IMG/VR virus record: IMGVR_UViG_3300036399_001297
Coordinates: 1-64,000 of that record
Source of the DNA: a virus
Reading direction: 5' to 3' (one strand)
Length of the DNA stretch: 64,000 nucleotides
In this document: positions 1-64,000 of the stretch, one piece after another
Layout: every line of letters begins with the position of its first letter
Position numbering within the stretch: position 1 is the stretch's first letter
Program-made: the position numbers and the translations under genes
The notes under the pieces: model-generated
Databases searched by the model: none
What the model was told of the DNA's origin: nothing
The model's input: only the letters and a program-made list of their open reading frames with translations

Positions 1-231
1 CCGAGACGGTAGGTGTTGGAGTAGGTGTTTCCGAGACGGTAGGTGTTGGAGTAGGTGTTTCCGAGACGGTAGGTGTTGGAGTAGGTGTTTCCGAGACGGT
101 AGGTGTTGGAGTAGGTGTTTCCGAGACGGTAGGTGTTGGAGTAGGTGTTTCCGAGACGGTAGGTGTTGGAGTAGGTGTTTCCGAGACGGTAGGTGTTGGA
201 GTAGGTGTTTCCGAGACAGTAGGTGTTGGAG
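1..231. repeat. 30-bp tandem repeat, about 7.5 near-perfect copies, coding [10 protein letters not shown]
   Basis: ccgagacggtaggtgttggagtaggtgttt repeated head-to-tail with no spacers. Confidence 0.97.
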
Positions 232-430
232 TTGATGTGCTAGTAGGTGTTGGTGTTGATGTGCTAGTAGGTACTGGTGTTGGAGTTACAGGAGAATTTA
301 ATCTATTTTGAATATCTTGGATAGAATCTATTATACCATTCACCTCAGAATACAATTCTTCAAAATTTGAATTTATTTTGCTTCTTATAGAAAGTAAACT
401 TTCTCTGTTATTTAAAATTCTTCTAGCCAT
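1..430 (-). CDS. Pro/Thr-rich (mucin-like) late protein, 3' end runs off the window
   Basis: ATG at 430 ([27 protein letters not shown]...) is open to position 1 and ends in ([10 protein letters not shown])n. TAAGTA late motif at 441-446. Absent from the ORF track because no stop is in the window. Confidence 0.8.
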
Positions 431-464
431 ATATATATATTACTTAGTATTTTTAAAACCCATT

Positions 465-944
465 TTAATTTTCATTCCAATCATATTCATCTATCCATAA
501 AAATGAGTCGTTCCATGTATATTCGTAGTATTTTATTTCTATACCACTAATCCAAGGAAATTGGATATTTTCGGATTCGTTAAATGTACTAATATACGGT
601 AACAGAGTGTCGCTGGTTAATTTTCCGTAACCAGCTTCGTTTTCCATTATAACATCCACATATCCTATAGTTTTAGGTTCTTGTGGAAAATTAAATACTA
701 AAAATCTATCATTAATTACATTGAAAGACGGAACTAGTATACCCCTAAAAGGCGGATACGCTTTTTTTTGGGTTGCTGTTCCTGATATAAAAGGATTAAA
801 ACATCTTATATTATCAAACATCATTTCGTTTGATGCGCTTAAATACAATTTTCTTGGGCGTAGAAACGATTTACCCTTAATGAATATATCTACAGTCGAA
901 ACGCTATAGTTTAAATTTAATTTTTGCGGTAAAACTTTTTTCAT
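465..944 (-). CDS. hypothetical virion-associated protein, possible Ig/TIG-like fold
   Basis: 159 aa directly downstream of gp15; VDVIMENEAGYG resembles the end of TIG-like strands. Confidence 0.45.
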   Translation of the reverse strand: MKKVLPQKLNLNYSVSTVDIFIKGKSFLRPRKLYLSASNEMMFDNIRCFNPFISGTATQKKAYPPFRGILVPSFNVINDRFLVFNFPQEPKTIGYVDVIMENEAGYGKLTSDTLLPYISTFNESENIQFPWISGIEIKYYEYTWNDSFLWIDEYDWNEN

Positions 945-946
945 TT

Positions 947-1690
947 TTAAAATTGAGGTCTTGCTGATATACTATAATGTTCGGTTAAAACTTCGTCTAT
1001 ATCTATTAAAATATTATCATCAAATGTTGATGAGTGATAATCAGAATTTATTACATATACTTTATTTATCACCTCGTCTAAACGCTTAAATAACCAACCT
1101 TTAATTGTGAATGACGTATCAGCTGTAATCCTATAAGATTGATTTCCTTGTAAATCGGTAGGATAATTTATTTTTATATTACCATCCCATAATATTTCAG
1201 ATCGTATTTCTGTTGGGTATTTTGGATTTACGGTTGGAACTTTCCATGATATGATAATATATGGATCACAATAAGGGACAAAATTGGATATTATCTGATC
1301 CATGTCATTTTGATACTTTGTTACAATTGTCATAGAAACACCTATATTAATAGGTACTGGTTGTAATATTTTTTTATCGTATGGTAAAGAATCTTCTTCG
1401 TTAGAATAAGGAACCCTAAATCCTTCGTTTTTATTAAAAACTCTTGTATTATCTCTGGCAATTGAATTTATATTTACACCTATAACCGGAACCGTTAATC
1501 CACCGGGTGCGGGATTATTCAGATAATTGAAAACTCTTGTTTTTGGAGCATAAACATATAATACTTTTTTGTCGGATGGGGTTAAAAGTTGTTTATTTTT
1601 ATCATAACGTTTAATTATAACATCATTAAAAGCAGCGACCATCTGCTCAAGGAGTGTTTGTATTTCCCAATTAAACGTATATTTTTTCAT
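947..1690 (-). CDS. 15: tail sheath stabilizer/terminator, T4 gp15-like
   Basis: AFNDVIIKR, YVYAPK and QPVPINIGVSMTIVTKYQNDMDQIISNFVPY match the gp15 pattern; late motif TAAATA at 1700-1705. Confidence 0.8.
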   Translation of the reverse strand: MKKYTFNWEIQTLLEQMVAAFNDVIIKRYDKNKQLLTPSDKKVLYVYAPKTRVFNYLNNPAPGGLTVPVIGVNINSIARDNTRVFNKNEGFRVPYSNEEDSLPYDKKILQPVPINIGVSMTIVTKYQNDMDQIISNFVPYCDPYIIISWKVPTVNPKYPTEIRSEILWDGNIKINYPTDLQGNQSYRITADTSFTIKGWLFKRLDEVINKVYVINSDYHSSTFDDNILIDIDEVLTEHYSISARPQF

Positions 1691-1745
1691 CTATATAAAT
1701 ATTTATTAAAAATAAACGTTTTAAATATTTTTTAAAAAATATAAA

Positions 1746-3398
1746 TTAAAAGAATCGATCTAAAAAGTACTTAGGTAAGGTTTTGCTATATCTTTGAATA
1801 GTATTAACAGCAGTTCCATCCAAAATATATGTGATAGAAAAATCATCCTTTGATCTTGTACACCTCCCACACATTTGAATTATTTTATCTATCATTTTGG
1901 ATGTATAATGTTCAGGATTTTCTTTGAACATTTTTTTAATTCTATTTGAATTTAAAGGTAAATATGGGGCTTTGGTAATAATTTGAAATCTGCCATATTC
2001 ATCATCTAAACTTATACCTGTATCTAATGATGGACTAATTAAAATAGTAGGTTCATTAGATTCAAAATGTTCTTTTATAATATCTTCATTTGTTATACCG
2101 TCTTCTCTAAAAAGAAACCGCCTATCATTTTTTAATTGTTTTTTAAACTCCTCGGTAATTTTATTTGTATGTGTATGTATTAATCCCTTTTCATTAGAAT
2201 GATTTTTACATAGTTCGATAGCATCTTTTACTAAATTCGGTAGCATTTGATCCATTGTTTTATAAGATAAACAATATTTTTTAGAACACATGATAGGTGA
2301 TTTTTTAGGATCAAAACTAGATTTTATTTCAAAATATTCATAATCTTTTTCGTCTATTCCTAGCGTCTTGGCAAATTCTTTATGATTTGATATAGTAGCA
2401 GAAATCATTAATATTTTATCCGCTTTATCAAAAATATTTTTTGATAATGGTTTTATATTATAAGGAGCAAATGTTACTTTATCTGTTGAAAAAGATTCTA
2501 TCAAATATTCACATTCTTTCCAATTAGACAATACCAAATCCATAGTAGATATTAAATTTGTAAGTCTGAATAATTTGCTAGAAATGCTATTATTAATTTT
2601 ATCGAAACCCGATTTTAATGAAACTTTTTGAGCGTTTACAAAACAGTCTTCGTATTCTTTTACAACTTCAATATGTAAATCTTGTAACCATTTTTTAGCT
2701 GAATTTGTATTATCATCTATTATTTTTGTAAATGGTATACCTTCAAATTTTAAATTTTTATAATTTATAGTTAAAGTGTATTTATTTATCAGTTCGTCTT
2801 CCAATTCAGAAGCTTCATCCATAATCAATATTTGTCTTCTTTGTAAGAAATCAGGAAGATTTAAAAATACACTATAATTTAATACAGGAGATTTTGATAT
2901 CAAACCGTTATTTCTATTTCTATAATAAGGGCATCTGTTTTCTTGGAAGCATTCTAATTTTTGAGACGGTAGTAATGTACAAGGCGCAAAATCGGTAGAA
3001 AAACTATTATCTATGTCGCATCTGTAATTTCCCTTTCCTTTGATAATATTTCCATCTATGAACAAATTGGAATATTGATCTTGTAAAGATTTACTAATAG
3101 TAAGAATAAAAGCACCGAAAAAATCAACATCTAAAAATTCTTGAGATACGCTAAATTCGTTATCTTTATTTTTTTTGTATATCGAATAATTTTCGATGTA
3201 TTCTTTTAGATGATCGTCTATTGTGCGGGTACTTTCGGCTATTGTTTTTGCTATATGAGACTTTCCCGAACCTGTGGGCAAACATCCTATGGCAATTTTT
3301 TTACCAGAATCCCATATTTTCTGTATCCTTTGAAACGCTTCAATTTGTTGTGCTCTAGGGGATGACCCAACCGGAAAAAAATCTAAAAATCTGGACAT
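1746..3398 (-). CDS. DinG/XPD(Rad3)-family SF2 helicase
   Basis: Q motif (PRAQQ), Walker A PTGSGKS, IMDEASELE, MISATI, QMCGRCTRSKDD, and a Cys cluster (YRC..APC..LEC..RCPY) at the Fe-S position. Confidence 0.88.
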   Translation of the reverse strand: MSRFLDFFPVGSSPRAQQIEAFQRIQKIWDSGKKIAIGCLPTGSGKSHIAKTIAESTRTIDDHLKEYIENYSIYKKNKDNEFSVSQEFLDVDFFGAFILTISKSLQDQYSNLFIDGNIIKGKGNYRCDIDNSFSTDFAPCTLLPSQKLECFQENRCPYYRNRNNGLISKSPVLNYSVFLNLPDFLQRRQILIMDEASELEDELINKYTLTINYKNLKFEGIPFTKIIDDNTNSAKKWLQDLHIEVVKEYEDCFVNAQKVSLKSGFDKINNSISSKLFRLTNLISTMDLVLSNWKECEYLIESFSTDKVTFAPYNIKPLSKNIFDKADKILMISATISNHKEFAKTLGIDEKDYEYFEIKSSFDPKKSPIMCSKKYCLSYKTMDQMLPNLVKDAIELCKNHSNEKGLIHTHTNKITEEFKKQLKNDRRFLFREDGITNEDIIKEHFESNEPTILISPSLDTGISLDDEYGRFQIITKAPYLPLNSNRIKKMFKENPEHYTSKMIDKIIQMCGRCTRSKDDFSITYILDGTAVNTIQRYSKTLPKYFLDRFF

Positions 3399-3404
3399 CT
3401 CTAA

Positions 3405-3433
3405 AATATAGAGTATTTTTTTAAAGGTGTCAA
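3405..3433 (-). promoter_or_regulatory. sigma70-type promoter of the DinG gene
   Basis: TTGACA-17 nt-TATATT-6 nt-ATG on the minus strand. Confidence 0.75.
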
Positions 3434-3687
3434 TTCATTTCCAAATTTTTATTCAAAGATTTGGATAGTTCATGATCTACTACTTTTAATACACAAGGAG
3501 CAGCATAATAAACAAAATTTTCTTTATCTCTTCCTGTATACAAACGACCAAAATTTTGCTTATTATTAATTTTTGGATAAGATTTCAAAGGTATTTGACT
3601 TATATCTAAAATGTTTAAATCTTTTTCTGGTATTTTTATAATAGTACCAGAAAAAACATTGAATATATGTATTAATTTATTTTCCAT
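3430..3687 (-). CDS. hypothetical protein
   Basis: 85-aa ORF tightly packed in a minus-strand operon. Confidence 0.6.
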   Translation of the reverse strand: MENKLIHIFNVFSGTIIKIPEKDLNILDISQIPLKSYPKINNKQNFGRLYTGRDKENFVYYAAPCVLKVVDHELSKSLNKNLEMN

Positions 3688-4030
3688 TTATAGTTAATAT
3701 TATATTAAAATATTTTGATTTTGCAACCTTTGGATTGAATAATGTAAAATATGGTTCAACGTCAAATAAATGTTTTTTTAGTGTAGATATTCTATAATCA
3801 AAATACATCAAATCGTCTTCATCGTGAGATTCTATACCAAATGGTATAGGTATCTCTATTTTATCCTTTGTTTTCTTTTCATTTTCTAGAATAAAAACTA
3901 AATAAAAATTTCTTTGGTAGAATAATACCAATTTACCTTTTTTTAAAATTTTATTTTTTAATTCGAACGATATATTTTTTTGCAATAATTTTTTGCAATT
4001 ATGTTCTATATATGTTCCGTTGATAAGCAT
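3677..4030 (-). CDS. hypothetical protein
   Basis: 117-aa ORF overlapping its neighbour in the operon. Confidence 0.6.
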   Translation of the reverse strand: MLINGTYIEHNCKKLLQKNISFELKNKILKKGKLVLFYQRNFYLVFILENEKKTKDKIEIPIPFGIESHDEDDLMYFDYRISTLKKHLFDVEPYFTLFNPKVAKSKYFNIILTINGK

Positions 4031-4034
4031 ATTT

Positions 4035-4433
4035 TTAACGATCCATGAATGATGCTTTTTCAGCGGGAGTCATTTTTGACAATACTAAGTTATAATACTG
4101 CCAAAATTTAGTACTATCTGGATAGGTTTTCAATGGAAGCATTGGCGTTCTTACTATATTTACGCTTTCACCGGGTACGGCTCTCCAGTCTTGCATTATT
4201 ATATCCCAAAAAAATTCCAAATTTTTAGGTCTTGGTTCGTATGCTCGCGGCAATGATGGTTTCTTGAAATGTAAAAGTTTAAGTCCTTCAGATGAATTCA
4301 ATAATTTACGATCTAAAGTCAACAACATTCTACGAGTTCTTGGTAATCTGTTTTTATCTCTACGTGTAAAAACAACCTCAACCACATGAGTTTGTGCTAT
4401 TTGATATAAACCTGATAATCCAATATTACCCAT
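4035..4433 (-). CDS. WYL_2/DUF2693-like SH3-fold phage protein
   Basis: VEVVFTRRD..RRMLLTL...FWDIIMQDWRAV resembles the V.FTK.DG..R.M..TL...WD....WRSF family pattern. Confidence 0.55.
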   Translation of the reverse strand: MGNIGLSGLYQIAQTHVVEVVFTRRDKNRLPRTRRMLLTLDRKLLNSSEGLKLLHFKKPSLPRAYEPRPKNLEFFWDIIMQDWRAVPGESVNIVRTPMLPLKTYPDSTKFWQYYNLVLSKMTPAEKASFMDR

Positions 4434-4815
4434 TTTTTGGTTTAGCTACTCCAAATATTCTAGCTTCATTCAAAAATACTAAATTTGAAATGTTATTTAA
4501 ACTAGCAACTTTAATACCTTTATCATTAGGAAAAATTACACAATCACCCTTTTTAACGGTTTGGCAATTCGGACCAGCTAGATGAACTTTTCCTACTCTC
4601 CAAGCAAAATTAACAACATCAACAGGAACCCAAATATTTCCACGTTTAATTTGTGTCCCGTCTGATGAAATATCTATATACTCTACCATTAGAATATCGT
4701 CTAATACATCTGTTAATTCCCATCCTTCCAGATTCAAATCAGAATTTTTATAACTTTCTAGTTCAACAAGCCCTTTATTTAAATTTTCTACGTTTTTTGG
4801 TATTAGATCAATCAT
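4426..4815 (-). CDS. groES: GroES-like co-chaperonin
   Basis: DDILMVE, GKVHLAGPNCQTVKKGDCVIF, FLNEARIFGV. Confidence 0.8.
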   Translation of the reverse strand: MIDLIPKNVENLNKGLVELESYKNSDLNLEGWELTDVLDDILMVEYIDISSDGTQIKRGNIWVPVDVVNFAWRVGKVHLAGPNCQTVKKGDCVIFPNDKGIKVASLNNISNLVFLNEARIFGVAKPKNG

Positions 4816-4821
4816 ATGTTT

Positions 4822-5205
4822 TTATTTATCTTCGGTTTTTATATTTTCAAGTAATTTATCGTAAATGTCTATTTCTCTTTTAGAAATTTCATATTCTTTC
4901 GCTAAAACATCTTCATTCGACTCTTCTTCATTTTTAAAACCTTTTTTCTTTATATATTCTATTTTTTTATGTATTTTAGGTAAAAGTGTTTTATAGAATT
5001 TACAATTATCTAAAAAATTTTCAGAATTGTCTATGCATTTGTCCCATCTATTAGTAGATACATTTATAATTTTACACACATCTAAATCGGACATAGACAA
5101 CCATCTATTTATAATATAATTAGATATATTATTTTCGTAAATAGGTTCTTTTTCTTTTTTCTTTAAAACCCAATCTAAAAATTCAAAAATATTACTAGTT
5201 TGCAT
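4822..5205 (-). CDS. 62: clamp loader small subunit, gp62-like
   Basis: IFEFLDWVLKKKE..YIINRWLSM..FYKTLLPK..LAKEYEISKRE follows the gp62 pattern of T4-like phages. Confidence 0.6.
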   Translation of the reverse strand: MQTSNIFEFLDWVLKKKEKEPIYENNISNYIINRWLSMSDLDVCKIINVSTNRWDKCIDNSENFLDNCKFYKTLLPKIHKKIEYIKKKGFKNEEESNEDVLAKEYEISKREIDIYDKLLENIKTEDK

Positions 5206-5863
5206 ACAATTTTTTAAAAAGTTTATTTGATACTTCCCAGTCAGTGCTTAACATCGAATCACCCAATCCATAGTGTACAACTCGTAATGGAAAAACACCA
5301 GCTTTAATTTTTAAATTATTTGCTCTTAAACAAAATGAAATGTCATAATGATGAAATTTAAAATTTTCATCCCATTGTAATTGTTTCTCAAGTGCCTTTT
5401 CGACATTTACTCCTATAAATAAACCGTCGAGTAATAATGCTCTGCTATCAGTAGGGCCAAAAACAGTTGTCCAAATTTTTTTATCTTTTGAATAATGTGC
5501 AACTTCTCCGACATAAGAATCTTGTTTACTCATTAAATGCCATGCACACATATTAGAATTTAGATCACATGCTTTAGTACCAGCTAAACCTATAATATCG
5601 TATTTTTCAAATGCCATTTGAATTTTTTCTATCGAAAAAAGATCGTCTATAAGTACATCATCGTGTATAAAAATTACATAATCGTTTTTATATTCTTCGG
5701 TTAAGAATCTATTATAAAGTTTAGGCAATCCTTCGGTATTATTTTCTATGATATTAACCTGATGCAACAATGAAGTTTTTTCTATAAAAAGTCCTAATGG
5801 TTTTGTTTTTAAGAAATTTTGTTTATTTTCTTGGGTGGCTACTACGAATTTAATGTTTTTCAT
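5195..5863 (-). CDS. GT-A fold glycosyltransferase (GT2-like)
   Basis: IFIHDDV (DxD-like), IIGLAG, LLDGLFI, WDENFKFHHYDISFC. Confidence 0.8.
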   Translation of the reverse strand: MKNIKFVVATQENKQNFLKTKPLGLFIEKTSLLHQVNIIENNTEGLPKLYNRFLTEEYKNDYVIFIHDDVLIDDLFSIEKIQMAFEKYDIIGLAGTKACDLNSNMCAWHLMSKQDSYVGEVAHYSKDKKIWTTVFGPTDSRALLLDGLFIGVNVEKALEKQLQWDENFKFHHYDISFCLRANNLKIKAGVFPLRVVHYGLGDSMLSTDWEVSNKLFKKLYAN

Positions 5864-5911
5864 GTTTTAAATATATATTTGTGCTGTTAAATGATAAGTA
5901 ATTTTATCATA

Positions 5912-6532
5912 ATGTCTAAAAAAGTCAAAAATAATAAAAGAAATATGAAAACATTAGTTCCACAAACATCTTTAAATGTAAAAAAACAAATAAAAAACGT
6001 ACTTGATGCGAATAGACGCAAAATGGATTTGAATGAATCTGATATTCCTTTTATTTCTAGTTTTGTTAAAGCTTTATTACAAGAACAGGGAGAGGATAAG
6101 GGTGAACCTATACCATCTACAAATGCTCCTGTTACTGAGCCATCAGAAACATCAGATGTTTTTTCGCCAGAAAAAAATAAAGAAGATTTCGAAAAATCTT
6201 TATCACAAGAAACCGATCCATCTAACTTTGAAACCGAAGGATTATCTCCTGAAATAACTCAACAAAACATAACCCAAATCAAAACATGGGCTGATAAATT
6301 AGATGAATTTGCAAACTTTTTAAATGATCCTGACAAGGGAACATCACTTCATAGAATATTGGCTGATTCCGACAGACCGGGTAGTTTGTTGAGGGGTGTG
6401 ACTCGTAAGGCTTCCGATTCTATTACTCGTATTGCTGGTGAAGTGGAAAAATTAAAGGAAGTTCTCAATACCTTTATCATAACCGCACCTAAGAAAATGC
6501 GTGACAATGAACAATCGGGTAGACCTTCCTAA
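5912..6532 (+). CDS. hypothetical late protein, possible head-internal/core protein
   Basis: TAAGTA at 5895-5900 favours the ATG at 5912 over 5891; acidic middle and coiled-coil C-terminus. Confidence 0.6.
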   Translation: MSKKVKNNKRNMKTLVPQTSLNVKKQIKNVLDANRRKMDLNESDIPFISSFVKALLQEQGEDKGEPIPSTNAPVTEPSETSDVFSPEKNKEDFEKSLSQETDPSNFETEGLSPEITQQNITQIKTWADKLDEFANFLNDPDKGTSLHRILADSDRPGSLLRGVTRKASDSITRIAGEVEKLKEVLNTFIITAPKKMRDNEQSGRPS

Positions 6533-6535
6533 TAT

Positions 6536-6895
6536 ATGAAATACGATCAACACTTATTAGAAAGTGCTTATAAAAAAATTTATTTAAAAGAAGAAATTTC
6601 TTCATTTGGAGACGGAGAATATGATCCTTTGCCGAATCCCCCGCAAAAATCCGAAGCCGAAATCGACCGTGAAATTGATGAAGAAGATGACCGTGCCGAA
6701 GTAACTGATTCTGTACAAGAAATAATAAGTAAATTGGGTGATCGGGTAAATACAGAACCTTTGTTAAAAAAACTTAATGATTTAAGTTCGGATAATATAG
6801 AAACTTTAATCAAAACTCTTAATGAAGAAGAACAGTGGACGTTAAAGGATAATCTTATTAGATTTTTATTTATGTTAAGAGGTTATCAATTTTAA
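6536..6895 (+). CDS. hypothetical acidic late protein
   Basis: 119 aa; N-terminus MKYDQHLLESAYKKIYLKEE. Confidence 0.6.
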   Translation: MKYDQHLLESAYKKIYLKEEISSFGDGEYDPLPNPPQKSEAEIDREIDEEDDRAEVTDSVQEIISKLGDRVNTEPLLKKLNDLSSDNIETLIKTLNEEEQWTLKDNLIRFLFMLRGYQF

Positions 6896-7842
6896 AACAA
6901 ATTTTTTAAAATAAAATCATAATCTATTTCATTTAAATCTTTATCCATAGCCATTTCATTAAAATCTTTATACTTTAAAGTTGGCCATTTAAATAATTTT
7001 TCAGAATCATTTAATAGTTTTAATACTTTCTGTTTGGTTTCGTCATCTTTGGTTACTGATATATTATCCAATACCCATATTTTTCTATGAAAAGGAAAAG
7101 TATTAAGTTGTTCTTTTTGGGTTTTTGTTAATGTTAATCCGCAAACAGCAACACCGTTTCTAACAAACATAGAATCTATCGGACCTTCAAATAAAAATAT
7201 ATAATCTATATCAGTATCTATGTTTTCTATTCCAAATATAGTCTTGTCATGACCCATTTTTCCCAAATATCTAGGTTCTGATCCATCTAATGCTCTAGTT
7301 TGATAAAAGACTATTTTATTAGACATGTCATAAAATGGTATAATCAATCTATTTTTATGAACCTTATCGGTAAAACTTATATAATAACTTTTTGATCTAT
7401 TTATGGCGGTATCAAGTTTTCTTTCCTTTATATAATCCAATGCTTTATTAAAAAATTTATTATTTTTATAATATTTTTGTTGTATAGGATCTAATATATT
7501 GATCGAATCGTAAGGTAAAGAAGGAATAATCAATTCCTTTTTAATTTCTACGTTTTTAATTTCAGATGAAAAATCATCATTCTTATTTTCTAATAATATT
7601 TCATCATAAGATTGTCCGGTAATATTAGAAAGCCAATTTATAGCAGACCATGATTTTTGACAATTGAAACAGTATAATGATTGAGTTTTCGGATAATAAA
7701 AAAGTCTTTTCTTTTTACCCCAAGAATTACCTTCTCTACATATCGGACAAGATGCATTATAATTCCCATCATATTTATTAAATGATGGATAGCCCGAATA
7801 GGTATAAAAAGCATTCAGTATATAATTTTCACTTAATGTCAT
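6892..7842 (-). CDS. 61: DNA primase, gp61-like
   Basis: Zn ribbon CPICREG...CFNC, RLIIPFYD, YQTRAL, TOPRIM FEGPIDSMF, KDFNEM. Confidence 0.92.
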   Translation of the reverse strand: MTLSENYILNAFYTYSGYPSFNKYDGNYNASCPICREGNSWGKKKRLFYYPKTQSLYCFNCQKSWSAINWLSNITGQSYDEILLENKNDDFSSEIKNVEIKKELIIPSLPYDSINILDPIQQKYYKNNKFFNKALDYIKERKLDTAINRSKSYYISFTDKVHKNRLIIPFYDMSNKIVFYQTRALDGSEPRYLGKMGHDKTIFGIENIDTDIDYIFLFEGPIDSMFVRNGVAVCGLTLTKTQKEQLNTFPFHRKIWVLDNISVTKDDETKQKVLKLLNDSEKLFKWPTLKYKDFNEMAMDKDLNEIDYDFILKNLF

Positions 7843-7871
7843 TGAGTTGGTATTATGACATTAAGTGAAAA
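7826..7871. repeat. 17-bp perfect inverted repeat covering the primase start codon and promoter spacer
   Basis: ttttcacttaatgtcat (7826-7842) / atgacattaagtgaaaa (7855-7871), 12-nt loop. Confidence 0.9.
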
Positions 7872-7879
7872 AATGTCAA
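7852..7879 (-). promoter_or_regulatory. sigma70-type promoter of the primase gene
   Basis: TTGACA-16 nt-CATAAT-9 nt-ATG. Confidence 0.65.
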
Positions 7880-7882
7880 CTT

Positions 7883-8671
7883 TTATTTATCGAAGTCGTT
7901 ATAATTATCGTCTAACATTCCTTTTTCGCCCCAAGGATCATCCATATCTATACCCAAATCCTTAGCGGTTTCCGGATCAATATCATGAGAAATTGAACTA
8001 TCCGTATTCATAGGATCAATATCTCCTTCTTCGGTATCGGTTCTAAATGCTTCCATCCCATCGTCTTTACTGTCAAATGATTCCGGTGCTTCTAATTCAT
8101 CTAATGACGGGTCTTTAACAGCAATTAATTTACCATTTTCTTCGCCCAATTGACCATCTGAAATCATTTTATTTATGATCTTGTCAACTTCTTCTTCTTC
8201 ATGACCGTATTTAGAAATGTATGCTTTAACTTCTTCTTTTGTAGCAGCTTCATCATCAGATTCGATGATATAATTATAAATATGTTCTTCTACGCTTGAG
8301 ATCGATTTTGTTTGTTCTTCTTGATTGGCTGCATTTTCATCAAATTCTACAAAATATGAATGATCCGGTGTATTTAAAACGTGCCAGAATCTTTTGAATA
8401 ACAATTTTCTTTCGTCTGGTCCTAAGCCTTGATTCAAGAAACCATGATTTATGGTGCTTTCCCATTCAGGTTTGGTTTCTGGTAAATTTCCGGTGGATTG
8501 TACGTGTTGTAATGCTTGTAGATAGAAATTTTTAAAAGGGCTTTTTAGATTTTTTAAATCTTCGGTCAATTTATCTAAGTTTAAAGTAAATTTAGGGTAT
8601 ACTTTTTTCTTTCTTCCTTCGTTGACTGTTACGACTTTTTCAAAAAGAATGTCAAAATTTGTTTTTTTCAT
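7883..8671 (-). CDS. hypothetical late protein with acidic tail
   Basis: 262 aa; TATAAATA just upstream; N-terminus MKKTNFDILFEKVVTVNE. Confidence 0.65.
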   Translation of the reverse strand: MKKTNFDILFEKVVTVNEGRKKKVYPKFTLNLDKLTEDLKNLKSPFKNFYLQALQHVQSTGNLPETKPEWESTINHGFLNQGLGPDERKLLFKRFWHVLNTPDHSYFVEFDENAANQEEQTKSISSVEEHIYNYIIESDDEAATKEEVKAYISKYGHEEEEVDKIINKMISDGQLGEENGKLIAVKDPSLDELEAPESFDSKDDGMEAFRTDTEEGDIDPMNTDSSISHDIDPETAKDLGIDMDDPWGEKGMLDDNYNDFDK

Positions 8672-8695
8672 GGTATTTATAAACTATTTATCTTT

Positions 8696-9358
8696 TTAGG
8701 GTACAATTATTTCTTTTTCTGGCGGCATATATATATCTGACATCAAAGAATCTTCATCTCCATAAGCTTTTCCTTCTTTGGTTATGTATAATTCGGTTAA
8801 TTTTATTCTTTGTTCTGGTGTTCCGTATATCTCAATAAAAGCTGGGCAATCATCTTTTGGAAAAATTTTGCCATCCGACTTTATATATGTCTGTTGAAAA
8901 ATTTTAAAAATTGAATCGATTTCTTCTCTATATTGAGCATTCGTACTTCTCAAACCGTCATTAACAATATCTATAGGATTTTGTTTTGTCAACGGAAAAA
9001 AGAAAATTATATCATACATTCTTAATGTTTCATGTACTATGGTTCTAGTCTTGTCAACAAATTCATCACTTGCTTTTCCGTTTAGATTCAACCAAACAGT
9101 ATATGCTAGATTATCCAAAACGCATCTGTCATAGATTACATTATCATCTTTTGAAAATTCTATAGCTTGATCTACCAAAACGTCAAGAATAATTTTTTGA
9201 GATTCTTCATCGCCTTCTTCATTTATCGTAAGATTTTTTTCTTTGATAATATCCCTGTAGGTCTTTTCGGTGGTTTTATACATCGGCCAATTTTTTAAAA
9301 AATCAGAAATGTAAGTTGTTTTTCCTTGGCAAGCTGTTCCGGTTACGCAGATTTTCAT
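8696..9358 (-). CDS. P-loop nucleotide kinase (AAA_28/NadR-type, thymidylate kinase-like)
   Basis: MKICVTGTACQGKTT, YDRCVLDNLAY, YDIIFF, DGLRS. Confidence 0.8.
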   Translation of the reverse strand: MKICVTGTACQGKTTYISDFLKNWPMYKTTEKTYRDIIKEKNLTINEEGDEESQKIILDVLVDQAIEFSKDDNVIYDRCVLDNLAYTVWLNLNGKASDEFVDKTRTIVHETLRMYDIIFFFPLTKQNPIDIVNDGLRSTNAQYREEIDSIFKIFQQTYIKSDGKIFPKDDCPAFIEIYGTPEQRIKLTELYITKEGKAYGDEDSLMSDIYMPPEKEIIVP

Positions 9359-9639
9359 ATAAAATTTTCCTCCAACACAATTTCAGGAAAATATTTAATC
9401 AATACTTCCGTGTGTAAATCGTTATATTCTGTTTTTTCATTCAATTGTTTCAAAACACTTATTCTGTTTACAGGTATAGATGGATTTTCTACTCTAAACT
9501 TTAAGGCTAAATCTTTTAAATTCATAGTATCATCATAATCCCAGTCAGCGTTTGCATCAACTGAACATGCGAATAATAGCGATTCAACTATAAGAGAAAA
9601 TTCTTTTTCTGTCAATGATAAATTAATTTTTTGATCCAT
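9355..9639 (-). CDS. hypothetical protein
   Basis: 94 aa; 4-nt overlap with the kinase start; TTGACA upstream. Confidence 0.6.
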   Translation of the reverse strand: MDQKINLSLTEKEFSLIVESLLFACSVDANADWDYDDTMNLKDLALKFRVENPSIPVNRISVLKQLNEKTEYNDLHTEVLIKYFPEIVLEENFI

Positions 9640-9679
9640 AATACATACCTATATATTATTAATCAAAATTATTATAATG

Positions 9680-10051
9680 TCAAATAGAAGATTCCTTTGG
9701 TTTTTCTCCTGCGGTTATGAATTGTTTGAGTTGATCTATTAATGCTTCTGCGTTTTTATCATCTACAGACTTTGCGGCCAAAGATCTTTTAAATTCTTCT
9801 TGTCTCTGTTGATCAATGTTAAAAAAATCTTTAAACATTTTTAACAAATCAGTTTTTACGCCAATAACATCATTCGGGTCTGGTAATGATGATTGGTTTA
9901 TTTGTTCTTCCGAAGGATTTTCTGCTGGTGGTTGTCCTTGTGTTTCTAAATTTTCAGGAGATTGTTGCATATCAGTAGGTATTGGAGCCTCTTCATTTAA
10001 AAATATTTTATAAGAATTTTTATATATAGCATCAAATTTAGAAATTTTCAT
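9680..10051 (-). CDS. hypothetical late protein
   Basis: TAAGTA 5 nt before ATG; N-terminus MKISKFDAIYKNSYKIFLNEE. Confidence 0.65.
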   Translation of the reverse strand: MKISKFDAIYKNSYKIFLNEEAPIPTDMQQSPENLETQGQPPAENPSEEQINQSSLPDPNDVIGVKTDLLKMFKDFFNIDQQRQEEFKRSLAAKSVDDKNAEALIDQLKQFITAGEKPKESSI

Positions 10052-10098
10052 GAAATTACTTATACATTATATCTTATAAAAAAGATAATTATTTATAT

Positions 10099-10383
10099 AT
10101 GAATTTTAAAAATATTTTAAACGAAAATCTCGAAAATATGATGGGTGATATCAAAAATATGAAACTGTCTAATGATCCGGCTTTAAACATTCAGCCTGAA
10201 CAATCAAACAATCAACCTCAAAATATTTCACCTCAAAATATTAAACCATCCGTAAAGGTATTTATGGATCCAAAAACAAATCAGTATAAAATTACAGATG
10301 GTACTGGTAAAACATTGGCTACTATTAACAATAAAAATGATTTTGCTGTTGTTATAGACGCTTTAAAATCATATGTTAACTAA
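10099..10383 (+). CDS. hypothetical protein
   Basis: 94 aa; N-terminus MNFKNILNE. Confidence 0.6.
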   Translation: MNFKNILNENLENMMGDIKNMKLSNDPALNIQPEQSNNQPQNISPQNIKPSVKVFMDPKTNQYKITDGTGKTLATINNKNDFAVVIDALKSYVN

Positions 10384-10813
10384 TATAAAAAATATATTTT
10401 TAAATGCATCCTCTTTTTTACAGAGCAATGTTGTTCCACCCAAAACTCCTTTATTTTTAGAAGAAGAGTTAGGTGCTGTAAATTTTTTAAAATCTAAAAA
10501 ATTTTTTATAGTATTTACAAGCATTTTAATAATTTGTTTTTTTTATTTTACAAGTATAGGTATATTATTTTTATTGCCTAATATGCCAGAAAAAATAACA
10601 GGATTTGTAACATTATTTTCAAAAACTATAGAATTGTTTACTCTGGTTGTTGGATTTTATTTAGGGGTTCAGACTATTTTAGACTATAAAGTAAACAGTT
10701 CAACGTCTACTAATTATAACGCAAATATTACATCTAATACAAATGTAATAAAGGAATATTTGCATTCTCCAAAAGATGATGATTTTACTTTAGAATATGT
10801 TTATGAAAAGTGA
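10373..10813 (+). CDS. putative holin (two TM helices)
   Basis: hydrophobic FFIVFTSILIICFFYFTSIGILFLL and LFTLVVGFYLGV; overlaps the endolysin start. Confidence 0.6.
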   Translation: MLTNIKNIFLNASSFLQSNVVPPKTPLFLEEELGAVNFLKSKKFFIVFTSILIICFFYFTSIGILFLLPNMPEKITGFVTLFSKTIELFTLVVGFYLGVQTILDYKVNSSTSTNYNANITSNTNVIKEYLHSPKDDDFTLEYVYEK

Positions 10814-11411
10814 GTATTTAAATTTTGATTGGTCGCCTATAATAAATTGGGAATCGGGCGGGAAATCGTATTATGAAAAATATTTAAACCGCTTCACGTA
10901 TCCAGGCGGGGCTTCGGGACCGACTATAATGATAGGAGTAGATTGTGCATATTATAATGAAAACGAATTAAAAAATATTTTTAATTTTTTACCCGAATCT
11001 GATATAAAATTAATATTAGGGTGTATCGGAAAAACCGGACCATCGGCTAAAACTTATATTAAAAAATTATCTCATATAAAAATTTCATGGGAAAACGCCG
11101 AAAAAGTTTTTTATGATATAATTCTTCCTAAATTTTATAATTTAACCTTAAAAATTTGGCCAAAAGTTGAAAACTTATGTCCCAATGCGCAAGTAGCATT
11201 GACTTCTATTGTTTTTAATCGAGGCGCTTCTTTATCTGGTGCATCAAGATTGGAAATGAGAGAGCTAAAGGTTTTAGTGCCATCAAAAAAATATAAAGAA
11301 ATATCTGACGAAATATTAAAGATGAAAAGATTATGGATTGGTAAAAATTTAGACGGTCTTTTAAAAAGAAGAGAAGAAGAATCTAAATTGGTTTTATCCT
11401 GTTTAAACTAA
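10797..11411 (+). CDS. endolysin, lysozyme-like muramidase (pesticin C-terminal-like)
   Basis: NWESGG catalytic Glu, PGGASGPTIMIGVD, LTSIVFNRG, GLLKRREEE. Confidence 0.8.
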   Translation: MFMKSEYLNFDWSPIINWESGGKSYYEKYLNRFTYPGGASGPTIMIGVDCAYYNENELKNIFNFLPESDIKLILGCIGKTGPSAKTYIKKLSHIKISWENAEKVFYDIILPKFYNLTLKIWPKVENLCPNAQVALTSIVFNRGASLSGASRLEMRELKVLVPSKKYKEISDEILKMKRLWIGKNLDGLLKRREEESKLVLSCLN

Positions 11412-11878
11412 CGATTCAACAACTTAAGTAATATTTCTTTTTGTTCTCCGGTTAGTCCTAAACACGGTATACCATCAAACATTAAAGAATTTTGGCAAAA
11501 CGTTTCGTCAATTATAGGAATTTTTCGATTTTTACAGAAGATTTTTTTGCAATAAGAATAAACTTTATCTATAAAAAAATCAGGATCTTCTAGGTGTTCG
11601 GAAAAATCTGAAAAATCTATGTCGGTATCAAAAAATATAAGTTTCATATTTTTTTCGGAACTTATTTTTTTCAATTCTAACTCAACCTCAACTATTGTTT
11701 TTTTTAAAATATCATTTACACAACGAATATTCTTTTTTATTCTTCCTTCTTCTAAAAGATTCCACTCGTACAAATAATCTAATATCTCGACTATTAGATC
11801 ATTACTAAAAGAATTAATAGAAAATAGTAAAAGTCTTTCTGATAAAATACAATATAGATGATTATTTATTTGTATCAC
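11408..11878 (-). CDS. hypothetical protein
   Basis: 156-aa ORF in a minus-strand operon. Confidence 0.55.
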   Translation of the reverse strand: MIQINNHLYCILSERLLLFSINSFSNDLIVEILDYLYEWNLLEEGRIKKNIRCVNDILKKTIVEVELELKKISSEKNMKLIFFDTDIDFSDFSEHLEDPDFFIDKVYSYCKKIFCKNRKIPIIDETFCQNSLMFDGIPCLGLTGEQKEILLKLLNR

Positions 11879-12401
11879 AAGAATTTATTATAGCATTTAA
11901 TATAACCTTTTCAACTATTTCCGGTGAAAGACTACAATTCGCCTGTGAAATACTTTCCTTAAGATCTTTAATATTGTTATATATCTTATTTTGAATTTTA
12001 GATATTTTTATTTTATCTTCAAAGTTAACATTTTCAAAAATAGTTTGTTCTCTTATTAGCAAAGACTCTAAAAAAGGTTCAGATAATTTTTTAATCGAAT
12101 CGGCTATACGTTTATAAAATCTATCTAAAGGAGATTTATACTTTAAATCATTGTTTTGATTTAAAGTTTCGAATAAATGAGTTAATATTGTTGTTTTTTT
12201 TACTTGCTCTTTAATTTTTTGGTACATTATATTTCCTTTTATATGATTGCCTCCGTATGGGTTATATGGACAATTTGAAGACATATTAGGTGAACCACAA
12301 TAAATACATTTATCGTATTCGTCCATATGAGCATGAGCATTTACAGGAGAGTATATACATCCTGATCCATAATTAGATGCTCCGCAATAAACACATTTCA
12401 T
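11862..12401 (-). CDS. hypothetical protein with duplicated CxYCG..C.Y.P..H metal-binding motif
   Basis: KCVYCGASNYGSGCIYSP..H and KCIYCGSPNMSSNCPYNP..H. Confidence 0.65.
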   Translation of the reverse strand: MKCVYCGASNYGSGCIYSPVNAHAHMDEYDKCIYCGSPNMSSNCPYNPYGGNHIKGNIMYQKIKEQVKKTTILTHLFETLNQNNDLKYKSPLDRFYKRIADSIKKLSEPFLESLLIREQTIFENVNFEDKIKISKIQNKIYNNIKDLKESISQANCSLSPEIVEKVILNAIINSCDTNK

Positions 12402-12919
12402 ACTTCTAGTCCTTTATCAAATTTATAAACATTTTTAATTTCTAAAATTTTATTTTTATTATTGTTTAAAAAATTTTCGGCTATTTCTATATTATATTTA
12501 TTATTATATGATAAAAAATTATCTTTTGTCAAGAAATTATATTCTTTCGGGTAACAAACATATGTAGATTTATGGGTTATTTTAAAAAAAAGTAACCAAA
12601 ACGATTTGTTTGTATGTGATGCCTGTGATATCCATTTGTCGAGTATACCACATTTTCCTTCAAACAAAGAATGAAATGGAAAATCTTTATAATTTTTTAC
12701 TTCTATAGAAAAATGAGATAATTCTTCTGGTACTACTATATCTCCTTCATTTAGATCTTGCTGTTCTTTAGTATATTTAGAAAAATTAGAAATATTTTTA
12801 CCTCCAAAAAAAGCACCAGATGTAAAAACTCTCATGAAAGATAACCCAAAACACTCAGAAAGCATATTGCAAACATATTGTTCTCCTCTTTTTCCTTTGT
12901 TTTTATTTTTATTTGGCAT
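12398..12919 (-). CDS. Holliday junction resolvase, Hjc-like PD-(D/E)xK nuclease
   Basis: KNKGKRGEQYV, SGAFFGG, GDIV, SIEVKNY, W..QA. Start placed at MPNKNK (12919), overlapping the upstream stop. Confidence 0.8.
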   Translation of the reverse strand: MPNKNKNKGKRGEQYVCNMLSECFGLSFMRVFTSGAFFGGKNISNFSKYTKEQQDLNEGDIVVPEELSHFSIEVKNYKDFPFHSLFEGKCGILDKWISQASHTNKSFWLLFFKITHKSTYVCYPKEYNFLTKDNFLSYNNKYNIEIAENFLNNNKNKILEIKNVYKFDKGLEV

Positions 12920-13145
12920 TTTTCTTTGATTTTCTTTTTTTATTAGATTTTTTTCCTGTGGCAAAAACAGTCAATTCGGGTGGATTTCTTTTGATAACCT
13001 TACCTAAAACTTTAGGAATTCTGTTGTCTCCAGCAGTTTTATCGGCCCATGATGTAGAAACATCACCAAAAACACTCATAGCGCCTCCAGCGGTATTACT
13101 TTCCATTATTTTTTTATATAGAATGTTAAAATTATTATTTTTCAT
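12909..13145 (-). CDS. small basic late protein
   Basis: TAAGTA 6 nt before ATG; MKNNNFNILYKKIMES; Lys-rich tail. Confidence 0.65.
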   Translation of the reverse strand: MKNNNFNILYKKIMESNTAGGAMSVFGDVSTSWADKTAGDNRIPKVLGKVIKRNPPELTVFATGKKSNKKRKSKKNAK

Positions 13146-13159
13146 TAAATATACTTACA

Positions 13160-13401
13160 TTTTTGGCCTAAAATATTCTAAATGTATTCTAAATATATTA
13201 CAAATATTATTCTATATATTATAAATATAACTTCTAAAACCCGCCCCCCTCCCCTTTAAATTATACTATATTTTTTAAATGTCAAGTATATTCTTAATAA
13301 TTTTAGTTAACAGACAATAAAATATAACAGTATAACAGATAATATTTGTCTAAAACCCACCCACCGCCCTTAAGCTTAATCTGTAATATTTCTTATGTCA
13401 A
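13160..13401 (-). other. candidate replication origin: two tandem promoter + G-tract + T4 units and an AT-rich unwinding region
   Basis: TTGACA..TAAGCT-taa-GGGCGGTGGGTGGG-TTTTAGA and TTGACA..TAATTT-aaa-GGGGAGGGGGGCGGG-TTTTAGA, followed by about 70 nt of nearly pure A/T. Longest intergenic gap in the window. The function is inferred. Confidence 0.55.
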
Positions 13402-13448
13402 TAAAAAAATTTGCATATTTTTAAAAAATGTGATAATATAGTAAATAT

Positions 13449-13844
13449 ATGGATATTTTAGAAGAATATAAAAAAGAAATAACAGAGGATACTAAAATAG
13501 ACCAGATTAATATTTTGGATAAACAGTTGATGCTTCCTTCTATAAAACATAAATGGGTTGCTAGATTGATAGATTCTAAAAAAAACTTAAATAAATTAAA
13601 CAAAAAGAAAAAAGATATTAAAAAATTAGTAGTAGAACAAATTCAAGATAATATACCTAAAAATTTACCAAAAGCCGCGCTTGATCTAAAGATAGAAGGA
13701 TCGGAAAAGGTAAAAGAAATTAACGACGAAATAGAAAAATATGAATTGTTAATAGATTATTTAGAAAAAGTTGAAAAAATATTTTCAAGCATGAGTTTTG
13801 ATTTTAAAACTGCTACTGATTTAATTAAAATGGAAACAACATGA
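13449..13844 (+). CDS. uvsY: recombination mediator UvsY
   Basis: EDTKIDQINI..QLMLPSIKHKWVARL, coiled coil, adjacent to uvsW. Confidence 0.75.
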   Translation: MDILEEYKKEITEDTKIDQINILDKQLMLPSIKHKWVARLIDSKKNLNKLNKKKKDIKKLVVEQIQDNIPKNLPKAALDLKIEGSEKVKEINDEIEKYELLIDYLEKVEKIFSSMSFDFKTATDLIKMETT

Positions 13845-15256
13845 TATCCATAGATTTTTATAACGATAAAAAAAATTTAATGCAAATAGTTTCTGACTCT
13901 GATGAGTTGGAACTTATAAGGCATCATTTTTCGTGTCCAAATCCAGCAGCAATATCTAGAAATAAATTCATACCAAAAAGATTGTATGCGATAACACCAG
14001 CCGGAAAATTTGAATCTGGTTTGTTGGAAGAAATAAAAAAATATCTAATTTCAGAAAATCTAAGGTTTGAAATATCCGAAGACATAAAAAATTCAAAAAT
14101 CGTTTTTAACGCATCTGAAATAGTGCCTATGCATATTCCATATAGGGAATATCAAGAAAACGCGATAGTGACCGCTATAAGAGAAAACAATGGGGTTATT
14201 GTTGTCGGTACTGGTGGTGGAAAAACACTACTGACGGCTGGATTGATTGTAAACTTACGAGAAAATTTAAAAAAACTAAATGCTAAAGTTTTGGTTACGG
14301 TTCCAACGATTCAACTTGTGGAACAAACTGCATCAGATTTTAAAGAATACGGTCTGACGAAAATATCAAAATGGTCGGGTAAAAACAAATTAGATGCTGA
14401 CGCCGAAATTATTGTAGCCGGAACACAATATCTGGTAGGAAAAAATACAGATTTATCTATATTAAACGACATAGATATTTTAATAATGGATGAGTGTCAT
14501 GTACTTAAAAAAAATAACGAAATAAATAATATTTTTAAATTTATAAAAACCCCGTTCAAATTCGGATTAACCGGATCACTACCAGAAGAAAAAATAGACC
14601 AATGGAATATAAACGGTAAACTGGGACCAATAATTTTCGAAAAGAAAACCGACGAACTCAAAAAAGGCGAGTACGTTTCAGACTTCCAAATTTATCTTAT
14701 AGAAATTGATCATGGTAAAACAAATTTTCCGTTTAATCCCAACTCACCTACATCTAAATATGAAAATGAATTAACATATTTGATGACGTGTGAAAAAAGA
14801 AATGATATAATCTCAAAACTGGTTAACAAAATAAATAAAAACACAATTATAATGGTTGATCGCATTTTGCACGGCGAAGAATTGTTAAATAGCCTTAAAA
14901 AAATATGTATCGATTCCCCTGTTTATTTTATACAAGGATCAACCGAAATGGAAGATCGGGAAAAAATAAAAAATTTGATGGAGAACGAAAGTAATGTTAT
15001 AGTTGTTGCAATATCTAAAATATTTTCAACTGGCATAAATATACCAAATCTTCATTCGATTGTTTTTGCATCCGCTGGAAAAGCTAAAATAAAAATAGTA
15101 CAAAGTATAGGACGTGCTTTGCGTTTACATCCTACAAAAGAAAAGGCTTATATTTTTGACATAGCAGATAACACGTATTATGGTAAAATACATAAAGACG
15201 AACGCAAAAAACTTTATAAGGCCGAAAAATATCCATTTATAGAAAAAAACATATGA
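13841..15256 (+). CDS. uvsW: SF2 RNA-DNA/DNA helicase UvsW
   Basis: YREYQ, GTGGGKT, VPTIQLVEQ, MDECH, GLTGSL, FSTGINI, QSIGRALR. Confidence 0.92.
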   Translation: MISIDFYNDKKNLMQIVSDSDELELIRHHFSCPNPAAISRNKFIPKRLYAITPAGKFESGLLEEIKKYLISENLRFEISEDIKNSKIVFNASEIVPMHIPYREYQENAIVTAIRENNGVIVVGTGGGKTLLTAGLIVNLRENLKKLNAKVLVTVPTIQLVEQTASDFKEYGLTKISKWSGKNKLDADAEIIVAGTQYLVGKNTDLSILNDIDILIMDECHVLKKNNEINNIFKFIKTPFKFGLTGSLPEEKIDQWNINGKLGPIIFEKKTDELKKGEYVSDFQIYLIEIDHGKTNFPFNPNSPTSKYENELTYLMTCEKRNDIISKLVNKINKNTIIMVDRILHGEELLNSLKKICIDSPVYFIQGSTEMEDREKIKNLMENESNVIVVAISKIFSTGINIPNLHSIVFASAGKAKIKIVQSIGRALRLHPTKEKAYIFDIADNTYYGKIHKDERKKLYKAEKYPFIEKNI

Positions 15257-15858
15257 GAAGAAAAAAAATTAACCCTGATTTATTGGTAATAGACGATCAA
15301 GCATTGGAAGACATGGAAAGAGAGTTATTACTGGAAAGTGATGATGACAATTCAACTGACTACGATGAAGATGATGATTTTTTAGATTCAGAAGAAGATT
15401 CTGACGAAGATTCTGAAGACATCTCTGAAAATACAGTGAAAACAAAACCGGAAAAGAAAAAAATTTATATAGTGCCAAAGGAATTTGATGATGCTATTAT
15501 GGAATATTATAAAACCGGAAATCTTACAAACCAATTAGCCGAAATGGTTGATAAAATTGCTCAAAAACTTGCTTATGCTCCAAATTTTATTAACTACAGC
15601 TATAGATCTGATATGATAGGTGATGCTATTATAAAAATGATGAAAGCTCTAATTGGTAAAAAATATCAACATAATAAAGGTTCAAATCCATTTTCTTATT
15701 TCACTAGAATAGCATTCAATGCTTATAGAAACCGAATCAAAATAGAAAAAAGAAATCAAGAAATCCATGAAAAATATAAAGAAGAATTGATGATGTTTAG
15801 CGAGCAATATAACACCATAGTAAAAAACAAAAATATAAAGATTAATAACGATAGATGA
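15253..15858 (+). CDS. 55: late-transcription sigma factor gp55
   Basis: KIAQKLAYAPNFINYSYRSDMIGDAI, NPFSYFTRIAFNAYRNRIKIEK. Confidence 0.9.
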   Translation: MRRKKINPDLLVIDDQALEDMERELLLESDDDNSTDYDEDDDFLDSEEDSDEDSEDISENTVKTKPEKKKIYIVPKEFDDAIMEYYKTGNLTNQLAEMVDKIAQKLAYAPNFINYSYRSDMIGDAIIKMMKALIGKKYQHNKGSNPFSYFTRIAFNAYRNRIKIEKRNQEIHEKYKEELMMFSEQYNTIVKNKNIKINNDR

Positions 15859-16904
15859 AACAATTTAAAAGCAATAAGATAGGAATTTTTTCTGATATAC
15901 ACATTGGATTGGGACAGGATAGTTCCATATGGCACGAAATAGTTTTGAATTTTGGTAAATGGGCATCCGAAACTTACAAAAAAAGAGGAATTACCGAAAT
16001 TGTCATACCCGGTGATGTGTTTCATAATAGATCCGAAATCTCCGTAAAAACTCTTGATGTGTGTAAACAGTTCTTTGATTATTTTAAAGATTTTGAATTG
16101 ATTATTTCGGTAGGAAATCATGATGTTTTTAAAAAAAATGCATCTGACATACATTCTCTAAAACTTTTATCAGAGTGGAAAAACATAACTATAATTGATC
16201 TTAAACCTGAAATATATAAAACCGTAAAAAATAAAACTGTTTCTTTTATACCATGGGCAACCGATATAGAAAATTTTCCGGTAACAGATATTTGTTTCGG
16301 TCATTTGGATATACAATCATTTTATATGAATGGTTTGAAATTATGTGATCATGGGTTTGAATCAAAAAATCTTTTCGAAAAATCAAAATATATTATATCT
16401 GGACATTTTCATAAAAAAGAATTTAGAGAATATACGGATGGTAATATTCTTTATGTGGGTAGTCCATTTCAACATAATTTTGGTGATGTTGGAGACGAAA
16501 GAGGAATTTACATTTTCGATTTTGAAAAAAATAATTTTGAATTTATACAAAACACAGAATCACCGACACACAAAAAGATTAAAATATCTGATATATTAGA
16601 TAAAAAAATTAAATCCGAAGATCTTAAAAGAGACGTACCAAACAATTTAATTTGTTTGATAATAGACAAATCTATTACACCTGATGTATATTCAGTATTA
16701 ATATCGAAAATTCAAAATTTAGAGCCTAAAATTTTAAAAATCGAACACGCAGAACCACAAAAAGAATTGAATACTGATGGTAGCGAAGAGTTTGAATTAT
16801 CCGATATATCCAAATCATTAGAAGAATACGTAGATTCTATGGATATTCAAAATAAAAAAGAATTAAAAGATTATATATTAAATATATATGATAATTTAAA
16901 ATAA
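15855..16904 (+). CDS. 47: recombination endonuclease subunit gp47 (SbcD/Mre11)
   Basis: FSDIHIG, GDVFHNR, GNHD, GHL, SGHFH, YVGSP. Confidence 0.93.
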   Translation: MKQFKSNKIGIFSDIHIGLGQDSSIWHEIVLNFGKWASETYKKRGITEIVIPGDVFHNRSEISVKTLDVCKQFFDYFKDFELIISVGNHDVFKKNASDIHSLKLLSEWKNITIIDLKPEIYKTVKNKTVSFIPWATDIENFPVTDICFGHLDIQSFYMNGLKLCDHGFESKNLFEKSKYIISGHFHKKEFREYTDGNILYVGSPFQHNFGDVGDERGIYIFDFEKNNFEFIQNTESPTHKKIKISDILDKKIKSEDLKRDVPNNLICLIIDKSITPDVYSVLISKIQNLEPKILKIEHAEPQKELNTDGSEEFELSDISKSLEEYVDSMDIQNKKELKDYILNIYDNLK

Positions 16905-16905
16905 A

Positions 16906-17343
16906 TTATCCGCCGCTTTTGCCTGATGAAAAATCTTGTTTAAATCTTAAAAGAAAATCAGGAATTTTTTGGTTTCTTATTTGTAAATTATAAACCAGTC
17001 TTTTGGCTTGATCAATTTTTTCTTTTTTAACTTCTTCCGCCAAAGAATTTAAAATTTTCGGGTCTGTGTTTATAATATCTCCGATAGATTTATTATTATT
17101 TAAAAGATCTACTATCTTATCAACCGAAGCTGTTGCATCTAATTCTGGATTGACCATAGAATCTATAGCAGCACGATCAGAATCAGGATATTTCATGGAG
17201 TTAACCTCATCGGCTTTAATATTAGAAGGAAACAAAGCAGAACCTAACATTCCGGCTACAGCTGCACCAGTTTTTAAATTTAATTCGTTTATTATAATAT
17301 TATTATAAACTTCTTCCATCAATAATGTATCATTATCTCTCAT
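16906..17343 (-). CDS. hypothetical late protein
   Basis: TAAGTA 8 nt before ATG; MRDNDTLLMEEVYNNIIINE followed by a short hydrophobic segment. Confidence 0.65.
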   Translation of the reverse strand: MRDNDTLLMEEVYNNIIINELNLKTGAAVAGMLGSALFPSNIKADEVNSMKYPDSDRAAIDSMVNPELDATASVDKIVDLLNNNKSIGDIINTDPKILNSLAEEVKKEKIDQAKRLVYNLQIRNQKIPDFLLRFKQDFSSGKSGG

Positions 17344-17383
17344 ATTTTAAATACTTATACCTATATGTTATACAAATAATATT

Positions 17384-18295
17384 TTAACCAGCAACAGATA
17401 GATTGAGTGATGTTGTAGCGGAACAAACATAAGAATTACCAGATTGTCCTTCTAACGAAAAAGGACTAAAATATCTTTCTGCTACTGCATCAAAACTTCT
17501 TCCTAACATAGTACAAGTAGCAGTAGCACCGGAAAAAACACCTGCGGTTGGAGTTGTTACCAACCAATCATTAGGTCCATATATACTAGCAGGACTTCCT
17601 ACATTTCCGATCAAATTTAAACATACTGTGTTACTATTACTACTAGCAACAGTACAAGAATATCCACAATTAATACTGGCAGAATTTATTTGTTGCGTTC
17701 CGTTTGGAAGCAGCAGTTCAACGTTATAATTTACAGAAAACGAATCGCCAAATGAATTTGCAGCAGAAAAATTTCTTGTTTTCGATCCACTCACTGTACC
17801 GTTGCGATACCATGTACCACTACCGTAATAGCTACCACTATCAGCGAAACTATGACTAAAGTTTACTGTCCAAGTTGATCCGTTTGCTATATTTTGCCAA
17901 TCGGTTAACGGTATACACAACGTTCCTCCTCTCGGTATAGGTGCTGGTGTTGGTGTTATCGTTGGAGTATTTGTAGGCGTTGGAGTATTTGTGGCAGTTG
18001 GTGTATTAGTAGGTGTTAATGTAGGAGTAGGAGTTAAAGTGTTAGTAGGTGTTAATGTAGGAGTAGGAGTTAAAGTGTTAGTAGGTGTTAATGTAGGAGT
18101 AGGAGTTAAAGTGTTAGTAGGTGTTAATGTAGGTGTCGGGCTAGGTGTATTAGTAGGTGTATTAGTCGGTGTTGGTGTATAAGTTCTAGTAGGTTGGAAT
18201 GTTTGGGTTGGTTTGGGTGTGGGTGTTAATGTAATATAAACCACCGGATCATCTACATCGTCAACACTAGGATCACCATAACAAGAAATATACAT
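17384..18295 (-). CDS. Pro/Thr-repeat protein with C-terminal beta-rich domain (putative virion appendage)
   Basis: about 100 aa of TPTNT/TPTLT repeats, then a Ser/Gly/Cys-rich globular domain. Confidence 0.75.
18006..18133. repeat. 36-bp tandem repeat, about 3.5 copies, coding [12 protein letters not shown]
   Basis: ttagtaggtgttaatgtaggagtaggagttaaagtg repeated. Confidence 0.9.
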
Positions 18296-18351
18296 TATAA
18301 ATAATTAATATATTCTATTGATTTTATTACTAAATGTATTAATATATAAAA

Positions 18352-19125
18352 ATGGAAAACAATGAAGTTGGAATTGGTTTAATTGATATATACGATGACA
18401 AATCTTTAGTAGACTGTTCTTATAGTTTATCTAAAACTACAAACAATGCGTCAGTTTATGTGATTTCAAACAGAATTTTAGGACTTAAAGATTTTAAATA
18501 TGATGAAAAACTAACTCATCATGTTTCTATGGCAACATTAAGAAATCATTGTATCGCACACTTTAGAGGATTAGGTCTTAAATATATATTTTTAATAAAT
18601 TCAAATGTTATTATAACTGACCCAAATTTTATTGAAAATACAATTAAAACCGCCGAAGCATTTGGAACATGGTTTATGACCGGATATCAAGAAAATCCTA
18701 CACATCTTGATGATTCTGATGCAAGTCGATCATTGTGTGTGAATACTAAATTAAATACAGATTTTATATTCTTACGCTCTGGTATTATTGGAAATTTGGG
18801 ATATTTTGATGAAAGATATATAAACACAAAAGATTTGGACGTATTAGATTATATAAATAAAGCCCGTAAAATTGAAATTTATCCACCACATCCATTTCAT
18901 CCAACAGTAGGAAATATTTTAAAATATTCTGATTCAAAAATTCAAAAGGTAGACCATTCTGATATATTAGATACTAAAAACAAATCTGTAGGGTTTTCTT
19001 ATGGATATTTTCACCACCAACATAAATATATTCCGGATCATGATGAGATAAAATCTATATCAAAAGACGAATTAATTGTTTTTATGGGAGATTTGCAACA
19101 AAATTATGCTACATATGGAAAATGA
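18352..19125 (+). CDS. degenerate GT2-like glycosyltransferase
   Basis: YIFLINSNV at the DxD position and LGYFDERY; resembles the adjacent GT2 genes. Confidence 0.6.
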   Translation: MENNEVGIGLIDIYDDKSLVDCSYSLSKTTNNASVYVISNRILGLKDFKYDEKLTHHVSMATLRNHCIAHFRGLGLKYIFLINSNVIITDPNFIENTIKTAEAFGTWFMTGYQENPTHLDDSDASRSLCVNTKLNTDFIFLRSGIIGNLGYFDERYINTKDLDVLDYINKARKIEIYPPHPFHPTVGNILKYSDSKIQKVDHSDILDTKNKSVGFSYGYFHHQHKYIPDHDEIKSISKDELIVFMGDLQQNYATYGK

Positions 19126-19969
19126 AAAAATTGGGTGTGCTTTAATAACCTGTGATAGACCCGATTTTTATAAAAAATCGTTAAATTCTTTATTGGATGC
19201 GGCTCAAGATAAAAATATAGAATATGTTGTAATAAATGATGGATTAGATAAGCTTCCCCTTTATCCTGTTAATTTTATCGAAACTGGTGGTAAAAAAGGC
19301 GTTGCTGTTGCTAAAAATCTAGGGTTAAAATTTTTGATTGATACCGGATGCACACATTTATTTTTAATGGAGGACGACATTGAGATAGTTGATAATAATG
19401 TATTTTCTGAATATATAAAAACCTCAAAAAAGACCGGAATAAAACATTTAAATTTTGGATTGCACGGAAACCATAATAGAGATTCTTTCGGGAATCCTAC
19501 TATTATAAAATCTATTAATTATGGAAATAATACTATTATAGATTTATACCCAAATATTTTAGGAGCATTTAGTTACTATCATAAATCAGTAATAGAAAAA
19601 ATTGGTTTTATAGATGAAGAATATTATTTAAGTATGGAACATGTAGATCATACATATAAAGCATCTTTAAATAACTATACAAGCCCTTGGAGATATTTTG
19701 CGGATATTCATAGATCGCATGAATATCTTATAGATATTGTACCAGACCATCAACAAAGTAAAATTAGAAACGAATCAAATTTTCAAGAAATTTTTAAAAA
19801 AGGATTAGATCTTTTTATAAAAAAGAATGGTTTCAGCGTTGTACAAGGATACGGACCCAAAGAAAATTTTGTAGATGAAAAAACCTGTAGAGAAAAACTT
19901 AAAGAAATTTATCACATGACAAATATTTTACCTACAGCAGAATCTACCAAATTATCAACCCAAGCATAG
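19115..19969 (+). CDS. glycosyltransferase family 2
   Basis: ITCDRP, VINDG, GVAVAKN, LMEDD, IGFIDEEY..MEHVD; start at MENEKIG. Confidence 0.88.
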   Translation: MENEKIGCALITCDRPDFYKKSLNSLLDAAQDKNIEYVVINDGLDKLPLYPVNFIETGGKKGVAVAKNLGLKFLIDTGCTHLFLMEDDIEIVDNNVFSEYIKTSKKTGIKHLNFGLHGNHNRDSFGNPTIIKSINYGNNTIIDLYPNILGAFSYYHKSVIEKIGFIDEEYYLSMEHVDHTYKASLNNYTSPWRYFADIHRSHEYLIDIVPDHQQSKIRNESNFQEIFKKGLDLFIKKNGFSVVQGYGPKENFVDEKTCREKLKEIYHMTNILPTAESTKLSTQA

Positions 19970-20790
19970 ACTTCGGTTTCAAAATAGGAAATAATATCAT
20001 CTATTTCTTCTTGAAGTTCTGGTGTTATTTGTACAGAATACGGACCTTGAGGAGTTCCCCAAGTAAAATATGTAGGCAAAACTTTAGGAAATTCTCTATT
20101 AAAAACAATTTTTCCGGTTATTATATATTGAGCTATTACTTCATTTGTAAACTCATAAACATTTCTTAATTTTCTATCTCTTGCTGATTTAAAAGTACCT
20201 AGAGCATGAGCAACTTGTCTTTGAATTTCTCTTATATTTCTTATTTTTTTAAAATCGGGTTCATAACTAGAAACTTTTAAATTTCTTTTATAAATTTTTT
20301 CGGAAACACTATTGATCATTTTTTGAAGCATATTATCAAGTTGAATATATTCGTAACTATTACCATTAATATCACCAGATCTTCTTAGAGCATGACCGAA
20401 TCGATGCGCTAATGTCCACGCAGTAGTAGGTACTTTTTCGGCTCCTTTATTATTAGTAAAAAAAATTGTAATATTATTTTCATTAATAGGAATATCTAAT
20501 TTTAATTTATCTCTAATAAAATAAGGATCTACTTCGCCAACTTCGGTATATTTCCATCCTTCTTTTGTAGAAACCATATAGATATCAAAATCCTGTCTGG
20601 TTTTAGCCCAAAGTTTTTTTATTTTTTCTACACCAGCATTACTAGTTAATATACCACGACTTGCCTTATCGTATCCTCTTTTTTTAGAAGTCGGTTCCCA
20701 TTCACCAACTAAATTAAAACTATCTATCGGTGCCTCTTTTAATAAATTAGAATATATGTTTTCTAAAAAAATTTGATCATTATCTCTCAT
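19912..20790 (-). CDS. hypothetical late protein
   Basis: 292 aa; MRDNDQIFLENIYSNLLKE; WTLAHRFGHAL resembles a zincin HExxH with E replaced by R. Confidence 0.65.
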   Translation of the reverse strand: MRDNDQIFLENIYSNLLKEAPIDSFNLVGEWEPTSKKRGYDKASRGILTSNAGVEKIKKLWAKTRQDFDIYMVSTKEGWKYTEVGEVDPYFIRDKLKLDIPINENNITIFFTNNKGAEKVPTTAWTLAHRFGHALRRSGDINGNSYEYIQLDNMLQKMINSVSEKIYKRNLKVSSYEPDFKKIRNIREIQRQVAHALGTFKSARDRKLRNVYEFTNEVIAQYIITGKIVFNREFPKVLPTYFTWGTPQGPYSVQITPELQEEIDDIISYFETEVYAWVDNLVDSAVGKIFVM

Positions 20791-21059
20791 TTTTTCTTTT
20801 TTCTTTTTTTAGGAACACAGTTAGGAACCATTCTTTTTCCCTTTTTCTTCATTCCTTGCTGCTCATATCCTTCCCAACAAGCTTCTAATATCATATTAAA
20901 ATCTAAATATGATTCTGTCTGAGATTCGTTTTCACTAGATGATATAGCACCGATTTGAGCTACTGCTTTCTTTTTAGTACCATGCGTACCAAAACATTTA
21001 TTTCCTGCTTTTTTACAAACTTTATATTTATTACCGGATTTTTTTATAGTGTAGGGCAT
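20787..21059 (-). CDS. small basic Cys-containing late protein
   Basis: start MPYTIKK at 21059, 5 nt after TAAGTA; C-terminal EACWEGYEQQGMKKKGKRMVPNCVP. Confidence 0.65.
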   Translation of the reverse strand: MPYTIKKSGNKYKVCKKAGNKCFGTHGTKKKAVAQIGAISSSENESQTESYLDFNMILEACWEGYEQQGMKKKGKRMVPNCVPKKRKKKK

Positions 21060-21073
21060 ATTATTACTTATTA

Positions 21074-22573
21074 CTAACAATTAGCATTATCGTATGTACA
21101 AGATCCATCGTCACACATATAGTTAACATTTGGATTATAATTAGATGAACAATAGTCTGTACATCCTCTTACTTCTGGTAAACATGAACCATCATCAAAT
21201 TGAGCCGAATAACTATAATTCGAAGAACATGGATTTGTACAACCAAAATATTCAGGACAATTTGCATAATCGTAATTACAAGACCCATCATCACATAAAA
21301 CAGATGGGTTATAGTTAGATGAACAATAATCATTTAAACAACCCTTACTTTCAGCATTACACGATCCGTCATCTATTACCGCAGTATAATCATAATTCGA
21401 TGAACATGGATTTGTACATCCATATGTTATTAGAGTTCCGATTGCGTTTTGATATTCTATTGGATATCCGCCATATTGATCGGTGCAATTTGAACAAGTT
21501 CTACTTTGTTGAAAGTATTGTCCTTGCGGAACAGTGGAAGGATCAGGTGTCCAAGATGTCCAATTTGGTGTTGTAATACCAACAGCAGATTTAGTTTGAT
21601 TCGTAAAACAACCTCCCAAGTCACTTCTAGATTGTGTGAAAATTGTATTAAAGCAATAGTTAGTCGGTTCTGGTGTCCAATTTGACCAATTAGGAGTTGT
21701 ACAAGGTTCTGAATACTCATAGGTTCTTATAACACCGCTTTCACATTTAACGCCTGCCCAAGATACACTTCCAACTTCAGGTGGACATGTACCACAATTC
21801 TGCGAACTTGCGTATCTTCCGTATTCATCATAATTCCATATATATTCTCCTAATTGAATAAATTCACAATTCGTTTCTCTGCCATAACCATATCTTAAAT
21901 TTGGTTGTATCGTACATGTGAAATTTAATATACAATCACCTCCGGTATTACAATATGGATCATAATAACTAAGAATACTACCACTACCGAAACCACTGCA
22001 ATCATCTGGACCGCAACTTCCAGTATGATATGCAGAATCTGGTGGATACTCAATTTTCATTTCTCTTGTTTTGTAATAAGTACCGTTAGATAAAAATTTA
22101 CAGCTTGTATTTACTATAGGTGCTGGCGGCGTCCATTCGGGTAAAACTATTAAAGTAGGCGTAGGATTAGGTGTATTAGTAGGTGTTCCTGTTGGTGTAT
22201 TAGTAGGTGTTCCTGTTGGTGTATTAGTAGGCGTCTCTGTCGGAGTATTAGTAGGTGTCTCTGTCGGAGTATTTGTTGGTATAGGTGTATTAGTAGGTGT
22301 TCCTGTAGGTGTTATAGTGGGATTATTAGTAGGTAAAGGTGTATTAGTAGGTGTTCCGGTAGGAGTGCTAGTAGGAACCAGAGACGGTACAGGCGTGGGT
22401 GTAGGAGGAACTGGTGTAGAAGTAGGTCTAGGTGTGGGGGTAGGTGTATACAAATAGTCAGTATCACAACACGTAATTGTTTTACCATCAAGACATTCAA
22501 AAACCATATGTGGAATTTTTCCATAATCCACAGATTTAAAACGACCTCCAGCTAAATTTATTTTATTATACAC
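21074..22573 (-). CDS. Pro/Thr-stalk, Cys-rich repeat protein (putative virion surface fibre)
   Basis: GTG start 6 nt after TAAGTA; TPTNT repeats; two W[ST]xWTP units; four GC[TL][ND]..SSNY...DDGSC repeats. Confidence 0.78.
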
Positions 22574-22644
22574 TTTGAATACTTATTTTTTTTTACAAAA
22601 AATATTGATATTTATTGTTTTTGTAATAATATATAATATAAATT

Positions 22645-24105
22645 ATGCCAAAAATTGGAGTAGCTATTATAACCTTTAACAGACCCGACTATTATAAACA
22701 AGTATTAGAAAAGATACCAAAAAATAAAATAGATCATTTAATTGTTATAAATGATGGTAAAAATGTATATGTTGAAAATAATGATGCTGATTGTGTTATA
22801 AAAAATAATACTCAATTAGGGGTAGCCATTTCAAAAAATAAAGCTCTAAAAATTTTAATAGAAAAATACGAGTGTGATTATATCTTTATAGTCGAAGATG
22901 ATGTTTTAATTTTAGATGAAAACGTTTTTGATATTTATATTGATACTGCAAATATTTTTGGGGTGCATCATTTAAATTTTGAAAAGGTTGCAGGAAATGA
23001 TAAGACTTTAAAATATTCGTATGAATCACCGTCAGGACATTCTATTGGTTTTTATCACAACCCTCAAGGAGCATTTTCATTTTTCAATAGCAATATAATT
23101 AAAAAGTTAGGATACTTTGATGAAAATTATACTAATGCATTTGAACATATTGATTTAGAATATAATTTAGCTAAAAATAAAGTAGCACCACCCTTTTGGT
23201 ATTTTCCTGATGTTTTACATTCCGACAAACTTTTAACTACCATTGAAGGAAGTGATGAAAATTCTACTATAACAAATAAAGAAAAATACAGAGAAAATTG
23301 GGATAAATCAGCCGAATATTTTGTAAAGAAACATGGATTTTTTACAAATACGATTCAAGAAATAGATAAAAAACTTCTACCGATGTTTTTAATACATCTT
23401 GAAAAAAATTATAGCAGAAAAAAACTATACAATAAGAATAAAAAGTTAGCAATCATAATTCCTTACAGAGACAGAAAATTAGCATTGGATACTATTATAC
23501 CAAAACTGTCCGAATATGTGTCAAAACAAGTTGAAAATTTTGAAATGTTTGTTGTAGAACAAGACAATAATAATCCTTTTAATAAAGGACTATTAAACAA
23601 TCTCGGATTTTTAATAAATCCTGATTTTGATTATTATTGTTTTCATGATGTTGATTTGATACCAGAATTTTCGGATTATTCTTATCCCGAAAAACCAACA
23701 CATTTAAGTTCTCATTGTAGTCAATTTAATTATATTAATATTCCAGATAAAATAATGGGAGGAGTTATAACTTTTCAAAAAGAACATTTTATAAAAGTAA
23801 ACGGATATCCTAACAATTTTGAAGGATGGGGGAAAGAAGATGATTGCTTATATTTGAGATGTGAAAAAAATAATTTAAATCCGTATAAACATCCATTCGG
23901 CCGATATTTTTCAGTACCTCATCAACATAGATTAACAAATGAAATTGAAAATGAATTACATCTAAAAAACGGTAAAAAGTTTAAAGAAGAATCCGAAGGA
24001 TTATCTAACGGAGATATCAATGGGTTATCAACCATTGACATTAATAAATTTTTACTTAATATTAAGAAGGAAAATTTATATACACATATAAAAATTAAAT
24101 TATAA
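22645..24105 (+). CDS. two-domain glycosyltransferase: GT2 plus GT7 (beta-1,4-galactosyltransferase-like)
   Basis: N-domain ITFNRP, VINDG, VEDD; C-domain IIIPYRDR, FNKGLLNN, FHDVDLIP, NGYPNNFEGWGKEDD. Confidence 0.9.
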   Translation: MPKIGVAIITFNRPDYYKQVLEKIPKNKIDHLIVINDGKNVYVENNDADCVIKNNTQLGVAISKNKALKILIEKYECDYIFIVEDDVLILDENVFDIYIDTANIFGVHHLNFEKVAGNDKTLKYSYESPSGHSIGFYHNPQGAFSFFNSNIIKKLGYFDENYTNAFEHIDLEYNLAKNKVAPPFWYFPDVLHSDKLLTTIEGSDENSTITNKEKYRENWDKSAEYFVKKHGFFTNTIQEIDKKLLPMFLIHLEKNYSRKKLYNKNKKLAIIIPYRDRKLALDTIIPKLSEYVSKQVENFEMFVVEQDNNNPFNKGLLNNLGFLINPDFDYYCFHDVDLIPEFSDYSYPEKPTHLSSHCSQFNYINIPDKIMGGVITFQKEHFIKVNGYPNNFEGWGKEDDCLYLRCEKNNLNPYKHPFGRYFSVPHQHRLTNEIENELHLKNGKKFKEESEGLSNGDINGLSTIDINKFLLNIKKENLYTHIKIKL

Positions 24106-24107
24106 TC

Positions 24108-24647
24108 ATGAATAAAAAATTATCAATTTTGATGTGCGGTTTGAAAGACAGAGAGCCGCTATTAATGAACTTGGCTAAAATTTTGAAAACTCAAGGTGAT
24201 GGGCGTATAGAAATATTAGCAAATATAGACGCAGGAGAATCCTCTATTGGAAAAAAAAGAAATGAACTTTTATATTCTGCAAAAGGAGAATATGTTTGTT
24301 TCGTTGATGACGATGATATGATATCACCATATTACATATCAAAAATATTAAATGGTATAGAAACAAATCCTGACTGTGTAGGTATTAAAGGTGTGATAGT
24401 ACAACGAAATATACAACCAAGAATATTTATACATTCGGTACAATATAAGGATTGGTACGAAGAAAATAAAATATATTATAGGTGTCCAAATCATTTAAAC
24501 CCAATAAAAAGAGAAATAGCCAAACAAGTAGGATTTCCTGATGTATCCTATCATGAAGATCAAAATTTTTCATTAAGAGTTAAAGACCTTTTAAAAACCG
24601 AATCGTTTATAGACGAACCACTTTATTTTTATTATCCATCAAAATAA
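24108..24647 (+). CDS. glycosyltransferase family 2
   Basis: SIGKKRNELL..AKGEYVCFVDDDD, ED acceptor motif. Confidence 0.88.
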   Translation: MNKKLSILMCGLKDREPLLMNLAKILKTQGDGRIEILANIDAGESSIGKKRNELLYSAKGEYVCFVDDDDMISPYYISKILNGIETNPDCVGIKGVIVQRNIQPRIFIHSVQYKDWYEENKIYYRCPNHLNPIKREIAKQVGFPDVSYHEDQNFSLRVKDLLKTESFIDEPLYFYYPSK

Positions 24648-24648
24648 T

Positions 24649-25914
24649 ATGCAGACAGATCATAAACTTTTAATCAAATTTCCCACCAGAAACAGACCAG
24701 AAAAATTTTTTTCGGTTCTTGATGAATATATAAAAAAGGCAAATAATTTAAACAAAATTGCTTTCCTGATTACTCTTGATAATGACGATCAATCTATGAA
24801 AAAAAATATCCATAGATTGGAAGAGTATAAAAAAATATGTAAATTAGTATATTTTTTCGGTGACAGCAAAACGAAAATACAAGCTTGTAACGCAGACATA
24901 AATAAGGTTTCTGGTTGGGATATTATTTTATTGGCCTCTGATGATATGATTCCGATTATAAATGGATACGATGATATTATTAGAAAAGATATGAATGATT
25001 TTTTTGGGGATATGGACGGAGTTTTGTGGTATAATGATGGCGGACAAAATCGAATCAATACCCTTTCTATATTAGGAAAAAAATACTACGAGAGATTTGG
25101 TTATATTTATCATCCAGATTATATTAGCCTTTGGTGCGATAACGAATTCACCGAAGTATCGGAACGTTTAAATAAAGTATATAAATCCGATAAAATTATT
25201 ATAGAACATAAACATCCAGCATACCAAAAAACAAATTATGATGAATTGTATGTAAGAAACGAATCATACTTTAGCATAGATAAAGAAATATACGAAAGAA
25301 GAAACGCTAAAAATTTTGATTTAGATGAAAAAGATTATCCTATAAGTTTATCGATTTTGACTCCGTCCGTACCAGAAAGGATAGAATCGCATCTAATTCC
25401 TCTTTTAAATAAAATTAAAGGTCAAATCGGAGATTTGCCAATAGAACATTTAGTTTTAATAGATAATAAAAAAAGAAGCATTGGTTATAAAAGAGATAGT
25501 TTGGTGAAAACCGCTAAAGGAAAATATTTGGCGTTTGTTGATGACGATGATGATATATCAGAAGATTATGTTTCTGAATTATATGACGCAATATCAAAAA
25601 CTAATGTAGATGTGATAACATTTGACCAATATTGTTATGTCAACGATAATGGAGTTAGTGTTATAAATTTTTCATTGAATCATAAAGAAAATGAAAATTA
25701 CCGCCCAAACTCTAATATAAAAAGAATGCCTTTCCATGTGTGCGCTTGGAGAAGTAAAATAGCCCAAAAATATGATTTTGTCGATTTAAATTACTCCGAA
25801 GATTGGTATTGGTGTGAGCAACTTTTAAAAGAAACAAAAACAGAATTTCATATAGATAAAATTTTACACTCATATATCTATAGTGATAAAGTTACAACAA
25901 CACCTCATAGATAA
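24649..25914 (+). CDS. two-domain GT-A glycosyltransferase
   Basis: PTRNRP..LASDDM..WCDNE domain followed by SIGYKR..AKGKYLAFVDDDD..SED domain. Confidence 0.87.
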   Translation: MQTDHKLLIKFPTRNRPEKFFSVLDEYIKKANNLNKIAFLITLDNDDQSMKKNIHRLEEYKKICKLVYFFGDSKTKIQACNADINKVSGWDIILLASDDMIPIINGYDDIIRKDMNDFFGDMDGVLWYNDGGQNRINTLSILGKKYYERFGYIYHPDYISLWCDNEFTEVSERLNKVYKSDKIIIEHKHPAYQKTNYDELYVRNESYFSIDKEIYERRNAKNFDLDEKDYPISLSILTPSVPERIESHLIPLLNKIKGQIGDLPIEHLVLIDNKKRSIGYKRDSLVKTAKGKYLAFVDDDDDISEDYVSELYDAISKTNVDVITFDQYCYVNDNGVSVINFSLNHKENENYRPNSNIKRMPFHVCAWRSKIAQKYDFVDLNYSEDWYWCEQLLKETKTEFHIDKILHSYIYSDKVTTTPHR

Positions 25915-26604
25915 ATGAAAAAAATGATAACTTTTTGTCTTTTTGGTGATAAAAAGATCTTTCAAGAGGGGGCAATTAAAAACATAAAATTGTCTCAAGA
26001 AATATATCCAGATTGGATATTAAAATTTTATGTATTCAAAGAAGATTTTAATTTTTCATCAAGACTCGAAAACTATAAAAATGTAGAAGTTGAAAAAATT
26101 GATAAAGATGGAGGGTTTTATTCGACTATTTATAGATTTTTACCATTAAGCGATCCGAGTATTAATTATTTTATATCAAGAGATTGCGATTCTCGTATAT
26201 CTTATAGGGAGAAACTTGCGGTAGATGAATGGATAAATTCAAATAAATGTTTTCATATAATGAAAGATCATCCTTTTCATATAACACCGGAATATCCTAT
26301 TTTAGCTGGTATGTTTGGATCAAAGGGAGGCATTTTTCCTGATATTAAAAACTATATGAAAAATATATGTAAAAATTTTGAGGATCAAAAAGGAATAGAT
26401 CAAAAGTTTTTATACCATTTATATCATGATTATGTAAAAAATGATTATATATTGCATCATTCTGAAAACTTTCCTACACCTAGAGACTTTAAAAAAGATA
26501 AAATATTTTTTGTGGGTCAAGCCTTTGATGAGAATGATAATTTTCACGCCAACTGGAAAGTTGATTTAGAAAAATTAGGTATAAATATAAATAACTATCA
26601 ATGA
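25915..26604 (+). CDS. putative glycosyltransferase (GT-A-like)
   Basis: YRFLPL, ISRDCDSR, HIMKDHP.H, ILAGMFG, DQKFL. Confidence 0.65.
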   Translation: MKKMITFCLFGDKKIFQEGAIKNIKLSQEIYPDWILKFYVFKEDFNFSSRLENYKNVEVEKIDKDGGFYSTIYRFLPLSDPSINYFISRDCDSRISYREKLAVDEWINSNKCFHIMKDHPFHITPEYPILAGMFGSKGGIFPDIKNYMKNICKNFEDQKGIDQKFLYHLYHDYVKNDYILHHSENFPTPRDFKKDKIFFVGQAFDENDNFHANWKVDLEKLGININNYQ

Positions 26605-27275
26605 TTTATATATATCATCATTTAGGTCTAGGGGATCATATAATATGTAATGGTTTGGTCAGATCGTTAATAAAAAATAATTTAGAATATACTTTGTTCG
26701 TTAGACCCCAATATTTAAATAGTGTTAAATATATGTATAAGGATTTAACAAATTTATCATTTAAAGAAGGATGTGATAACAGTATAAATAATTTTTTATA
26801 TAGTATAGATGTTCACAATCAAATTAGAATAGGATTTATACAAGCACCAGAAAATTATTCTTGGGATGAATATTTTTATATCCAAAAAAACATATCATTC
26901 ATAAATAGATGGGAAATGTTTAAAATAGATAGAGATTTTTATAAAGAAGATGAACTGTTTAATAAATTAAATCCAGAAAATTCTAAATTTGCTTTGATAC
27001 ATAATGCTGGTAGTGATGGTAATGATCGTATAGATTATTCTAAAATAGATCCAACCTTAAAAATTATTAAAGTTTCTCCCGAACACACAGATAACATTTT
27101 TAGTTATTTAGGATTGGTTTATAGAGCAGAAGAGATACATTGCGTAGAATCTTGTTTTAATGTGTTAGTTGATTCTCTAGACGTTAATACTAAATTATTT
27201 TATCACAAAAATCATAATAGAAGAAGTGTAGAAAAAAATCAACATAAACTTAAAAAACAATGGATTATAGTATAA
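26601..27275 (+). CDS. putative glycosyltransferase (GT-B, GT9/fucosyltransferase-like)
   Basis: HHLGLGDHIICNGLVR and AEEIHCVESCF (DS-type motif). Confidence 0.6.
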   Translation: MIYIYHHLGLGDHIICNGLVRSLIKNNLEYTLFVRPQYLNSVKYMYKDLTNLSFKEGCDNSINNFLYSIDVHNQIRIGFIQAPENYSWDEYFYIQKNISFINRWEMFKIDRDFYKEDELFNKLNPENSKFALIHNAGSDGNDRIDYSKIDPTLKIIKVSPEHTDNIFSYLGLVYRAEEIHCVESCFNVLVDSLDVNTKLFYHKNHNRRSVEKNQHKLKKQWIIV

Positions 27276-27910
27276 AAAATTTTGAAGAATATTATGATGT
27301 ATTACCAAACGGATTAATACATCAAAAAAAAATTATAAATGAAATTAAAAAATATGATTTTGAATATGTAAATGATCGATACAATTTGTATGGCGATCAA
27401 TGCGATATGATGTCTTATTTAAGGTATGGTTTTTTAATGGGTGCTATAAAAGAAATACCAAAATCTATATTGGATGTTGGGTATGGTAATGGAAGTTTTT
27501 TAAAAATATGTAAAAATTCAATTAAAACTTGTTATGGTAATGATATTTCGGGGTATCCCTTACCTAAAAATGTTTATTTCGTGGATGATATAACAAAAGA
27601 TTATTACGATGTTATTAGTTTTTTCGATGTTTTAGAGCATTTTGGTGATATAAATATAATAAAAAAATTAAATTGTAAATATATTTATATAAGTGTTCCA
27701 GAGTGTCATTTTATTAACAAAGAATGGTTTTGGAATTGGAAGCATCGTAGACCAGACGAACATTTATGGCACTTCAATATTGATTCTATAACGTCTTTTT
27801 TTAAAACAAATGGTTTCGATTTAGTTTCATCATCAAACGTGGAAGATATCATCAGAAAACCTTCCGACGAAACATCAAATATTTTATCTTGTGTTTTCCA
27901 AAAAAAATAA
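27260..27910 (+). CDS. class I SAM-dependent methyltransferase
   Basis: ILDVGYGNGSF, YDVISFFDVLEH, EHLWHF. Confidence 0.88.
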   Translation: MDYSIKNFEEYYDVLPNGLIHQKKIINEIKKYDFEYVNDRYNLYGDQCDMMSYLRYGFLMGAIKEIPKSILDVGYGNGSFLKICKNSIKTCYGNDISGYPLPKNVYFVDDITKDYYDVISFFDVLEHFGDINIIKKLNCKYIYISVPECHFINKEWFWNWKHRRPDEHLWHFNIDSITSFFKTNGFDLVSSSNVEDIIRKPSDETSNILSCVFQKK

Positions 27911-27923
27911 TATAATATTTTAA

Positions 27924-29723
27924 ATGAAAAATATTATATTTGAAACTTTAAAATTTCAAAACTTTCTATCGGTTGGGAATTCGCCAATCGAAATTAATTT
28001 TACTCAAGGTATTAATATAATAACCGGAGAAAATCTAGACAATATAGGTAGTAGAAATGGCATAGGAAAAACTACTATATTAAATGCTTTATATTGGAAT
28101 ATTTTTGGAGAGACTATCAACGATCTTAAAAAAACAAGAATACAAAATAATAAAAGTAAAGATGAATGTTTTAGTGTTTTAAATTTTAGTGCCGAAAAAG
28201 ACCTTTTTAAGATCAAAAGAGTTTTAGAGCCAGCATCAATAAAAATTTTTAAAAACGATGAAGATATAACATTATCTACTATCGAAAAAAACAATGAATA
28301 TATATGTGATGTATTGGGGGTAAATCAAGATGTATTTAAAAATTCTGTTATATTATCGTCAGATAACACCATACCTTTTATGGCGCAAAAGAAAATAGAA
28401 AAGAGAAAGTTTATAGAAGGCGTCATGAATTTAAATATTTTCAGCGAAATGCTTTTAAAAATAAGAAAGGATTACAATGACACTAAAAAAATTTCTGATA
28501 CAAAAACCGTTCTTTTTACCAGCGAGCAAAAAAATCTAGATAATTTAAAAAAACAAAAAATAAACAACGAAATTCTTAAAAATGAAAAAATTGAATCGTT
28601 ATTAAATAGAATCGAAGACAATAAGAAAGAAATTAAAAATATACAGAATAATGATTTTGATGTAACAAATACCATTAAAAACCTACAAGAAGAGTTGTAT
28701 AATAAAGAAGAAAAAATAAACGACATCGAAACAAAAGATTTTATAAAAATAAATGAAAAGTTAAAAGATTTTGAAATTTCTTTAAATGTAAAGAAATCAA
28801 AAATAATAGATTTGAATAAAGAATTAGACAATCTTAAAAAAGCAACAGGTGTTTGCCCTAGCTGTAAAAGACCTTACTCGGAAGATAAATGTTCAAGCGA
28901 AGATAGAATAAATGAAATAACAACAGAACTTGATAACCTAAAGAAAGACTTTAACGATATTTCCGATGAAGACGAAACATTAAAACTTAAATTAAACAAA
29001 ATAAAAGAGATATTACAACAATCAAAAATTAAAAACGTTCAAATAAAAAAAGAAATAGAAAGACTTAAAAATTTAGATAATCAGATTAAAATTATAGAAA
29101 CTAAAAACGAAGAGATATTAAAAAATATAGAAGCACTAAAGGATGAAAAAGACAATACTGATATATTAATAGAAAATTTAACAACCGAAATAAAAACAAT
29201 ACAAGAAGAAATAAAAACCTTATACAAAGAACTCGACATCCTAGAAAACGCTAAATTGATAGTTTCAGAAGACGGTGTTAAAACTATAATCATAAAGAAA
29301 ATTTTAAAATTTTTAAATGAAAGATTGAACTTTTATCTTTTAACACTAGAAGCACCATGTTCATGTTATTTTGACGATACATTCGATACGACCATAAAAA
29401 CATTAAACGGTAAAGATATGGATTATTGGAATTTATCTGGTGGAGAAAGAAAAAGAGTTGATGCTGCTGTAATTTTTACATTTCAAGATTTATTAAAAAT
29501 GCAAACTGGTATAAATTTTAACATCAGTATATATGATGAATGGGCTGATAGCGCATTAGATGAAAAAGGACTGGTAAAATTTTTGGAAATTTTAAGAAAT
29601 AAAGTTAATAAAGAAAACGAATCAATATATATAATATCTCACAATCCAAATATTTCCAATATGGACATAGATAATATAATATTCCTACAAAAGAAAAACG
29701 GTATTACTTCTATTAAAGTATAG
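27924..29723 (+). CDS. 46: recombination ATPase subunit gp46 (SbcC/Rad50)
   Basis: NFLSVGN, NGIGKTT, CPSC zinc hook within coiled coil, LSGGE, IYDE, IISH. Confidence 0.94.
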   Translation: MKNIIFETLKFQNFLSVGNSPIEINFTQGINIITGENLDNIGSRNGIGKTTILNALYWNIFGETINDLKKTRIQNNKSKDECFSVLNFSAEKDLFKIKRVLEPASIKIFKNDEDITLSTIEKNNEYICDVLGVNQDVFKNSVILSSDNTIPFMAQKKIEKRKFIEGVMNLNIFSEMLLKIRKDYNDTKKISDTKTVLFTSEQKNLDNLKKQKINNEILKNEKIESLLNRIEDNKKEIKNIQNNDFDVTNTIKNLQEELYNKEEKINDIETKDFIKINEKLKDFEISLNVKKSKIIDLNKELDNLKKATGVCPSCKRPYSEDKCSSEDRINEITTELDNLKKDFNDISDEDETLKLKLNKIKEILQQSKIKNVQIKKEIERLKNLDNQIKIIETKNEEILKNIEALKDEKDNTDILIENLTTEIKTIQEEIKTLYKELDILENAKLIVSEDGVKTIIIKKILKFLNERLNFYLLTLEAPCSCYFDDTFDTTIKTLNGKDMDYWNLSGGERKRVDAAVIFTFQDLLKMQTGINFNISIYDEWADSALDEKGLVKFLEILRNKVNKENESIYIISHNPNISNMDIDNIIFLQKKNGITSIKV

Positions 29724-29758
29724 TTGTAATTTGTTAAAAATATGTAATTATAGTATAC

Positions 29759-31066
29759 ATGGCAATTTCACTTAGAGAAAACGATAGTAATATTAATAAT
29801 AAAGTTGTATATCAATATAACATTATAAAATCAGGATTTCCTAATGCTCCTGTTGGAATGCCAACAGGATCTCCAAGCTATTCTTATGTGGCGGCAAGTC
29901 CTATAAAAGTACCAGAACCACCTCCAATAGAAATGCCAGAAGCAAATTTACCTAGAGCATTAAATTATTATGCTGATTACGGTGGCTGTGGATATTGGCG
30001 CATGATTTGGCCAGAATACCTTATTAATGGGTATAATAAAGGTATTATATCGGGAATGACTCAAATGATACTTGATATGCGTTTTTATAGTTCATTAAAA
30101 GCCGTTAGAATGCAAAGACAAGCCACCGATTCTCAGGTTGCATTTGTAGAAGAATTACAAAAAGTCAAAAAACAAATGGGATTCCGTTTGATCTATGAAA
30201 TTGATGATATAGCACTAAGAGATGATATTCCTCTTTATAATAGATGCAGAGATGCTTTTACAGACCAAAAGATTGTAGATAATATCATGAAAGTTATGGG
30301 ATCGGTTGACGAAATAACCGTAACATGTAAATTCATGAAAGATTACTACCAAGATAAAACTGGTAATAAAAATATTACAGTTTTACCTAACTATGCTCCA
30401 AAATTCTGGCTGGATAAATATTACGATAGAAAAAAATTAGAAAATAATTTTGATAAAAATAAGAAAAGACCTAGAATACTATATGCTGGATCAGGAACTC
30501 ATATTGACGTTCTAAATAGAACAGGCGGCAAGGATGATTTTGGTCATATTGTTGAGTCTATTATAAAGGCTAGAAAGAAATTTAAATTTGTATTTAAAGG
30601 ATGTTATCCAGTAGCATTGAAACCATTCATCAATTCAGGTGAAATGGAATTTCACAATTGGTCGCCTTTATTTGAACTACCGAAAGGATTAGAAGAATTG
30701 GGCTGTAATGCAGTATATGCGCCTTTGGTTGATAATATTTTTAACAAGTCTAAATCTAATATTAAAATGATTGAATCCGGTGCTATCGGCCTACCCGGTG
30801 CATTCCAAGATCTTTGTACCTACGAAGAAGCACCGTTTAGATTTAAAACCGGAGATGAATTAATAGATCAACTATCTACGATAACAAAAGATTTTGATTC
30901 TTATATCAAGCATTCTACCAATGCTAGAAAATATGTTGAAACGATGTGGCTTGAAGATCATATCAACGAATATGAAGCCGTATATTTCACAGAATATGGC
31001 AGCAAAGAGAGAAATAAAAATGCTCCTAGATTGATAGAACTTAACCCCGAACAAAAAATAAATTGA
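29759..31066 (+). CDS. GT-B fold glycosyltransferase
   Basis: ADYGGCGYWRM, YEIDD, RILYAGSGTH, APLVDNIFNKSKSNIKMIE. Confidence 0.8.
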   Translation: MAISLRENDSNINNKVVYQYNIIKSGFPNAPVGMPTGSPSYSYVAASPIKVPEPPPIEMPEANLPRALNYYADYGGCGYWRMIWPEYLINGYNKGIISGMTQMILDMRFYSSLKAVRMQRQATDSQVAFVEELQKVKKQMGFRLIYEIDDIALRDDIPLYNRCRDAFTDQKIVDNIMKVMGSVDEITVTCKFMKDYYQDKTGNKNITVLPNYAPKFWLDKYYDRKKLENNFDKNKKRPRILYAGSGTHIDVLNRTGGKDDFGHIVESIIKARKKFKFVFKGCYPVALKPFINSGEMEFHNWSPLFELPKGLEELGCNAVYAPLVDNIFNKSKSNIKMIESGAIGLPGAFQDLCTYEEAPFRFKTGDELIDQLSTITKDFDSYIKHSTNARKYVETMWLEDHINEYEAVYFTEYGSKERNKNAPRLIELNPEQKIN

Positions 31067-31090
31067 CGGTCATAAAAAATATTGTATACT
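31063..31090 (+). promoter_or_regulatory. sigma70-type promoter of the DNA polymerase gene
   Basis: TTGACG-16 nt-TATACT-6 nt-ATG(31097). Confidence 0.7.
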
Positions 31091-31096
31091 ATTTCG

Positions 31097-33658
31097 ATGG
31101 GGTTTCGCAATATTTTTTATAACAATAAAACAAATTCTATTCATCTGTGGACGTGGGATGAAAACGGAAATCGGACAGAATTCGATCAAACCGTAGAACC
31201 TTATTTTTTTATAGAATCTAATGATGCTAATGACGGTGTTTCTATTTTTAAATCAAATCTAAAAAAGATAAAATTTGAAAATAATTATGATAGAAAGAAT
31301 TACTTGGAATCATCGCCAATTAAAAAAATATATCACAATCTACCAATAGAACAGCAATATCTATTAGATACATTCAAAACTGGTATTAAAGATGAACACC
31401 CCTTAAAAATTTTCTATCTTGATATCGAAACTTATGCAACCAATAGAAAATTTTCCACACCAGAAGAAGCATCAGATCCCATAAATCTCATAACTATATA
31501 TGATAGTTTGTCTAAAAAATTTTATACATGGGGATTAAAACATTCTTATTATACAAAGGATGATGATGTTATATACACAAAATGCGATTCTGAAAAAGAA
31601 TTATTAGTTTTATTTTTAAAATTTTGGCGGTCAGATTATCCAGATGTGGTTACTGGATGGAACTCTCATGGGTATGATATTCCTTATATTATAAACAGAA
31701 TCGAAAAAGTGTTGGGTGAGGATAAAAATAAAAAACTTTCTCCTGTAAATAAAATATGGCTTAAACCCAAAGCATCCGTAAATCTAAAAGGACAAGCAAA
31801 AGATAGGTGGATAATATATGGAATATCCCATCTAGACTATATGGACGTTTATCAAACCTTTGCTTTAGGGGATAGAGAATCGTATTCTTTGAATTATATT
31901 TCCGAATACGAATTAAAGGAACAGAAAGTGGCCTTTAATTCCGTATCATTGTCAGATTTAGCCGATACAGATTGGCATACCTTCGTAGATTATAATATCC
32001 AAGACGTAAAACTTCTTATTAAACTTGAAGAAAAGTTAAAATATTTAAAATTAGTTAAAAATTTAGCATACAAAGGATTTATTCCATTCGAAAGAGCGAT
32101 GGCAAAGGTGCAACTAATTACAGGAGCAGTAGCATTTCAAGCTCTCAAAGATGGTATGTATATACCAACATACAATATACAAAACGAAAAGGGAAAGTTT
32201 GAAGGCGGGTATGTCAAAGAACCCGTACCCGGTCTGTATGAAAATATCGTAACATATGACGCTAATTCTTTGTATCCGAATACAATTATAACCTTAAACA
32301 TATCACCCGAAACTAAAGTGGGTAAAATTACAAAAATAGAAAATAATAATTACCATTTATTACTTTCAAATAATAAAGAGGTTGTTATATCAAAAGAAAA
32401 ATACGATAAATTAATAACAAAAGAAAACCTAGCTGTATCTAAATCCAATGTACTATATACTCAAAAATTTAAAGGAGTAATACCAAAATTTGTAGACAAT
32501 CTTTATGATCTTAGAGTAAAAGCTAAAAAAGAACAAGGTAAATACGAAAAATTGTATTCAAAAGAAACCGATATAAATTTAAAAGCAAAATACGAAGAAC
32601 TTATTACCGATAATAAAACGTTATCGGAAGTTTATAAAGTGGTCTTAAATTCTTGTTACGGTGTATTCAGTCAAAAATATTCACCTTTATTTGATCTAGA
32701 CCATGCCGAATCCATAACTTTAACAGGACAATCTGCGGTTAAACAAGGCGCTCAAATAATGTTTGATAAATTTATATCAGAAGGAATCGATTGTAAATTT
32801 GATGATATAATTAGATATTCTGACACTGACAGTATATTTATAGAATTTACAAAAATACTGAAAGATAGAAATATAAATCTAGCAAAAAATAATTTGATCG
32901 AAAAAGATTCAAACACCTTGATAGAAAATTTTGGAGATTATCTAAACGCAGAAATACAAGAATGGGCTAAAAAAGAATTAAATTCATTAGACCCTCGATA
33001 TGTTTTCAAAAGAGAAAAAATATGTGATATTGCGGTTCTACAAAAGAAAAAATTTTACATATTACATATTTTGGATAGTGAAGGGATTGCTAAAAATGAA
33101 TTTCTATATAAAGGAATCGAAGTAGCCAAATCTATCATGTCAAAAGAAGTTAAAAGTCTTATAAAAAATAGTATAGAAACAGCAATTCTTTCTAAGAATA
33201 AAGAAACATCGATGAGAATTTTCAATGAAAGTTTTGAAAAATTTCTGAATTTCAACGAAGAATTACTATCGGTTAGAAAAAAAGTTAACGATTATGATAA
33301 AGGAGAAAGGGGATATGTTGATGGTAAATACGCACTAGGTACACCAAATCATACTAAGGCCGCTATAAATTATAACGAACTTCTCAAAAAATTAGAAATT
33401 GATAACAAATATTTAAAAATTGGAAACGGCCAAAAATTTAAATTTTTCTATTGCGAAAGAAATAAATATGGATATTCAAATATGGGATTTTTTACAGATT
33501 ATCCAGAAGAATTTAAGACTTATATAAAACCAGATTATAAATTAATGTTTGAAAAAACTATAGCTCCTGTTATCGGAAGAGTTTATTCTATTATCGGATG
33601 GCCAAAACCTAAAGTTGGATTCGATTATCATACAAACCTATTAGACCTCTTCTCTTAG
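31097..33658 (+). CDS. 43: family B DNA polymerase gp43
   Basis: ExoI LDIET, GWNSHGYDIPY, YNIQDV, YDANSLYP, KVVLNSCYG, YSDTDS; start reassigned to the ATG at 31097. Confidence 0.96.
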   Translation: MGFRNIFYNNKTNSIHLWTWDENGNRTEFDQTVEPYFFIESNDANDGVSIFKSNLKKIKFENNYDRKNYLESSPIKKIYHNLPIEQQYLLDTFKTGIKDEHPLKIFYLDIETYATNRKFSTPEEASDPINLITIYDSLSKKFYTWGLKHSYYTKDDDVIYTKCDSEKELLVLFLKFWRSDYPDVVTGWNSHGYDIPYIINRIEKVLGEDKNKKLSPVNKIWLKPKASVNLKGQAKDRWIIYGISHLDYMDVYQTFALGDRESYSLNYISEYELKEQKVAFNSVSLSDLADTDWHTFVDYNIQDVKLLIKLEEKLKYLKLVKNLAYKGFIPFERAMAKVQLITGAVAFQALKDGMYIPTYNIQNEKGKFEGGYVKEPVPGLYENIVTYDANSLYPNTIITLNISPETKVGKITKIENNNYHLLLSNNKEVVISKEKYDKLITKENLAVSKSNVLYTQKFKGVIPKFVDNLYDLRVKAKKEQGKYEKLYSKETDINLKAKYEELITDNKTLSEVYKVVLNSCYGVFSQKYSPLFDLDHAESITLTGQSAVKQGAQIMFDKFISEGIDCKFDDIIRYSDTDSIFIEFTKILKDRNINLAKNNLIEKDSNTLIENFGDYLNAEIQEWAKKELNSLDPRYVFKREKICDIAVLQKKKFYILHILDSEGIAKNEFLYKGIEVAKSIMSKEVKSLIKNSIETAILSKNKETSMRIFNESFEKFLNFNEELLSVRKKVNDYDKGERGYVDGKYALGTPNHTKAAINYNELLKKLEIDNKYLKIGNGQKFKFFYCERNKYGYSNMGFFTDYPEEFKTYIKPDYKLMFEKTIAPVIGRVYSIIGWPKPKVGFDYHTNLLDLFS

Positions 33659-33865
33659 TTTTTTTAAAAATTCTTTAGCCCAATTACTTACACGTTTTTG
33701 GTATTCATCTTGAAAATTATCTATGCGATCTATCAATTCTTGGTATGAATCAGTTTCTATTATTTCATCTTCCAATTTAAGATGAGTTCCGTAAAACTTA
33801 TCAGTTTCGGGTTGAACCCAAATTTTAAAATTTTTATAATTTTTATTTAAAAGTCTCCAGTTCAT
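33641..33865 (-). CDS. hypothetical protein
   Basis: 74 aa, converging on and overlapping the polymerase end. Confidence 0.5.
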   Translation of the reverse strand: MNWRLLNKNYKNFKIWVQPETDKFYGTHLKLEDEIIETDSYQELIDRIDNFQDEYQKRVSNWAKEFLKKLREEV

Positions 33866-33921
33866 AAATAATTTTTGATTTGTACTTGAATTATTTATCC
33901 AATGTGTTAAATTAATAATGT

Positions 33922-34320
33922 ATGGAAAACACTACAGAAACAGAAACAGAAACAAAAACAAAACTTATAACATTCCTCGATCCTATTGGCAGAACCATCT
34001 TAGGTGAACAAGAACAATGTGAAACACAATTTGCGGTAAAAAACCCCGTAATTCTTCATGTCGTATCTGATAATCAAGGTCGCATGTCTGTTCAACTATT
34101 GCCTCTATTCTTTAGAGAATTTTTGGCCGATAAATCTGAAGATGTTATTTTTTATTACAACTGTTCTAATATTACAAAAACAAATCTAGAAAGTTTGGAT
34201 TTCAGACTTCAGGCTCAATATAATCAACTCTTTAATAAGAGCAATGTGTTCGTTCCTCCTAGTGCTGAAACGGTAAATACCGGAAAATCAGAAAAGGTGG
34301 TAAATTTATTCGAAGAATAG
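33922..34320 (+). CDS. hypothetical protein
   Basis: 132 aa with its own upstream TTGAAT promoter-like site and a downstream hairpin. Confidence 0.65.
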   Translation: MENTTETETETKTKLITFLDPIGRTILGEQEQCETQFAVKNPVILHVVSDNQGRMSVQLLPLFFREFLADKSEDVIFYYNCSNITKTNLESLDFRLQAQYNQLFNKSNVFVPPSAETVNTGKSEKVVNLFEE

Positions 34321-34341
34321 TTTATATAAAAACTACAAAAG

Positions 34342-34376
34342 AAATCCCGAAATGTTTTGACATTTCGGGATTTTTT
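34342..34376 (+). terminator. intrinsic terminator overlapping the uvsX promoter
   Basis: 14-bp stem aaatcccgaaatgt/acatttcgggattt plus T-run; contains TTGACA (34357-34362), with TATTAT at 34379-34384 and ATG at 34391. Confidence 0.8.
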
Positions 34377-34390
34377 GTTATTATATCCAT

Positions 34391-35242
34391 ATGGCTAAAA
34401 CTAAAAAAGAAAACCTAGAAAACGAACCCCTCGCTGACATTGACGATGCTTTTAAAATCCTAGATGATTTAAATCCAGACGCAGCATTTCTAAATGAGAA
34501 TACCCTTTCCACAGTTAAGGAATGGATAGACACTGGTTGTATGGCTTTAAACGCTATAATTTCGGGTTCGTTGTATGGCGGTATACCTATGGGTAGAATT
34601 ACAGGATTTGCTGGACCCCAAGCATGTGGAAAAACTTTAATGGTTAATAAAATAATGGCTCATGCTCAAAAGAAGGGTATGAGAGTAGCTTATTTTGATA
34701 CTGAAAATGCTCTTGATCCTGATACAGCATCAAATTTAGGATGCGATCCATCAAAAATTAAACATTGTCCAACAGAGGTAATCGAAGAATGTAGAAATCA
34801 AATTGTAAAATTTTTGAAAAGCATCATCGATAATAATCTACAGGGAAAAGTTTTGTTGGTTATAGATTCTTTGGGAAATCTTATATCCTCTAGAGAAGCA
34901 AAAGTAATCGAAGACGGAAAAGATTCGGCAGATATGGGTGCGAGGGCTGTTGCGTGTTTATGTCCAAATACACTTATACACACCATAGACGGAGTTAAAA
35001 AGTTATCCGATTTAAAAATAGGAGATTTTGTTTTGACTCATTTAGGTAGATATAAAATGATAACAAATAAGTGGGAAACAAACCATAAAGAATATATTAA
35101 AATAAAAACAAAAAATTCTTATATTTTATTATCAATAAATCATAAACTTTTAGTAAAAAGAAATTCAAAACTATCATATATAGAGGCCCAAAATATTAAA
35201 CCTACTGATAAATTATTAAAGTTTAACGAGCAAAATCATTAA
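34391..35242 (+). CDS. uvsX: RecA-like recombinase UvsX, N-terminal part (188 aa) fused to a split-intein N-fragment
   Basis: IDTGCMALN, GPQACGKT, FDTENA, VIDSLGNL, ADMGARAVA, then intein sequence CLCPNT. Confidence 0.93.
   Translation: MAKTKKENLENEPLADIDDAFKILDDLNPDAAFLNENTLSTVKEWIDTGCMALNAIISGSLYGGIPMGRITGFAGPQACGKTLMVNKIMAHAQKKGMRVAYFDTENALDPDTASNLGCDPSKIKHCPTEVIEECRNQIVKFLKSIIDNNLQGKVLLVIDSLGNLISSREAKVIEDGKDSADMGARAVACLCPNTLIHTIDGVKKLSDLKIGDFVLTHLGRYKMITNKWETNHKEYIKIKTKNSYILLSINHKLLVKRNSKLSYIEAQNIKPTDKLLKFNEQNH
34955..35242 (+). mobile_element. split intein N-fragment (95 aa) of UvsX
   Basis: block A CLCPNTLIHT, KKLSDLKIGDFVLT, block B SINHKLLV, IEAQNIKPTDKL, then stop. Confidence 0.92.
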
Positions 35243-35273
35243 AATGTAGAGCAAAATACATAAGTATGAATAT

Positions 35274-36380
35274 ATGGAAAATATATTCATAAATTATTTT
35301 AAAAAGAATAAAATAAAATTATCAGAAAAATCATGGAATAATTTAACTCTTATAAAAAATATAAGAGTTGAAAAATTTTTATCAATACCTAAAAACGAAA
35401 CTAGATATAAATGGTTTTGTGATTATGACGGAACATCAACAGCTTTAAATTTTGTAAGAAAAAATAGCAAAAAAATAATGATAGAAAAACTTTGTTATAT
35501 ATGTGAAAGTAGTTTAGGTGAACAAACTTTATCAAAACAATTTTCTTTTATATATTCAAGTAATAACGAAAATCTCAAACCATCATCACATTTAAATAAA
35601 ATGTGTTTTAATTGCGCCACAAGAGAAAATTCTAAAAACGGATTAGAGAAAAGAAAAAAAACATGCTTAGATAAATACGGCATAGAATATAAAATTTTAG
35701 ATTCTGACGTAATTAAAAATAGAAAAAAAATTTTAACCGATAGATACGGTGAAAACTATAAAGAATTTTTTTGGGAAAAAGCAAAAAACACTTATATAAG
35801 AAAACTTGGCGTTTCTCATAATACAAAAATTCCAGAAGTTCTGGAAAAAATGGTAAAAAATAGATTAGAAACATTAAAAACCTTATCTCCGGAAAAATGG
35901 AAAGAATGGTCTGATAATAAAATAAAGGCATATAACAAAGAAGGATCTAGTGGATTATTTGGCAGAAATGATTTTGATGGAAATAGTAAGATAGCTAAGG
36001 ATTTTATATCTAAACTTATAAATGTATTAAATCTGCAAGAGAACGAATATATTACAGAAAAACCACATTCGAAATATAATATTGATCTTTATATAAAAGA
36101 TTTGGTTATAGTAGAATTTTATGGTGATTTTTGGCACGCAAATCCAGAAATATATAAACCAGATGACATTATAGGTGTAAGTTACAACACAATTACCGCG
36201 AAAGAGAAATGGGAAAAAGACGCTTACCGAATAGAAAAATTAAAAAACGAATTAAATCTTCCGGTTATAATTGTATGGGAAAAATCATATAAAGAAAATA
36301 AAGATAAAATAATACTTGATATAATCAAAAATATTAATATAATAAAAACCAACAAAGAAATTAAAACATATGTTTATTGA
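35274..36380 (+). CDS. free-standing homing endonuclease, Vsr-like PD-(D/E)xK type
   Basis: C-terminal YNIDLY..IVEFYGDFWHANP..WEKDAYR..VIIVWE; N-terminal KKTCLDKYG-type DNA-binding repeats; TAAGTA at 35261-35266. Confidence 0.85.
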   Translation: MENIFINYFKKNKIKLSEKSWNNLTLIKNIRVEKFLSIPKNETRYKWFCDYDGTSTALNFVRKNSKKIMIEKLCYICESSLGEQTLSKQFSFIYSSNNENLKPSSHLNKMCFNCATRENSKNGLEKRKKTCLDKYGIEYKILDSDVIKNRKKILTDRYGENYKEFFWEKAKNTYIRKLGVSHNTKIPEVLEKMVKNRLETLKTLSPEKWKEWSDNKIKAYNKEGSSGLFGRNDFDGNSKIAKDFISKLINVLNLQENEYITEKPHSKYNIDLYIKDLVIVEFYGDFWHANPEIYKPDDIIGVSYNTITAKEKWEKDAYRIEKLKNELNLPVIIVWEKSYKENKDKIILDIIKNINIIKTNKEIKTYVY

Positions 36381-36507
36381 AAATAATTACGAAGAAATTG
36401 ATATACTAGAAATCACAAAAATAGAAGAAGAAAAAACTTTAATAGACATTTCTGTTGAAGAAGATGAGACATTTTGTATTACTGATGAAAGAATTATAAG
36501 TCATAAT
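36370..36507 (+). mobile_element. split intein C-fragment (46 aa) of UvsX
   Basis: block F LIDISVEEDETFC, block G IISHN followed by Cys+1. Confidence 0.93.
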
Positions 36508-37041
36508 TGTAAGTCTATGCTTAGAGCGATTACACATACAGCAGCAAAGGCTAATTGTCCTGTTGTTTTCACTAATCATATTTACGACAATCCTGGTGCG
36601 ATGTATCCAACCTTGATTAAAAACCAATCGGGTGGTTCTGGTCCTCTGTATATGAGTTCGGTACTGGTTCAGATGTCTACAAAGCAGGAACGAGTCGGAA
36701 AATCTGATAATAAAAATTCAAATGATGATGTCACACCTTTATCCAAAGATGTTAACGGATTAACAATGAGAGCATTGACTACAAAAAATAGATTCGTTCC
36801 TCCATTTTTGGAATGTGAAATGTATCTAAATTTTAGAACCGGACTTTCTAAATATTCAGGATTATTGGAAATGGCAGAAGGTTACGGTGTAATAGCAAAA
36901 CAAGGTCATAGATACGCTCTTGGAGAAGAAGTTTTAGGGTTTTATAAAGATTGGAGAGAAGATGAAATCGTCTGGAATAAGATCTTACCAAAACTTGAAG
37001 AGAAATTGCAAACCGAATTGAAGTTTAAAAAAGAAGATTAA
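36370..37041 (+). CDS. uvsX: split-intein C-fragment fused to the UvsX C-terminal part (177 aa)
   Basis: intein ends IISHN; extein CKSMLRAIT, VFTNHIY, SGGSGPLY, TTKNRFVPPF. Confidence 0.93.
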   Translation: MFIENNYEEIDILEITKIEEEKTLIDISVEEDETFCITDERIISHNCKSMLRAITHTAAKANCPVVFTNHIYDNPGAMYPTLIKNQSGGSGPLYMSSVLVQMSTKQERVGKSDNKNSNDDVTPLSKDVNGLTMRALTTKNRFVPPFLECEMYLNFRTGLSKYSGLLEMAEGYGVIAKQGHRYALGEEVLGFYKDWREDEIVWNKILPKLEEKLQTELKFKKED

Positions 37042-37047
37042 TCATTA

Positions 37048-38439
37048 ATGCAACCAGCATCTCTATCTTTCGATAAGAAATTATTTGAGAAAGTTTTTAT
37101 ATATAATTGTCTAAAGGATTCTTTATATTTAGAGACTGTAATTGATCACACTAAACCATCATTCTTTCAAAACGAAAATATTAGAACGGTTTATAGCGTT
37201 ATACATTCGTATTTCTGTTTACATAAAAAAATACCAAATTCAACAGAATTAAATCTTCATGTTACGGATGATGATACTAGAAAATCTTTAAAAGATGTGA
37301 TTTTGTCGTTTAAAGATATTGATAAAACCTATGATAAAGATGTTTTATTAAATATAACCGAAAAATTTTTAAAGGAAAAAACAGTACTTCAAACTGTTCA
37401 GAAAACATCAGTAGAAATACAATCGGGAGATTTCGATACTTCTAAAATTTTTAAAGAATTTGAGAAGGCTTGCAATATATCTTTAGTACATGATCACGGT
37501 ATAGATTATTTAGAAAATATAGATAAACATTGTGAAGATTTGTTAAAAACCTTTGAAACTATATCAACCGGATGGTCTTGGTTGGATGATAAATTAGGCG
37601 GCGGTTTTATGAAAAACGGAAAATCTTTATATCTGTTTTTCGGTCAAACTAATGTTGGAAAATCTATTTTTTTGGGAAATATAGCAACAAATGTACTAGA
37701 GCAAAATAAAACTGTTGTGTTAATTTCGATGGAAATGTCGGAAGAAGTATATGCAAAAAGAATCAGTGCTTGTATTTCTGACATACCGATGAGTGATTTA
37801 AAAGAAGAAATCCCAAGTTTAAAAACATATCTAAATGACTATAAAAATAATCACGAAAAATCAAAATTGATCATTAAAGAATTTCCACCTAAAAGTGTCA
37901 CTCCTACACATATTAAAACTTATATACATAGATTGGTGAGAAAAGGAATTAAACCAGAATTAATAGTAATCGACTACCTATCTCTTATTTCAGCCGGAAC
38001 AAAAGGATTAAATAGTTACGAATCGCAAAAAGAAGTAGCCGAACAAATAAGAAGTCTTTCTTATGAATTCGAATGCAGTATAGTCACAGCAGTACAAACA
38101 AATCGATCTGGTTATGGAGACAACCAACCCGAATTGGAATCTACATCAGAATCAATGGGAATTGCTCATACGGTAGATGCTCAAATATCTATATGGACAA
38201 GTGAAGAGGATAAAGATTTACATGTAATCCATATGGGGGTAGTCAAAAACCGATTTGGACCTAGAGATTGTCAAACTATTTTAGAAATAGATTACCCAAC
38301 ATTAAAATTAAAGGAGCCAGATGATGTAATTGATGATCTAGCGGTAAAAACTAGACCGATCAAAAAAAATATTGAGTCTTCTGATAATTTAAAAATTAAA
38401 AGTACATTAGATATTATACAGAGTTTAGACAATGATTGA
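37048..38439 (+). CDS. 41: replicative DnaB-like helicase gp41
   Basis: GQTNVGKS, ISMEMSE, IIKEFP, VIDYL, TAVQTNRSG, SESMG, KNRFG. Confidence 0.94.
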   Translation: MQPASLSFDKKLFEKVFIYNCLKDSLYLETVIDHTKPSFFQNENIRTVYSVIHSYFCLHKKIPNSTELNLHVTDDDTRKSLKDVILSFKDIDKTYDKDVLLNITEKFLKEKTVLQTVQKTSVEIQSGDFDTSKIFKEFEKACNISLVHDHGIDYLENIDKHCEDLLKTFETISTGWSWLDDKLGGGFMKNGKSLYLFFGQTNVGKSIFLGNIATNVLEQNKTVVLISMEMSEEVYAKRISACISDIPMSDLKEEIPSLKTYLNDYKNNHEKSKLIIKEFPPKSVTPTHIKTYIHRLVRKGIKPELIVIDYLSLISAGTKGLNSYESQKEVAEQIRSLSYEFECSIVTAVQTNRSGYGDNQPELESTSESMGIAHTVDAQISIWTSEEDKDLHVIHMGVVKNRFGPRDCQTILEIDYPTLKLKEPDDVIDDLAVKTRPIKKNIESSDNLKIKSTLDIIQSLDND

Positions 38440-38475
38440 AAAATTCTATGTTTTATATAAATATATAAAACATAA

Positions 38476-39366
38476 ATGGATAATTGCTTTCACATATTTA
38501 ATCATAAAGATCTAGACGGTGTTTTGAGTCTTTTGGTATTTAAATGGTTTTACCCCGAAGCCACTATTACCTATAAAGCCGTAACAAATTTAAACGTCGA
38601 GGTACAAATAGAAGAACACTTAAAAAATATTATCAATCCTCATAATATATACGTGTTAGATTTAGCATTACGCGAATCATTCAAACCTTTTGATTTGCCG
38701 TTTGTAACTTTTATAGATCATCATAAAAGATCTAATGAATTTAAAGATATTTTTACAAATTCTAAAATACTACTAAAGGAATATAGCTCAAATGTAAAAT
38801 TGACCTATAAAATTTTAGAAAAAATTAAATCGATTACATTAACAAATGAGCAAAAAAAATTAATATTATTAGGAGATGATTTCGATTCAGGTGAAAATAA
38901 ATTCGAAGAATCGTATGATTTAAATATATTATTTTGGGCTTTTTATAAAAATAACATTGGAAATTTTTTAAAAAAGTATAATAATGGGTTTTTTGGAATT
39001 TCTGAAAAAGAGAAAAAAATAATTTTAGAATGTAAAATGCAAGCGATTGGATTTTTGCGCGAACTTCCTATATTTAAAGGTTCCATAAACATCGAAGGGC
39101 AAAACAAAACTGTTATATGCAGTCACGGAGAAACCATAAATACTCTAACATTGGATTATATGCTAAAAAAATATGAAACAGATTTATTGTTTTTTATAAA
39201 TACTAAGACCGAAAAAGTTAATTTAAAACAAAAAAAATCAGAAAACAATATAGATTTAGCCAAATTTGCAACTAAATATTGCAATGGAAACGGTCATAAT
39301 CTATCAGCTGGTGGTAATATGACAGATATTTTTATGGAGTTGACAAAAAATTTTAAAGCTATATGA
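38476..39366 (+). CDS. DHH-family phosphoesterase
   Basis: HKDLDG, VLDL, FIDHH, C-terminal GNGHNLSAGG (DHHA1-like). Confidence 0.85.
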   Translation: MDNCFHIFNHKDLDGVLSLLVFKWFYPEATITYKAVTNLNVEVQIEEHLKNIINPHNIYVLDLALRESFKPFDLPFVTFIDHHKRSNEFKDIFTNSKILLKEYSSNVKLTYKILEKIKSITLTNEQKKLILLGDDFDSGENKFEESYDLNILFWAFYKNNIGNFLKKYNNGFFGISEKEKKIILECKMQAIGFLRELPIFKGSINIEGQNKTVICSHGETINTLTLDYMLKKYETDLLFFINTKTEKVNLKQKKSENNIDLAKFATKYCNGNGHNLSAGGNMTDIFMELTKNFKAI

Positions 39367-39668
39367 TAATAACATCATCGCAACAAATACAAGATCTATT
39401 AAACCCATCTGAACAGTTGAACCTCTTAGAATTTGAAATGATTACTATGATGTTTGCCTCATACATATGCATAATCAAAAACAAAAAATTAAACTATTTA
39501 AATTTTTTAAAAATTTTAGTGGAAGATAAAAAAATACAACAAATATATTGTAAAGCATTAGGAGAAGAAAGTTTTCAAAATGTAGTTAAAACGTATTTAA
39601 ATTCTACGCCTAATGTATATAAAAAAATATTCAGATCTAAATTCAATAAAAATATAAAATGCAATTAA
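39363..39668 (+). CDS. hypothetical protein
   Basis: 101-aa ORF overlapping both neighbours. Confidence 0.6.
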   Translation: MIITSSQQIQDLLNPSEQLNLLEFEMITMMFASYICIIKNKKLNYLNFLKILVEDKKIQQIYCKALGEESFQNVVKTYLNSTPNVYKKIFRSKFNKNIKCN

Positions 39669-40303
39669 CCGAAAAAGAAAAAAATATATACAACTGTTTT
39701 TTAAAACATTTCAGAAACGGAGAACCATTTAAACCTAGAAAAAATTTTAATGATATTTCAATATCAGTGATAACTGATATTAAAAAAGTATCTAGATTGT
39801 TAGAAAAATTCAATTATATAAATTGGGATGAATTTTTTGGATCAGTTAGACGTTTAAATCCAGACGAAAAATGCCCTAACTTAAATTTTTTTACAACAAG
39901 ACCAGCTATAAAATGTTATAATCTTTTTAAAAAACAGCAAGAAAATAGAAATCCTGAATTACAGATAGACGACATCCGAAAGAGTATGCACCATATCGGA
40001 ATGTTTTGCTTAAAAAATAAAATAAATTTAAATGATTACATAAAACACAAAACTAGTTTAATGTACTCTTGGATAAAAGATTATCAGGAACATAAAATAA
40101 ATCTATATTGTATATTAGATTTAGGAGATGTTTCTGGTCAATTGAGTAAATTATCAGAAGACGAAAAAGAACTATATGCTAATGAAATATTTAAAGCCAT
40201 ATCAACCGCAAAAATGAGATATAACACAAATCAAACTATCAAAACCTACGTAAAAGAATCACACAAAAAAATAGAAACTTTTTTAAAAAAACACTTGCAA
40301 TAA
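39659..40303 (+). CDS. hypothetical protein, possibly gp59-like helicase loader
   Basis: 214-aa basic helical protein directly upstream of gene 32, matching the size and position of T4 gene 59; no clear motif match. Confidence 0.35.
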   Translation: MQLTEKEKNIYNCFLKHFRNGEPFKPRKNFNDISISVITDIKKVSRLLEKFNYINWDEFFGSVRRLNPDEKCPNLNFFTTRPAIKCYNLFKKQQENRNPELQIDDIRKSMHHIGMFCLKNKINLNDYIKHKTSLMYSWIKDYQEHKINLYCILDLGDVSGQLSKLSEDEKELYANEIFKAISTAKMRYNTNQTIKTYVKESHKKIETFLKKHLQ

Positions 40304-40348
40304 AATATAAATAATGCTAACCTATAAAAGAATTAAAAAATTCAAATC

Positions 40349-41197
40349 ATGAAATACAACACATCACTATTCGAATCTATCAAAGATTCATTGAACAAAA
40401 AGCAAACAAATACAGATAGCGGTTTCAAGGATTTCCTTAAACTTGAAAAGGATAATACTTACATCGTAAGATTATTGCCTAACGTAGAAAATTTCGAAAA
40501 AACATTTCTACATTACTATTCACATATTTGGAAATCCAATAAGGACGGTTCGATTGTTAACGTATTCTGCCCTAATTCCTATAACGAAAGATGCCCCGTC
40601 GATGAATATCGCTCAAAGATTTGGAAATCTGGTTCAGAAGAAGAAAAGGAAAGCATTAAACCTTTGAAGAGAAACGAAAATTGGTTGGTGAATGTATACG
40701 TAATCAAAGATCCTACAAATCCAGAGAATCAAGGAAAAGTTAAAATCTTGAGATACGGTAAACAACTTGATAAGATTATTATGAACGCAATTCAAGGAGA
40801 TGAATCTGATGAATTTGGTGCTAGAATTTTTGATCTGTCAGAAAACGGTTGTAACCTAAAAATCAAAGTAGAATCAAACGAAGGTGGTTATGCTACCTAT
40901 GTGGCATCTCGTTTCCAGTCACCAACAGAAATTTCTGATCTTGAAAATCCAGATGGTGTTTACGAGTCTATAAAAAATCTTGAGGATATTTTCAAGCATC
41001 AATCATACGAAGATATTCAAAATGTTTTGAATTCTCATTGGTTCAATAAAGAAGTAACCACTCAAAAACAAGATACACGGTCTACTATTGAAGACGATAT
41101 TGATGACGATGTGGTTGTATCCAAAAAAGAAACCGAAAAGGCTTCTTCCACCGATAAGGCAGATATTGATCTCGATGATCTTTTGAAGAATTTGTAA
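40349..41197 (+). CDS. 32: single-stranded DNA-binding protein gp32
   Basis: IVRLLP, CP..Y.ERCPV, VNVYVIKDPTNPENQGKVKILRYGKQL, acidic tail DLDDLLKNL. Confidence 0.92.
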   Translation: MKYNTSLFESIKDSLNKKQTNTDSGFKDFLKLEKDNTYIVRLLPNVENFEKTFLHYYSHIWKSNKDGSIVNVFCPNSYNERCPVDEYRSKIWKSGSEEEKESIKPLKRNENWLVNVYVIKDPTNPENQGKVKILRYGKQLDKIIMNAIQGDESDEFGARIFDLSENGCNLKIKVESNEGGYATYVASRFQSPTEISDLENPDGVYESIKNLEDIFKHQSYEDIQNVLNSHWFNKEVTTQKQDTRSTIEDDIDDDVVVSKKETEKASSTDKADIDLDDLLKNL

Positions 41198-41201
41198 TCG
41201 T

Positions 41202-41834
41202 ATGAATAATGATCCATATGAAAATTTAGAAGTTGCAAAGCTGGCCGCTATTATGAGCGGCCAGCTACGCCGAATAGATAAAGAAACTGAATCTTCTACG
41301 CCAGCAAATAGAATAGATTTGCGAAAATTTCAACAGCAAGTGGTAAATTCCGCAAATCCTAATTCTGCTAGAAATGTTGACTTCAATTATTATCAAAATC
41401 CAGATGAGGCTAGAATGATGGAGTATTTAAATAATGAAGCTTTGAATAAGGTTCCAGAATTAATTCCCGCTCCAAATTATATCCCACCTCAAACTGTTCA
41501 TGTACCGCCTGAAAATATTACGCCAATTGTTCAGTCTATTCCTGAACCAGAGCCTATACAACAAGTCAAAATAACAGAAAATCAGGTCAATTATATTCCC
41601 AATGAAGAGTTAATTGTTTATATTAAAAGCATTGACAATTCGTTAAAAGACTTGTGTTCTTTTTTGATTACTTCTGACTTTAAAAAAAACAAAAAAAATC
41701 AAACATTAAAAAAAACGAAAATAAAAACGACATCAACAGCCGACTATTTGATTCCAACGATCTCAAAGGAGAGGGAACTGGAATTGTTGAGAGAGAAAAA
41801 CCTATATATGAAAGACATACAGAATGTCGAATAG
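41202..41834 (+). CDS. hypothetical protein
   Basis: 210 aa with a Pro-rich middle. Confidence 0.6.
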   Translation: MNNDPYENLEVAKLAAIMSGQLRRIDKETESSTPANRIDLRKFQQQVVNSANPNSARNVDFNYYQNPDEARMMEYLNNEALNKVPELIPAPNYIPPQTVHVPPENITPIVQSIPEPEPIQQVKITENQVNYIPNEELIVYIKSIDNSLKDLCSFLITSDFKKNKKNQTLKKTKIKTTSTADYLIPTISKERELELLREKNLYMKDIQNVE

Positions 41835-42576
41835 AAAAATCTCCTTATCTAAGGAACATTTGGAAAAAATTCTCAAGCCCATTAATAAAATTACTGAATC
41901 GTGCGTATTAAAAGGAAAAGCAGATCAACTTCATACCATTTGTTCCACAGAAGATAAATCAGTAATATTATATGCAAAATTAAAAATTTCAAATGTTTTA
42001 GATGATGACTTAAAATTAAATCTTATAGGTATTAAAAAACTAATATCTGGATTAAATTCTTTAGGAAATTCGGGAGATTTTACATTATCATTTCACGATA
42101 ATTATATAAAATGCGAAATAGATGATAATGGTAAAAAAACACATTTAAAATATCATTTAGTAGATGATAATATCATTAAAGAATTTCCTTTAAAAATAGA
42201 AAAAATAACAGCACTATCGTTTAATACGGAATTTGATTTGTCAGCAGATAATGCAAAAAAAATTCTCGCCGCTTCTTCATTTGCTACAGAAGCTCAAAAA
42301 GTTTATTTTTCTTTGACTGATGGTGTTATAAATGCTGAAATAACCGATAAAACTGTCCCAAATATAGATAGCATGTTAATTCCTATCACAAATACTTGGA
42401 ACGGAGAAGAACTTATTTCAGATTTTCCCATAAGTTTAGAAATATTTAAAAATCTAGTGTCTTTAAAAAATAACATTAGAGTTAAAATAAATAACGAGTG
42501 TAAAGTTGCAATTTTTCATATTATCGAAGATGGAGTATTGGAGTTGAAATACATAGTATCAGCACTAATTAAATAG
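41824..42576 (+). CDS. 45: sliding clamp, gp45/PCNA-like
   Basis: 250 aa with two similar alpha/beta halves, ending ELKYIVSAL; replication-cluster context. Confidence 0.65.
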   Translation: MSNRKISLSKEHLEKILKPINKITESCVLKGKADQLHTICSTEDKSVILYAKLKISNVLDDDLKLNLIGIKKLISGLNSLGNSGDFTLSFHDNYIKCEIDDNGKKTHLKYHLVDDNIIKEFPLKIEKITALSFNTEFDLSADNAKKILAASSFATEAQKVYFSLTDGVINAEITDKTVPNIDSMLIPITNTWNGEELISDFPISLEIFKNLVSLKNNIRVKINNECKVAIFHIIEDGVLELKYIVSALIK

Positions 42577-42580
42577 TGTT

Positions 42581-42895
42581 ATGGCTAAAAATAAAGTTAC
42601 AAATTGCTCATATTTCATAAAAAGAATGAGAGATTCTGGTTATGTGTGTGATAAACTTCCTATTGATTATAATACAACAGATCCTCGTTCTTGGACTGTT
42701 ATACTAGATCCGTATCAAACCAATGTTTTAATTACTTGTTTTAACAATCATAATGAATTGGATGAAGAGTATTTTGAATTACACGATGGCGGTCAATACA
42801 TAACAGAACATTTTAAAATTAAAACAAGTTCTATTGAAGTTATTATAGAATACCTAATTAAATTTGGAATCAATAATAAATCAATAAAATATTAA
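42581..42895 (+). CDS. hypothetical protein
   Basis: 104-aa ORF in operon. Confidence 0.6.
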   Translation: MAKNKVTNCSYFIKRMRDSGYVCDKLPIDYNTTDPRSWTVILDPYQTNVLITCFNNHNELDEEYFELHDGGQYITEHFKIKTSSIEVIIEYLIKFGINNKSIKY

Positions 42896-42907
42896 AAATA
42901 CTTCAAT

Positions 42908-43279
42908 ATGACTAAAAAATCATCAAAAAATAAATCGACGGAAATAGCAAAAGAATCAAAGACTCCTAGTTTATCTTCCGCCAATATACAAGATATAGAA
43001 GAAAAAATTTTAACCGCGATCAATAACCAAGAATTGCAAAGAGGTATTGAAAAATGGATAAGAAATAATGAACAAAAACAAAAAGAAAATAATAGAGATT
43101 TAGGTCTATTGAGTGGTATTATCGGTGAGTATCTTGATTCTTACATACTGTTTGGTTATAATTTAGAAGGAGAACGTGTAATAATACAAAGCCAATCTTC
43201 CCCCAAAGATCGTGACGCTTTAATGGAATTTTTAAAAATAGTTTTTTTGAAACATCATCAAGGAGATATAAATGAGTGA
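42908..43279 (+). CDS. hypothetical protein
   Basis: 123-aa ORF in operon. Confidence 0.6.
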   Translation: MTKKSSKNKSTEIAKESKTPSLSSANIQDIEEKILTAINNQELQRGIEKWIRNNEQKQKENNRDLGLLSGIIGEYLDSYILFGYNLEGERVIIQSQSSPKDRDALMEFLKIVFLKHHQGDINE

Positions 43280-44252
43280 TAAAGACCCTATCTGTACTAC
43301 AGATGATTTTATTTCATCAACAAATAAATTACCAAATTCTAACACCTCAAAATTTCAAGATCCTTCTTGTTTAACCGGAGGAGGAATCTTAGACAAAGAT
43401 AATTTATTTAGTTTTATTCATCCTCTAACATCACCATTCACAAATATAAACGATATAAAACCGTTTTTGTGTGAAGTAATGAGGGTTGCTGGCTTAGATC
43501 CTTCTATAATTGATAATATAGATCCGGTTTTAAACGAAGATCCTGAAAGCTCATTACAAGAATATCAAAATCAATTATTAAATTTTGATGCACTAAAATG
43601 TACAGGCGATCCTAGATTAAGCATGGGCGATTATCTAGAAAAAATGATGGGTGAATATATGCCTATCGCAGCAGAACAAGTTGAAAAAATAAGATCAGGT
43701 CAAGGATTGGAAAACCCATTAACTTCCGAATTCTTGGAAAGAAAGGCGATAGAATATGTTGAAAGTGTTTTTTCAGAAAAAACAAAAAGATTTACCGACT
43801 ATATTATTTCTATTTCTACCCCATTGCTATCAGACGAAAAAATTAAAGCTATAGAAAAAGCAAAACAAGATCCAAGGTTTAATCTAAAAAATGATGATGG
43901 TAGTTTTAAAATCAATCCTTTTCCGGTCACTTATGCTGGTTGGGAAAGATATACTGTTGGTCATGAAATCGGAGAAACGGTTCCTCTCTGTAATAATCTG
44001 GATAATTTCGTTTACATGTTCTATGTAAAAATAGAAAACTTTACCGAAACATCTGATGCAAGAACCGGAGCAATGATAGAAAAAAAATCAAACCATCCTG
44101 TACCAGAAAGAAAATATTTTAGGTATTATGTAGACCAAAGAGAAGTGGTTGCTAAAAATTTAAATACTCCTTTAAACATTACAAAGGAAAGAGGATTTGA
44201 AAATGGAGATCACCTAATGGCTATGGGTACATATAGTATACCTGATTATTAA
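43272..44252 (+). CDS. hypothetical protein
   Basis: 326-aa ORF ending just before a terminator. Confidence 0.65.
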   Translation: MSDKDPICTTDDFISSTNKLPNSNTSKFQDPSCLTGGGILDKDNLFSFIHPLTSPFTNINDIKPFLCEVMRVAGLDPSIIDNIDPVLNEDPESSLQEYQNQLLNFDALKCTGDPRLSMGDYLEKMMGEYMPIAAEQVEKIRSGQGLENPLTSEFLERKAIEYVESVFSEKTKRFTDYIISISTPLLSDEKIKAIEKAKQDPRFNLKNDDGSFKINPFPVTYAGWERYTVGHEIGETVPLCNNLDNFVYMFYVKIENFTETSDARTGAMIEKKSNHPVPERKYFRYYVDQREVVAKNLNTPLNITKERGFENGDHLMAMGTYSIPDY

Positions 44253-44265
44253 TATGTTTTTATAT

Positions 44266-44305
44266 TAAAAAAGCCGAAGAATTTTATAGTTCTTCGGCTT
44301 TTTTA
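44266..44305. terminator. bidirectional intrinsic terminator
   Basis: taaaaaagccgaagaa / ttcttcggctttttta stem with A and T runs, between convergent gene blocks. Confidence 0.9.
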
Positions 44306-44309
44306 TTTA

Positions 44310-47300
44310 TTATAAACAATCTTCGCTTATTGAAAATCTTACCAAATCTCTTGGTTTTATTTCACCGTTTGCATCATATTCCCATTTTTGACTATTCGGG
44401 TTGAAATCGTATACAATATCTAGACCATTTCCGGTAATACTATTATTTATTGTAATTATATTTCCCGATAAATCTGTTGTTGTAGTAATAAATCCGCCAG
44501 AAAGCCCACTTAAAATTGTGTTATTGGTTGTTATAGTAACACCCTTAAAATATCCTTGTGGGGTTATTTTACCATAATTTAAATTGTTTATAGGAACACC
44601 ATATCTAGAATTTCTTGCGTTCCTTCTTCTAGAAGCATTTGAACCAGTACTAAACCCAAATCCGCCGCCACCACAACCAGCTAACGAATGCGGACCACCA
44701 ACAGGATCGTCTCCCTGTGCTGGTGCTGGATTAGGAGCTTCTGAACTAGGATCATCAGCCATATTCACCCACGCAGCATTATCAGCGGCTCTGGTCATTT
44801 GAGGAGCATCAAATTGATGAGAATGGTCATCAGGAACCTTAGATGAATTAGATGTAAAATTAAAAACCACACCAGCACCATACCCAACAAAATATCCAGT
44901 AGGAACAGGATGAATACCTATCATCAATAATATTCTATCGTATACTTCTTGGAATATAGTTAGTAATCCTTTAGGGGTAAGCATCAACATTTTTAAAGGA
45001 TTGTCACGAACCAATACGTTTTTAATCTTATCAAAAATATTAATACCAGCCGCACCACCTGTATAATATGTTGTTGCGTTTGAGGTTGATTTTGGTGAAG
45101 AGTTGGAGGTAGTTTCAGATCTCATTGTTTTAACCTTGAGATGTTTTACCGATAAAGCACCGTCTAATGTGATAGAACCTTTAACTCCTAAATTTCCTGA
45201 TACTGATAGATTTCCGTTCACCCCAACGCTTGGAGCAGTCAGACCTATACCTTTTGCTCCGGTTATATGAACTAAATCGCCGTTTACATTTGTAACGTTT
45301 TTAGATGTTAAAACTACTGGACCGTCTGTAGAATTTAAATCCAAAAATCCGCCTGTGATAGATATTTTACCGTTTGATTCCATTGAGATACCCGGTGATC
45401 CGGCTATCATTTTAATATCATTTGCGGATCTAAAAAATAAATCTCCAGCAGATGTTTTGTTTGGAATTATATACACAACAGTTGGAACCTTTTCTCCGGT
45501 TAGATGTAATGGATTTGCTTTAGCCCCTGTACCTTTTTTCATACCAGTTGGTATACAACCACAATCGTCTTTTAATTCTTTTGAACATTTTGCATTGTTC
45601 ATATGTTCACCGCCAGCATCAATACCATAAGAACCTAATACGGTTTGTACATTTGATCCCGCCTTAAAATTCTTTGCGCTTTCGTTTATTTCATTTTGTT
45701 TTTGTGAAAAAGTTTCGGCTGCTTTTTTACTAGCATTTTCCATAGCACTTGCATAAGATTTAACCTTTCCTTTATCACACATACCGCACCCCTCACCACC
45801 CGATACGGCCAATGCACTAATTTCGTTTAACATTGGTATAACTATAAAGTTTATTAAAAATTTAGTTACACCCCAATTCCAACAATCCCAAGGTAAAATA
45901 TTAGAATATTTTCGTATGGTTCTTAATATTTTTGTAACAAAGTCTGATCTATCATCTGCTAATTTTTGATCACATACAGGACAACTAACATCTTCTCCCC
46001 CTTGAGCTATATCGTTTGCTTGTTGATTTGCTATTTGCTCTACTAGTGCTTGTTCTTTTTTTAACTGATCTGATGCTGCTTTTTGATCTTTTTGAGAGAC
46101 TCCAGATGTTACTTCAAGATCACCAACAATTTTAACTTTTCCGTTTGGTGCTGTTATTACTACATCTCCTGACGAACCACCATCAATAAGAGTTCCTTCT
46201 TCATTACCCTTAATAGAACCACCACTATTACCGGGAGTTTGCAATTCAAATGTCGGACCATTAAGGCGAAGTCCCGCATCCTCAAGATTATTTATGTCAA
46301 CAAATGATTTGCAATAAGGTATCGCACTTCGAGTTCCAGACACCTCAACTCCACTTCTCATACCACCGCCAGCTTGATTGTTAGAATCAACCCATTTATA
46401 TTCGGATGTTGAGTCTTCTGTTAAACTTGGCATATTATCTAACGATATTGAATCTTGCGGTAATTCAATTGAATCGTCTATTTGTTTTGCTAATAATACT
46501 AATCCAGCCGCAGGAGAAGATGCTCCTATAGCATATCTTATAGAATCTGGTTCGTATGCAGCAGCAAAATAAACAGGTCTTTGCACATCTCCACCATAGA
46601 AGAATGCCCATAATTTAGCTCCCATTCTAGGAAAAGAAAAAACTCCATGAGGTCTACCACTATATCCAGCAAAAGCAGATGCGGGGGAAGGAGCATCGTC
46701 AACAGGTTCTGGGATAGGAGAAGGCAATGAATTGTCGGTTGCTGCTACTTGCACAGGTTTAAAATTTGGATCAACCTTAGTAGAAAACCAATTAGAATGT
46801 TGTGACCATTCATTCGGTCTTCTCATTGGACCAAAATAAGAAGACATACCTCTCCATCCTTGATAATTTTTCTGCCCTGATTCCGCCCTTCCTGCTATAT
46901 ATCCTGATCCATTTTGACCTCCTTTACTTGTAGGTAAAACCCATGTTTTTGCTACATTAATATAAGCATCCGCCACTTTATTTGGATCTAATACATCCGA
47001 CCTAGTTTTCAAACCGTACTGACCAGCTTTAAATTGTCCAGGTCCATAAGATTCTCCACCATCACCCACGGCATAAATATTATGAGTCGATTCTTGTTGT
47101 TGCAGCATCGTAAAATATCTAGCATAAGAAGCAGGAGATCCATCTATACCGAAATCTTTTCCGTCAAGAGGTATATAACCATTTAATGATGAATTTGCAA
47201 TTTTTTGTTGCATCACATTATAAAAATTAACAGGATCTATATTTCCTTTTTTATCAACCGATATATTACCAATATTTCCCTGTATAGATTGAAAAGTTTG

Positions 47301-47705
47301 ATCCGGTAATTCCACGTCTGATGAATCACCGTTTTTAGTAGACCAAGCGGGAGGATCGGGGGGATTTAGATCTGGCGTTTGAACATCAGGGTTAATTGTT
47401 TCTTGAAAACCTAATGCGGTTTGATTTGTAACGGGATTATAAAATGCACTTGTTCCACCTCCTGCTATTGGTGCAGCACATTCAGACCAAGGAAGAACTG
47501 TTCGCAAATCTTGTATTATATCAGGTGTTAATACACTTGGATCAATATGCCCAAAACTTAAATCTTTTATATTTTTATTTATTTTTTTATAAAGTGTGTT
47601 CGATACACCGGGAAAAAATATCTGACATCTTCCTCTATTTTCCGGATCACTTTCTGCTCCTGTTATTACTAGTCCTAAATAATTTCCGTATAATTTTTTT
47701 TTCAT
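44310..47705 (-). CDS. 5: baseplate central spike, gp5/VgrG-like, with inserted lysozyme-like domain
   Basis: gp5 OB-fold motifs YLGLV..DPENRGRCQI..LPWSE and GVFSFPRMGAKLWAFFYGGDVQRPVYFA; Gly-rich beta-helix repeats; QQES..GDGGESYGPGQF. Confidence 0.78.
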   Translation of the reverse strand: MKKKLYGNYLGLVITGAESDPENRGRCQIFFPGVSNTLYKKINKNIKDLSFGHIDPSVLTPDIIQDLRTVLPWSECAAPIAGGGTSAFYNPVTNQTALGFQETINPDVQTPDLNPPDPPAWSTKNGDSSDVELPDQTFQSIQGNIGNISVDKKGNIDPVNFYNVMQQKIANSSLNGYIPLDGKDFGIDGSPASYARYFTMLQQQESTHNIYAVGDGGESYGPGQFKAGQYGLKTRSDVLDPNKVADAYINVAKTWVLPTSKGGQNGSGYIAGRAESGQKNYQGWRGMSSYFGPMRRPNEWSQHSNWFSTKVDPNFKPVQVAATDNSLPSPIPEPVDDAPSPASAFAGYSGRPHGVFSFPRMGAKLWAFFYGGDVQRPVYFAAAYEPDSIRYAIGASSPAAGLVLLAKQIDDSIELPQDSISLDNMPSLTEDSTSEYKWVDSNNQAGGGMRSGVEVSGTRSAIPYCKSFVDINNLEDAGLRLNGPTFELQTPGNSGGSIKGNEEGTLIDGGSSGDVVITAPNGKVKIVGDLEVTSGVSQKDQKAASDQLKKEQALVEQIANQQANDIAQGGEDVSCPVCDQKLADDRSDFVTKILRTIRKYSNILPWDCWNWGVTKFLINFIVIPMLNEISALAVSGGEGCGMCDKGKVKSYASAMENASKKAAETFSQKQNEINESAKNFKAGSNVQTVLGSYGIDAGGEHMNNAKCSKELKDDCGCIPTGMKKGTGAKANPLHLTGEKVPTVVYIIPNKTSAGDLFFRSANDIKMIAGSPGISMESNGKISITGGFLDLNSTDGPVVLTSKNVTNVNGDLVHITGAKGIGLTAPSVGVNGNLSVSGNLGVKGSITLDGALSVKHLKVKTMRSETTSNSSPKSTSNATTYYTGGAAGINIFDKIKNVLVRDNPLKMLMLTPKGLLTIFQEVYDRILLMIGIHPVPTGYFVGYGAGVVFNFTSNSSKVPDDHSHQFDAPQMTRAADNAAWVNMADDPSSEAPNPAPAQGDDPVGGPHSLAGCGGGGFGFSTGSNASRRRNARNSRYGVPINNLNYGKITPQGYFKGVTITTNNTILSGLSGGFITTTTDLSGNIITINNSITGNGLDIVYDFNPNSQKWEYDANGEIKPRDLVRFSISEDCL

Positions 47706-49051
47706 TATTTTTTAACTGGTTCTGCTTTTGGTGCAAAACGGATATCAACTTTTGATAATTGTCCTTTAATCGCTGTTCCGGTTTTGTTTAATTCTTGACC
47801 TGTAACATTAATAAAATTTTTAATACTCATTTCTAAAGGATTTACCGGATTGTTATTATCATCTACAAATCTACCGTCAGCAGTTTGATGTATATTTGGA
47901 CCCATAGAAGCAGGTTCAGGAACAGATTGACCCAAACCACCAGCAATACCATCTACTCTTCCCACAAAATAGTCTGCCGCTCTTAATGCTGGATATTTAC
48001 CACCGTATTTACTGACGAGAGCACCATAAAAATTTCCTTGTAAAGCACTCATAACATAACCATATCCATAATTGTTTAACTGGTCTGTTAAGAAACCATT
48101 AGGATCTGATCCAACCTGATCTACTAAATCTATTATTTTTTGTATATCGGCTGGAATAAACCCCTTTAATGTTGAAAACGGATTTCTAACTAAATTTGAT
48201 GCAGCATTTATATAACTTTGAAAAGTATTTAAATATTGGAAAAAAGATCCCTTACCACCAAACATTGACGCAAAAAATCCAACATCATCTAAAAGGGTTT
48301 GAATTGCTTCTAAAATTAAACAAATCAAATCTAATGGGATAATTTGCTCGATTATACTAACCAACATTTTTTGAATTTTTGTAACAATACCATTTATATA
48401 AGCATAGAATTGTTGGATAGCTCGCATTGCTCCTTTATAGATATTAAAAACAATACTTTGAAAAGCTTTCATAACACCTCTTATAGCACCAACAACTCTT
48501 TGTAATGATCCAGCACCCATAGGAGGCATAGATAGATAAGCTCTACTTTTAATTAATACACAATATTTTTCTACGGTTTCTGTAAATTTTGGATGTATTT
48601 TATTTAGTGCTTGTTCTACTAATGTAGGTGTATTTCGCTTAGATGCCTTTACAGGACTTTCTTGTAACATTTGAGACAAAGAAGCCATTAATCCTTCCGA
48701 ACCCGTGTCTTCTAAAGCACCAGATAAACCAGCAGGAGTTTTTTTAAACGCAGCAAATTTTCCATTTTTAGCATTAGTCCATCGAATAAGCCTTTGATAT
48801 AAAGATTTTTTAATCGTAACCTTTCTTAATTTTGTAGCATCTCGATATTCTACAACTGTACTAAAACTATCTACTCCCTTTACTAACATAAAAAGATATG
48901 CTTTATACATCCACATACGATCTCCGGTTAAACTTTGTAGATTAGCCAATGCTTTTCTACCTTCTTCGGAATTCAATAAATTGCTTTCTTTTTCCAAAGC
49001 ATTTATACCATTAATTTCTTTATATCTCCATCTTGATGTTGCATCCGCCAT
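47705..49051 (-). CDS. hypothetical structural (baseplate-region) protein
   Basis: 448 aa, helical and amphipathic; stop overlaps the gp5 start. Confidence 0.55.
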   Translation of the reverse strand: MADATSRWRYKEINGINALEKESNLLNSEEGRKALANLQSLTGDRMWMYKAYLFMLVKGVDSFSTVVEYRDATKLRKVTIKKSLYQRLIRWTNAKNGKFAAFKKTPAGLSGALEDTGSEGLMASLSQMLQESPVKASKRNTPTLVEQALNKIHPKFTETVEKYCVLIKSRAYLSMPPMGAGSLQRVVGAIRGVMKAFQSIVFNIYKGAMRAIQQFYAYINGIVTKIQKMLVSIIEQIIPLDLICLILEAIQTLLDDVGFFASMFGGKGSFFQYLNTFQSYINAASNLVRNPFSTLKGFIPADIQKIIDLVDQVGSDPNGFLTDQLNNYGYGYVMSALQGNFYGALVSKYGGKYPALRAADYFVGRVDGIAGGLGQSVPEPASMGPNIHQTADGRFVDDNNNPVNPLEMSIKNFINVTGQELNKTGTAIKGQLSKVDIRFAPKAEPVKK

Positions 49052-49076
49052 AATAATCTGTTAAAATATTTATCCA

Positions 49077-49682
49077 ATGAGTCAAAATATTAAAGGGTTG
49101 ATAGGAATAGCCGGAAATGCTTTTGTAGGAAAGGATTCTTTTTGTAAAGCACTAATTAAAGCATTTGATAAAAAATTTAAGATTAAAGCCGTAAGACGTT
49201 CTTTGGCTGGTGATACGATAAGAAAAAATTTAAAAGAGATTTCTAAAACTCAATTTAATATAGATATAGAAAATCCTACAATAGAAGAAAAAAAATTAAT
49301 AAGACCCTTTATGGTAGAATACGGATTATTAATGAGAAAAATATCAGAAGGTAGGTATTTTATAGAGCAATTTAAAGACTCTGGATATATAGATATTATA
49401 ACCGATATTAGATATACCGAATATCCTAAAGACGAGTTGTACTGGTTAAGAAACGAAAAAAACGGATTTCTTTTATTTTTAGAACGAGATGATATAGAAC
49501 CCGCGAATAGTCACGAAGAAAAACACAATAAAATTTTAAGGGTAGAATCAAATTTATATATGAAAATACCAACATTTAAAGAAGATATGGAAAAAAATTT
49601 ATATGTATATGCAGAACGTGTTGTCGAAAAATATATAACTAAATATTTACCATTTTCCGACTGGACAACTTTCGGCCTTTAA
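49077..49682 (+). CDS. deoxynucleoside monophosphate kinase (gp1-like)
   Basis: LIGIAGNAFVGKDS, IITDIRY..E, PANSHEE. Confidence 0.78.
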   Translation: MSQNIKGLIGIAGNAFVGKDSFCKALIKAFDKKFKIKAVRRSLAGDTIRKNLKEISKTQFNIDIENPTIEEKKLIRPFMVEYGLLMRKISEGRYFIEQFKDSGYIDIITDIRYTEYPKDELYWLRNEKNGFLLFLERDDIEPANSHEEKHNKILRVESNLYMKIPTFKEDMEKNLYVYAERVVEKYITKYLPFSDWTTFGL

Positions 49683-49967
49683 ATATGTTTTAACTGCCAT
49701 ATAACATCCACATTTTGAACATCTTTCTTGTTCTTTGATATAAAACTCACAAGAATTGCATATAGACAATCTTCTATTTTTTTCGTCATCCGAAACATTT
49801 AAAGGATTTCCGTCCACTACACTTTGTACATTTCTAACTACGCTTTGCCCCACGTTTTGAACCATTTGTTTAAACGGTGGGAGAGTTTGTTTTTGTATAC
49901 TTTGACCGGAAAGCTCTCTGATTTTTGAGGCTTGTTGTATTTTTCGTTTTAATTCATCTCTATCCAT
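49647..49967 (-). CDS. small Cys-rich protein (DUF6171-like)
   Basis: RLSICNSCEF..RCSKCGCY..KT..CPVGKW; start at MDRDEL just after the upstream stop. Confidence 0.65.
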   Translation of the reverse strand: MDRDELKRKIQQASKIRELSGQSIQKQTLPPFKQMVQNVGQSVVRNVQSVVDGNPLNVSDDEKNRRLSICNSCEFYIKEQERCSKCGCYMAVKTYLKAESCPVGKW

Positions 49968-49971
49968 AATA

Positions 49972-51690
49972 TTAAAATTTTGTATCTTCTTTTTCCCATA
50001 TCTTAGAATGAGCATCAACTTTGGTACTAACAACATTTGAAAAATATGAATTTTGTTTAAATGTATGTACAACTTTAATTATCATCCATTGTCCTAAAAA
50101 TCTATCGCTAAAAGGGTCAGAATCTCCATCACCGGAAATAGAATCTACGAAAATAAATCTTCCCGGTGCTCGTATGGTTAAACCTCTAACCGTAAAAGAC
50201 AGTGCTTCATTTAAAAATAAAGCATCTTTAAGCATTTGATTTCTAGCATAAAAAGAAAAAAAATTGTTACTGTTAAATTGATCATCAGTATTAAAATGAT
50301 TTGATAAAAAAACATTATTTATAGCAACGGATTGTTTTTTTGTTTGGTTTAAATTTAACAAAATTTGTGCTCTATCTCGTTTTTCTACAAAATTATAAAG
50401 ACCAGCTTCTGCGAGATTTTCCATTTTACTCACAACACTTTCTGCTGTATTATCACCGAACACAATATGAAACTTTCCGGTTCTAAAATCATAAGTGTGA
50501 ACCGGACTATTAACTATTTTTTTATCATCCGACGAAACCATAGGAGAATACTGATAGGAAATAATTTTGTTTCCGGTTCCTGAAATAAAGTTAAATATAT
50601 CATTACCATTATCCGCCCATGCTCTTGGAACATAAGGTTTATTTTTATCGCCTATTCTATCACCCGAATCAACCTCATTTAAAAATAATCTTTCGACTTG
50701 TTCTTCTTTAGATTTATAAAACATTTCTCTTAAAGATATAAGTCTCCATTCTTTTTCTTTTTGAACTCTAGAAATCCTTAGAAAAACCGGACCTTCTTCA
50801 TCGGTTCCAGCATAAGGTATCATATATTCCAAATCATCCAAGGCATTAGAAATAGCAGGAGATGTGTAAAATATATTATTTCTTGTATCACCAGCAACCC
50901 AATTTCCACCAGTAACATTAAGATCCGCGCAATCGCTTAATTTTTTGGTTGGATCTTTTATACTTCCCCCTTCATAAAATCCTATTTTGATATCTGATTC
51001 ATCAGGATTTTTTCCGGCAGTATCTAAAATAGAACGAATGGCAATATTAGCCGGAATCATTCTAGTATTATCAGTAGGCAATTGTGTACTATTAGGATCA
51101 TTTAAAAATCCTTTTCCTATAGTTTTAAGAGAATATTCCATACCCTCTTTTGCTGTTGACCATTCTAGATTTTTTTCCGATAAAATCTGATATCTTTCAT
51201 CACAAAAATATAATTTTCTTCTTTTTACTTTATTTTCTTTAGTATCTATATCTTCTATATCATATATAACACAATCAAAAGACATCTGCCATTTTTGTTT
51301 AAATTCATCAGACGTTTTATTAATAGTGCCATCCCATAAAGATACTTTACTATCATCTTTAACTATGGGTAATATATTTATACTCATTTTATTTCTACCA
51401 TCTGTTCTAAAAATAAATGGAGCCTTATCGTTATTTTCTTTAGACTTTCTTTCAAAAGTTTCAAAATCATTATTCAATATTAAATATCCCCTGACTGCCC
51501 AATCCATCAAACTTTCTTCTATACATAATGTATCGATAAAAAAGAAACGTACCGGAAGAGGTTCGGTATCCGGTAATTGATTATATAAATATATTTCAAT
51601 ATAATATTGTTGATCTCCTATTTGATGTAGAAATCCTTTATCTTTAAAAAAATTATTTGATGAAACATCTATCATAAAACAGTATTGCAA
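49972..51690 (-). CDS. baseplate hub protein, gp27-like
   Basis: LCIEESLMDWAVRGYL near the N-terminus and FTVRGLTIRAPGRFI..FLGQWMIIKVVHTF at the C-terminus. Confidence 0.6.
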   Translation of the reverse strand: MQYCFMIDVSSNNFFKDKGFLHQIGDQQYYIEIYLYNQLPDTEPLPVRFFFIDTLCIEESLMDWAVRGYLILNNDFETFERKSKENNDKAPFIFRTDGRNKMSINILPIVKDDSKVSLWDGTINKTSDEFKQKWQMSFDCVIYDIEDIDTKENKVKRRKLYFCDERYQILSEKNLEWSTAKEGMEYSLKTIGKGFLNDPNSTQLPTDNTRMIPANIAIRSILDTAGKNPDESDIKIGFYEGGSIKDPTKKLSDCADLNVTGGNWVAGDTRNNIFYTSPAISNALDDLEYMIPYAGTDEEGPVFLRISRVQKEKEWRLISLREMFYKSKEEQVERLFLNEVDSGDRIGDKNKPYVPRAWADNGNDIFNFISGTGNKIISYQYSPMVSSDDKKIVNSPVHTYDFRTGKFHIVFGDNTAESVVSKMENLAEAGLYNFVEKRDRAQILLNLNQTKKQSVAINNVFLSNHFNTDDQFNSNNFFSFYARNQMLKDALFLNEALSFTVRGLTIRAPGRFIFVDSISGDGDSDPFSDRFLGQWMIIKVVHTFKQNSYFSNVVSTKVDAHSKIWEKEDTKF

Positions 51691-52286
51691 GTAGAGTCAT
51701 CAACATCTTTTAATAGATTTGCATGAACCTGATTGAATGAAAAAGAAACATTACATATAATTTCTGTTGGATCTTGATGAGATAATTTTACATCTGATAA
51801 TGATGTCGGAAAAGCATGAGTGTATTTAAACCCTATTATTCTATTGTTAAATTCATCTAAAGCGTATGTTGTAACGGTTGTAACAAAATCATACATTGTA
51901 TTTTGGACCGCATTAGGACCAGCGGAATCGTCCTTTGTTTTATAATTGAAAACTGGAATACCGGATTTTTGATCATTGAATAAATTTATCCATTTCCACA
52001 AAATCCAATAATTTTTCCAACCATTATCAATAACAAAAGGAACACTCAATCCAGTATATGCAGGTCTTGATATAGATGAAGCCTTTAAAACCTGTCCACC
52101 AAAAGGAACATCTATCGCAGGAACACTAACAGTAGGAACAGGAGATCCGTAACAAGTATATTGGACCGTATCGGGATGAAAATCGCTTTTTAAAAGATTA
52201 TCGTATTTACCTTTGAAATATTTAGGTAAATCTAAAACCAATAAAAATTTATCATTCCTTGCTCTATTTAATACAGCCTGATTCAT
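51672..52286 (-). CDS. 3: tail tube terminator/completion protein, gp3-like
   Basis: VQYTC..VPTVSVP, LSVPFVIDNGWKNY..LWKW, AFPTSLSDV. Confidence 0.7.
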   Translation of the reverse strand: MNQAVLNRARNDKFLLVLDLPKYFKGKYDNLLKSDFHPDTVQYTCYGSPVPTVSVPAIDVPFGGQVLKASSISRPAYTGLSVPFVIDNGWKNYWILWKWINLFNDQKSGIPVFNYKTKDDSAGPNAVQNTMYDFVTTVTTYALDEFNNRIIGFKYTHAFPTSLSDVKLSHQDPTEIICNVSFSFNQVHANLLKDVDDSTCNTVL

Positions 52287-52304
52287 AAAAATACTTAATA
52301 TGAT

Positions 52305-53987
52305 TTAAAAAAATACCAGAGGATTATAACCGTCTTCGTTTTTTAATTCTTGTTCCTTTTTATCATTAGATCTCCAAATTATTTCTGGACTATGAGATTT
52401 GTATTCATATTCGTATCTATTTTTTGTAATATTAGGTTCCCATTTAAGTAATTCCGATTGAAATCCTAATCCTTCTGATATAACAGCCGGATCTTCTTTT
52501 ATTTTACCTTCGGGTAAATAGGCTAGGGGAGCATTATAAGATATTTCTTTTTTTGTGGTATTAACCGTACCAAATATAATAGGACTCTTTTTAATAAGAT
52601 CGGAATTATCGATAAAAGGAGTCATAAATAATGGTCTTCCTTGATCATCGGTTTGTTTAACATTAAAATATTTTTGTGCTAATGTTGGTTCTAGGATAAA
52701 TAAAGCCCATACTAATGACCAAACTCTATCATCTCTATCACTTTCATTTTTTTTAGAAAATGTGTAATTAGGCAGTTGTACAAATTCTGCTATTTCTATT
52801 AAAGTATCGAGATCAAATATTTTAACAGCTTTTAAACTATCTACCCAATAACGGAAATTTGTCATACTCCGATATCTAGTATTCGTATGATTGTATATAC
52901 CCAATCTATTTTCATTATTGTAGTGCTGAGACATCCCCTCAAATTTATAAGTAACCACTGATTCATAATTGTGGGTTCTGGCAACAACATCTAAAACCTG
53001 TTGACCGTAATTATTGTTTTCGATTAGTATAGGAGGTCTACCCCAATCATTTGCGATACCGATAAGACGTGTACCGAAATGATACGGTGTTATAGTATTG
53101 GATGCAAATATAGCCACCTGTTCTATATTGGTTAAATCTGAAACATCTAAAACTTGAGCTACTGTATTAGTTCTTCCTATCCCCTCACCAACGTCCACCC
53201 CTATAATATAATGACTTGTTGGTTTTGGTTGTCTATAAATTTTATAAGAACCTTCGTCTGTTGCTAAAATAGGCTCTTTACATAATTTTTTAAGTTCTTC
53301 TAAATGTTCGGCTGATATAACAGATTTGCCTAACGTATGAAAAGTATTTTCGTGTTCTTGTTGAAATGTATGTAGTGATCCTAATGAAGCTATTTCACTT
53401 TTCTTCCATTCTTCATTACGGTCATCATTTTCACTCCAATGCACTTTTTCCAGTTTCCATCCACTGTCAGGTTTTTGAGCTTCTAAATATAATTGATAAA
53501 ATTTATTTTCTTTATCGGCTCCGTTAGGTGTAGATATTCCAACAATCTGACTTTTTTTAGAAGACGTTATAGTAGGTATAACAGATTTCCATAATTCCTC
53601 CATCAAATCATTTTGTATATGTGCCATTTCATCAATTATGAGGCATTGATGTGATAATATATTATTAGAAATATATTTATGATTATCTACAACTTCTAAA
53701 AATTCATAAACAGGATCATTATTTTCATATTCCTCTTTTTTTATTAAAGAAATATTATTCCAAAAAATATCACCGATTTTAGAATTTTTAGCATATTTCC
53801 ATTTTTTTGATGAAATCATAATTTTATGTTTAGGTGTACAGTTTAAAATTTCACCATTAGAAAAGTATAATTTTAACTTTTTATTATTTTTTCCAACAAT
53901 TAATCCTTTAAAATCTTTAAATCCCTCATCGGTTAAAATTTCAAAATCATTATTTTTATAAATTTTGTAATCAGATAAATCGGCCAT
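52305..53987 (-). CDS. 17: split-intein C-fragment fused to terminase large subunit C-terminal part (Walker B to nuclease)
   Basis: intein ends ILSHQ; extein CLIIDEMAHI, ISTPNG, FQQEH, GVDVGEG, IENNNYG, DDRVWSL; start at MADLSD just after the endonuclease stop. Confidence 0.92.
   Translation of the reverse strand: MADLSDYKIYKNNDFEILTDEGFKDFKGLIVGKNNKKLKLYFSNGEILNCTPKHKIMISSKKWKYAKNSKIGDIFWNNISLIKKEEYENNDPVYEFLEVVDNHKYISNNILSHQCLIIDEMAHIQNDLMEELWKSVIPTITSSKKSQIVGISTPNGADKENKFYQLYLEAQKPDSGWKLEKVHWSENDDRNEEWKKSEIASLGSLHTFQQEHENTFHTLGKSVISAEHLEELKKLCKEPILATDEGSYKIYRQPKPTSHYIIGVDVGEGIGRTNTVAQVLDVSDLTNIEQVAIFASNTITPYHFGTRLIGIANDWGRPPILIENNNYGQQVLDVVARTHNYESVVTYKFEGMSQHYNNENRLGIYNHTNTRYRSMTNFRYWVDSLKAVKIFDLDTLIEIAEFVQLPNYTFSKKNESDRDDRVWSLVWALFILEPTLAQKYFNVKQTDDQGRPLFMTPFIDNSDLIKKSPIIFGTVNTTKKEISYNAPLAYLPEGKIKEDPAVISEGLGFQSELLKWEPNITKNRYEYEYKSHSPEIIWRSNDKKEQELKNEDGYNPLVFF
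53646..53987 (-). mobile_element. atypical split intein C-fragment (114 aa) ending in His-Gln
   Basis: EILTDEGFKDF, block B CTPKHKI, block F VYEFLEV, block G NNILSHQ followed by Cys+1. Confidence 0.9.
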
Positions 53988-53988
53988 T

Positions 53989-54855
53989 TTATTTTTTTCT
54001 ATGTTTTTTTCCACCACTTTTTATCCATCCAGTTGGAATATCTTGAGAAATAGGATGTCTTTTAATCTTATTTGTAGTCGTATCACATATAAAAATATAT
54101 TTTTCTATACATTTTTTACCAGTGCCTTTTACCCATCCATCAGGTATAGTTATATCCGGATTATGTCGTTTACAAACATTAGCGACTGAGTTATATATAT
54201 AAATAGAACCTTTACCTGATATTTTTGATATATTTTCTTTATTATTTTCGCGTGATTTTAAAATACCATCCCTAATATTTTTTTTAGCTTCTTCGGATCT
54301 TTTCATACCCCTGTGTTTTTCGGCCATTTTTTTAATTTTTTCGGGATTTTTATTGATTTTTATCATACGTTCTTTATGTTTTTCCGGATTTTCTTTTATC
54401 CATTTTTTAATACCAATTCCTTTTCTTTTATTTATTTCTGGATTATCAAAAACTTTTTCTCTCATCATTTTTTTATAGTCTTCAGATTTCCATTTTTTTT
54501 TAAATCTTGTAGATATCTTTTTTATTGCCTTTGATGACCACGCACAAGGCCCATAGCCACCTTCTTTAATGTTATACGTATCATTTCTTTCTATAAATTC
54601 TAATGTTACTAATTTTCTTTCGGCGTGAAGTGCTTCTTGATACGTATTATAAAAATTCAATATTGTTTTTTTAAAATTTTCTATTCCATATTTTTTTATG
54701 GATCTTTTTAAATTAAGACCAGACCCCATATAACCATCATCTATATTATCTGTCCTATGAACTCCTATATAAATTTTACCGTTTTTAATATTTTCAATTT
54801 CATATAAATAATTGTATTTTCTATTTATTTTCGGATCGTTTAAATGTTTCTTCAT
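53989..54855 (-). CDS. free-standing GIY-YIG (Seg-like) homing endonuclease
   Basis: YLYEIENIKNGKIYIGVH..DDGYMGSG..AE..YNIKEGG; NUMOD3-like GMKRSEEAKKNI; two IP.GW.K units; TAAGTA at 54862-54867. Confidence 0.92.
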   Translation of the reverse strand: MKKHLNDPKINRKYNYLYEIENIKNGKIYIGVHRTDNIDDGYMGSGLNLKRSIKKYGIENFKKTILNFYNTYQEALHAERKLVTLEFIERNDTYNIKEGGYGPCAWSSKAIKKISTRFKKKWKSEDYKKMMREKVFDNPEINKRKGIGIKKWIKENPEKHKERMIKINKNPEKIKKMAEKHRGMKRSEEAKKNIRDGILKSRENNKENISKISGKGSIYIYNSVANVCKRHNPDITIPDGWVKGTGKKCIEKYIFICDTTTNKIKRHPISQDIPTGWIKSGGKKHRKK

Positions 54856-54902
54856 TAGAAATACTTATACACGATGATTTATTATAGATGAATTTGCTTA
54901 TA

Positions 54903-55040
54903 TCAATCATTTAAAACTATAAAATGAGGCGGTTCTTCTTGATTATTTTTTAACAATTCTTCTAGATCTTTTAAATTGATTTTAAATATTTCTTCTGTTT
55001 TTTTATCTTTTAATGTTACAATTGTGTCACCAGTAACACA
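54903..55040 (-). mobile_element. short split intein N-fragment (45 aa)
   Basis: block A CVTGDTIVTL..KINLKDL, then stop; no block B. Confidence 0.88.
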
Positions 55041-56642
55041 ATTTATAGATTGACCTCTAACAGCAGAAGCAGAAGTAGAAGAAACTATAATACTTGACCC
55101 ATTACTAAGATCGAATCCGTTTTTTCTATTAGATTTTACAGCTGGTTTTAAATATACAGGCAATTCTTCAAAAGCCATTTTTATTCTAGAAAAAATTTCC
55201 ATGGCAGTATCAGCTTTGTTAGCCAGTATAGCAACTTTTTTATATTCATGAAAGCATACTAACCATAAAGCATACATGGAAACAATTGTGCTATTGTGAG
55301 TAGGTATTAAACCTTTTCCACATAGATATAAAGAATCTGGACTATCTACGGTGATACATCTAACAGGAACACTTTCTACTTCTTTAATATCTTTTATATA
55401 AAAATATTGATTTCTTTTAGATGTTGACAAATAAGTTTTTACAAATCTAGAACATTTAAAATCCGAACAAGTAACACATTCTCTTGGTTTAAAATATAGA
55501 ATACCACATTTTGTATATTCTTTATCTTTAATTTTAGGTATTTTTTCATTATATTTTACCTTATATCCTAAACTTTCTATCAATTCTTTTACTTGTAAAA
55601 TTAAAGGTATATTAGTATTATAAAAAATAGCACTTCCGTTTTTTTCAATATATCCATCAGAATCCATTAAACCTTTTAAAAGCTCCATTCTTTGATGTTT
55701 GGATGCTTTTAAAAATATATCGGGTATATGTTTATTTTTAAATAAATTGTTAGTTCTTAAATGATAGTATAAAGAATTTTTTTTATCTTCGTTAGTTAAT
55801 TTTACAAGAAAATTGTCTTTTTTATATTCTTTAACGTTTATTATTTTATAAAAATCTAATTCTTTTATCTTTTTTAAAATAGAATCTATATCTCTTATTC
55901 CTATAGTTATTCTAGAATCATTCGAATGTCCATCTCCTAACCACAAACCTAAAATATATGGATTTATAGGTAAATTCTTGTTATCATTATATAAACCATC
56001 TACACACGAAATTATACGATGATTTGGTTCTCCGCTTAATGTCGTTAAAGTTTTTAAAATTTCTTCTGTTGTTTTTGAACAACCTTTACTTTTTTTAGTT
56101 TTTCTATCATTTCTAGTTTCAGTAAACCAAAGATGTTCAGCATCAGCGATTATTTTTTCACCGTTATCAAATAATATTTCGTAACATTTTCTATTGTGTA
56201 ATATATCATGCGCTTTTGTTACGTTGTAGATGTTTCCGTCAGAACCATATATTTTATCTCCGGTTTTTAAATCTCCCATTTTTAAAAATCCATTTGGAGT
56301 TGGTATAGGAGTTTCAATAGAAAGAGCTTTCCCCATCTGTCTCGAAGCACATACCAATAATCTTCTTTCGTCCTTTAAACTTTTTAATATTCTTTTTTGA
56401 TATTTTCTAAGTTTAATTTTTATTTTACCTTCATCTAAATTTACAATATGAAAATGTCTTTCCGCAAAATGTAAAATACTTTTAGCACATGTTCTATTTT
56501 CTTCGAACATCTCTTCGGTAAAGATTATTTTTGCGTTCTTGTTTAGAAGATTTTCATTTCCTTTATAATATCCACCATCGACAAGAATATTATCTTTATC
56601 AATTTCAGGAACATCAGGAATAGGTGCTTTTTTTCTTGGCAT
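54903..56642 (-). CDS. 17: terminase large subunit N-terminal part with one cis intein and a split-intein N-fragment
   Basis: LRKYQ, ASRQMGK|intein|STIVS, ILANK..A.EI, AVRGQSIN|CVTGDT. Confidence 0.93.
   Translation of the reverse strand: MPRKKAPIPDVPEIDKDNILVDGGYYKGNENLLNKNAKIIFTEEMFEENRTCAKSILHFAERHFHIVNLDEGKIKIKLRKYQKRILKSLKDERRLLVCASRQMGKALSIETPIPTPNGFLKMGDLKTGDKIYGSDGNIYNVTKAHDILHNRKCYEILFDNGEKIIADAEHLWFTETRNDRKTKKSKGCSKTTEEILKTLTTLSGEPNHRIISCVDGLYNDNKNLPINPYILGLWLGDGHSNDSRITIGIRDIDSILKKIKELDFYKIINVKEYKKDNFLVKLTNEDKKNSLYYHLRTNNLFKNKHIPDIFLKASKHQRMELLKGLMDSDGYIEKNGSAIFYNTNIPLILQVKELIESLGYKVKYNEKIPKIKDKEYTKCGILYFKPRECVTCSDFKCSRFVKTYLSTSKRNQYFYIKDIKEVESVPVRCITVDSPDSLYLCGKGLIPTHNSTIVSMYALWLVCFHEYKKVAILANKADTAMEIFSRIKMAFEELPVYLKPAVKSNRKNGFDLSNGSSIIVSSTSASAVRGQSINCVTGDTIVTLKDKKTEEIFKINLKDLEELLKNNQEEPPHFIVLND
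55293..56327 (-). mobile_element. class 3 intein with LAGLIDADG endonuclease (345 aa) in the terminase Walker A
   Basis: starts with Ala (ALSIETPIPTP); WCT triad in HLWFT, VRCITV and PTHN, then Ser+1; LGLWLGDG and LKGLMDSDG. Confidence 0.93.
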
Positions 56643-56643
56643 T

Positions 56644-57003
56644 TTATCTATTTAATTGTTTCTTTAATTCATTCAATACCATATAAACATAATCGGATTT
56701 CAATATTCTTAATGTTGTTCCATTTTCGGGAAATTCGACAGGATTTGATATTTGATTATATTCACAAACCAACCACCATAGATCAGTAGTATTATAAAAT
56801 TTATAAGAAATATAAGGCCATGTATCACCTTCTTTTGTTTGATATTGTTGATCTATTGTATTATCATTTGCCGGATAAACGGTAATATTTTTTAAAATAT
56901 TATAAAATGTTGTTTTTGTTTCGTCATCATTATAAACATTAAAAAAATTTTCAAATCTATATACCGAAAGATTTTTTATAGGATTTTGTATGCTGTCATT
57001 CAT
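56644..57003 (-). CDS. 53: baseplate wedge protein, gp53-like (LysM-like)
   Basis: YQTKEGDTWPYISYKFYNTTDLWWLVCEYNQISNP..GTTLRI. Confidence 0.78.
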   Translation of the reverse strand: MNDSIQNPIKNLSVYRFENFFNVYNDDETKTTFYNILKNITVYPANDNTIDQQYQTKEGDTWPYISYKFYNTTDLWWLVCEYNQISNPVEFPENGTTLRILKSDYVYMVLNELKKQLNR

Positions 57004-57008
57004 ATTAT

Positions 57009-58094
57009 TTATTGTAGCTTGGGATTATATACGCCTCTCGCAAAAGCTCCGTTAGCACTACCGTCAGATTCTTTTTTATTTTCAACTAAAAAATCTTTAA
57101 TATTTCCTAAAACCTCGTCAACACCCTTACCTTCTTCTATAACATCTATTTTGCTGCCCCCCATAGTACCTTCAAATACATTAGAACTTTGACTGAGTAA
57201 AGATTGGAATGTTATCGATACACTATATCCTTCTGGTATTAATATATTACCGTATTCCTTTAAAACTCTAGTGGTTCCTATACTTTTAATATCTAATTTA
57301 GAAATAAAAGCAACAGGCATATAAATACCCCCTTGATACACATTTTCGACTTTATATAGTTTTGGTGGCACATAACTCATAAAGGTTGTACGAGTTTTTA
57401 AATTTTGAAATGTTAATAATGTAATCAAACTATAATTTTTATAAGCTGATGCGGTATCGATTGTATTATATAATGGAAAACTTATGGTAAGTGTTTCTGC
57501 GCCAGATCCACTAAATTTTCTAACTTCTTCGGCTCCTACGCCAGTAAAAAGATTAGATACTATATTTTTACCCAACACTGCATCCTGAGCGCCTTTTATA
57601 AGACCTCCTGCGATTGGTATATATTGAAGAGGATTTATTGCTCCAGCTACACCATCACCAAGCTCTATTAAACCTTCGGTAACACCTTTCATTGTAGTAT
57701 CTGCTTCTTTATCCCATCTGTTAGAAACAGATCGTAAACTATCATTATTTTTTATTAGATGTGGAAATACATAATTAAATCCGGTTGGATTACCACTATA
57801 CATTGTTAAATAGGGGTCCATACTTTTATCAGTTGCAAATAATTCATTTTTTAATTGCATGGCTCTTTGAATATTTGTAATAGTTTGCCCCCATGTTAAT
57901 TCATATTCCTTAACCATTACACTAGGAACCTCATCAGTATCCCCACTAATTTTCCAAGGAAATGACCTCAAAACATTAATTAGAGAAGAACCCCCGTTTG
58001 GTTTAGCCTTAGAATATGTAACATTTCCTATAAACGGTATAGCTATAGTAACTTCATCTATATGAAAAAGATCAAAATTGTTTATAAATGCCAT
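57009..58094 (-). CDS. baseplate/tail tube cap protein, gp48-like
   Basis: LTISFPLYNT, YVPPKLYKV, YSVSITFQ; position between the tape-measure-like gene and gp53. Confidence 0.45.
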   Translation of the reverse strand: MAFINNFDLFHIDEVTIAIPFIGNVTYSKAKPNGGSSLINVLRSFPWKISGDTDEVPSVMVKEYELTWGQTITNIQRAMQLKNELFATDKSMDPYLTMYSGNPTGFNYVFPHLIKNNDSLRSVSNRWDKEADTTMKGVTEGLIELGDGVAGAINPLQYIPIAGGLIKGAQDAVLGKNIVSNLFTGVGAEEVRKFSGSGAETLTISFPLYNTIDTASAYKNYSLITLLTFQNLKTRTTFMSYVPPKLYKVENVYQGGIYMPVAFISKLDIKSIGTTRVLKEYGNILIPEGYSVSITFQSLLSQSSNVFEGTMGGSKIDVIEEGKGVDEVLGNIKDFLVENKKESDGSANGAFARGVYNPKLQ

Positions 58095-58097
58095 ATT

Positions 58098-60914
58098 TTA
58101 AGCTATCCTTTCTGTTGTAGAAGATCTCCACCAATCACTTCTAAGATCAAAAATAGGATCTCTTTTTCCGGTAGTATAACCACCGTAGTCGGAAGATTGA
58201 TTATTACTTGAATTAGATACTGAAATATTATTTACTGGTGTATTGATATAAGATCCTCCATTTGAATTATCCTTTAATTCTCTCAATCCGGCTAATAATA
58301 TATTTGTAAATTCTCCTAATTGTTTATTGATGTTTTCTTCTATTATACCACCACGTTTTAGGGCATAAACATCATCATCTTGATTTAAATATGTTCTTGT
58401 ATTATTTTGAGGATTATAATAATATTTTCCTTCAGAAATATTAGAAATGTCAGAAAAAGAATTATTAGAAGAATCAAAAAAGTCATCAGCTTTCTTTTCT
58501 TCGATTTGTGCGTTTTCATCAAATTGTGCTTCTAATTGTTTTTGTTTTAATATTCTATATTCTTTAAGGTTTGAATTTGCAATATCTAAAGCTTGTTTTA
58601 ATTCTCTTTCTTGATGACCTTTTAGATTATTTGCTGGTTCCAGCATAGCATCCGATATTCTTTCGTCTCTTGATTTTTTATCCAAAAATGGAATTGAAGG
58701 CCCAATTCTATTTGACAAAACAGATTTTAATTCTTGTTCTAATTTTTCTTTTTCCGCTTGAGCGTCATCTATATTTTTTTGAATCTCATCTAAATTTTTT
58801 TGACTAAATATATTTGGTTTTTTACTACCTTTAACTTGTTCCAATCTTTGTCTAGCTTGTTTTTGGGCATCCGATACAACCTCTTGATTTAATTGTTCAG
58901 TTACACTTAATGCGTTTTCATCTATTTTTAGATCACCTGTATTATCATCATAAGTAATACCTAACCAGTTTGCTACTGATTTTCTCATACCCCCAACTTT
59001 TGGTATAAAACTACACATCCATCTAAACATACTTTTTTTCAATTCATCGTTAAATTTATCCCAAGAAAAAGATTCAGAACCATCCCCACCAAATGTTCCA
59101 GAATTAACCATAGCCTGTAATATAGCCGGAAATGGACCAAGAAAAGGTGTTTCGGTTAAATAGTCTAATGCTTCCTTCCAATTACCTTGACCTAAAGCAT
59201 AAAAACCTTTACCCCATTTAATTAATCCTCCGACCAAAGGAATTTCTTGAATAAACTCGACCATCTTACCAAGAAAATCAATTTTCATACCTTGTTTTTC
59301 TTCCATTGTTTTTGCATCACCTGTATTAAATTCTAACATACCATTTAATACATCTAACCCTAAACTTAAAAATATTCCATAACCGGGTATCAAATTAGCC
59401 AGACCAGAAACAATATTGAATCCCATGCTAACATAATCACCACTATCATAATCTTGTTTTGCAAAATAAAAGCTAAATAAACTACCGACAAAAGGAATTG
59501 CTTTTAACAGTGTTTTTGATAAGCCACCAAAGAGTTTAGCGCCGATTTTAGGAAAAAACGAAGCTAATTTACCAGCACCTTCCCCAAAAGCCTCTCCACC
59601 AACTTTTCCAAATATACTACCAATACTTTTTTCTATAATATCTCCAATGGTTTCAAAAACCTGTCCTTGCATTTTTAAACCAAAGCCAACCCCACCAACA
59701 CCACCCAAAGTAAGCCATTTTTCCATACCGTCCCATATCTTTGAAAATTTTCCTAAAATATCATCAAAAGATTTTATTTTTATTCCTAATTTATCTTCTA
59801 ACCAAGGTTTAAACATATTATCCCATAAAGGACCAATAGCAGACATTAATAATCCACCCGCTAAAAGAATACCGCCGATTTTATATAATAAATTAGACCA
59901 AAAACCTCCTTCTTCTTGAATTTTATCGGTAAGATTAGTATCACCCACTAATTCTTCTTTTTTGTCAGATATATTAAATCCTATAAAAATATCTTTGAGA
60001 TAATTTATTGTTTTTTCAGATAAAGAAACTTCTGGAATTTCGTCACCAATCTTTTTTTGTTCTGCTCCTATTTTACCAGATACATTATCATTTTTTACTA
60101 AATCCGGTAAATAATCAGCCATTACCTTATCAAATATAGAAAAATAAGTCGATGTAAAAGATTTTATACTAAACATCGAGTCATTTATTTTTTCTAGCAA
60201 TGTTTTATTTGAGGCTGTTTCTTCTATTAAGACTGTTATATTATTAGTTAATTCTTCAGAAAAATCATTTACTGTAAAATTTTTATTATCTTCTGTTAAA
60301 GTTTTATCTTCTACAGGTTCTATTTGTTTTGTTATTTCTGATGCCTTTTTATCTTCTACAGGTTCTATTTGTTTTGTTATTTCTTCTGAAATATCCTCAA
60401 CCATAGGAATACTTCTAGCTTTTAATTTAGATGTTTTTCTTTTTTGGGATAAGGGTTCTACACTTTCCTTTAAATCTTCTGAATTTAAATTATTTTCTAT
60501 ATCTGAAATCTTTTTTTGTATTTTATCATTTAGATTTGTAAAATTTATATCAGGTAAAATTTTTTTAAAATCATAATAATATAAACTTTGTCCCAATTTA
60601 TCATAAAAATTTTCCATTTTTGAAAAAAACGGATTTATGATATCGTCCAATCTTTTGTCTATATTCCTATTTTTTTTATAATTTTCTATATCAATGATAT
60701 CTGAAGATTTTTTAATATATGAATTGTTATTACTATTTTCTGATATTTTATCTTCTATTTTTTTATAAAAAGATTTATATTGATCAAAAAGTGGATTTAT
60801 AACTTCTTTTTGAAATTGATCACGAATAAGATACAATTGGTTTTCATCAAACAGTATATTAGATATATCTGTATTGTTGTTACCAAAAATATTATTAAAA
60901 TCAAAATCAGCCAT
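58098..60914 (-). CDS. putative tape measure protein
   Basis: 938 aa, helical, with Gly-rich amphipathic IPFVG/IPGYG/IPLVG repeats; late motif upstream. Confidence 0.6.
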   Translation of the reverse strand: MADFDFNNIFGNNNTDISNILFDENQLYLIRDQFQKEVINPLFDQYKSFYKKIEDKISENSNNNSYIKKSSDIIDIENYKKNRNIDKRLDDIINPFFSKMENFYDKLGQSLYYYDFKKILPDINFTNLNDKIQKKISDIENNLNSEDLKESVEPLSQKRKTSKLKARSIPMVEDISEEITKQIEPVEDKKASEITKQIEPVEDKTLTEDNKNFTVNDFSEELTNNITVLIEETASNKTLLEKINDSMFSIKSFTSTYFSIFDKVMADYLPDLVKNDNVSGKIGAEQKKIGDEIPEVSLSEKTINYLKDIFIGFNISDKKEELVGDTNLTDKIQEEGGFWSNLLYKIGGILLAGGLLMSAIGPLWDNMFKPWLEDKLGIKIKSFDDILGKFSKIWDGMEKWLTLGGVGGVGFGLKMQGQVFETIGDIIEKSIGSIFGKVGGEAFGEGAGKLASFFPKIGAKLFGGLSKTLLKAIPFVGSLFSFYFAKQDYDSGDYVSMGFNIVSGLANLIPGYGIFLSLGLDVLNGMLEFNTGDAKTMEEKQGMKIDFLGKMVEFIQEIPLVGGLIKWGKGFYALGQGNWKEALDYLTETPFLGPFPAILQAMVNSGTFGGDGSESFSWDKFNDELKKSMFRWMCSFIPKVGGMRKSVANWLGITYDDNTGDLKIDENALSVTEQLNQEVVSDAQKQARQRLEQVKGSKKPNIFSQKNLDEIQKNIDDAQAEKEKLEQELKSVLSNRIGPSIPFLDKKSRDERISDAMLEPANNLKGHQERELKQALDIANSNLKEYRILKQKQLEAQFDENAQIEEKKADDFFDSSNNSFSDISNISEGKYYYNPQNNTRTYLNQDDDVYALKRGGIIEENINKQLGEFTNILLAGLRELKDNSNGGSYINTPVNNISVSNSSNNQSSDYGGYTTGKRDPIFDLRSDWWRSSTTERIA
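60302..60384. repeat. 38-bp direct repeat (45-bp period) in the tape-measure-like gene
   Basis: ttttatcttctacaggttctatttgttttgttatttct twice, coding EITKQIEPVEDK. Confidence 0.9.
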
Positions 60915-60940
60915 TTTAAATATTTATGGCTAGAAAGTAG

Positions 60941-61720
60941 TTAACCGATAAAAAATAAAGGATCTATTTTTATTGTATATGATTCGTTTTCTTTTTGAAA
61001 AGTTAAAAAAGCATCAACGGTTTTTTTCCATTCTGACACAACATTTAAAATTTCTTGTATTAGACTAGCTGGCATTTTTTCTACCAGTCTGATTCTTTGT
61101 TTAAAGGTTAAAGGCAACATATCAATATGTTGGTCGTTAATTTTTAATTTTTTAATAGATTTTGCTAATTCTCCTATAAAAGCATTAGATATAACTTCTT
61201 GTATATCGTCGGTATTTTTAATATCTTCTGCTTTTTTATTATCCTTTAAGATTGTTTCATCATAATCTTTTTCTTCTAAAATATAACTAGGATAAATTGT
61301 TATAAATATATTATTATGAGATAATACAGTTTCTTTTGGGTGTGTATAATTCTTTTTAAATTCTGCTATTACCGGAGAAATATCAACATCAATTTTATCA
61401 TCTTTTTGTTGTATTTTGATAATATTAGATACCTTTTCACGTAATTGTAAACATATCAATATTTTATCTAATATAGTAAATTCCGAAATATCTTCAGACG
61501 AATTATTTTTAATTATTTCATATAAAGCACTGTTAAATTTTTTACTATAAATACTGCTATCCATAGAACCTGTTAAAATATCTTTTTGTTGTAATGCTGT
61601 AATTTCGTTGAATTTTACAGTTTTATTTTTTGAAGGAATCCAAACTTCAAAAGAATAACTATCAGCGATTTGGGTTAATTCTATTAGGGCTTTATTAAAA
61701 TCTAAAATATCTTCTTCCAT
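60941..61720 (-). CDS. baseplate hub assembly protein, gp26-like
   Basis: VWIPSKNKTVKFNEITALQQKDIL..FTILDKILICLQLREKV; ends DPLFF. Confidence 0.6.
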   Translation of the reverse strand: MEEDILDFNKALIELTQIADSYSFEVWIPSKNKTVKFNEITALQQKDILTGSMDSSIYSKKFNSALYEIIKNNSSEDISEFTILDKILICLQLREKVSNIIKIQQKDDKIDVDISPVIAEFKKNYTHPKETVLSHNNIFITIYPSYILEEKDYDETILKDNKKAEDIKNTDDIQEVISNAFIGELAKSIKKLKINDQHIDMLPLTFKQRIRLVEKMPASLIQEILNVVSEWKKTVDAFLTFQKENESYTIKIDPLFFIG

Positions 61721-61755
61721 ATTTATTATTTATATCTATATTATGTTAAATCAAC

Positions 61756-62613
61756 CTATTCCATAGGAAATGGATTTTTGCTTTTACTTTCTTTTTCCTG
61801 CATATAAAAATTTAAATACATTCTTCTTTCAGCGGGAGAGGTTTTCATCAAATATTCTGGATTCATATCAGACAATAAATATATTTCTCTATGGATACTC
61901 TCTATGTCGTATAAAGATAATATTTTAATTATTTCTAAATAAGAACTATTATATATGTTTATTTTAAAATTTTTAAAATATTCTATATTGAATATGTTGA
62001 TTTTATCCAAAGTATCAAATATATTTAATAAGTTTTGTTTAATTTTAAAAACTAAAGACAATGGCAATTTATTATATAACACCTCTCTTTGATCATATGA
62101 TAAATTGGAAAAATTTATATTATTTATTTTTTTAATAAACAGATAGAAAGAATTCATAATATCTGCTGTATTTTTTTTGATATTAATTATTGTATTAAAA
62201 TCTTTTAAATAAGGAAATCCTAACACTATATTATAATTTGAATCTGTTATTTTTAATAAATTTGTATCTATATTATCATATATGTTTTTTAGGATATCAT
62301 TTAGATTTAAATTTATTTTGGCTTTTACATTATTAATCTCGGTCATCAATTCCAATTTAGGACCAGTAGAAATAGTTCTACTTTTGATAATATAAAATAT
62401 AAATTCTATTAAATCTATATTTTCAAAATCTTTTTTATTTTTAATAGAAGATAGACAAACTTCTTTTAAAAAATTAAAATACTGCGAGCTATCATTAAAC
62501 GTTAAACGAGATTTTGAAAGATATAACTGATCTTTTGTTGTTATTTCTTTAAAATTTGTTTTTATATTTGAATATGGAAATTCTAAGAAATAATCGTAAT
62601 ATACATTATCCAT
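61756..62613 (-). CDS. gp26-like paralogue with gp51-like C-terminus
   Basis: FPYSNIKTNFKEITTKDQ..IDLIEFIFYIIKSRTISTG; C-terminal LMKTSPAERRMYL. Confidence 0.5.
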   Translation of the reverse strand: MDNVYYDYFLEFPYSNIKTNFKEITTKDQLYLSKSRLTFNDSSQYFNFLKEVCLSSIKNKKDFENIDLIEFIFYIIKSRTISTGPKLELMTEINNVKAKINLNLNDILKNIYDNIDTNLLKITDSNYNIVLGFPYLKDFNTIINIKKNTADIMNSFYLFIKKINNINFSNLSYDQREVLYNKLPLSLVFKIKQNLLNIFDTLDKINIFNIEYFKNFKINIYNSSYLEIIKILSLYDIESIHREIYLLSDMNPEYLMKTSPAERRMYLNFYMQEKESKSKNPFPME

Positions 62614-62621
62614 CTTTTATG

Positions 62622-63368
62622 TTATCCTCCTAACCCCTGAAGAAAGCTTAATAACCCGTTACTGTTAGATTTTTTATCTACATGATTAGCAGTATCACCT
62701 TCGGATACTGAGTATTTATCATAAACAAAGTTTACCTTTTGTACTTTTAATGCATCTGGTTGGTGACTGTATGTTTCTTGTCCTATATTTATAGGAACAA
62801 CATTTTTATAAGAAAATATTTTTCTAGGGACCATTGATGTAAATGAACCAGTTTTAGCATAGAAAAACACATCAACTTGCCCACATTTTACGTTTTTACG
62901 AGAATCGCTTCCTCTCGCAACTAAACCATAATAAGAAGCTAATATCAACCAAGGTCTTATAAAGAAATCTACAAATGATGCATTGGTTTCTAAAAAATCT
63001 ATGGTTAAATTATCATAAGAGGCTCTAGTATCACTTGTAGCTGGAGCCATAAATCCACCGTAGGAAAGACCCCTGTTTTGAGCCGCAAGCGATTCTCTTG
63101 GTGTGTTTACTTGTTTAGCAAATGCACACCCCATCATACTATCCAAAGAATACTGAAACGTTTCGCTAATTAATCTGTTACGAGTCTTATTGGAATATTT
63201 CCAATCCTGCCCATATTCCATTCTGTTTAAAGCATTTTGAAAATTCTGAGATAACAAAGGAAGACTATCGAAATGAAATAAAACAAGCCACTGTGACGGT
63301 AAAACAGGATTTCCCGCCCATGTTCCTAAAACTTCACTCAAATAATATTCATACGAGCTAGATGCCAT
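62622..63368 (-). CDS. tail tube-fold baseplate protein (gp54/gp19-like)
   Basis: AKQVNTP, LTIDFLET, YKNVVPINIG..VNFVYDKY; adjacent to the tube gene. Confidence 0.55.
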   Translation of the reverse strand: MASSSYEYYLSEVLGTWAGNPVLPSQWLVLFHFDSLPLLSQNFQNALNRMEYGQDWKYSNKTRNRLISETFQYSLDSMMGCAFAKQVNTPRESLAAQNRGLSYGGFMAPATSDTRASYDNLTIDFLETNASFVDFFIRPWLILASYYGLVARGSDSRKNVKCGQVDVFFYAKTGSFTSMVPRKIFSYKNVVPINIGQETYSHQPDALKVQKVNFVYDKYSVSEGDTANHVDKKSNSNGLLSFLQGLGG

Positions 63369-63397
63369 ATAAATATTTATACGAAACAGCTAATTTA

Positions 63398-63973
63398 TTA
63401 TCTGGATATTCTCCAATATTGATACGCTAAATTAACTTGTTGTGTAACAATTTCTCCGGATTGTGTTATATCTAAATTTATGGCTCCTAATGATCGGCAA
63501 TATGCTCCATAAAGAGTATAAGTTCTTCCTTGAAGTACTCCGCCGTTTTTGTCCACAAGACTCATTACAATTTGATTATCGGCTGATTTATTTGGAATAT
63601 TATAAGCACCGGAAGAGGTTTGATCGTTGAATACTAAATGAGTCCAATCTTCAAATTTTCTTCTGATGGAATAATTTTGAGGCATTCTAAACGTAACTTG
63701 CCAATTGTCAGATCCAGTATATTTGGCCGTACCGGGAACATTGAATTGTAATCCCATAAAAGGAGTCGGAATATTTGTGATTTCACGACCGGGTAATGTG
63801 GTTGTGGTTACATACAACAATTCATCTTGAGAAAATTTAGTTCCCCCTAAATTTACAATACGAAATAGATTCGTACGCGCAAAATCATTAGTGGAAATAG
63901 TGTCATAAAAATTCTCAATACCTAATGTAGTAAAGAGTCCTGTTGCTATGTTATTTAAAGTTTCGTTTGCCAT
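63398..63973 (-). CDS. 19: tail tube protein gp19
   Basis: ARTNLFRI, TTLPG..PFMG..VPG, WQVTF, IRRKFEDW, YTLYGAY, VNLAYQYW. Confidence 0.85.
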   Translation of the reverse strand: MANETLNNIATGLFTTLGIENFYDTISTNDFARTNLFRIVNLGGTKFSQDELLYVTTTTLPGREITNIPTPFMGLQFNVPGTAKYTGSDNWQVTFRMPQNYSIRRKFEDWTHLVFNDQTSSGAYNIPNKSADNQIVMSLVDKNGGVLQGRTYTLYGAYCRSLGAINLDITQSGEIVTQQVNLAYQYWRISR

Positions 63974-63978
63974 ATAAA

Positions 63979-63984
63979 TATTTA
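63979..63984 (-). promoter_or_regulatory. gp55-type late promoter TAARTA (representative site)
   Basis: TAAATA 5 nt upstream of the tube ATG; the same motif precedes at least a dozen other late genes. Confidence 0.75.
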
Positions 63985-64000
63985 TCTTTTTATCCGATTA

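Follow-up and report, generated by a model that had tools for sequence, protein, structure and literature searches.

Tandem Promoter/G-Tract Units Beside uvsY in an Uncultured Lake Phage: A Candidate Transcription-Triggered R-Loop/G-Quadruplex Site

Beside uvsY in an uncultured lake phage related to T4 stand two promoter/G-tract units, one behind the other on the same strand, and the observation is confirmed as real. The anatomy of the units, their statistical rarity, their conservation and the recurrence of the architecture near uvsY are matters of plain observation. What, then, might such an arrangement be for?

Our answer is tentative and is held with somewhat more doubt than belief: arguing from sequence, we suggest that the cassette may be a cis-acting, transcription-triggered R-loop/G-quadruplex (G4) site that would start replication and/or recombination. 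What we infer is where transcription starts, that an R-loop and a G4 form, and that they have a part in replication or recombination. In such a site, host sigma-70-type RNA polymerase would begin at a cluster of G-runs on the non-template strand, or a few bases inside it, and the RNA would reanneal to the C-rich template strand (rG:dC), nucleating an R-loop. The displaced G-rich DNA strand could then fold into a G4, either by itself or together with the RNA as a hybrid, while the A+T-only tract just downstream would melt easily and let the bubble spread. Phage replisome or recombination proteins would enter at the structure, which UvsW, encoded two genes away, would later dismantle.

Results

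Two Units in a Gap Beside uvsY

The window, by which we mean the whole 64,000-nucleotide stretch under analysis, belongs to a contig of 83,004 bases that is 39% complete. A blastn search of positions 12000–16000 against GenBank phages gave zero matches, and tblastn with UvsW found its best cultured relatives among cyanophages at 30–36% identity, so that the phage has no cultured model and no host assignment.

Both units lie on the minus strand, 116 nt apart, in a 303-nt gap (13146–13448) between uvsY (13449..13844, plus strand; PHROG phrog_231, 2.7e-10; Pfam UvsY, 29 bits) and a divergent, conserved 78-aa ORF without a family match (12909..13145, minus strand), which is the first gene downstream of the cassette. 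The initial annotation called this the longest non-coding gap, a description that holds, in a crude ORF map, only if the 78-aa ORF is accepted (the next longest gap is 289 nt); it was right to place the gap at a switch from minus- to plus-strand genes, for this is the main such switch of the contig. It also named uvsY and uvsW as immediate neighbors: uvsY does adjoin the cassette, whereas uvsW is the gene after uvsY. A candidate uvsY promoter called by the promoter scan (TTTGCA-16-GATAAT with a TG, 13410–13437) stands back to back with unit 1.

On the other side, homologues of the 78-aa ORF adjoin uvsY in nearly all relatives, and in L141 the body of this ORF forms the C-terminus of a 554-aa protein. 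The operon downstream of the cassette consists of the small ORF, a PDDEXK/RusA-like nuclease and two unknown genes; the orthologous operon also lies downstream of the cassette in the sister lineage L055/L056, where the small ORF carries an inserted enzyme.

Anatomy of the Units

When rechecked, every coordinate and spacing that had been claimed for the units on the minus strand proved correct. Unit 1 opens with a TTGACA −35 box (13396..13401; kept in the relatives L005 and L036, TTGACT in L006), followed after a 17-nt spacer by the candidate −10 box TAAGCT (13373..13378), which agrees with the consensus at three of six positions and reads TATGCT, TATGAT or TATAGT in relatives. TAA separates it from the G-tract GGGCGGTGGGTGGG (13356..13369), whose G-runs of 3, 2, 3 and 3 lie on the non-template strand, and TTTTAGA (13355–13349) follows directly. 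This tract is identical in L036 and in contigs from three public runs, differs in L005 by one G to A and a loop change, and is absent (lost) in L006.

Unit 2 repeats the scheme. Its TTGACA −35 box (13280..13285) is invariant in L005, L006 and L036; a 16-nt spacer leads to the candidate −10 box TAATTT (13258..13263; again three of six consensus positions), and AAA separates this from the G-tract GGGGAGGGGGGCGGG (13240..13254; runs of 4, 6 and 3, or G4AG6CG3), with TTTTAGA (13239–13233) directly after it. A perfect TATAAT stands at 13265–13260 on the same strand, but its spacer to the −35 box is only 14 nt; in relatives, the region reads TGATACTTT or TGATAATTT, an extended −10-like form. Within the tract, L005, L006 and L036 all retain GGGAGGGGGG(C/T)GGG, with the loop base alone varying. 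As candidate sigma-70-type promoters, the two units have perfect TTGACA boxes at spacings of 16–17 nt but poor −10 boxes, better ones being present in relatives, and the promoter scan called neither unit. The unit 2 tract contains a GGAGG core; a small ORF or a true Shine–Dalgarno (SD) function for the tracts was rejected, since no start codon follows.

Between the units, upstream of the unit 2 −35 box, a block TACTGTTA ... TCTGTTAAC (13306..13335, minus strand) is invariant in the alignment of the window with L005 and L006. It holds a 12-nt direct repeat at 25-nt spacing and is a possible protein-binding or UP-like element. The cassette also carries a palindrome-like TTAAGAATAC motif, which is a perfect 18-bp palindrome in L055.

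Beyond unit 2 comes a low-stability, A+T-rich tract (13160..13239, minus strand; 86–90% A+T), a candidate unwinding element of the kind that characterizes T4-type R-loop origins. The stretch 13160–13231, which had been described as nearly pure A/T, is 86% A+T. The contig has 19 regions that reach 90% in a 70-nt window, this one among them. By nearest-neighbor DNA energies, the tract is the fourth least stable 70-nt region of the contig, and about three tandem 11-nt repeats TATTCTAAATN lie inside it (13174–13206, plus strand). Cumulative skew, put forward as a check on an origin here, gave a divided answer: the AT-skew minimum falls at 13308, inside the cassette, and the GC-skew minimum at 74962. 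Both minima follow gene orientation, and we rejected GC skew as origin evidence because the orientation of genes confounds it, as does a contig only 39% complete.

Rarity of the G-Tracts

G-runs like these had been called extreme outliers in such A+T-rich DNA, and so they are. Unit 2, with 13 G in 15 nt, is the maximum of the 83,004-base contig, and unit 1, with 11 G in 15 nt, is joint second, tied with two coding sites. In 200 first-order Markov simulations of the contig, the maximum per 15-mer ranged from 9 to 12 and never reached 13; regions with at least 11 G numbered 4 in the contig against a simulated mean of 0.255, and two same-strand G-rich regions within 150 nt occurred in 0 of 200 simulations.

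TTGACA-N20-30-GGGNNNNGGG matches the contig at these two units only (the reversed control, 0), and among 18 sites fitting TTGAC[AT]-N15-18-TAnnnT, a G-tract follows only these two. A looser pattern, GGGNNNGGGTTTTAGA with at most two mismatches, was found twice against 0.96 expected (at least two in 27 of 100 shuffles) and carries no significance alone. The unit 2 tract is the sole match to GGG-N1-3-GGG-N1-3-GGG in the 83-kb record, and across both strands of the seven records G000–G006 (∼240 kb in total), the module is the only match in 7 of 7. By G4Hunter-style scoring, unit 2 at 2.00 is the top of the contig, and unit 1 at 1.24 belongs to the upper group only.

What the DNA and RNA Could Fold Into

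A canonical G4 (four runs of at least three G, loops of 1–7 nt) is formed by neither tract of the window, where a two-tetrad G4 is the most that the runs permit; the canonical four-run motif is present in L055/L056 and in the more distant lineages L142 and L169. For RNA, the predicted G4 energy is −9.9 to −12.5 kcal/mol if the whole tract is transcribed, whereas an RNA of the window that begins where expected, 7 nt past the −10 box, forms no predicted G4 alone.

An ordinary structured RNA does not fit. Rfam, run in E-value mode over 12000–14500, returned three matches, all with E of at least 2.9, far below gathering, and none in the gap; the promoter/terminator scan found no terminator hairpin in the gap; leaders from the two units fold no better than shuffles (z +0.62 and +1.36), and the same holds for the A+T tract after unit 2.

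Conservation Near and Far

The search of relatives for a conserved cassette, put forward as a check, is passed in part. The five genomes with the cassette form one clade (support 100/97), and all five keep at least one G-tract while the gap diverges around it. The four related genomes include one (UvsY 61% identical) in which the tract is the canonical G3N1G3N1G3N1G3. Among eight aligned unit copies from the five genomes, the G positions are invariant, and changes fall mostly in loop bases; on the UvsY tree, the tracts persist along a path of 0.66 changes per column, with unalignable flanks. In L055, a canonical GGGCGGGAGGGTGGG takes the place of the unit 1-type tract, and in L055/L056 G3N1G3N1G3N1G3 begins ∼7 nt after the −10 box. 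UvsY proteins 64–93% identical (P0005–P0037) mark further intermediate relatives. Against this must be set the wider family: at 75 of 80 other UvsY loci, the gap between uvsY and the small ORF is just 17–61 nt, and there is no G-tract within 2.5 kb of uvsY.

The initial annotation had likened the promoter–G-tract–T4 cassettes to mitochondrial CSB II, and a T-run termination in the style of CSB II is not supported. TTTTAGA is confined to the closest relatives; in other lineages, the G4 is followed by TATAAATA, TAATATAT or AATAATAT, so termination of that kind is not the conserved feature.

Does the architecture turn up when uvsY is no part of the search? A scan of all IMG/VR, blind to uvsY, for TTGACA-N22-30-G3N1G3N1G3N1G3 gave three matches in contigs with GC of at most 0.33, and two of these are T4-like, L142 and L169, with UvsY 29% and 34% identical, respectively. 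The module lies ∼0.4 kb from uvsY in L142 and ∼1.7 kb in L169, on the divergent strand in both, and 31–40 nt of 90–97% A+T come directly after the G4. The genes downstream of the module differ among the three lineages: in L142, it precedes a homing-endonuclease-like gene, and in L169, it sits downstream of the nuclease and w179 homologues and is followed by non-coding A+T DNA, ∼260 nt in length, in which a 53-nt sequence occurs twice as a direct repeat. The three lineages may share module and location by common ancestry, and a location inherited from a common ancestor is not independent evidence.

A second scan (G4 + TA + 13 W) gave seven stretches, of which the three that are not poly-G are L142 and two L055-lineage contigs. 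Across IMG/VR, a sigma-70-type promoter with a G4 motif directly after it was found in 19 non-poly-G families vs. 2 at the control spacing. When the two tract sequences themselves were scanned for, 11 and 8 stretches matched, the relevant ones being known relatives only, apart from L031/L035. The TTTTAGA-bearing pattern matched six stretches, one relative and five unrelated; the five are chance-like, and three of them read by eye as lying in coding sequence. TTGACA-N23-29-GGGAGGGGGGNGGGTT, searched in 185,579 species genomes, gave two matches in G+C-richer metagenome-assembled genomes of unrelated context, which we set aside.

Discussion

Likeness to Known Systems

Each of four known systems resembles the cassette in part, and none of them in every respect. 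According to PMC3016281, oriE, oriF and oriG, all origins of T4, lie near transcription-direction switches, oriF and oriG consist of a promoter and an A+T-rich unwinding element of ∼100 bp, and their R-loops are unwound by UvsW. oriF, or ori(uvsY), and oriG, or ori(34), are like the cassette in several ways: a promoter for the bacterial polymerase and then an easily unwound A+T-rich stretch (∼100 bp), at a direction switch, 50–200 nt from the uvsY start codon, with UvsW encoded nearby. The differences are several. The oriF promoter is MotA-dependent (middle mode), in contrast to the sigma-70-type boxes here; the oriF primer RNA is the uvsY transcript (T4 record annotation), whereas the units here point away from uvsY; we found no G-tract at oriF, and the oriF R-loop is described in the same review as needing no specific sequence. 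Nor is there sequence similarity between oriF/oriG and the cassette, itself only a putative origin.

The pilE G4 of Neisseria gonorrhoeae, with its cis-acting sRNA promoter (gar), is another such system. There, as described in PMC3547852, a sigma-70 −35/−10 promoter adjoins a short-loop G4 motif whose G-rich strand is the non-template one, starts are mapped inside the motif, and recombination requires this transcription in cis, by way of an RNA:DNA hybrid that forms on the C-rich strand; the model is that the hybrid frees the G strand to fold, starting RecA-dependent recombination processed by RecG and Ruv. A sigma-70-type promoter adjoining a G-rich non-template strand is found in both units and in L055, L142 and L169, and in place of RecA/RecG/Ruv processing, the phage counterparts here are UvsY, UvsW and the RusA/PDDEXK-type nuclease. 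Unlike the cassette, pilE is described as a single locus on a bacterial chromosome for pilin gene conversion, with no replication role and no A+T unwinding tract; its start is mapped, and ours is only predicted from the −10 box. Finally, pilE has a G4 motif, whereas neither tract of the window is a canonical one.

Human mitochondrial LSP-CSB 2 shares a G-run/A/G-run that stands downstream of a promoter with its G's on the non-template strand, and unit 2 (G4AG6CG3, 13 G) is within the range of 12–15 G of common CSB 2 variants (PMC5027508). G4 or hybrid-G4 formation at CSB 2 is linked to primer formation (PMC5027508, PMC3488243 and PMC4176368); variants with 8–11 G are reported to give no extra termination (PMC5027508), and unit 1 has 11 G. 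In mitochondria, a long distance separates CSB 2 from the promoter upstream of it, and the polymerase is a T7-like single-subunit enzyme, whereas the phage tract is at ∼+1 and the polymerase would be multi-subunit; moreover, termination there comes at a T6 run, 16–23 nt past the tract, whereas in the phage the tract passes without a gap into its T-run, which L055, L142 and L169 do not keep.

A further R-loop comparison is ColE1 RNA II, which we group with the initiation zones of immunoglobulin switch regions. According to PMC4245955, G-clusters near the RNA 5′ end promote R-loop initiation with prokaryotic polymerases, and the paper draws a likeness to R-loops at prokaryotic origins. Switch regions need a long G-dense elongation zone, and the downstream DNA here is G-poor and A+T-rich.

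How Well an R-Loop/G4 Site Survives

The proposal of an R-loop/G4 origin gains from the anatomy, the rarity, the conservation within the clade and the recurrence near uvsY, as well as from the low-stability tract, the strand switch and AT-skew minimum at the site, the precedents of T4, pilE and G-cluster-driven R-loops, and the poor fit of any structured RNA; it loses by the T-run termination and by the direction of transcription. In each of the two units, G-clusters of the non-template strand directly adjoin the promoter. Against it, most relatives do without the cassette (the 75 of 80 loci above), the window's tracts are degenerate and its −10 boxes weak, L006 keeps the unit 1 promoter though its tract is lost, and transcription is directed away from uvsY. 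The DNA after the tract is G-poor, and mammalian switch-region R-loops collapse at low G-density (PMC4245955).

There is a further difficulty. The abutment of tract and promoter, the conservation, the L055 motif, the uniqueness and the recurrence in IMG/VR are all equally expected for an mRNA 5′-leader element, and we regard such a leader as nearly as likely as the R-loop/G4 site. The units would then be tandem early promoters, the transcripts of which begin with a G-rich, G4-forming leader acting on the RNA of the downstream operon and not on replication. The leader could shield the 5′ end from 5′-end-dependent RNases or modulate translation. Taken for itself, this is a possibility that we still doubt. 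The units do stand upstream of a conserved operon, on its strand, as they do in L055/L056; the tract is fixed at ∼+1 in every unit; transcription of the whole tract would give a predicted RNA G4; and 19 promoter–G4 families vs. 2 in the control, with an L142 module that precedes a homing-endonuclease-like gene, would suit a general, portable expression device. However, the three lineages have different genes after the module, so it serves no common gene, and in L169, it comes after the nuclease and w179 homologues rather than before them. There is one tract locus per record, the other TTGACA promoters of the contig having none, and the module is always near uvsY; the conserved A+T-only tract and repeats after the G4 would have no obvious role in a leader; and from the expected start, the window RNA could not fold a G4 alone.

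Two other explanations seem improbable to us. One or two short non-coding RNA genes might start with the G-tract, their products working in trans to titrate, as decoy or sponge, some factor that binds G or SD sequences. Both units come with a promoter of their own, and the SD-like core has no start codon within reach; however, the gap has no terminator, 3′ end signal or hairpin, no fold beats shuffles, there is no Rfam match or conserved sequence beyond the tract, and RNA from unit 1 would read directly into unit 2.

Just as unlikely is an element that works on the duplex itself. A G+C-rich block at about −3 to +12 might make open complex formation or escape depend on GTP, supercoiling or the stringent response, which could let the phage read host physiology, or the duplex might be bound by a phage or host protein. 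Almost every one of the first ∼14 templated bases is a G, so a high GTP level would be needed to initiate, and the 116-nt tandem units, the conserved flanking blocks and the TTAAGAATAC palindrome-like motif suggest bound regulators. What is kept across lineages, however, is a G4 grammar of runs and loops, in which loop bases vary, rather than one fixed sequence, and linkage to uvsY and to the A+T-only tract would go unexplained.

That the tracts are functionless, chance G-runs or the scar of a past insertion or tandem duplication, is hardly credible: compared with most relatives, the phage has an insertion in the form of the 303-nt gap, the units resemble a 116-nt tandem duplication, and L006 has lost one tract, but none of 200 simulations reproduced the pair, the tracts outlast their unalignable flanks on the UvsY tree, and the architecture recurs in two further lineages.

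What the R-Loop/G4 Site Would Mean

Let us return to the R-loop/G4 site and allow ourselves a bolder form of it, one that we offer as speculation and rather doubt. A+T-rich lake T4-like phages might repeatedly place a G4-anchored R-loop origin or recombination initiator in the uvsY region, where the G4-type 5′ end of a sigma-70 RNA would lock onto the template and the A+T tract would open for the replisome. Such a site would be a counterpart of LSP-CSB 2 and pilE, and promoter-plus-G4 starts would serve phages generally as a means of converting transcription into a signal of DNA structure. T4's own origins have, to our knowledge, no common motif; this module, if the reading is right, would have a sharply defined, mutable sequence (G-runs at +1 and an A+T tract), and it would be the first phage promoter-coupled G4 with a genome-maintenance role. 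Among the papers searched, we found no earlier example of this kind. Even if the tract is an RNA leader, canonical G4 motifs stand directly after sigma-70-type promoters in many unrelated phage contigs, a pattern that is undescribed.

The locus is present, partly or wholly, in 20 public DNA runs (lake or freshwater metagenomes), and there is no RNA run among its listed public holders. When contigs from four of these runs were compared, ends were seen close to the G-tract of unit 2 or within it, perhaps simply because G-runs are troublesome to sequence or assemble.

Genomic setting and anatomy of the cassette

The window makes up the first 64 kb of an IMG/VR record that is linear, 83,004 bases long, and 29.5% G+C, with a CheckV completeness estimate of 39%. 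Around the cassette, the plus strand carries genes in T4-like order: a UvsY-like mediator (13449–13844), a UvsW-type helicase (13841–15256), a gp55-like late sigma factor, and a gp47/SbcD-like nuclease. (uvsW, which the initial annotation had called an immediate neighbor of the cassette, is not one.) Directed away from uvsY on the minus strand are a 78-aa ORF that matches no family (12909–13145), a PDDEXK/RusA-like nuclease, and two genes without assigned function. Among cultured phages, T4-like cyanophages come closest, at a UvsW identity of just 30–36%, and every public run containing the locus is a lake or freshwater DNA metagenome. A candidate uvsY promoter (13410–13437, plus strand; TTTGCA, 16 nt, GATAAT, with a TG) stands back to back with unit 1 and would give a leader of a few bases ahead of the uvsY ATG.

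How unusual are the G-tracts? On rechecking, the coordinates, spacers, and motifs first reported for the two tandem units were all correct, and the G-runs are indeed outliers: the unit 2 tract (13254–13240, minus strand) holds 13 G in its 15 nt, more than any other 15-mer of the contig, and the unit 1 tract (13369–13356), with 11 G in a 15-mer, is joint second with two coding sites. None of 200 first-order Markov simulations reached 13 G in a 15-mer, none placed two same-strand G-rich regions within 150 nt, and regions with at least 11 G averaged 0.255 in simulation against 4 observed. G-runs follow 2 of the 18 TTGAC[AT]-N15–18-TAnnnT sites of the contig, and these two are units 1 and 2; a loose version of the motif alone is not significantly enriched. 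Each –10 hexamer has three of six consensus positions, and a promoter scan called neither. The adjoining tract, described as nearly pure A/T, is actually 86% A+T, yet it is the fourth least stable 70-nt region.

That tract holds about three tandem 11-nt repeats (13174–13206; TATTCTAAATN on the plus strand). An AGAATAC/GTATTCT motif akin to them, in the relative L055 (2352–2376), is a perfect 18-bp palindrome; repeats or palindrome may serve as an operator or as a site where an initiator binds. Contigs assembled from all four public runs examined stop at or around the unit 2 tract (window 13226–13299), one of them in a loose end of pure G, which probably reflects sequencing or assembly trouble with the G-run, not biology.

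Conservation and recurrence

Protein-anchored searches found three close relatives: L005 (UvsW 89% identical to that of the window), L006 (UvsW 82%), and L036 (UvsY 87%). Both units are present in L005 and L036; L006 keeps both promoters and has lost the unit 1 tract. Unit 2 in all three reads GGGAGGGGGG(C/T)GGG, with variation confined to the loop base. Sixteen UvsY proteins, used in a profile search, then brought up 80 IMG/VR loci, one of them unscorable, in 75 of which the gap between uvsY and the small ORF is just 17–61 nt. The gap is long in only four: L005, L006, and the near-identical L055 and L056 (UvsY 61% identical, G+C 34.7%), whose single unit consists of TTGACT, 16 nt, TATTCT, 6 nt, and GGGCGGGAGGGTGGG, a canonical G4 motif of four runs with one-base loops. 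Their downstream operon is orthologous to that of the window.

Across eight aligned unit copies, the G positions are invariant, and a TTAAGAATA-like motif, palindromic in L055, lies about 55 nt downstream in every one. Of the elements that the initial annotation saw as kept in both units, the TTTTAGA is confined to the closest relatives. On a 29-row UvsY tree, all five genomes with a cassette group together (support 100/97), in keeping with one gain and a later 116-nt tandem duplication in the window's subclade. Outside this clade, none of the 80 loci has a promoter-linked G-tract within 2.5 kb of uvsY.

When all of IMG/VR was scanned without regard to uvsY (TTGACA-N22–30-G3N1G3N1G3N1G3), 51 stretches were returned, which grouped at 75% identity into 30 families, 19 not poly-G; with the spacing set to N62–70 as a control, the yield was 18 stretches in 14 families, 2 not poly-G. 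Several of the 19 appear interrelated by eye, leaving about 15 groups. In 10 of the 19, TAnnnT occurs at a 16- to 18-nt spacer, and the G4 begins 0–7 nt later. Among contigs of G+C at most 0.33, there were three matches, two of them T4-like. In one (L142; UvsY 29% identical), about 400 nt separate uvsY from the module, which comes directly past the small ORF; it is followed by 31 A/T-only bases and stands upstream of a homing-endonuclease-like gene. In the other (L169; UvsY 34% identical), the module is about 1.7 kb distant from uvsY, past nuclease and w179 homologues, and about 260 nt of noncoding A+T DNA follow it. In both, the module faces away from uvsY. Seven stretches came from a second scan (G4, TA, and 13 A/T): four poly-G runs, L142, and two contigs of the L055 lineage. 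In all seven records searched, the module is the sole match to GGG-N1–3-GGG-N1–3-GGG on either strand. The window's tracts are degenerate forms of the canonical motif in L055, L142, and L169.

The ~19 non-poly-G families, in which a canonical G4 motif comes straight after a sigma-70-type promoter, occur in unrelated phage contigs (G+C 0.33–0.59); one 48-kb contig has two promoter-G4 sites, and several small contigs (4–6 kb) have two copies apiece. In L035 (8880–8950) and L031 (G+C 0.33–0.34), a Bacteroidota-style TAnnTTTG promoter-like box is immediately followed by AGGGCGGAGGGTGGG; the intergenic region, a divergent one, has more G-runs. Possibly an unrelated phage carries an analogous module here. 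Within the ~260-nt A+T-rich stretch of L169 are two iteron-like 53-nt direct repeats (8631–8748), 74% identical, at a spacing of 65.

What might the cassette do?

What the lineages have in common is a grammar (a promoter, nontemplate G-clusters from about the predicted +1, and an A/T-only tract) and not a fixed sequence, a T-run, or a particular downstream gene. This grammar matches features known to favor R-loops. G-clusters near the RNA 5′ end favor R-loop initiation, prokaryotic polymerases included (PMC4245955). As described for T4, a promoter and an A+T-rich unwinding element define oriF and oriG, where leading-strand synthesis is primed by R-loops that UvsW removes, and active origins sit at transcription-direction switches (PMC3016281). 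The cassette coincides with the main strand switch of the contig and with its cumulative AT-skew minimum (13308), and we therefore favor, tentatively, a transcription-triggered R-loop/G4 site that would start replication, recombination, or both. Against such a site, the skews of the contig track gene orientation, and the GC-skew minimum falls at 74962. The module is missing from most relatives, and the DNA past the tract is G-poor, which disfavors R-loop extension in switch-region work (PMC4245955). Moreover, the module may be shared by descent in the three lineages; if so, its common location is not independent evidence.

A 5′-terminal G4 leader on early mRNAs would explain promoter linkage and conservation nearly as well, and we hold it to be only somewhat less likely. 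The ViennaRNA G4 model gives a two-layer RNA quadruplex only when the whole tract is transcribed and none when transcription starts at the usual 7 nt past the –10. Rfam gave no family match, the gap has no hairpin terminator, its RNA folds no better than shuffles (z-scores +0.62 and +1.36), and 185,579 prokaryote genomes held no counterpart, the two matches being chance. A Shine–Dalgarno-like core has no start codon behind it and was rejected as a true ribosome site.

Among known systems, T4 oriF has the opposite orientation and no G-tract, which also counts against the favored reading. In bacteria, the nearest counterpart is pilE of the gonococcus, where a small RNA driven by a sigma-70 promoter starts inside the G4 motif and its hybrid on the C-rich strand frees the G strand to fold, leading to RecA-dependent recombination (PMC3547852). 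The proposed likeness to mitochondrial CSB II is weak: unit 2 resembles GnAGm in composition, but its T-run is unconserved and directly abuts the tract, whereas CSB 2 termination, by a T7-like polymerase, occurs 16–23 nt downstream at a T6 run (PMC5027508). Common CSB 2 variants have 12–15 G, and those with 8–11 G are ineffective (PMC5027508).

The literature that we searched offered nothing connecting quadruplexes with uvsY or T4-like origins; papers pairing quadruplexes with uvsY concerned isothermal amplification or unrelated topics, and among the titles listed on G-quadruplexes together with phages, origins, R-loops, or promoters, none described a phage promoter-G4 module. We would provisionally place the finding with R-loop-type origins or transcription-coupled G4 switches.

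Adjoining genes in other lineages

In two lineages, a homing-endonuclease-like gene stands beside either the module or its operon: one (L222, 3507–3965, minus strand) matches PHROG homing-endonuclease families, and another (L141, 9087–9833, plus strand) has a GIY-YIG-like motif, read by eye. In T4, segE adjoins uvsW. The counterpart of the small uvsY-adjacent ORF in the L055/L056 lineage encodes a protein of 554 aa (L141, G004:12000–28000, 7384–9048, plus strand). After a small-ORF-like N terminus, this protein has PolyA_pol head, RNA-binding, and HD domains of the CCA-adding-enzyme type; its residues 484–537 correspond to the body of the window's 78-aa protein (51% identity over 55 aa).

Follow-up and report, generated by a model that had tools for sequence, protein, structure and literature searches.

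How can a phage obtain a single recombinase from a gene that its genome carries in separate pieces? The question is raised by positions 34391-37041 of the window, by which we mean the whole stretch of viral DNA analysed (64,000 nucleotides of an IMG/VR virus record, from an uncultured lake phage). Here, the two parts of a uvsX gene are separated by intein halves and by a further open reading frame (ORF). The reading that we favor, with a probability of about 0.85, is that of a fractured uvsX, in which one RecA-family recombinase is made as two polypeptides bearing the halves of a split intein, with the gene of an EDxHD endonuclease lying between theirs. What we observe is the anatomy of the locus, together with conserved catalytic residues, purifying selection, folds assigned by comparison and, at the population level, a cassette that stays near-identical where the alleles around it have diverged.

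Anatomy of the locus

The features of the locus are listed below, each with its coordinates in the window and its strand.

34339-34376, plus strand: terminator-like hairpin just upstream of uvsX, overlapping a sigma-70-like promoter (consensus scan only)
34357-34384, plus strand: sigma-70-like promoter upstream of uvsX, 11 of 12 matches with a TG extension (consensus scan only)
34391-34954, plus strand: UvsX N-extein, 188 aa, with Walker A motif GPQACGKT, ending in ADMGARAVA
34955-35242, plus strand: IntN, 95 aa and a TAA stop, with Cys1 in CLCPNT and block B S-x-x-H (LSINH)
35265-35291, plus strand: 11-bp hairpin over the endonuclease AUG (35274-35276), from minimum free energy and shuffles
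35274-36380, plus strand: putative free-standing homing endonuclease, 368 aa, with a Vsr-like/EDxHD domain at residues 230-368
36316-36343, plus strand: sigma-70-like promoter TTGATA-16-TATAAT in the 3' end of the endonuclease gene, 11 of 12 matches, low confidence
36370-36507, plus strand: IntC, 46 aa, ending in ISHN, its ATG within the endonuclease ORF by 11 nt
36508-37041, plus strand: UvsX C-extein, 177 aa and a stop, beginning with the +1 Cys (CKSMLRAIT)

ORF1 (34391-35242, plus strand, 283 aa) thus consists of the UvsX N-extein and IntN, and ORF3 (36370-37041, 223 aa) of IntC and the C-extein, with the endonuclease ORF (35274-36380) between them; the two exteins sum to 365 aa (188 + 177). 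A preliminary description of this DNA had given the same coordinates and lengths (188, 95, 368 and 46 aa, and 365 aa once spliced), all of which proved correct on re-check. The cassette has a GC content of 17-27% vs 32-37% in the exteins, which is a weak sign of foreign origin because neighboring phage genes also lie at 25-30%. The same three-ORF layout recurs in four diverged lineages, on independent viral contigs.

Three adjoining ORFs could be what a sequencing or assembly error had made of one contiguous intein-endonuclease fusion in uvsX, and the endonuclease and ORF3 frames do overlap, so that one indel could in principle join those two. Against this, the three ORFs of the window each lie in a different frame, with stops between ORF1 and the endonuclease. 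The frame of ORF1 is closed at 35242 and that of the endonuclease opens only at 35250, so that fusion by a single indel is impossible, and the one closes before the other opens in all four lineages. Moreover, the L064, L065 and L141 assemblies are 99.96-100% identical, and lake-water contigs from other studies (X3 records 3 and 6; X4 records 12 and 15) carry the junctions of the IntN stop with the endonuclease start and of the endonuclease stop with the IntC start without a single difference. The junction of N-extein and IntN (34954/34955) is bridged by none of the run contigs listed. An error of this kind, which the preliminary description had named as a ground for refutation, is in our view hardly credible.

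The UvsX host protein and the break point

The PHROG_97 UvsX profile aligns through its positions 1-197 with residues 1-188 of ORF1 (E = 5.4e-36) and through its positions 198-257 with residues 47-108 of ORF3. Because the profile continues across the break, the split is no chance resemblance. The N-extein matches Pfam RecA with 56.5 bits (cut-off 27), and the N- and C-exteins are 90% and 92% identical, respectively, to those of the intein-free relative P0009. Another intein-free relative, P0018, matches the phage UvsX structure 9gbg (E = 1.7e-38) and 3io5 (E = 3.8e-20); among Escherichia coli RecA chains, its best single-copy match is 1n03 (E = 3.4e-18). On the RecA core, the insertion site of the window uvsX lies just after loop L1.

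Intein-free alleles in related phages, a search for which the preliminary description had proposed, are numerous. The gene is unbroken across the insertion point in 60 of 60 such loci, and the +1 position is occupied by Leu (56 loci), Tyr (2) or Phe (2), and by Cys in none. Intein-free relatives are 365-382 aa long, which matches the 365 aa predicted for the spliced product. An intact copy elsewhere had been another concern; the 83-kb record to which the window belongs, which is ~39% complete, holds a single uvsX, and two complete relatives (~210 kb) have one each. A second match to UvsX in relative G001 is a 30%-identical ATPase (E = 1e-5).

Between the window and its counterpart L063, dN/dS is 0.13 for the N-extein, 0.11 for IntN and 0.17 for the endonuclease, and for IntC pN is 0.12 vs a pS of 0.82. 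As dS is saturated in most pairs, the claim for those pairs is confined to pN lying far below pS, as it does in both exteins and cassette. These values bear on whether the locus might be a decaying uvsX pseudogene left by a selfish insertion, with recombination provided by the host RecA or a different gene. The incomplete record leaves room for another recombinase elsewhere; however, the exteins are full length and close to their intact relatives, both they and the cassette are under such constraint, the layout has been kept in four lineages and the complete relatives have a single uvsX. We consider decay very improbable.

The split intein

The IntN sequences of the other lineages are 54-74% identical to that of the window, and the alignment of the four retains 46 invariant columns, including C1, S60 and H63. 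In the corresponding IntC alignment, D26 (in the IDI motif), H45 and N46 are invariant and are followed by C+1. Taken protein by protein, Cys1 and the block-B Ser/His are present in 11 of 11 N-part proteins examined, and the terminal His-Asn and the +1 Cys in 6 of 6 C-part proteins. The residues of a class 1 intein are therefore in place: C1, S60-x-x-H63 (with Ser for the usual Thr), H45-N46 and C+1. The window IntN is alone in having Ile adjoining the block-B His, where the other 10 copies have Lys.

The best solved match of the IntN family profile is the gp41-1 split intein (6QAZ, E = 2.4e-5), and the IntC profile found no intein among solved structures, only chance-level rows. The Pfam scores of the window intein halves all fall below cut-off (Hint_2 at 22 bits against 28.4, Hint at 17.9 against 29.7, and Intein_splicing on IntC at 13.7 against 35.8, E = 0.057), low scores being expected of half-domains. 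The predicted IntN-IntC complex scores 0.68, and the best of three controls 0.00. Of 157 solved complexes, 116 attain this mark, as do 2 of 215 mismatched pairs; since split-intein structures are among the solved complexes, the result may reflect resemblance to these. Between model runs, at least 98% of contacts are the same, and the partner has a pLDDT of at least 75. From its residues, we are confident that the intein is a canonical class 1 split intein (Cys1/His-Asn/Cys+1) of 95 + 46 aa, which would be expected to splice.

The prediction of a complex bears on association and not on chemistry, and the halves could have ceased to splice and act as a dimerization module only, yielding a non-covalent two-chain UvsX. 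Phage enzymes that are made in fragments and come together with no splicing have been described (PMC3045599; Dassa et al., 2009, PMC2677866). A two-chain UvsX would resemble the NrdA of Aeromonas phage Aeh1, which a homing endonuclease interrupts and whose parts join up with no intein involved. However, Cys1, the block-B His, His-Asn and Cys+1 are invariant down to ~50% identity, and the conserved Leu gives way to the +1 Cys solely in cassette-bearing alleles, a change that makes little sense without selection on the chemistry of splicing. We hold a non-splicing pair of chains to be improbable and retain the fractured, trans-splicing uvsX.

The endonuclease

The preliminary description had called the product of the middle ORF Vsr-like, and fold comparison agrees. 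In the endonuclease model (pLDDT 78.7), the C-terminal domain superimposes on Vsr (1cw0) with Z 12.5 and rmsd 3.5 over 124 aligned residues; the match to I-Bth0305I (3r3p) has Z 10.6 and rmsd 2.8 over 98 aligned residues (98/98). The same two structures top the Foldseek list (E = 8.7e-3 and 3e-2, respectively). A sequence search against solved structures gave no match, and the identification came from fold comparison only. Across an alignment of 17 sequences, D271, E281, D285, H288 and D316 are invariant, together with others, in the pattern ...EFYGDFWH...D...; by this family alignment, E281, D285, H288 and D316 would be the Glu-Asp-His-Asp set of EDxHD enzymes.

A putative role in DNA binding falls to the N-terminal ~230 aa, in which four Cys are invariant and which match Pfam DUF7487 (27.4 bits; cut-off 27), the only Pfam match in the endonuclease, with no NUMOD motif found. 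Modeled alone, residues 1-230 have a pLDDT of 70.3, and no fold can be assigned to them, as their best match is a short helical hairpin of 42 residues (Z 5.0).

Signals for expression

The overlap of the endonuclease ORF with ORF3 is kept in all four lineages (11, 11, 38 and 8 nt). The hairpin at 35265-35291 has a minimum free energy of -14 kcal/mol (z = -3.58), and none of 200 shuffles was as stable; L063, L064 and L066 have hairpins of other sequence over the endonuclease AUG (z from -3.0 to -4.7). From the overlap, the preliminary description had proposed that translation of ORF3 is coupled to that of the endonuclease. Such coupling is plausible, given that the overlap persists in four lineages, but it is probably not obligatory, as a variant lacking the endonuclease start keeps both intein halves.

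The promoter-like region at 36316-36343 lies 27 nt upstream of the IntC ATG and is also protein-coding; L063 has TTGACA-16-TATAAT at the aligned place. Sigma-70-like matches in this AT-rich DNA number 28 against 22 expected, and the consensus may not be that of the host. The T4 late promoter TATAAATA does not occur within 34000-37100, the nearest copies being at 32835 (minus strand) and 38456 (plus strand). Over the window, it was found 34 times vs 24.8 expected, a count matched by 4 of 100 shuffles, so that enrichment is not clear. Upstream of the hairpin, L063 carries TATAAATA at the position that aligns with CATAAGTA of the window. We make no claim of a late promoter here.

Proposed mechanism and probable spread of the cassette

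In the mechanism that we propose, the endonuclease gene would occupy the usual endonuclease-insertion point of the intein. The 283-aa and 223-aa products would associate through IntN and IntC and trans-splice to give a 365-aa UvsX, in which a junction Cys, where Leu is usual, would be the only scar. When infections are mixed, intein-free uvsX would be cut by the endonuclease near the codons for DMGARAV(A/S)-L-KSML, and recombinational repair would copy IntN, endonuclease and IntC, and the -1 and +1 codons with them, into the cut allele. By covering the endonuclease start codon, the hairpin may limit endonuclease translation, and the 3' end of the endonuclease gene would supply the start of the downstream half-gene. 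We infer splicing, DNA cleavage, target site and regulation in this scheme from the observations given above. In T4, intron homing depends on UvsX. The earlier suggestion, that the element entered the very recombinase on which its homing relies, is a fair one, but the situation is not unprecedented, given this dependence in T4, the cleavage of uvsX by T4 SegA and the presence of I-Bth0305I in a phage recA intron.

Several alleles suggest movement. The IntN sequences of the window, P0001 and P0002 are 99-100% identical, whereas their N-exteins are 80-88% identical; endonuclease P0121 is 99.2% identical, and P0161 combines an IntC of 100% identity with a C-extein of 88%. On an N-extein tree of 121 rows, the 11 fractured alleles need seven state changes, of which at least five are forced by supported branches. 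The N-extein of P0002 equals that of the intein-free P0073 except at the -1 residue, where Ser is replaced by Ala. An endonuclease-deleted allele (L067/L095) lacks the endonuclease start and ~276 codons and keeps both intein halves. A metagenome scan with the IntN alignment found just two uvsX-type loci, L141, which is nearly identical to L064, and L142, whose contig is as long as that of L066.

From these comparisons, the cassette is probably still homing. The argument rests on protein clusters, with co-conversion read at the protein level, and extein recombination around a static cassette would yield a similar pattern. A bolder reading, which we put forward as doubtful, is that in lake phage populations the cassette has been caught in mid-sweep, with filled, empty and endonuclease-deleted alleles side by side and with P0073 and P0002 as a before-and-after pair that differs only in the cassette and the flanking residue. 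On this reading, a selfish gene may also govern the enzyme on which repair of its own breaks depends. In all four lineages, ORF3 begins within the endonuclease ORF and a hairpin covers the endonuclease start, and expression of the parasite would then determine when, and in what amount, active UvsX is made.

Comparison with known systems

The arrangement itself is not new, having been described in 2009, and our locus agrees feature by feature with the fractured-gene reading that the preliminary description had taken from that work. In the portion of Dassa et al. (2009; PMC2677866) drawn on here, the fractured genes (for example gp41-1, NrdJ-1 and IMPDH-1) are likewise conserved phage DNA-metabolism genes broken once, with IntN at the end of the upstream ORF, IntC at the beginning of the downstream one and, between the halves, a free-standing endonuclease of Vsr-like (or GIY-YIG) type. 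The endonuclease overlaps the downstream ORF by 6-69 bp in those loci vs 8-38 nt here, both have a hairpin at the endonuclease start, and the endonuclease-less gp41-7 has its counterpart in L067/L095. The difference lies in the host genes, which in that portion are gp41, NrdA, NrdJ, IMPDH, DnaE, DNA ligase, terminase and one unknown protein; UvsX appears there only as the neighbor of a fractured gp41. For this layout, both the host gene and the insertion site found here are new.

I-Bth0305I, the EDxHD prototype, also has a C-terminal Vsr-like catalytic domain, a separate N-terminal region and a RecA-family phage target. Its carrier, by contrast, is a group I intron in recA of Bacillus phage 0305phi8-36 and not a split intein (PMC3239194, as far as drawn on here). 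Its target TTcGgtgatcCaAA translates as Phe-Gly-Asp-Pro and is placed in the L2 region, so that the site differs from that of the window. I-Bth0305I is also much smaller than the 368-aa endonuclease of the window; its catalytic domain, as solved, extends to residue 263.

T4 SegA, a free-standing GIY-YIG enzyme encoded next to uvsX, is likewise a phage homing endonuclease that targets uvsX, which it cleaves (PMC2988022), but its gene is intergenic and without an intein, and uvsX stays whole. Separately, free-standing genes of Vsr-like type lie immediately upstream of an intact uvsX in L085, L113, L114 and L117-L119.

The original list of VidaL-type inteins of Thiel et al. 2014 reportedly included entries named after UvsX. 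These atypically split inteins (PDB 6VGV/6VGW) are, like ours, naturally split and from lake viral metagenomes, but they are split at another position, with an IntN of 16 aa (PMC13014065) vs the canonical 95 + 46 aa here. An apparent likeness to Bacillus phages of the SalinJah type was discarded; the matches, to query residues 1-245, are to an ordinary 415-aa RecA without an intein, and the alignment had overrun.

The inteins of Mycobacterium RecA and Pyrococcus RadA share a RecA-family host and differ in being single-chain, many with LAGLIDADG, and in residing in cellular genes. We take their insertion points to be different from the window site. Contiguous RecA inteins are common, with 56 listed (PMC4760082), so that the earlier remark that no RecA-family case had been characterized holds for the fractured form but not for RecA inteins at large.

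A blastn search of the whole locus against GenBank phages gave no match. GenBank already contains undescribed fractured uvsX/recA genes at another site. The uvsX of Vibrio phage vB_VmeM-32 (KU160494.1) and the recA of Prevotella Lak megaphages (e.g. MK250024.1) are likewise split by IntN, an ORF and IntC. Their sites (after ...SGG and before TGAVYS, and after ...AMG and before SGIVYN) differ from ours and align with the RecA L2 region, and the intervening ORF is SegG-like by annotation in vB_VmeM-32 and larger in Lak. The words intein, RecA, UvsX, homing and split do not occur in the vB_VmeM-32 paper (PMC6483233), and our literature search returned no description of a fractured uvsX or recA, though the supplementary tables of Dassa et al. 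(2009) might list more loci.

UvsX, at a site just after its DNA-binding loop L1, is hereby added to the hosts of fractured genes. The locus comes with a natural series of empty, filled and endonuclease-deleted sites and with one cassette shared by alleles that differ by 12-20%, which opens the homing cycle of an EDxHD endonuclease, and its co-conversion tract, to direct tests from lake metagenomes. The gp41-1 intein is among the fastest split inteins known, with a half-time of 5 s at 37 °C (PMC13014065), and the gp41-1-related 95 + 46 aa intein described here, with its several natural variants, is a candidate for the protein-ligation toolbox.

Organization of the uvsX locus

The uvsX gene of the window is a genuine, selectively maintained fractured gene, with a cassette of IntN, endonuclease and IntC lying between the two parts of the recombinase. 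Its neighbours are a family-B DNA polymerase and a DnaB/gp41-like helicase, and near-identical DNA is present in lake-water metagenomes from several studies.

31082-33658: family-B DNA polymerase
33922-34320: 132-aa ORF without a PHROG match
34391-35242, + strand: ORF1, 283 aa; UvsX N-extein (188 aa, ending DMGARAVA) and IntN (95 aa, from CLCPNT)
35274-36380, + strand: free-standing endonuclease gene, 368 aa
36370-37041, + strand: ORF3, 223 aa; IntC (46 aa, ending ISHN) and UvsX C-extein (177 aa, from CKSMLRAIT)
37048-38439: DnaB/gp41-like helicase

The preliminary description had claimed a uvsX fractured by a split intein and a Vsr-like free-standing endonuclease, and all its coordinates and lengths of ORFs and intein parts were correct when rechecked. 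ORF1, the endonuclease gene and ORF3 occupy three different frames of one strand, with the ORF3 ATG placed 11 nt within the endonuclease ORF. Since the frame of ORF1 ends at 35242 and the endonuclease frame starts only at 35250, a fusion of the two by a single indel is impossible. Both the IntN-stop/endonuclease-start and the endonuclease-stop/IntC-start junctions show 0 differences in contigs from runs of other studies (X3 records 3 and 6, X4 records 12 and 15, jointly for both junctions). Positions 1-197 of the PHROG UvsX profile fall on ORF1 and 198-257 on ORF3, gapless across the break, and ORF1 matches Pfam RecA at 56.5 bits (cut-off 27). The IMG/VR virus record to which the window belongs (83,004 bases, ~39% complete) contains no second uvsX, and two complete relatives (~210 kb) carry one copy each.

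Uninterrupted alleles and the insertion point

The best 120 protein clusters matching ORF1 comprise 110 recombinases without an interruption, most of them 362-383 aa long (one partial, 311 aa), and 10 N-extein plus IntN proteins of 278-284 aa. At the DNA level, uvsX runs continuously through DMG..(A/S)-X-KSM in 60 of the 61 viral loci fetched with ORF1, where X is Leu (56), Tyr (2) or Phe (2) and never Cys. The +1 residue is Cys in every cassette-bearing allele; the +1 nucleophile therefore moves together with the cassette, and the predicted spliced UvsX would be set apart from its relatives by a single residue.

Aligned through an intein-free cluster (P0018), the break maps within SHMGLAARM/MSQAMRKL of Escherichia coli RecA (the slash marks the break), which we take, from the RecA numbering, to be just past loop L1. 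One lineage (locus L066, 3088-3115 and 4648-4662; cluster P0111) has the junction GQRAK/C-IKSMM, compared with GQRAKA/C in cluster P0112 and ARAVA/C-KSML in the window, so that the intein there sits one residue earlier with total loop length unchanged. In Dassa et al. (2009; PMC2677866), the NrdA and NrdJ inteins are likewise offset by one residue.

The split intein

The five-part layout is common to four lineages with DNA (the window, L063, the L064 group and L066), the others having 71-55% N-extein identity and 74-54% IntN identity to the window. All four keep Cys1, the block-B Ser-x-x-His, the terminal His-Asn and the +1 Cys unchanged. Between the window and L063, dN/dS is 0.13 for the N-extein, 0.11 for IntN and 0.17 for the endonuclease; in other pairwise comparisons dS is saturated, yet pN lies far below pS. 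Residue 62 of the window IntN (35138-35140), two residues ahead of the block-B His, is Ile, and Lys in the other 10 copies examined (LSINH versus LSKNH/LSKEH, LSPNH/MSKNH).

A profile built from the four IntN sequences matched the gp41-1 split intein (6QAZ) at E 2.4e-5; the IntC profile matched no solved intein, and curated Pfam HINT models matched the halves below threshold only. An IntN-IntC complex model scored 0.68 (best of 3 controls, 0.00), passing a mark that 116 of 157 solved complexes attain, as against 2 of 215 mismatched pairs; contact agreement between runs is at least 98%, and partner pLDDT at least 75. The model supports IntN-IntC binding, and because split-intein complexes have already been solved, its pass may reflect mere likeness to known complexes.

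The endonuclease

In the AlphaFold model of the endonuclease (pLDDT 78.7), residues 230-368 superpose on E. coli Vsr (1cw0; Z 12.5, rmsd 3.5, 124 aligned) and on the I-Bth0305I catalytic domain (3r3p; Z 10.6, rmsd 2.8, 98 aligned), which also top the Foldseek list. On this modelled fold, the protein is a member of the Vsr-like family, later named EDxHD. Invariant in 17 aligned homologues are D271, E281, G284, D285, W287, H288, N290, P291, D316, W335 and E336. Such endonucleases occupy half of the fractured loci of Dassa et al. (PMC2677866), and also recA introns (PMC3239194). Protein splicing by the split intein and DNA cleavage by the endonuclease are thus far putative activities.

The N-terminal 230 residues (35274-35963) contain four invariant Cys (C74, C77, C111 and C114, A6 alignment numbering), Pfam DUF7487 at threshold and repeated K/R-Y-G helices; no match to residues 1-230 was found when the model was compared with solved structures. 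This region may represent a DNA-binding module of EDxHD endonucleases that has so far gone undescribed.

Predicted expression signals and a deleted variant

We infer several expression signals from the nucleotide sequence of the locus, namely a hairpin, an overlap and a possible promoter. A stable hairpin (35265-35291, z -3.58) covers the endonuclease AUG, which is covered by hairpins of other sequence in L063, L064 and L066, in agreement with the translational control of phage homing endonucleases described by Dassa et al. (PMC2677866). The endonuclease-stop/IntC-start overlap is preserved in 4/4 lineages. Within the endonuclease 3' end, a sigma-70-like match (36316-36343), for which L063 has a perfect counterpart, is a candidate promoter, offered only as a lead.

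Two assemblies, L067 (1-386) and L095 (3441-3628), carry an 876-nt deletion relative to L064 3442-4317, flanked by a 9-nt repeat. The IntN tail, the spacer and ~276 endonuclease codons are lost. Since both intein halves are kept and the sequence on either side is 100% identical to L064, endonuclease-plus and endonuclease-minus forms co-exist. The deleted variant argues that ORF3 could be translated independently.

Apparent mobility of the cassette

The cassette is apparently still mobile. IntN is 99-100% identical among the window and clusters P0001 and P0002, whose N-exteins are just 80-88% identical and have closer intein-free relatives (P0009, 90%; P0011, 97%; P0073, 99.5%). The window endonuclease and cluster P0121 share 99.2% identity; in P0161, IntC is 100% and the C-extein 88% identical to that of the window. 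The N-exteins of P0002 and intein-free P0073 differ solely at the residue adjoining the intein; by this comparison, they are a before-and-after pair for cassette arrival. A quick maximum-likelihood analysis of 121 N-exteins, with all rows retained, including several on long branches, gave a tree on which the 11 fractured rows require 7 state changes, at least 5 of them forced by supported branches. In older lineages cassette divergence follows extein divergence, and vertical descent therefore happens as well.

Comparison with known systems

Inteins in RecA are common in contiguous form (PMC4760082), and T4 homing requires UvsX, whose gene is targeted by SegA (PMC2988022). In L085 (3501-4726), L113, L114 and L117-L119, an intact, more distant uvsX (36-38% identity) is immediately preceded by a short Vsr-like endonuclease gene; this placement is intergenic and 'SegA-like', with the nuclease family and adjoining gene as in the window. 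In L089 (3000-4421), a more distant IntN-like stretch (35% identity) precedes a related endonuclease (26% identity); no match to uvsX lies near the stretch, and the locus could be the fractured gene for a different host protein. A 2014 list reportedly includes 'VidaL' inteins, which are atypically split and take their names from UvsX.

Our literature searches found no paper on a fractured uvsX or recA; public records already hold further cases. The cultured T4-like Vibrio phage vB_VmeM-32 (KU160494.1; 2189-2926, 3013-4980) has a uvsX N-part, a Seg-like endonuclease and a HintC-annotated C-part, at a different site, in the RecA L2 region; the paper on this phage (PMC6483233) does not mention the arrangement. 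The annotation divides the DNA polymerase of this phage among several pieces, and one of these begins with an IntC-like sequence ending NHNFFANECLVHN/C. Lak megaphages also have a fractured recA, at a site unlike that of the window: in Prevotella phage Lak-B5 (MK250024.1, ~3560-7900), recA is split by an IntN (QAMG/CLRPDE) and an IntC (IINHN/SGIVYN). The long ORF between these halves contains in-frame TAG codons, which may be recoded stops.

The fractured hosts listed in the text of Dassa et al. (PMC2677866) are gp41, NrdA, NrdJ, IMPDH, DnaE, ligase, terminase and one unknown, with UvsX appearing there merely as a neighbour. The fractured uvsX adds a new host gene and a new site to the kind described in 2009.

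Follow-up and report, generated by a model that had tools for sequence, protein, structure and literature searches.

The closest described counterpart of the terminase gene analysed here is the fractured gp17 terminase from Lake Gatun, the intein of which was reported as unusually split (Dassa et al. 2009, PMC2677866). In that account, the endonuclease gene is of the GIY-YIG or Vsr-like type, the spacer before it measures 27-51 nt, IntC abuts or overlaps its stop, and an RNA hairpin, often with TATAAATA, lies in the endonuclease 5' UTR at 15 of 16 loci. The Lake Gatun intein, later called GOS-TerL, is described as having an IntN with motif N1 only and a long IntC (122 aa, given as 115 aa in a review table). 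Class 3 inteins are represented by the structures 6rix, 6riy and 6bs8 (PMC7664689), and class 3 and P-loop inteins are known from mycobacteriophage terminases (Kelley 2016, PMC5050341). Inteins ending in Gln are known to splice, slowly in two of the three cases reported as studied (PMC4031507); the same source gives Pyrococcus abyssi Pol II, Methanoculleus marisnigri Pol II and Chilo iridescent virus RNR as contiguous inteins that use Gln for Asn in cyclisation.

The present locus lies in a stretch of 64,000 nt (the window; positions 1 to 64,000 of IMG/VR record IMGVR_UViG_3300036399_001297) from an uncultured lake-water myovirus, the record being a fragment assembled from a metagenome, 39% complete according to CheckV. 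Here, a T4-type large terminase gene on the (-) strand carries two interruptions (Table 1). It is likely that these are two unrelated mobile elements whose splicing, one in cis and one in trans, would yield a terminase of 635 aa. As described for the Lake Gatun gp17, which also came from a freshwater lake, a T4-like terminase, a split intein and a free-standing endonuclease gene between the intein halves are found together on one strand.

The terminase gene and the intein in Walker A

The first ORF (54903-56642, 579 aa) runs in frame from the N-extein through a complete intein and a second extein part into an IntN and then stops; the endonuclease gene and an ORF joining IntC to the C-extein follow in that order.

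Table 1. Features of the interrupted terminase gene, in order of translation (positions in the window)
Feature	Coordinates	Strand	Evidence
Terminase N-extein, part 1, 105 aa, ends at Walker A Gly-Lys	56328..56642	(-)	Collinear with L005 TerL; tblastn matches in related loci
Intein 1, 345 aa, Ala1 to Thr-His-Asn, then Ser+1	55293..56327	(-)	Pfam LAGLIDADG_3; class 3 structure matches
Terminase extein, part 2, 84 aa, from Walker A to Walker B	55041..55292	(-)	Pfam Terminase_6N, subthreshold
IntN, 45 aa, Cys1, block A only, plus TGA stop	54903..55040	(-)	Comparison with relatives
Spacer, 47 nt, 5' of endonuclease gene	54856..54902	(-)	One-mismatch late box
GIY-YIG (SegE-like) homing endonuclease gene, free-standing, 288 aa	53989..54855	(-)	Pfam; PHROG
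IntC, 114 aa, blocks B (Thr-x-x-His), F and G, Ser-His-Gln end	53646..53987	(-)	39 homologues; PDB 6dsl_B
Terminase C-extein, 446 aa plus stop, begins with Cys+1, Walker B strand with Asp-Glu	52305..53645	(-)	tblastn; L005

With the inserts removed, Walker A, Walker B and the nuclease domain are collinear with those of the T4-type large terminase (gp17). The re-derived ORFs bore out the reading frames, the junctions and the extein sum (105 + 84 + 446 = 635 aa) proposed in an earlier note on this DNA. The normal gp17 length claimed there agrees with an intein-free relative, L005, whose TerL of 633 aa is uninterrupted and collinear across both intein sites; both junctions could be fixed because this sequence was available for comparison. 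The C-extein, Cys+1 plus 445 residues, is 61% identical to L005 and matched phage large terminases in tblastn searches with E down to 1e-29. Pfam scores were under the cut-offs both for Terminase_6N on the 84-aa extein (17.7 bits, cut-off 22) and for Terminase_6C on the C-extein (20.2 bits, cut-off 22.6).

Intein 1 is inserted between the Lys and the Ser of Walker A. It contains a LAGLIDADG_3 domain (33.2 bits, cut-off 22.5) and matches the class 3 inteins 6rix, 6riy and 6bs8 with E values from 9.5e-26 to 2.5e-24. Its position 1 is Ala, which is no nucleophile, and the Trp (B:12), Cys (F:4) and Thr (G:5) of the class 3 triad all align with 6rix. By Ala1 and the triad, intein 1 is of the class 3 type, as had been proposed earlier, and a branched thioester at the block F Cys is predicted. 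MchDnaB1 and MsmDnaB1 (6RIX, 6RIY, 6BS8) share Ala1 and the Trp-Cys-Thr triad, with LAGLIDADG in their full-size forms. Insertion between the P-loop Lys and Ser/Thr is common to intein 1 and the actinophage P-loop (TerL1-a) inteins; the hosts described by Kelley (2016) are actinophages, whereas the host of intein 1 is the T4-type terminase of a freshwater myovirus. The element is polymorphic: a 99% relative (L004) lacks it, leaving an exact in-frame empty site of 1035 bp, and presence and absence are seen again in a second lineage (L029 and L030).

A split intein before Walker B and its relatives

The second intein is placed immediately before the Walker B strand, with block A only in IntN and blocks B, F and G all in IntC, so that its split is atypical. 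The earlier call of a split before block B stands, since Thr-x-x-His lies in IntC and both the homologues and the CatC structure agree. The intein has the class 1 residues Cys1, Thr51, His54, Gln114 and Cys115. Of the third ORF, the earlier note had its existence, the IntC and the resumption of the terminase at CLIIDE right, but its start wrong. The candidate start GTG at 54017 was rejected in favour of the ATG at 53987, one base past the TAA stop of the endonuclease gene, the Met of which is the exact start in 34 of the 39 homologues; of the other five, four have a short upstream extension containing this Met and the fifth is an endonuclease fusion.

IntC matches the CatC intein (PDB 6dsl_B; E 6.1e-06, residues 6-115), in keeping with the suggested comparison with known TerL split inteins, and a PDB search with IntN alone gave no match (lowest E 0.51). 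The close homologues of IntC number at least 39, and matches at E up to 0.001 extend to 476 cluster representatives. All 39 keep Cys+1 and the block B Thr-x-x-His; in an alignment of 33 rows, this Thr, this His and Cys+1 do not vary, and Gln is at least 90% conserved. The His-Gln end, noted earlier as a rare variant, is present; it is no oddity of the locus: Gln is terminal in 37 of the 39 homologues, and Gln or Asn in all. Judged from these alignments, terminal Gln is the rule within the family of this split intein, a point new here. Gln and Asn have exchanged at least four times in the family. The three Gln-ended inteins given in PMC4031507 are contiguous, whereas the family of the present intein is naturally split and ends in Gln in most of its members.

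The conserved residues bear on whether the terminase halves are ligated at all. They could instead form a two-piece enzyme held together non-covalently, the intein fragments serving as a dimerisation module, and intein-free assembly does occur among fractured phage genes, Aeh1 NrdA being an instance given by Dassa et al. (2009, PMC2677866). We consider this improbable here. A break directly before Walker B would leave about 160 intein residues in the ATPase core. Furthermore, catalytic residues would be of no use to a module that only docks, and therefore the invariance of Cys1, Cys+1 and the two block B residues (Thr and His), together with a cyclisable Gln or Asn in every homologue, counts against it. 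Ligation by the split intein remains the preferred reading.

The order IntN, GIY-YIG gene, IntC is shared by 11 of 84 related viral contigs; these come from other samples, with extein identity down to 35-42%. In all 11 loci that have the N half, IntN is 42-45 aa long and begins with Cys, and endonuclease homologues are found at the same position in 11 related loci. In the five reliably measured loci (the window, L004, L027, L029/L030 and L039), the spacer 5' of the endonuclease gene is 45-52 nt long and the gap from the endonuclease stop to the IntC ATG is 1-7 nt. The stop after IntN is TAA in five relatives, and it is therefore neither a recoded TGA nor an assembly error. A misassembly, false stop or frameshift, or a decaying non-functional gene, might be suspected in a metagenome-assembled record of low completeness; however, it is extremely unlikely, since the three-gene layout recurs with its stop at the same place, every ORF is intact, and each of four runs from four other studies, all labelled as lake water metagenomes, contained 0.51 or more of the sampled words.

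Contiguous, Gln-ended forms occupy the same terminase site in P0073, P0061, P0054, P0166 and P0167, and in L034 the intein is split and the endonuclease gene absent. That contiguous, endonuclease-bearing and endonuclease-less forms of this intein all exist is also new here. The combination of the two inteins had been put forward as apparently undescribed, but the same pairing was seen again in other contigs and proteins.

The endonuclease gene is assigned by Pfam SegE_GIY-YIG (28.8 bits, cut-off 25) and GIY-YIG (23.3 bits, cut-off 22.6) and by PHROG 314, homing endonuclease (E 2.3e-36). Phage GIY-YIG genes are often inside group I introns (Dassa et al. 2009, PMC2677866), and RNA splicing of a self-splicing intron could in principle restore a contiguous intein and terminase mRNA. 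This is highly improbable at the present locus: an Rfam search of 53500-55300 at E up to 10 returned no intron family and three chance snoRNA matches (E >4), the non-coding flanks of the endonuclease ORF are only 47 nt and 1 nt long, IntC keeps its own Met-Ala-Asp start in the 34 homologues mentioned above, and L034 is split without any endonuclease gene.

The locus qualifies as a "fractured gene" as Dassa et al. (2009) use the term: the N-extein is in frame with IntN and followed by a stop, a spacer within 27-51 nt leads to a free-standing GIY-YIG gene, and IntC, in frame with the C-extein, abuts the endonuclease stop. The spacer matches the T4-type late box TATAAATA with one mismatch, and no significant hairpin was found in its 47 nt (fold z 0.15; 103 of 200 shuffles as good), so that the hairpin with TATAAATA is absent; the 5' UTR hairpin is frequent among fractured genes and not a defining feature. 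The layout is real and widespread, but its kind is already known. The earlier note had accordingly overrated its novelty, since an unusually split terminase intein was in Dassa et al. (2009) and class 3 and P-loop terminase inteins were known as well. In the features compared, residue 1 and IntN length, GOS-TerL has Ser1 and 37 aa, whereas the present intein has Cys1 and 45 aa; the two families may nevertheless be identical.

AceL-TerL and the consensus Cat intein (PDB 6DSL) are likewise atypically split class 1 TerL inteins with Cys1, Cys+1 and block B in IntC. Homology to CatC is distant, and AceL/Cat have an IntN of 25-30 aa and an IntC of 104 aa, compared with 45 and 114 aa here. The Cat chain continues with Cys-Glu at +1/+2, whereas here Cys is followed by three hydrophobic residues and Asp-Glu. 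Only where a homologue has the context Cys-Glu-Phe-Leu-Gly-Ser does the Cat alignment run on into the extein; this context maps on gp17 about 100 residues downstream of Walker B, and therefore the two are probably not allelic. From the crystallised chain, the present intein and AceL/Cat probably occupy different terminase sites, which is new here. Terminal Gln was found in none of the 15 homologues of the site-d type. Two cultured phages carry homologous inteins, as a contiguous mini-intein in the TerL of Nitratidesulfovibrio phage SRB7757 and in an ORF beginning with IntC in Campylobacter phage CP81 terL1; both are inserted six residues further downstream than the present intein, past the Asp-Glu of Walker B, and end in His-Asn.

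Proposed assembly of the terminase

We propose that intein 1 would splice in cis, the block F Cys forming the thioester that is transferred to Ser+1 before Asn cyclisation. The second element would have been a class 1 mini-intein placed directly before the Walker B strand, into which a free-standing GIY-YIG gene landed after about 44 residues, before block B, leaving IntN on the N half of the terminase and IntC on the C half. Since the IntC ATG lies one base past the endonuclease stop, it is probable that the IntC gene is translated by coupling to the endonuclease gene. IntN and IntC would then associate and splice in trans, through a Cys1 thioester, transfer to Cys+1 and cyclisation of the terminal Gln, giving the 635-aa terminase with its ATPase site intact. 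That one splicing event in cis and one in trans are needed would fit the strict conservation of the catalytic residues. A comparable dependence is said to exist in the split dnaE of Trichodesmium erythraeum, where Liu and Yang reportedly described in 2003 a single gene with several inteins needing both cis- and trans-splicing; the polymerase is said to be cellular and the split site canonical, with the halves at distant loci and no endonuclease gene between them.

A more far-reaching joint reading, which we regard as doubtful, would place the Gln-ended inteins just before Walker B in an undescribed, naturally and atypically split clade. The conserved tail of the 42-45-aa IntN and the conserved head of IntC would pair as a hairpin and drive fragment capture, and Gln would be kept because slow cyclisation spares the large, near-complete IntC a wasteful C-terminal cleavage while IntN has yet to arrive. 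Given the class 3 P-loop intein as well, the packaging ATPase would then need two maturation steps, chemically independent of each other, to become active. If true, such a two-key design could time or gate DNA packaging.

Implications for split inteins and terminases

Atypically split natural inteins are rare and sought after for protein ligation, and the locus points towards a large family of this kind, apparently not yet characterised and probably orthogonal to the AceL/Cat type. Since Gln and Asn have exchanged repeatedly, the family offers a natural series on how the terminal Gln affects splicing versus premature cleavage. Related contigs present, at a single site, the empty site, the contiguous mini-intein, the endonuclease-fractured intein and the split intein without endonuclease; the gene-breaking model of Dassa et al. 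(2009) therefore has all its stages represented at one site and becomes testable. If both elements splice as proposed, an essential late phage enzyme can tolerate two independent protein-splicing dependencies.

The interrupted terminase locus and its junctions

The T4-type large terminase (gp17) gene is spread over three consecutive ORFs on the minus strand. In the first ORF, 105 aa of terminase run up to the Gly-Lys of Walker A. An insert of 345 aa (intein 1), with Ala at its start and Thr-His-Asn at its end, comes next, then 84 aa of terminase beginning with Ser and a 45-aa tail beginning with Cys (IntN) that runs to the stop codon. A 47-nt spacer separates it from the GIY-YIG ORF, and the third ORF opens one base past the TAA of the latter; its initial 114 aa (IntC) close with Ser-His-Gln and are followed by 446 aa of terminase that start with Cys and then the Walker B strand, which contains the Asp-Glu. 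Pfam assigns LAGLIDADG_3 to the first insert; the middle ORF matches both GIY-YIG and SegE_GIY-YIG and is identified by PHROGs as a homing endonuclease (E 2.3e-36). The Pfam terminase N and C models match the separate terminase pieces only below cut-offs. Tail tube and baseplate genes adjoin the locus. The window derives from an 83-kb IMG/VR virus record (CheckV completeness 39%), for which no near-identical DNA was found among GenBank phages; in the protein search 1478 phage records match, every one at less than 60% identity and the best at about 26%. Elsewhere in the window, a short stretch resembling part of the GIY-YIG gene region may be a piece of another endonuclease copy.

Coordinates of the features discussed, in the window and in related viral contigs (L numbers)
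Sequence	Feature	Coordinates	Strand	Detail
Window	Interrupted terminase locus	52305-56642	-	
Window	Terminase N half ORF	54903-56642	-	579 aa, TGA stop
Window	GIY-YIG ORF	53989-54855	-	288 aa, ends TAA
Window	Third ORF (IntC, terminase C half)	opens at ATG 53987	-	
Window	uvsX/recA, second fractured gene	34391-37041	+	canonically split intein
Window	Stretch resembling part of GIY-YIG gene region	43043-43087	+	45 nt, 80% identical, E 8.8e-5
L008 (Campylobacter phage CP81, cultured phage)	Terminase C half, ORF154 "terL1"	3004-4332		product annotated hypothetical protein
L025	Atypically split intein in terminase P-loop	4060-5085		
L045	Atypically split intein in terminase P-loop	3057-4125		
L045	Same terminase, contiguous mini-intein past Walker B Asp-Glu	3379-5763		
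L079	Related intein fractured by endonuclease-like ORF	3001-3990		different ORF, 330 aa
L075	Endonuclease, IntC and terminase C half in one ORF	3232-5973		in-frame

The boundaries of both inserts were settled by related contigs. The terminase of L005 (633 aa, 61% identical) is collinear and uninterrupted across both insertion sites, reading Gly-Lys-Ser at the first and Ser-Ile-Asn-Ile, then the Walker B strand, at the second. The extein total of 635 aa in the window agrees with this length, as the earlier note had claimed in describing the joined product as a gp17 of normal size. L006 (98% identical) carries both inserts, and L004 (99% identical) is without the first while keeping IntN, stop codon, GIY-YIG gene and IntC. 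Since the DNA alignment shows the empty site of L004 to be a precise fusion of the window's two flanks, the first insert is a clean 1035-bp in-frame element.

A class 3 intein and a Gln-terminated split intein

Intein 1 aligns in two blocks with the mini-inteins 6rix, 6riy and 6bs8 (E 9.5e-26 to 2.5e-24), which are the class 3 inteins MchDnaB1 and MsmDnaB1 (PMC7664689). The same source names a Cys-His-Thr triad plus Trp as the class 3 hallmarks; in intein 1, position 1 is Ala and the alignment matches the His and Trp of block B, the Cys of block F and the Thr-His-Asn of block G. The stretch between the two aligned blocks holds the LAGLIDADG domain and is a weak match to PI-SceI. On these residues intein 1 is assigned to class 3. 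Mycobacteriophages offer precedents both for terminase inteins of class 3 and for inteins inserted between Lys and Thr of the P-loop (PMC5050341; 2025 bioRxiv survey).

A search with IntC, confined to proteins of 308-980 aa, gave 39 homologous proteins, all with Cys directly after the intein and then the Walker B strand. The start Met-Ala/Ser-Asp, as at the window's IntC ATG, is shared by 34; four are slightly extended upstream, and the remaining one, P0039 (733 aa), carries a fused GIY-YIG domain. P0039 joins endonuclease, IntC and terminase C half in one in-frame ORF, as does the contig L075; this form may be a genuine fusion or may reflect a stop that was missed. The terminal residue of the intein is Gln in 37 of the 39 and Asn in two, with His-Gln as the final pair in 29, which argues that the terminal Gln is characteristic of the family and not a lesion. 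Across 33 aligned rows, neither the block B Cys-Thr-x-x-His-Lys nor the Cys+1 varies, and the terminal Gln is at least 90% conserved.

IntC also matches the "Consensus engineered intein CatC" (PDB 6dsl_B, residues 6-115, E 6.1e-06); IntN alone had no meaningful match in the PDB. According to a review, Cat is a consensus of the atypically split inteins AceL-TerL and GOS-TerL, and the IntN/IntC sizes are 25/104 aa for AceL, 37/115 for GOS and 30/104 for Cat. The split intein is therefore distantly related to the atypical terminase inteins already characterised, the group with which the earlier note had associated it. That note's further proposals, of a class 3 intein in Walker A, of a Gln-terminated end and of a split before block B, all hold, the last since block B lies in IntC. 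Recoding of the TGA at the end of IntN was considered and rejected because the same frame stops again 7 codons on and five relatives have TAA at this position.

Distribution and insertion sites

Seven pieces of the locus were compared with 84 distinct related contigs (L003 and L010 being the same contig, and the window uncounted). Both sites are empty in 55, and two more, L023 and L026, appear empty at Walker B allowing for a shortened alignment. The layout IntN, GIY-YIG, IntC recurs in 11 of the 84 (L004, L006, L027-L032, L039, L042, L043) and a homologue of intein 1 in seven (L006, L026, L029, L034, L038, L055, L067); two, L006 and L029, have both elements. L030 is a twin of L029 without intein 1, giving a second presence/absence pair. 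In L034 the intein 1 homologue accompanies a split intein that lacks the endonuclease gene, and the spacer of just 54 nt resembles, by eye and in one frame, an endonuclease C-terminus. IntN is 42-45 aa with Cys first in all 11 loci where the N half is present. Where reliably measured (window, L004, L027, L029/L030, L039), the endonuclease gene begins after a spacer of 45-52 nt, and 1-7 nt separate its stop codon and the ATG of IntC.

The same layout in independent contigs excludes an assembly error as its origin. Removal of the endonuclease gene by RNA splicing is unlikely, since no group I or II intron was found in Rfam around this gene (E up to 10), hardly any non-coding sequence surrounds its ORF and the IntC start codon is conserved; the 20 sequencing runs listed include no RNA run and have no bearing on this either way. 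It is less likely that the halves form a non-covalent two-piece terminase without ligation, an arrangement that would leave the conserved catalytic residues unexplained. The fractured two-intein locus is real and well supported, and from its sequence we infer the splicing itself.

When 1.84 billion cluster representatives were scanned without a profile, 476 matched at E <= 0.001. Among the matches listed, the insertion site was classified for 134 of 150 representatives, and 59 of the 134 share the window's site (site a; Cys, three residues, Asp-Glu), 24 ending in Gln and 35 in Asn, with IntC N-terminal in the protein for 40. No Gln end occurs in the other 75 classified representatives among these matches, which fall into five other context classes. 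Contiguous Gln-ended inteins are present at site a in P0073, P0061, P0054, P0166 and P0167. In P0061 the P-loop additionally holds a complete class 3 intein. P0054 combines a class 3 mini-intein with a His-Gln intein in cis, and a third IntN, further downstream, forms its end. A short IntN terminates both P0054 (619 aa) and P0167 (492 aa), following Gln-Glu-Tyr/Phe-Glu at a third site in the terminase; it begins with Ser1 in P0167, and P0054 would need removal of three inteins. The pairing of a split intein with a class 3 intein, which the earlier note considered possibly undescribed, recurs in nature, as in L006 and L029.

A tree was built from 95 site a IntC rows (59 Gln, 36 Asn; 112 columns, last two residues excluded). 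With 45 of its 91 inner branches unresolved, it needs nine Gln/Asn changes, compared with an average of 29 for shuffled labels (none of 500 shuffles as low), and at least four are forced by well-supported branches; the idea that the Gln end arose just once was therefore rejected. The window's IntC lies in a group of 53 rows, 48 of them Gln (SH-aLRT 92, from a short alignment). Evidently both ends can work in this family. Gln is reported as slow in two Pol II inteins; the RNR intein of Chilo iridescent virus prefers it (PMC4031507).

Neighbouring sites are also occupied. Unlike the window, Nitratidesulfovibrio phage SRB7757 has a contiguous mini-intein with a His-Asn end six residues further on, past the Asp-Glu, and "terL1" of Campylobacter phage CP81 opens with an IntC inserted at the SRB7757 position, ending Ser-His-Asn before Cys. 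In L079 a related intein lies at yet another site, five residues past the Walker B Asp-Glu. The P-loop of L025 and L045 holds an atypically split intein (Gly-Lys, then Cys) that ends Ser-His-Asn before Thr, has no endonuclease gene between its halves and has an IntC about 31-33% identical to the window's; the contiguous mini-intein that L045 also carries makes its terminase a further natural case in which trans- and cis-splicing are combined. In the Cat chain, Cys-Glu follows the intein (the review mentions Glu+2 of its C-extein), whereas Cys and the Walker B strand follow here. For a homologue with the context Cys-Glu-Phe-Leu-Gly-Ser, the alignment to the Cat chain extends over four extein residues, and on the gp17 chain 3cpe_A this context falls near residue 376, compared with about 280 for the Walker B region, which suggests that AceL/Cat-type inteins occupy a different terminase site. 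Allelism with the window's split intein was accordingly judged unlikely.

A fractured terminase gene

Loci of this kind are already known: Dassa et al. 2009 called them fractured genes. As in the loci of that paper, all three genes are on one strand, the spacer fits (27-51 nt there), the endonuclease is of a type found there (GIY-YIG or Vsr-like) and IntC abuts it. One of the genes listed by Dassa et al. 2009 encodes a gp17-like terminase and comes from Lake Gatun, a freshwater lake; its intein "is fractured at an unusual point", with a C part of 122 aa holding every motif but N1. A hairpin is reported in 15 of their 16 loci; unlike these, the window's 47-nt spacer showed no regulatory hairpin, its fold being no better than shuffles. 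The late box TATAAATA is exact in L028, L029, L031 and L042, and the window has only a one-mismatch version. In the second fractured gene of the window, uvsX, a 368-aa ORF lies between the halves, the IntC ATG overlaps its end and IntC ends Ser-His-Asn before Cys.

A literature search found no paper joining intein, terminase and C-terminal Gln. Relative to published terminase inteins, as represented by the review and the Cat chain, the insertion site of the split intein and the Gln end across a whole family are new; new too are the long, conserved IntN and the fact that a single site shows every evolutionary stage of the series.
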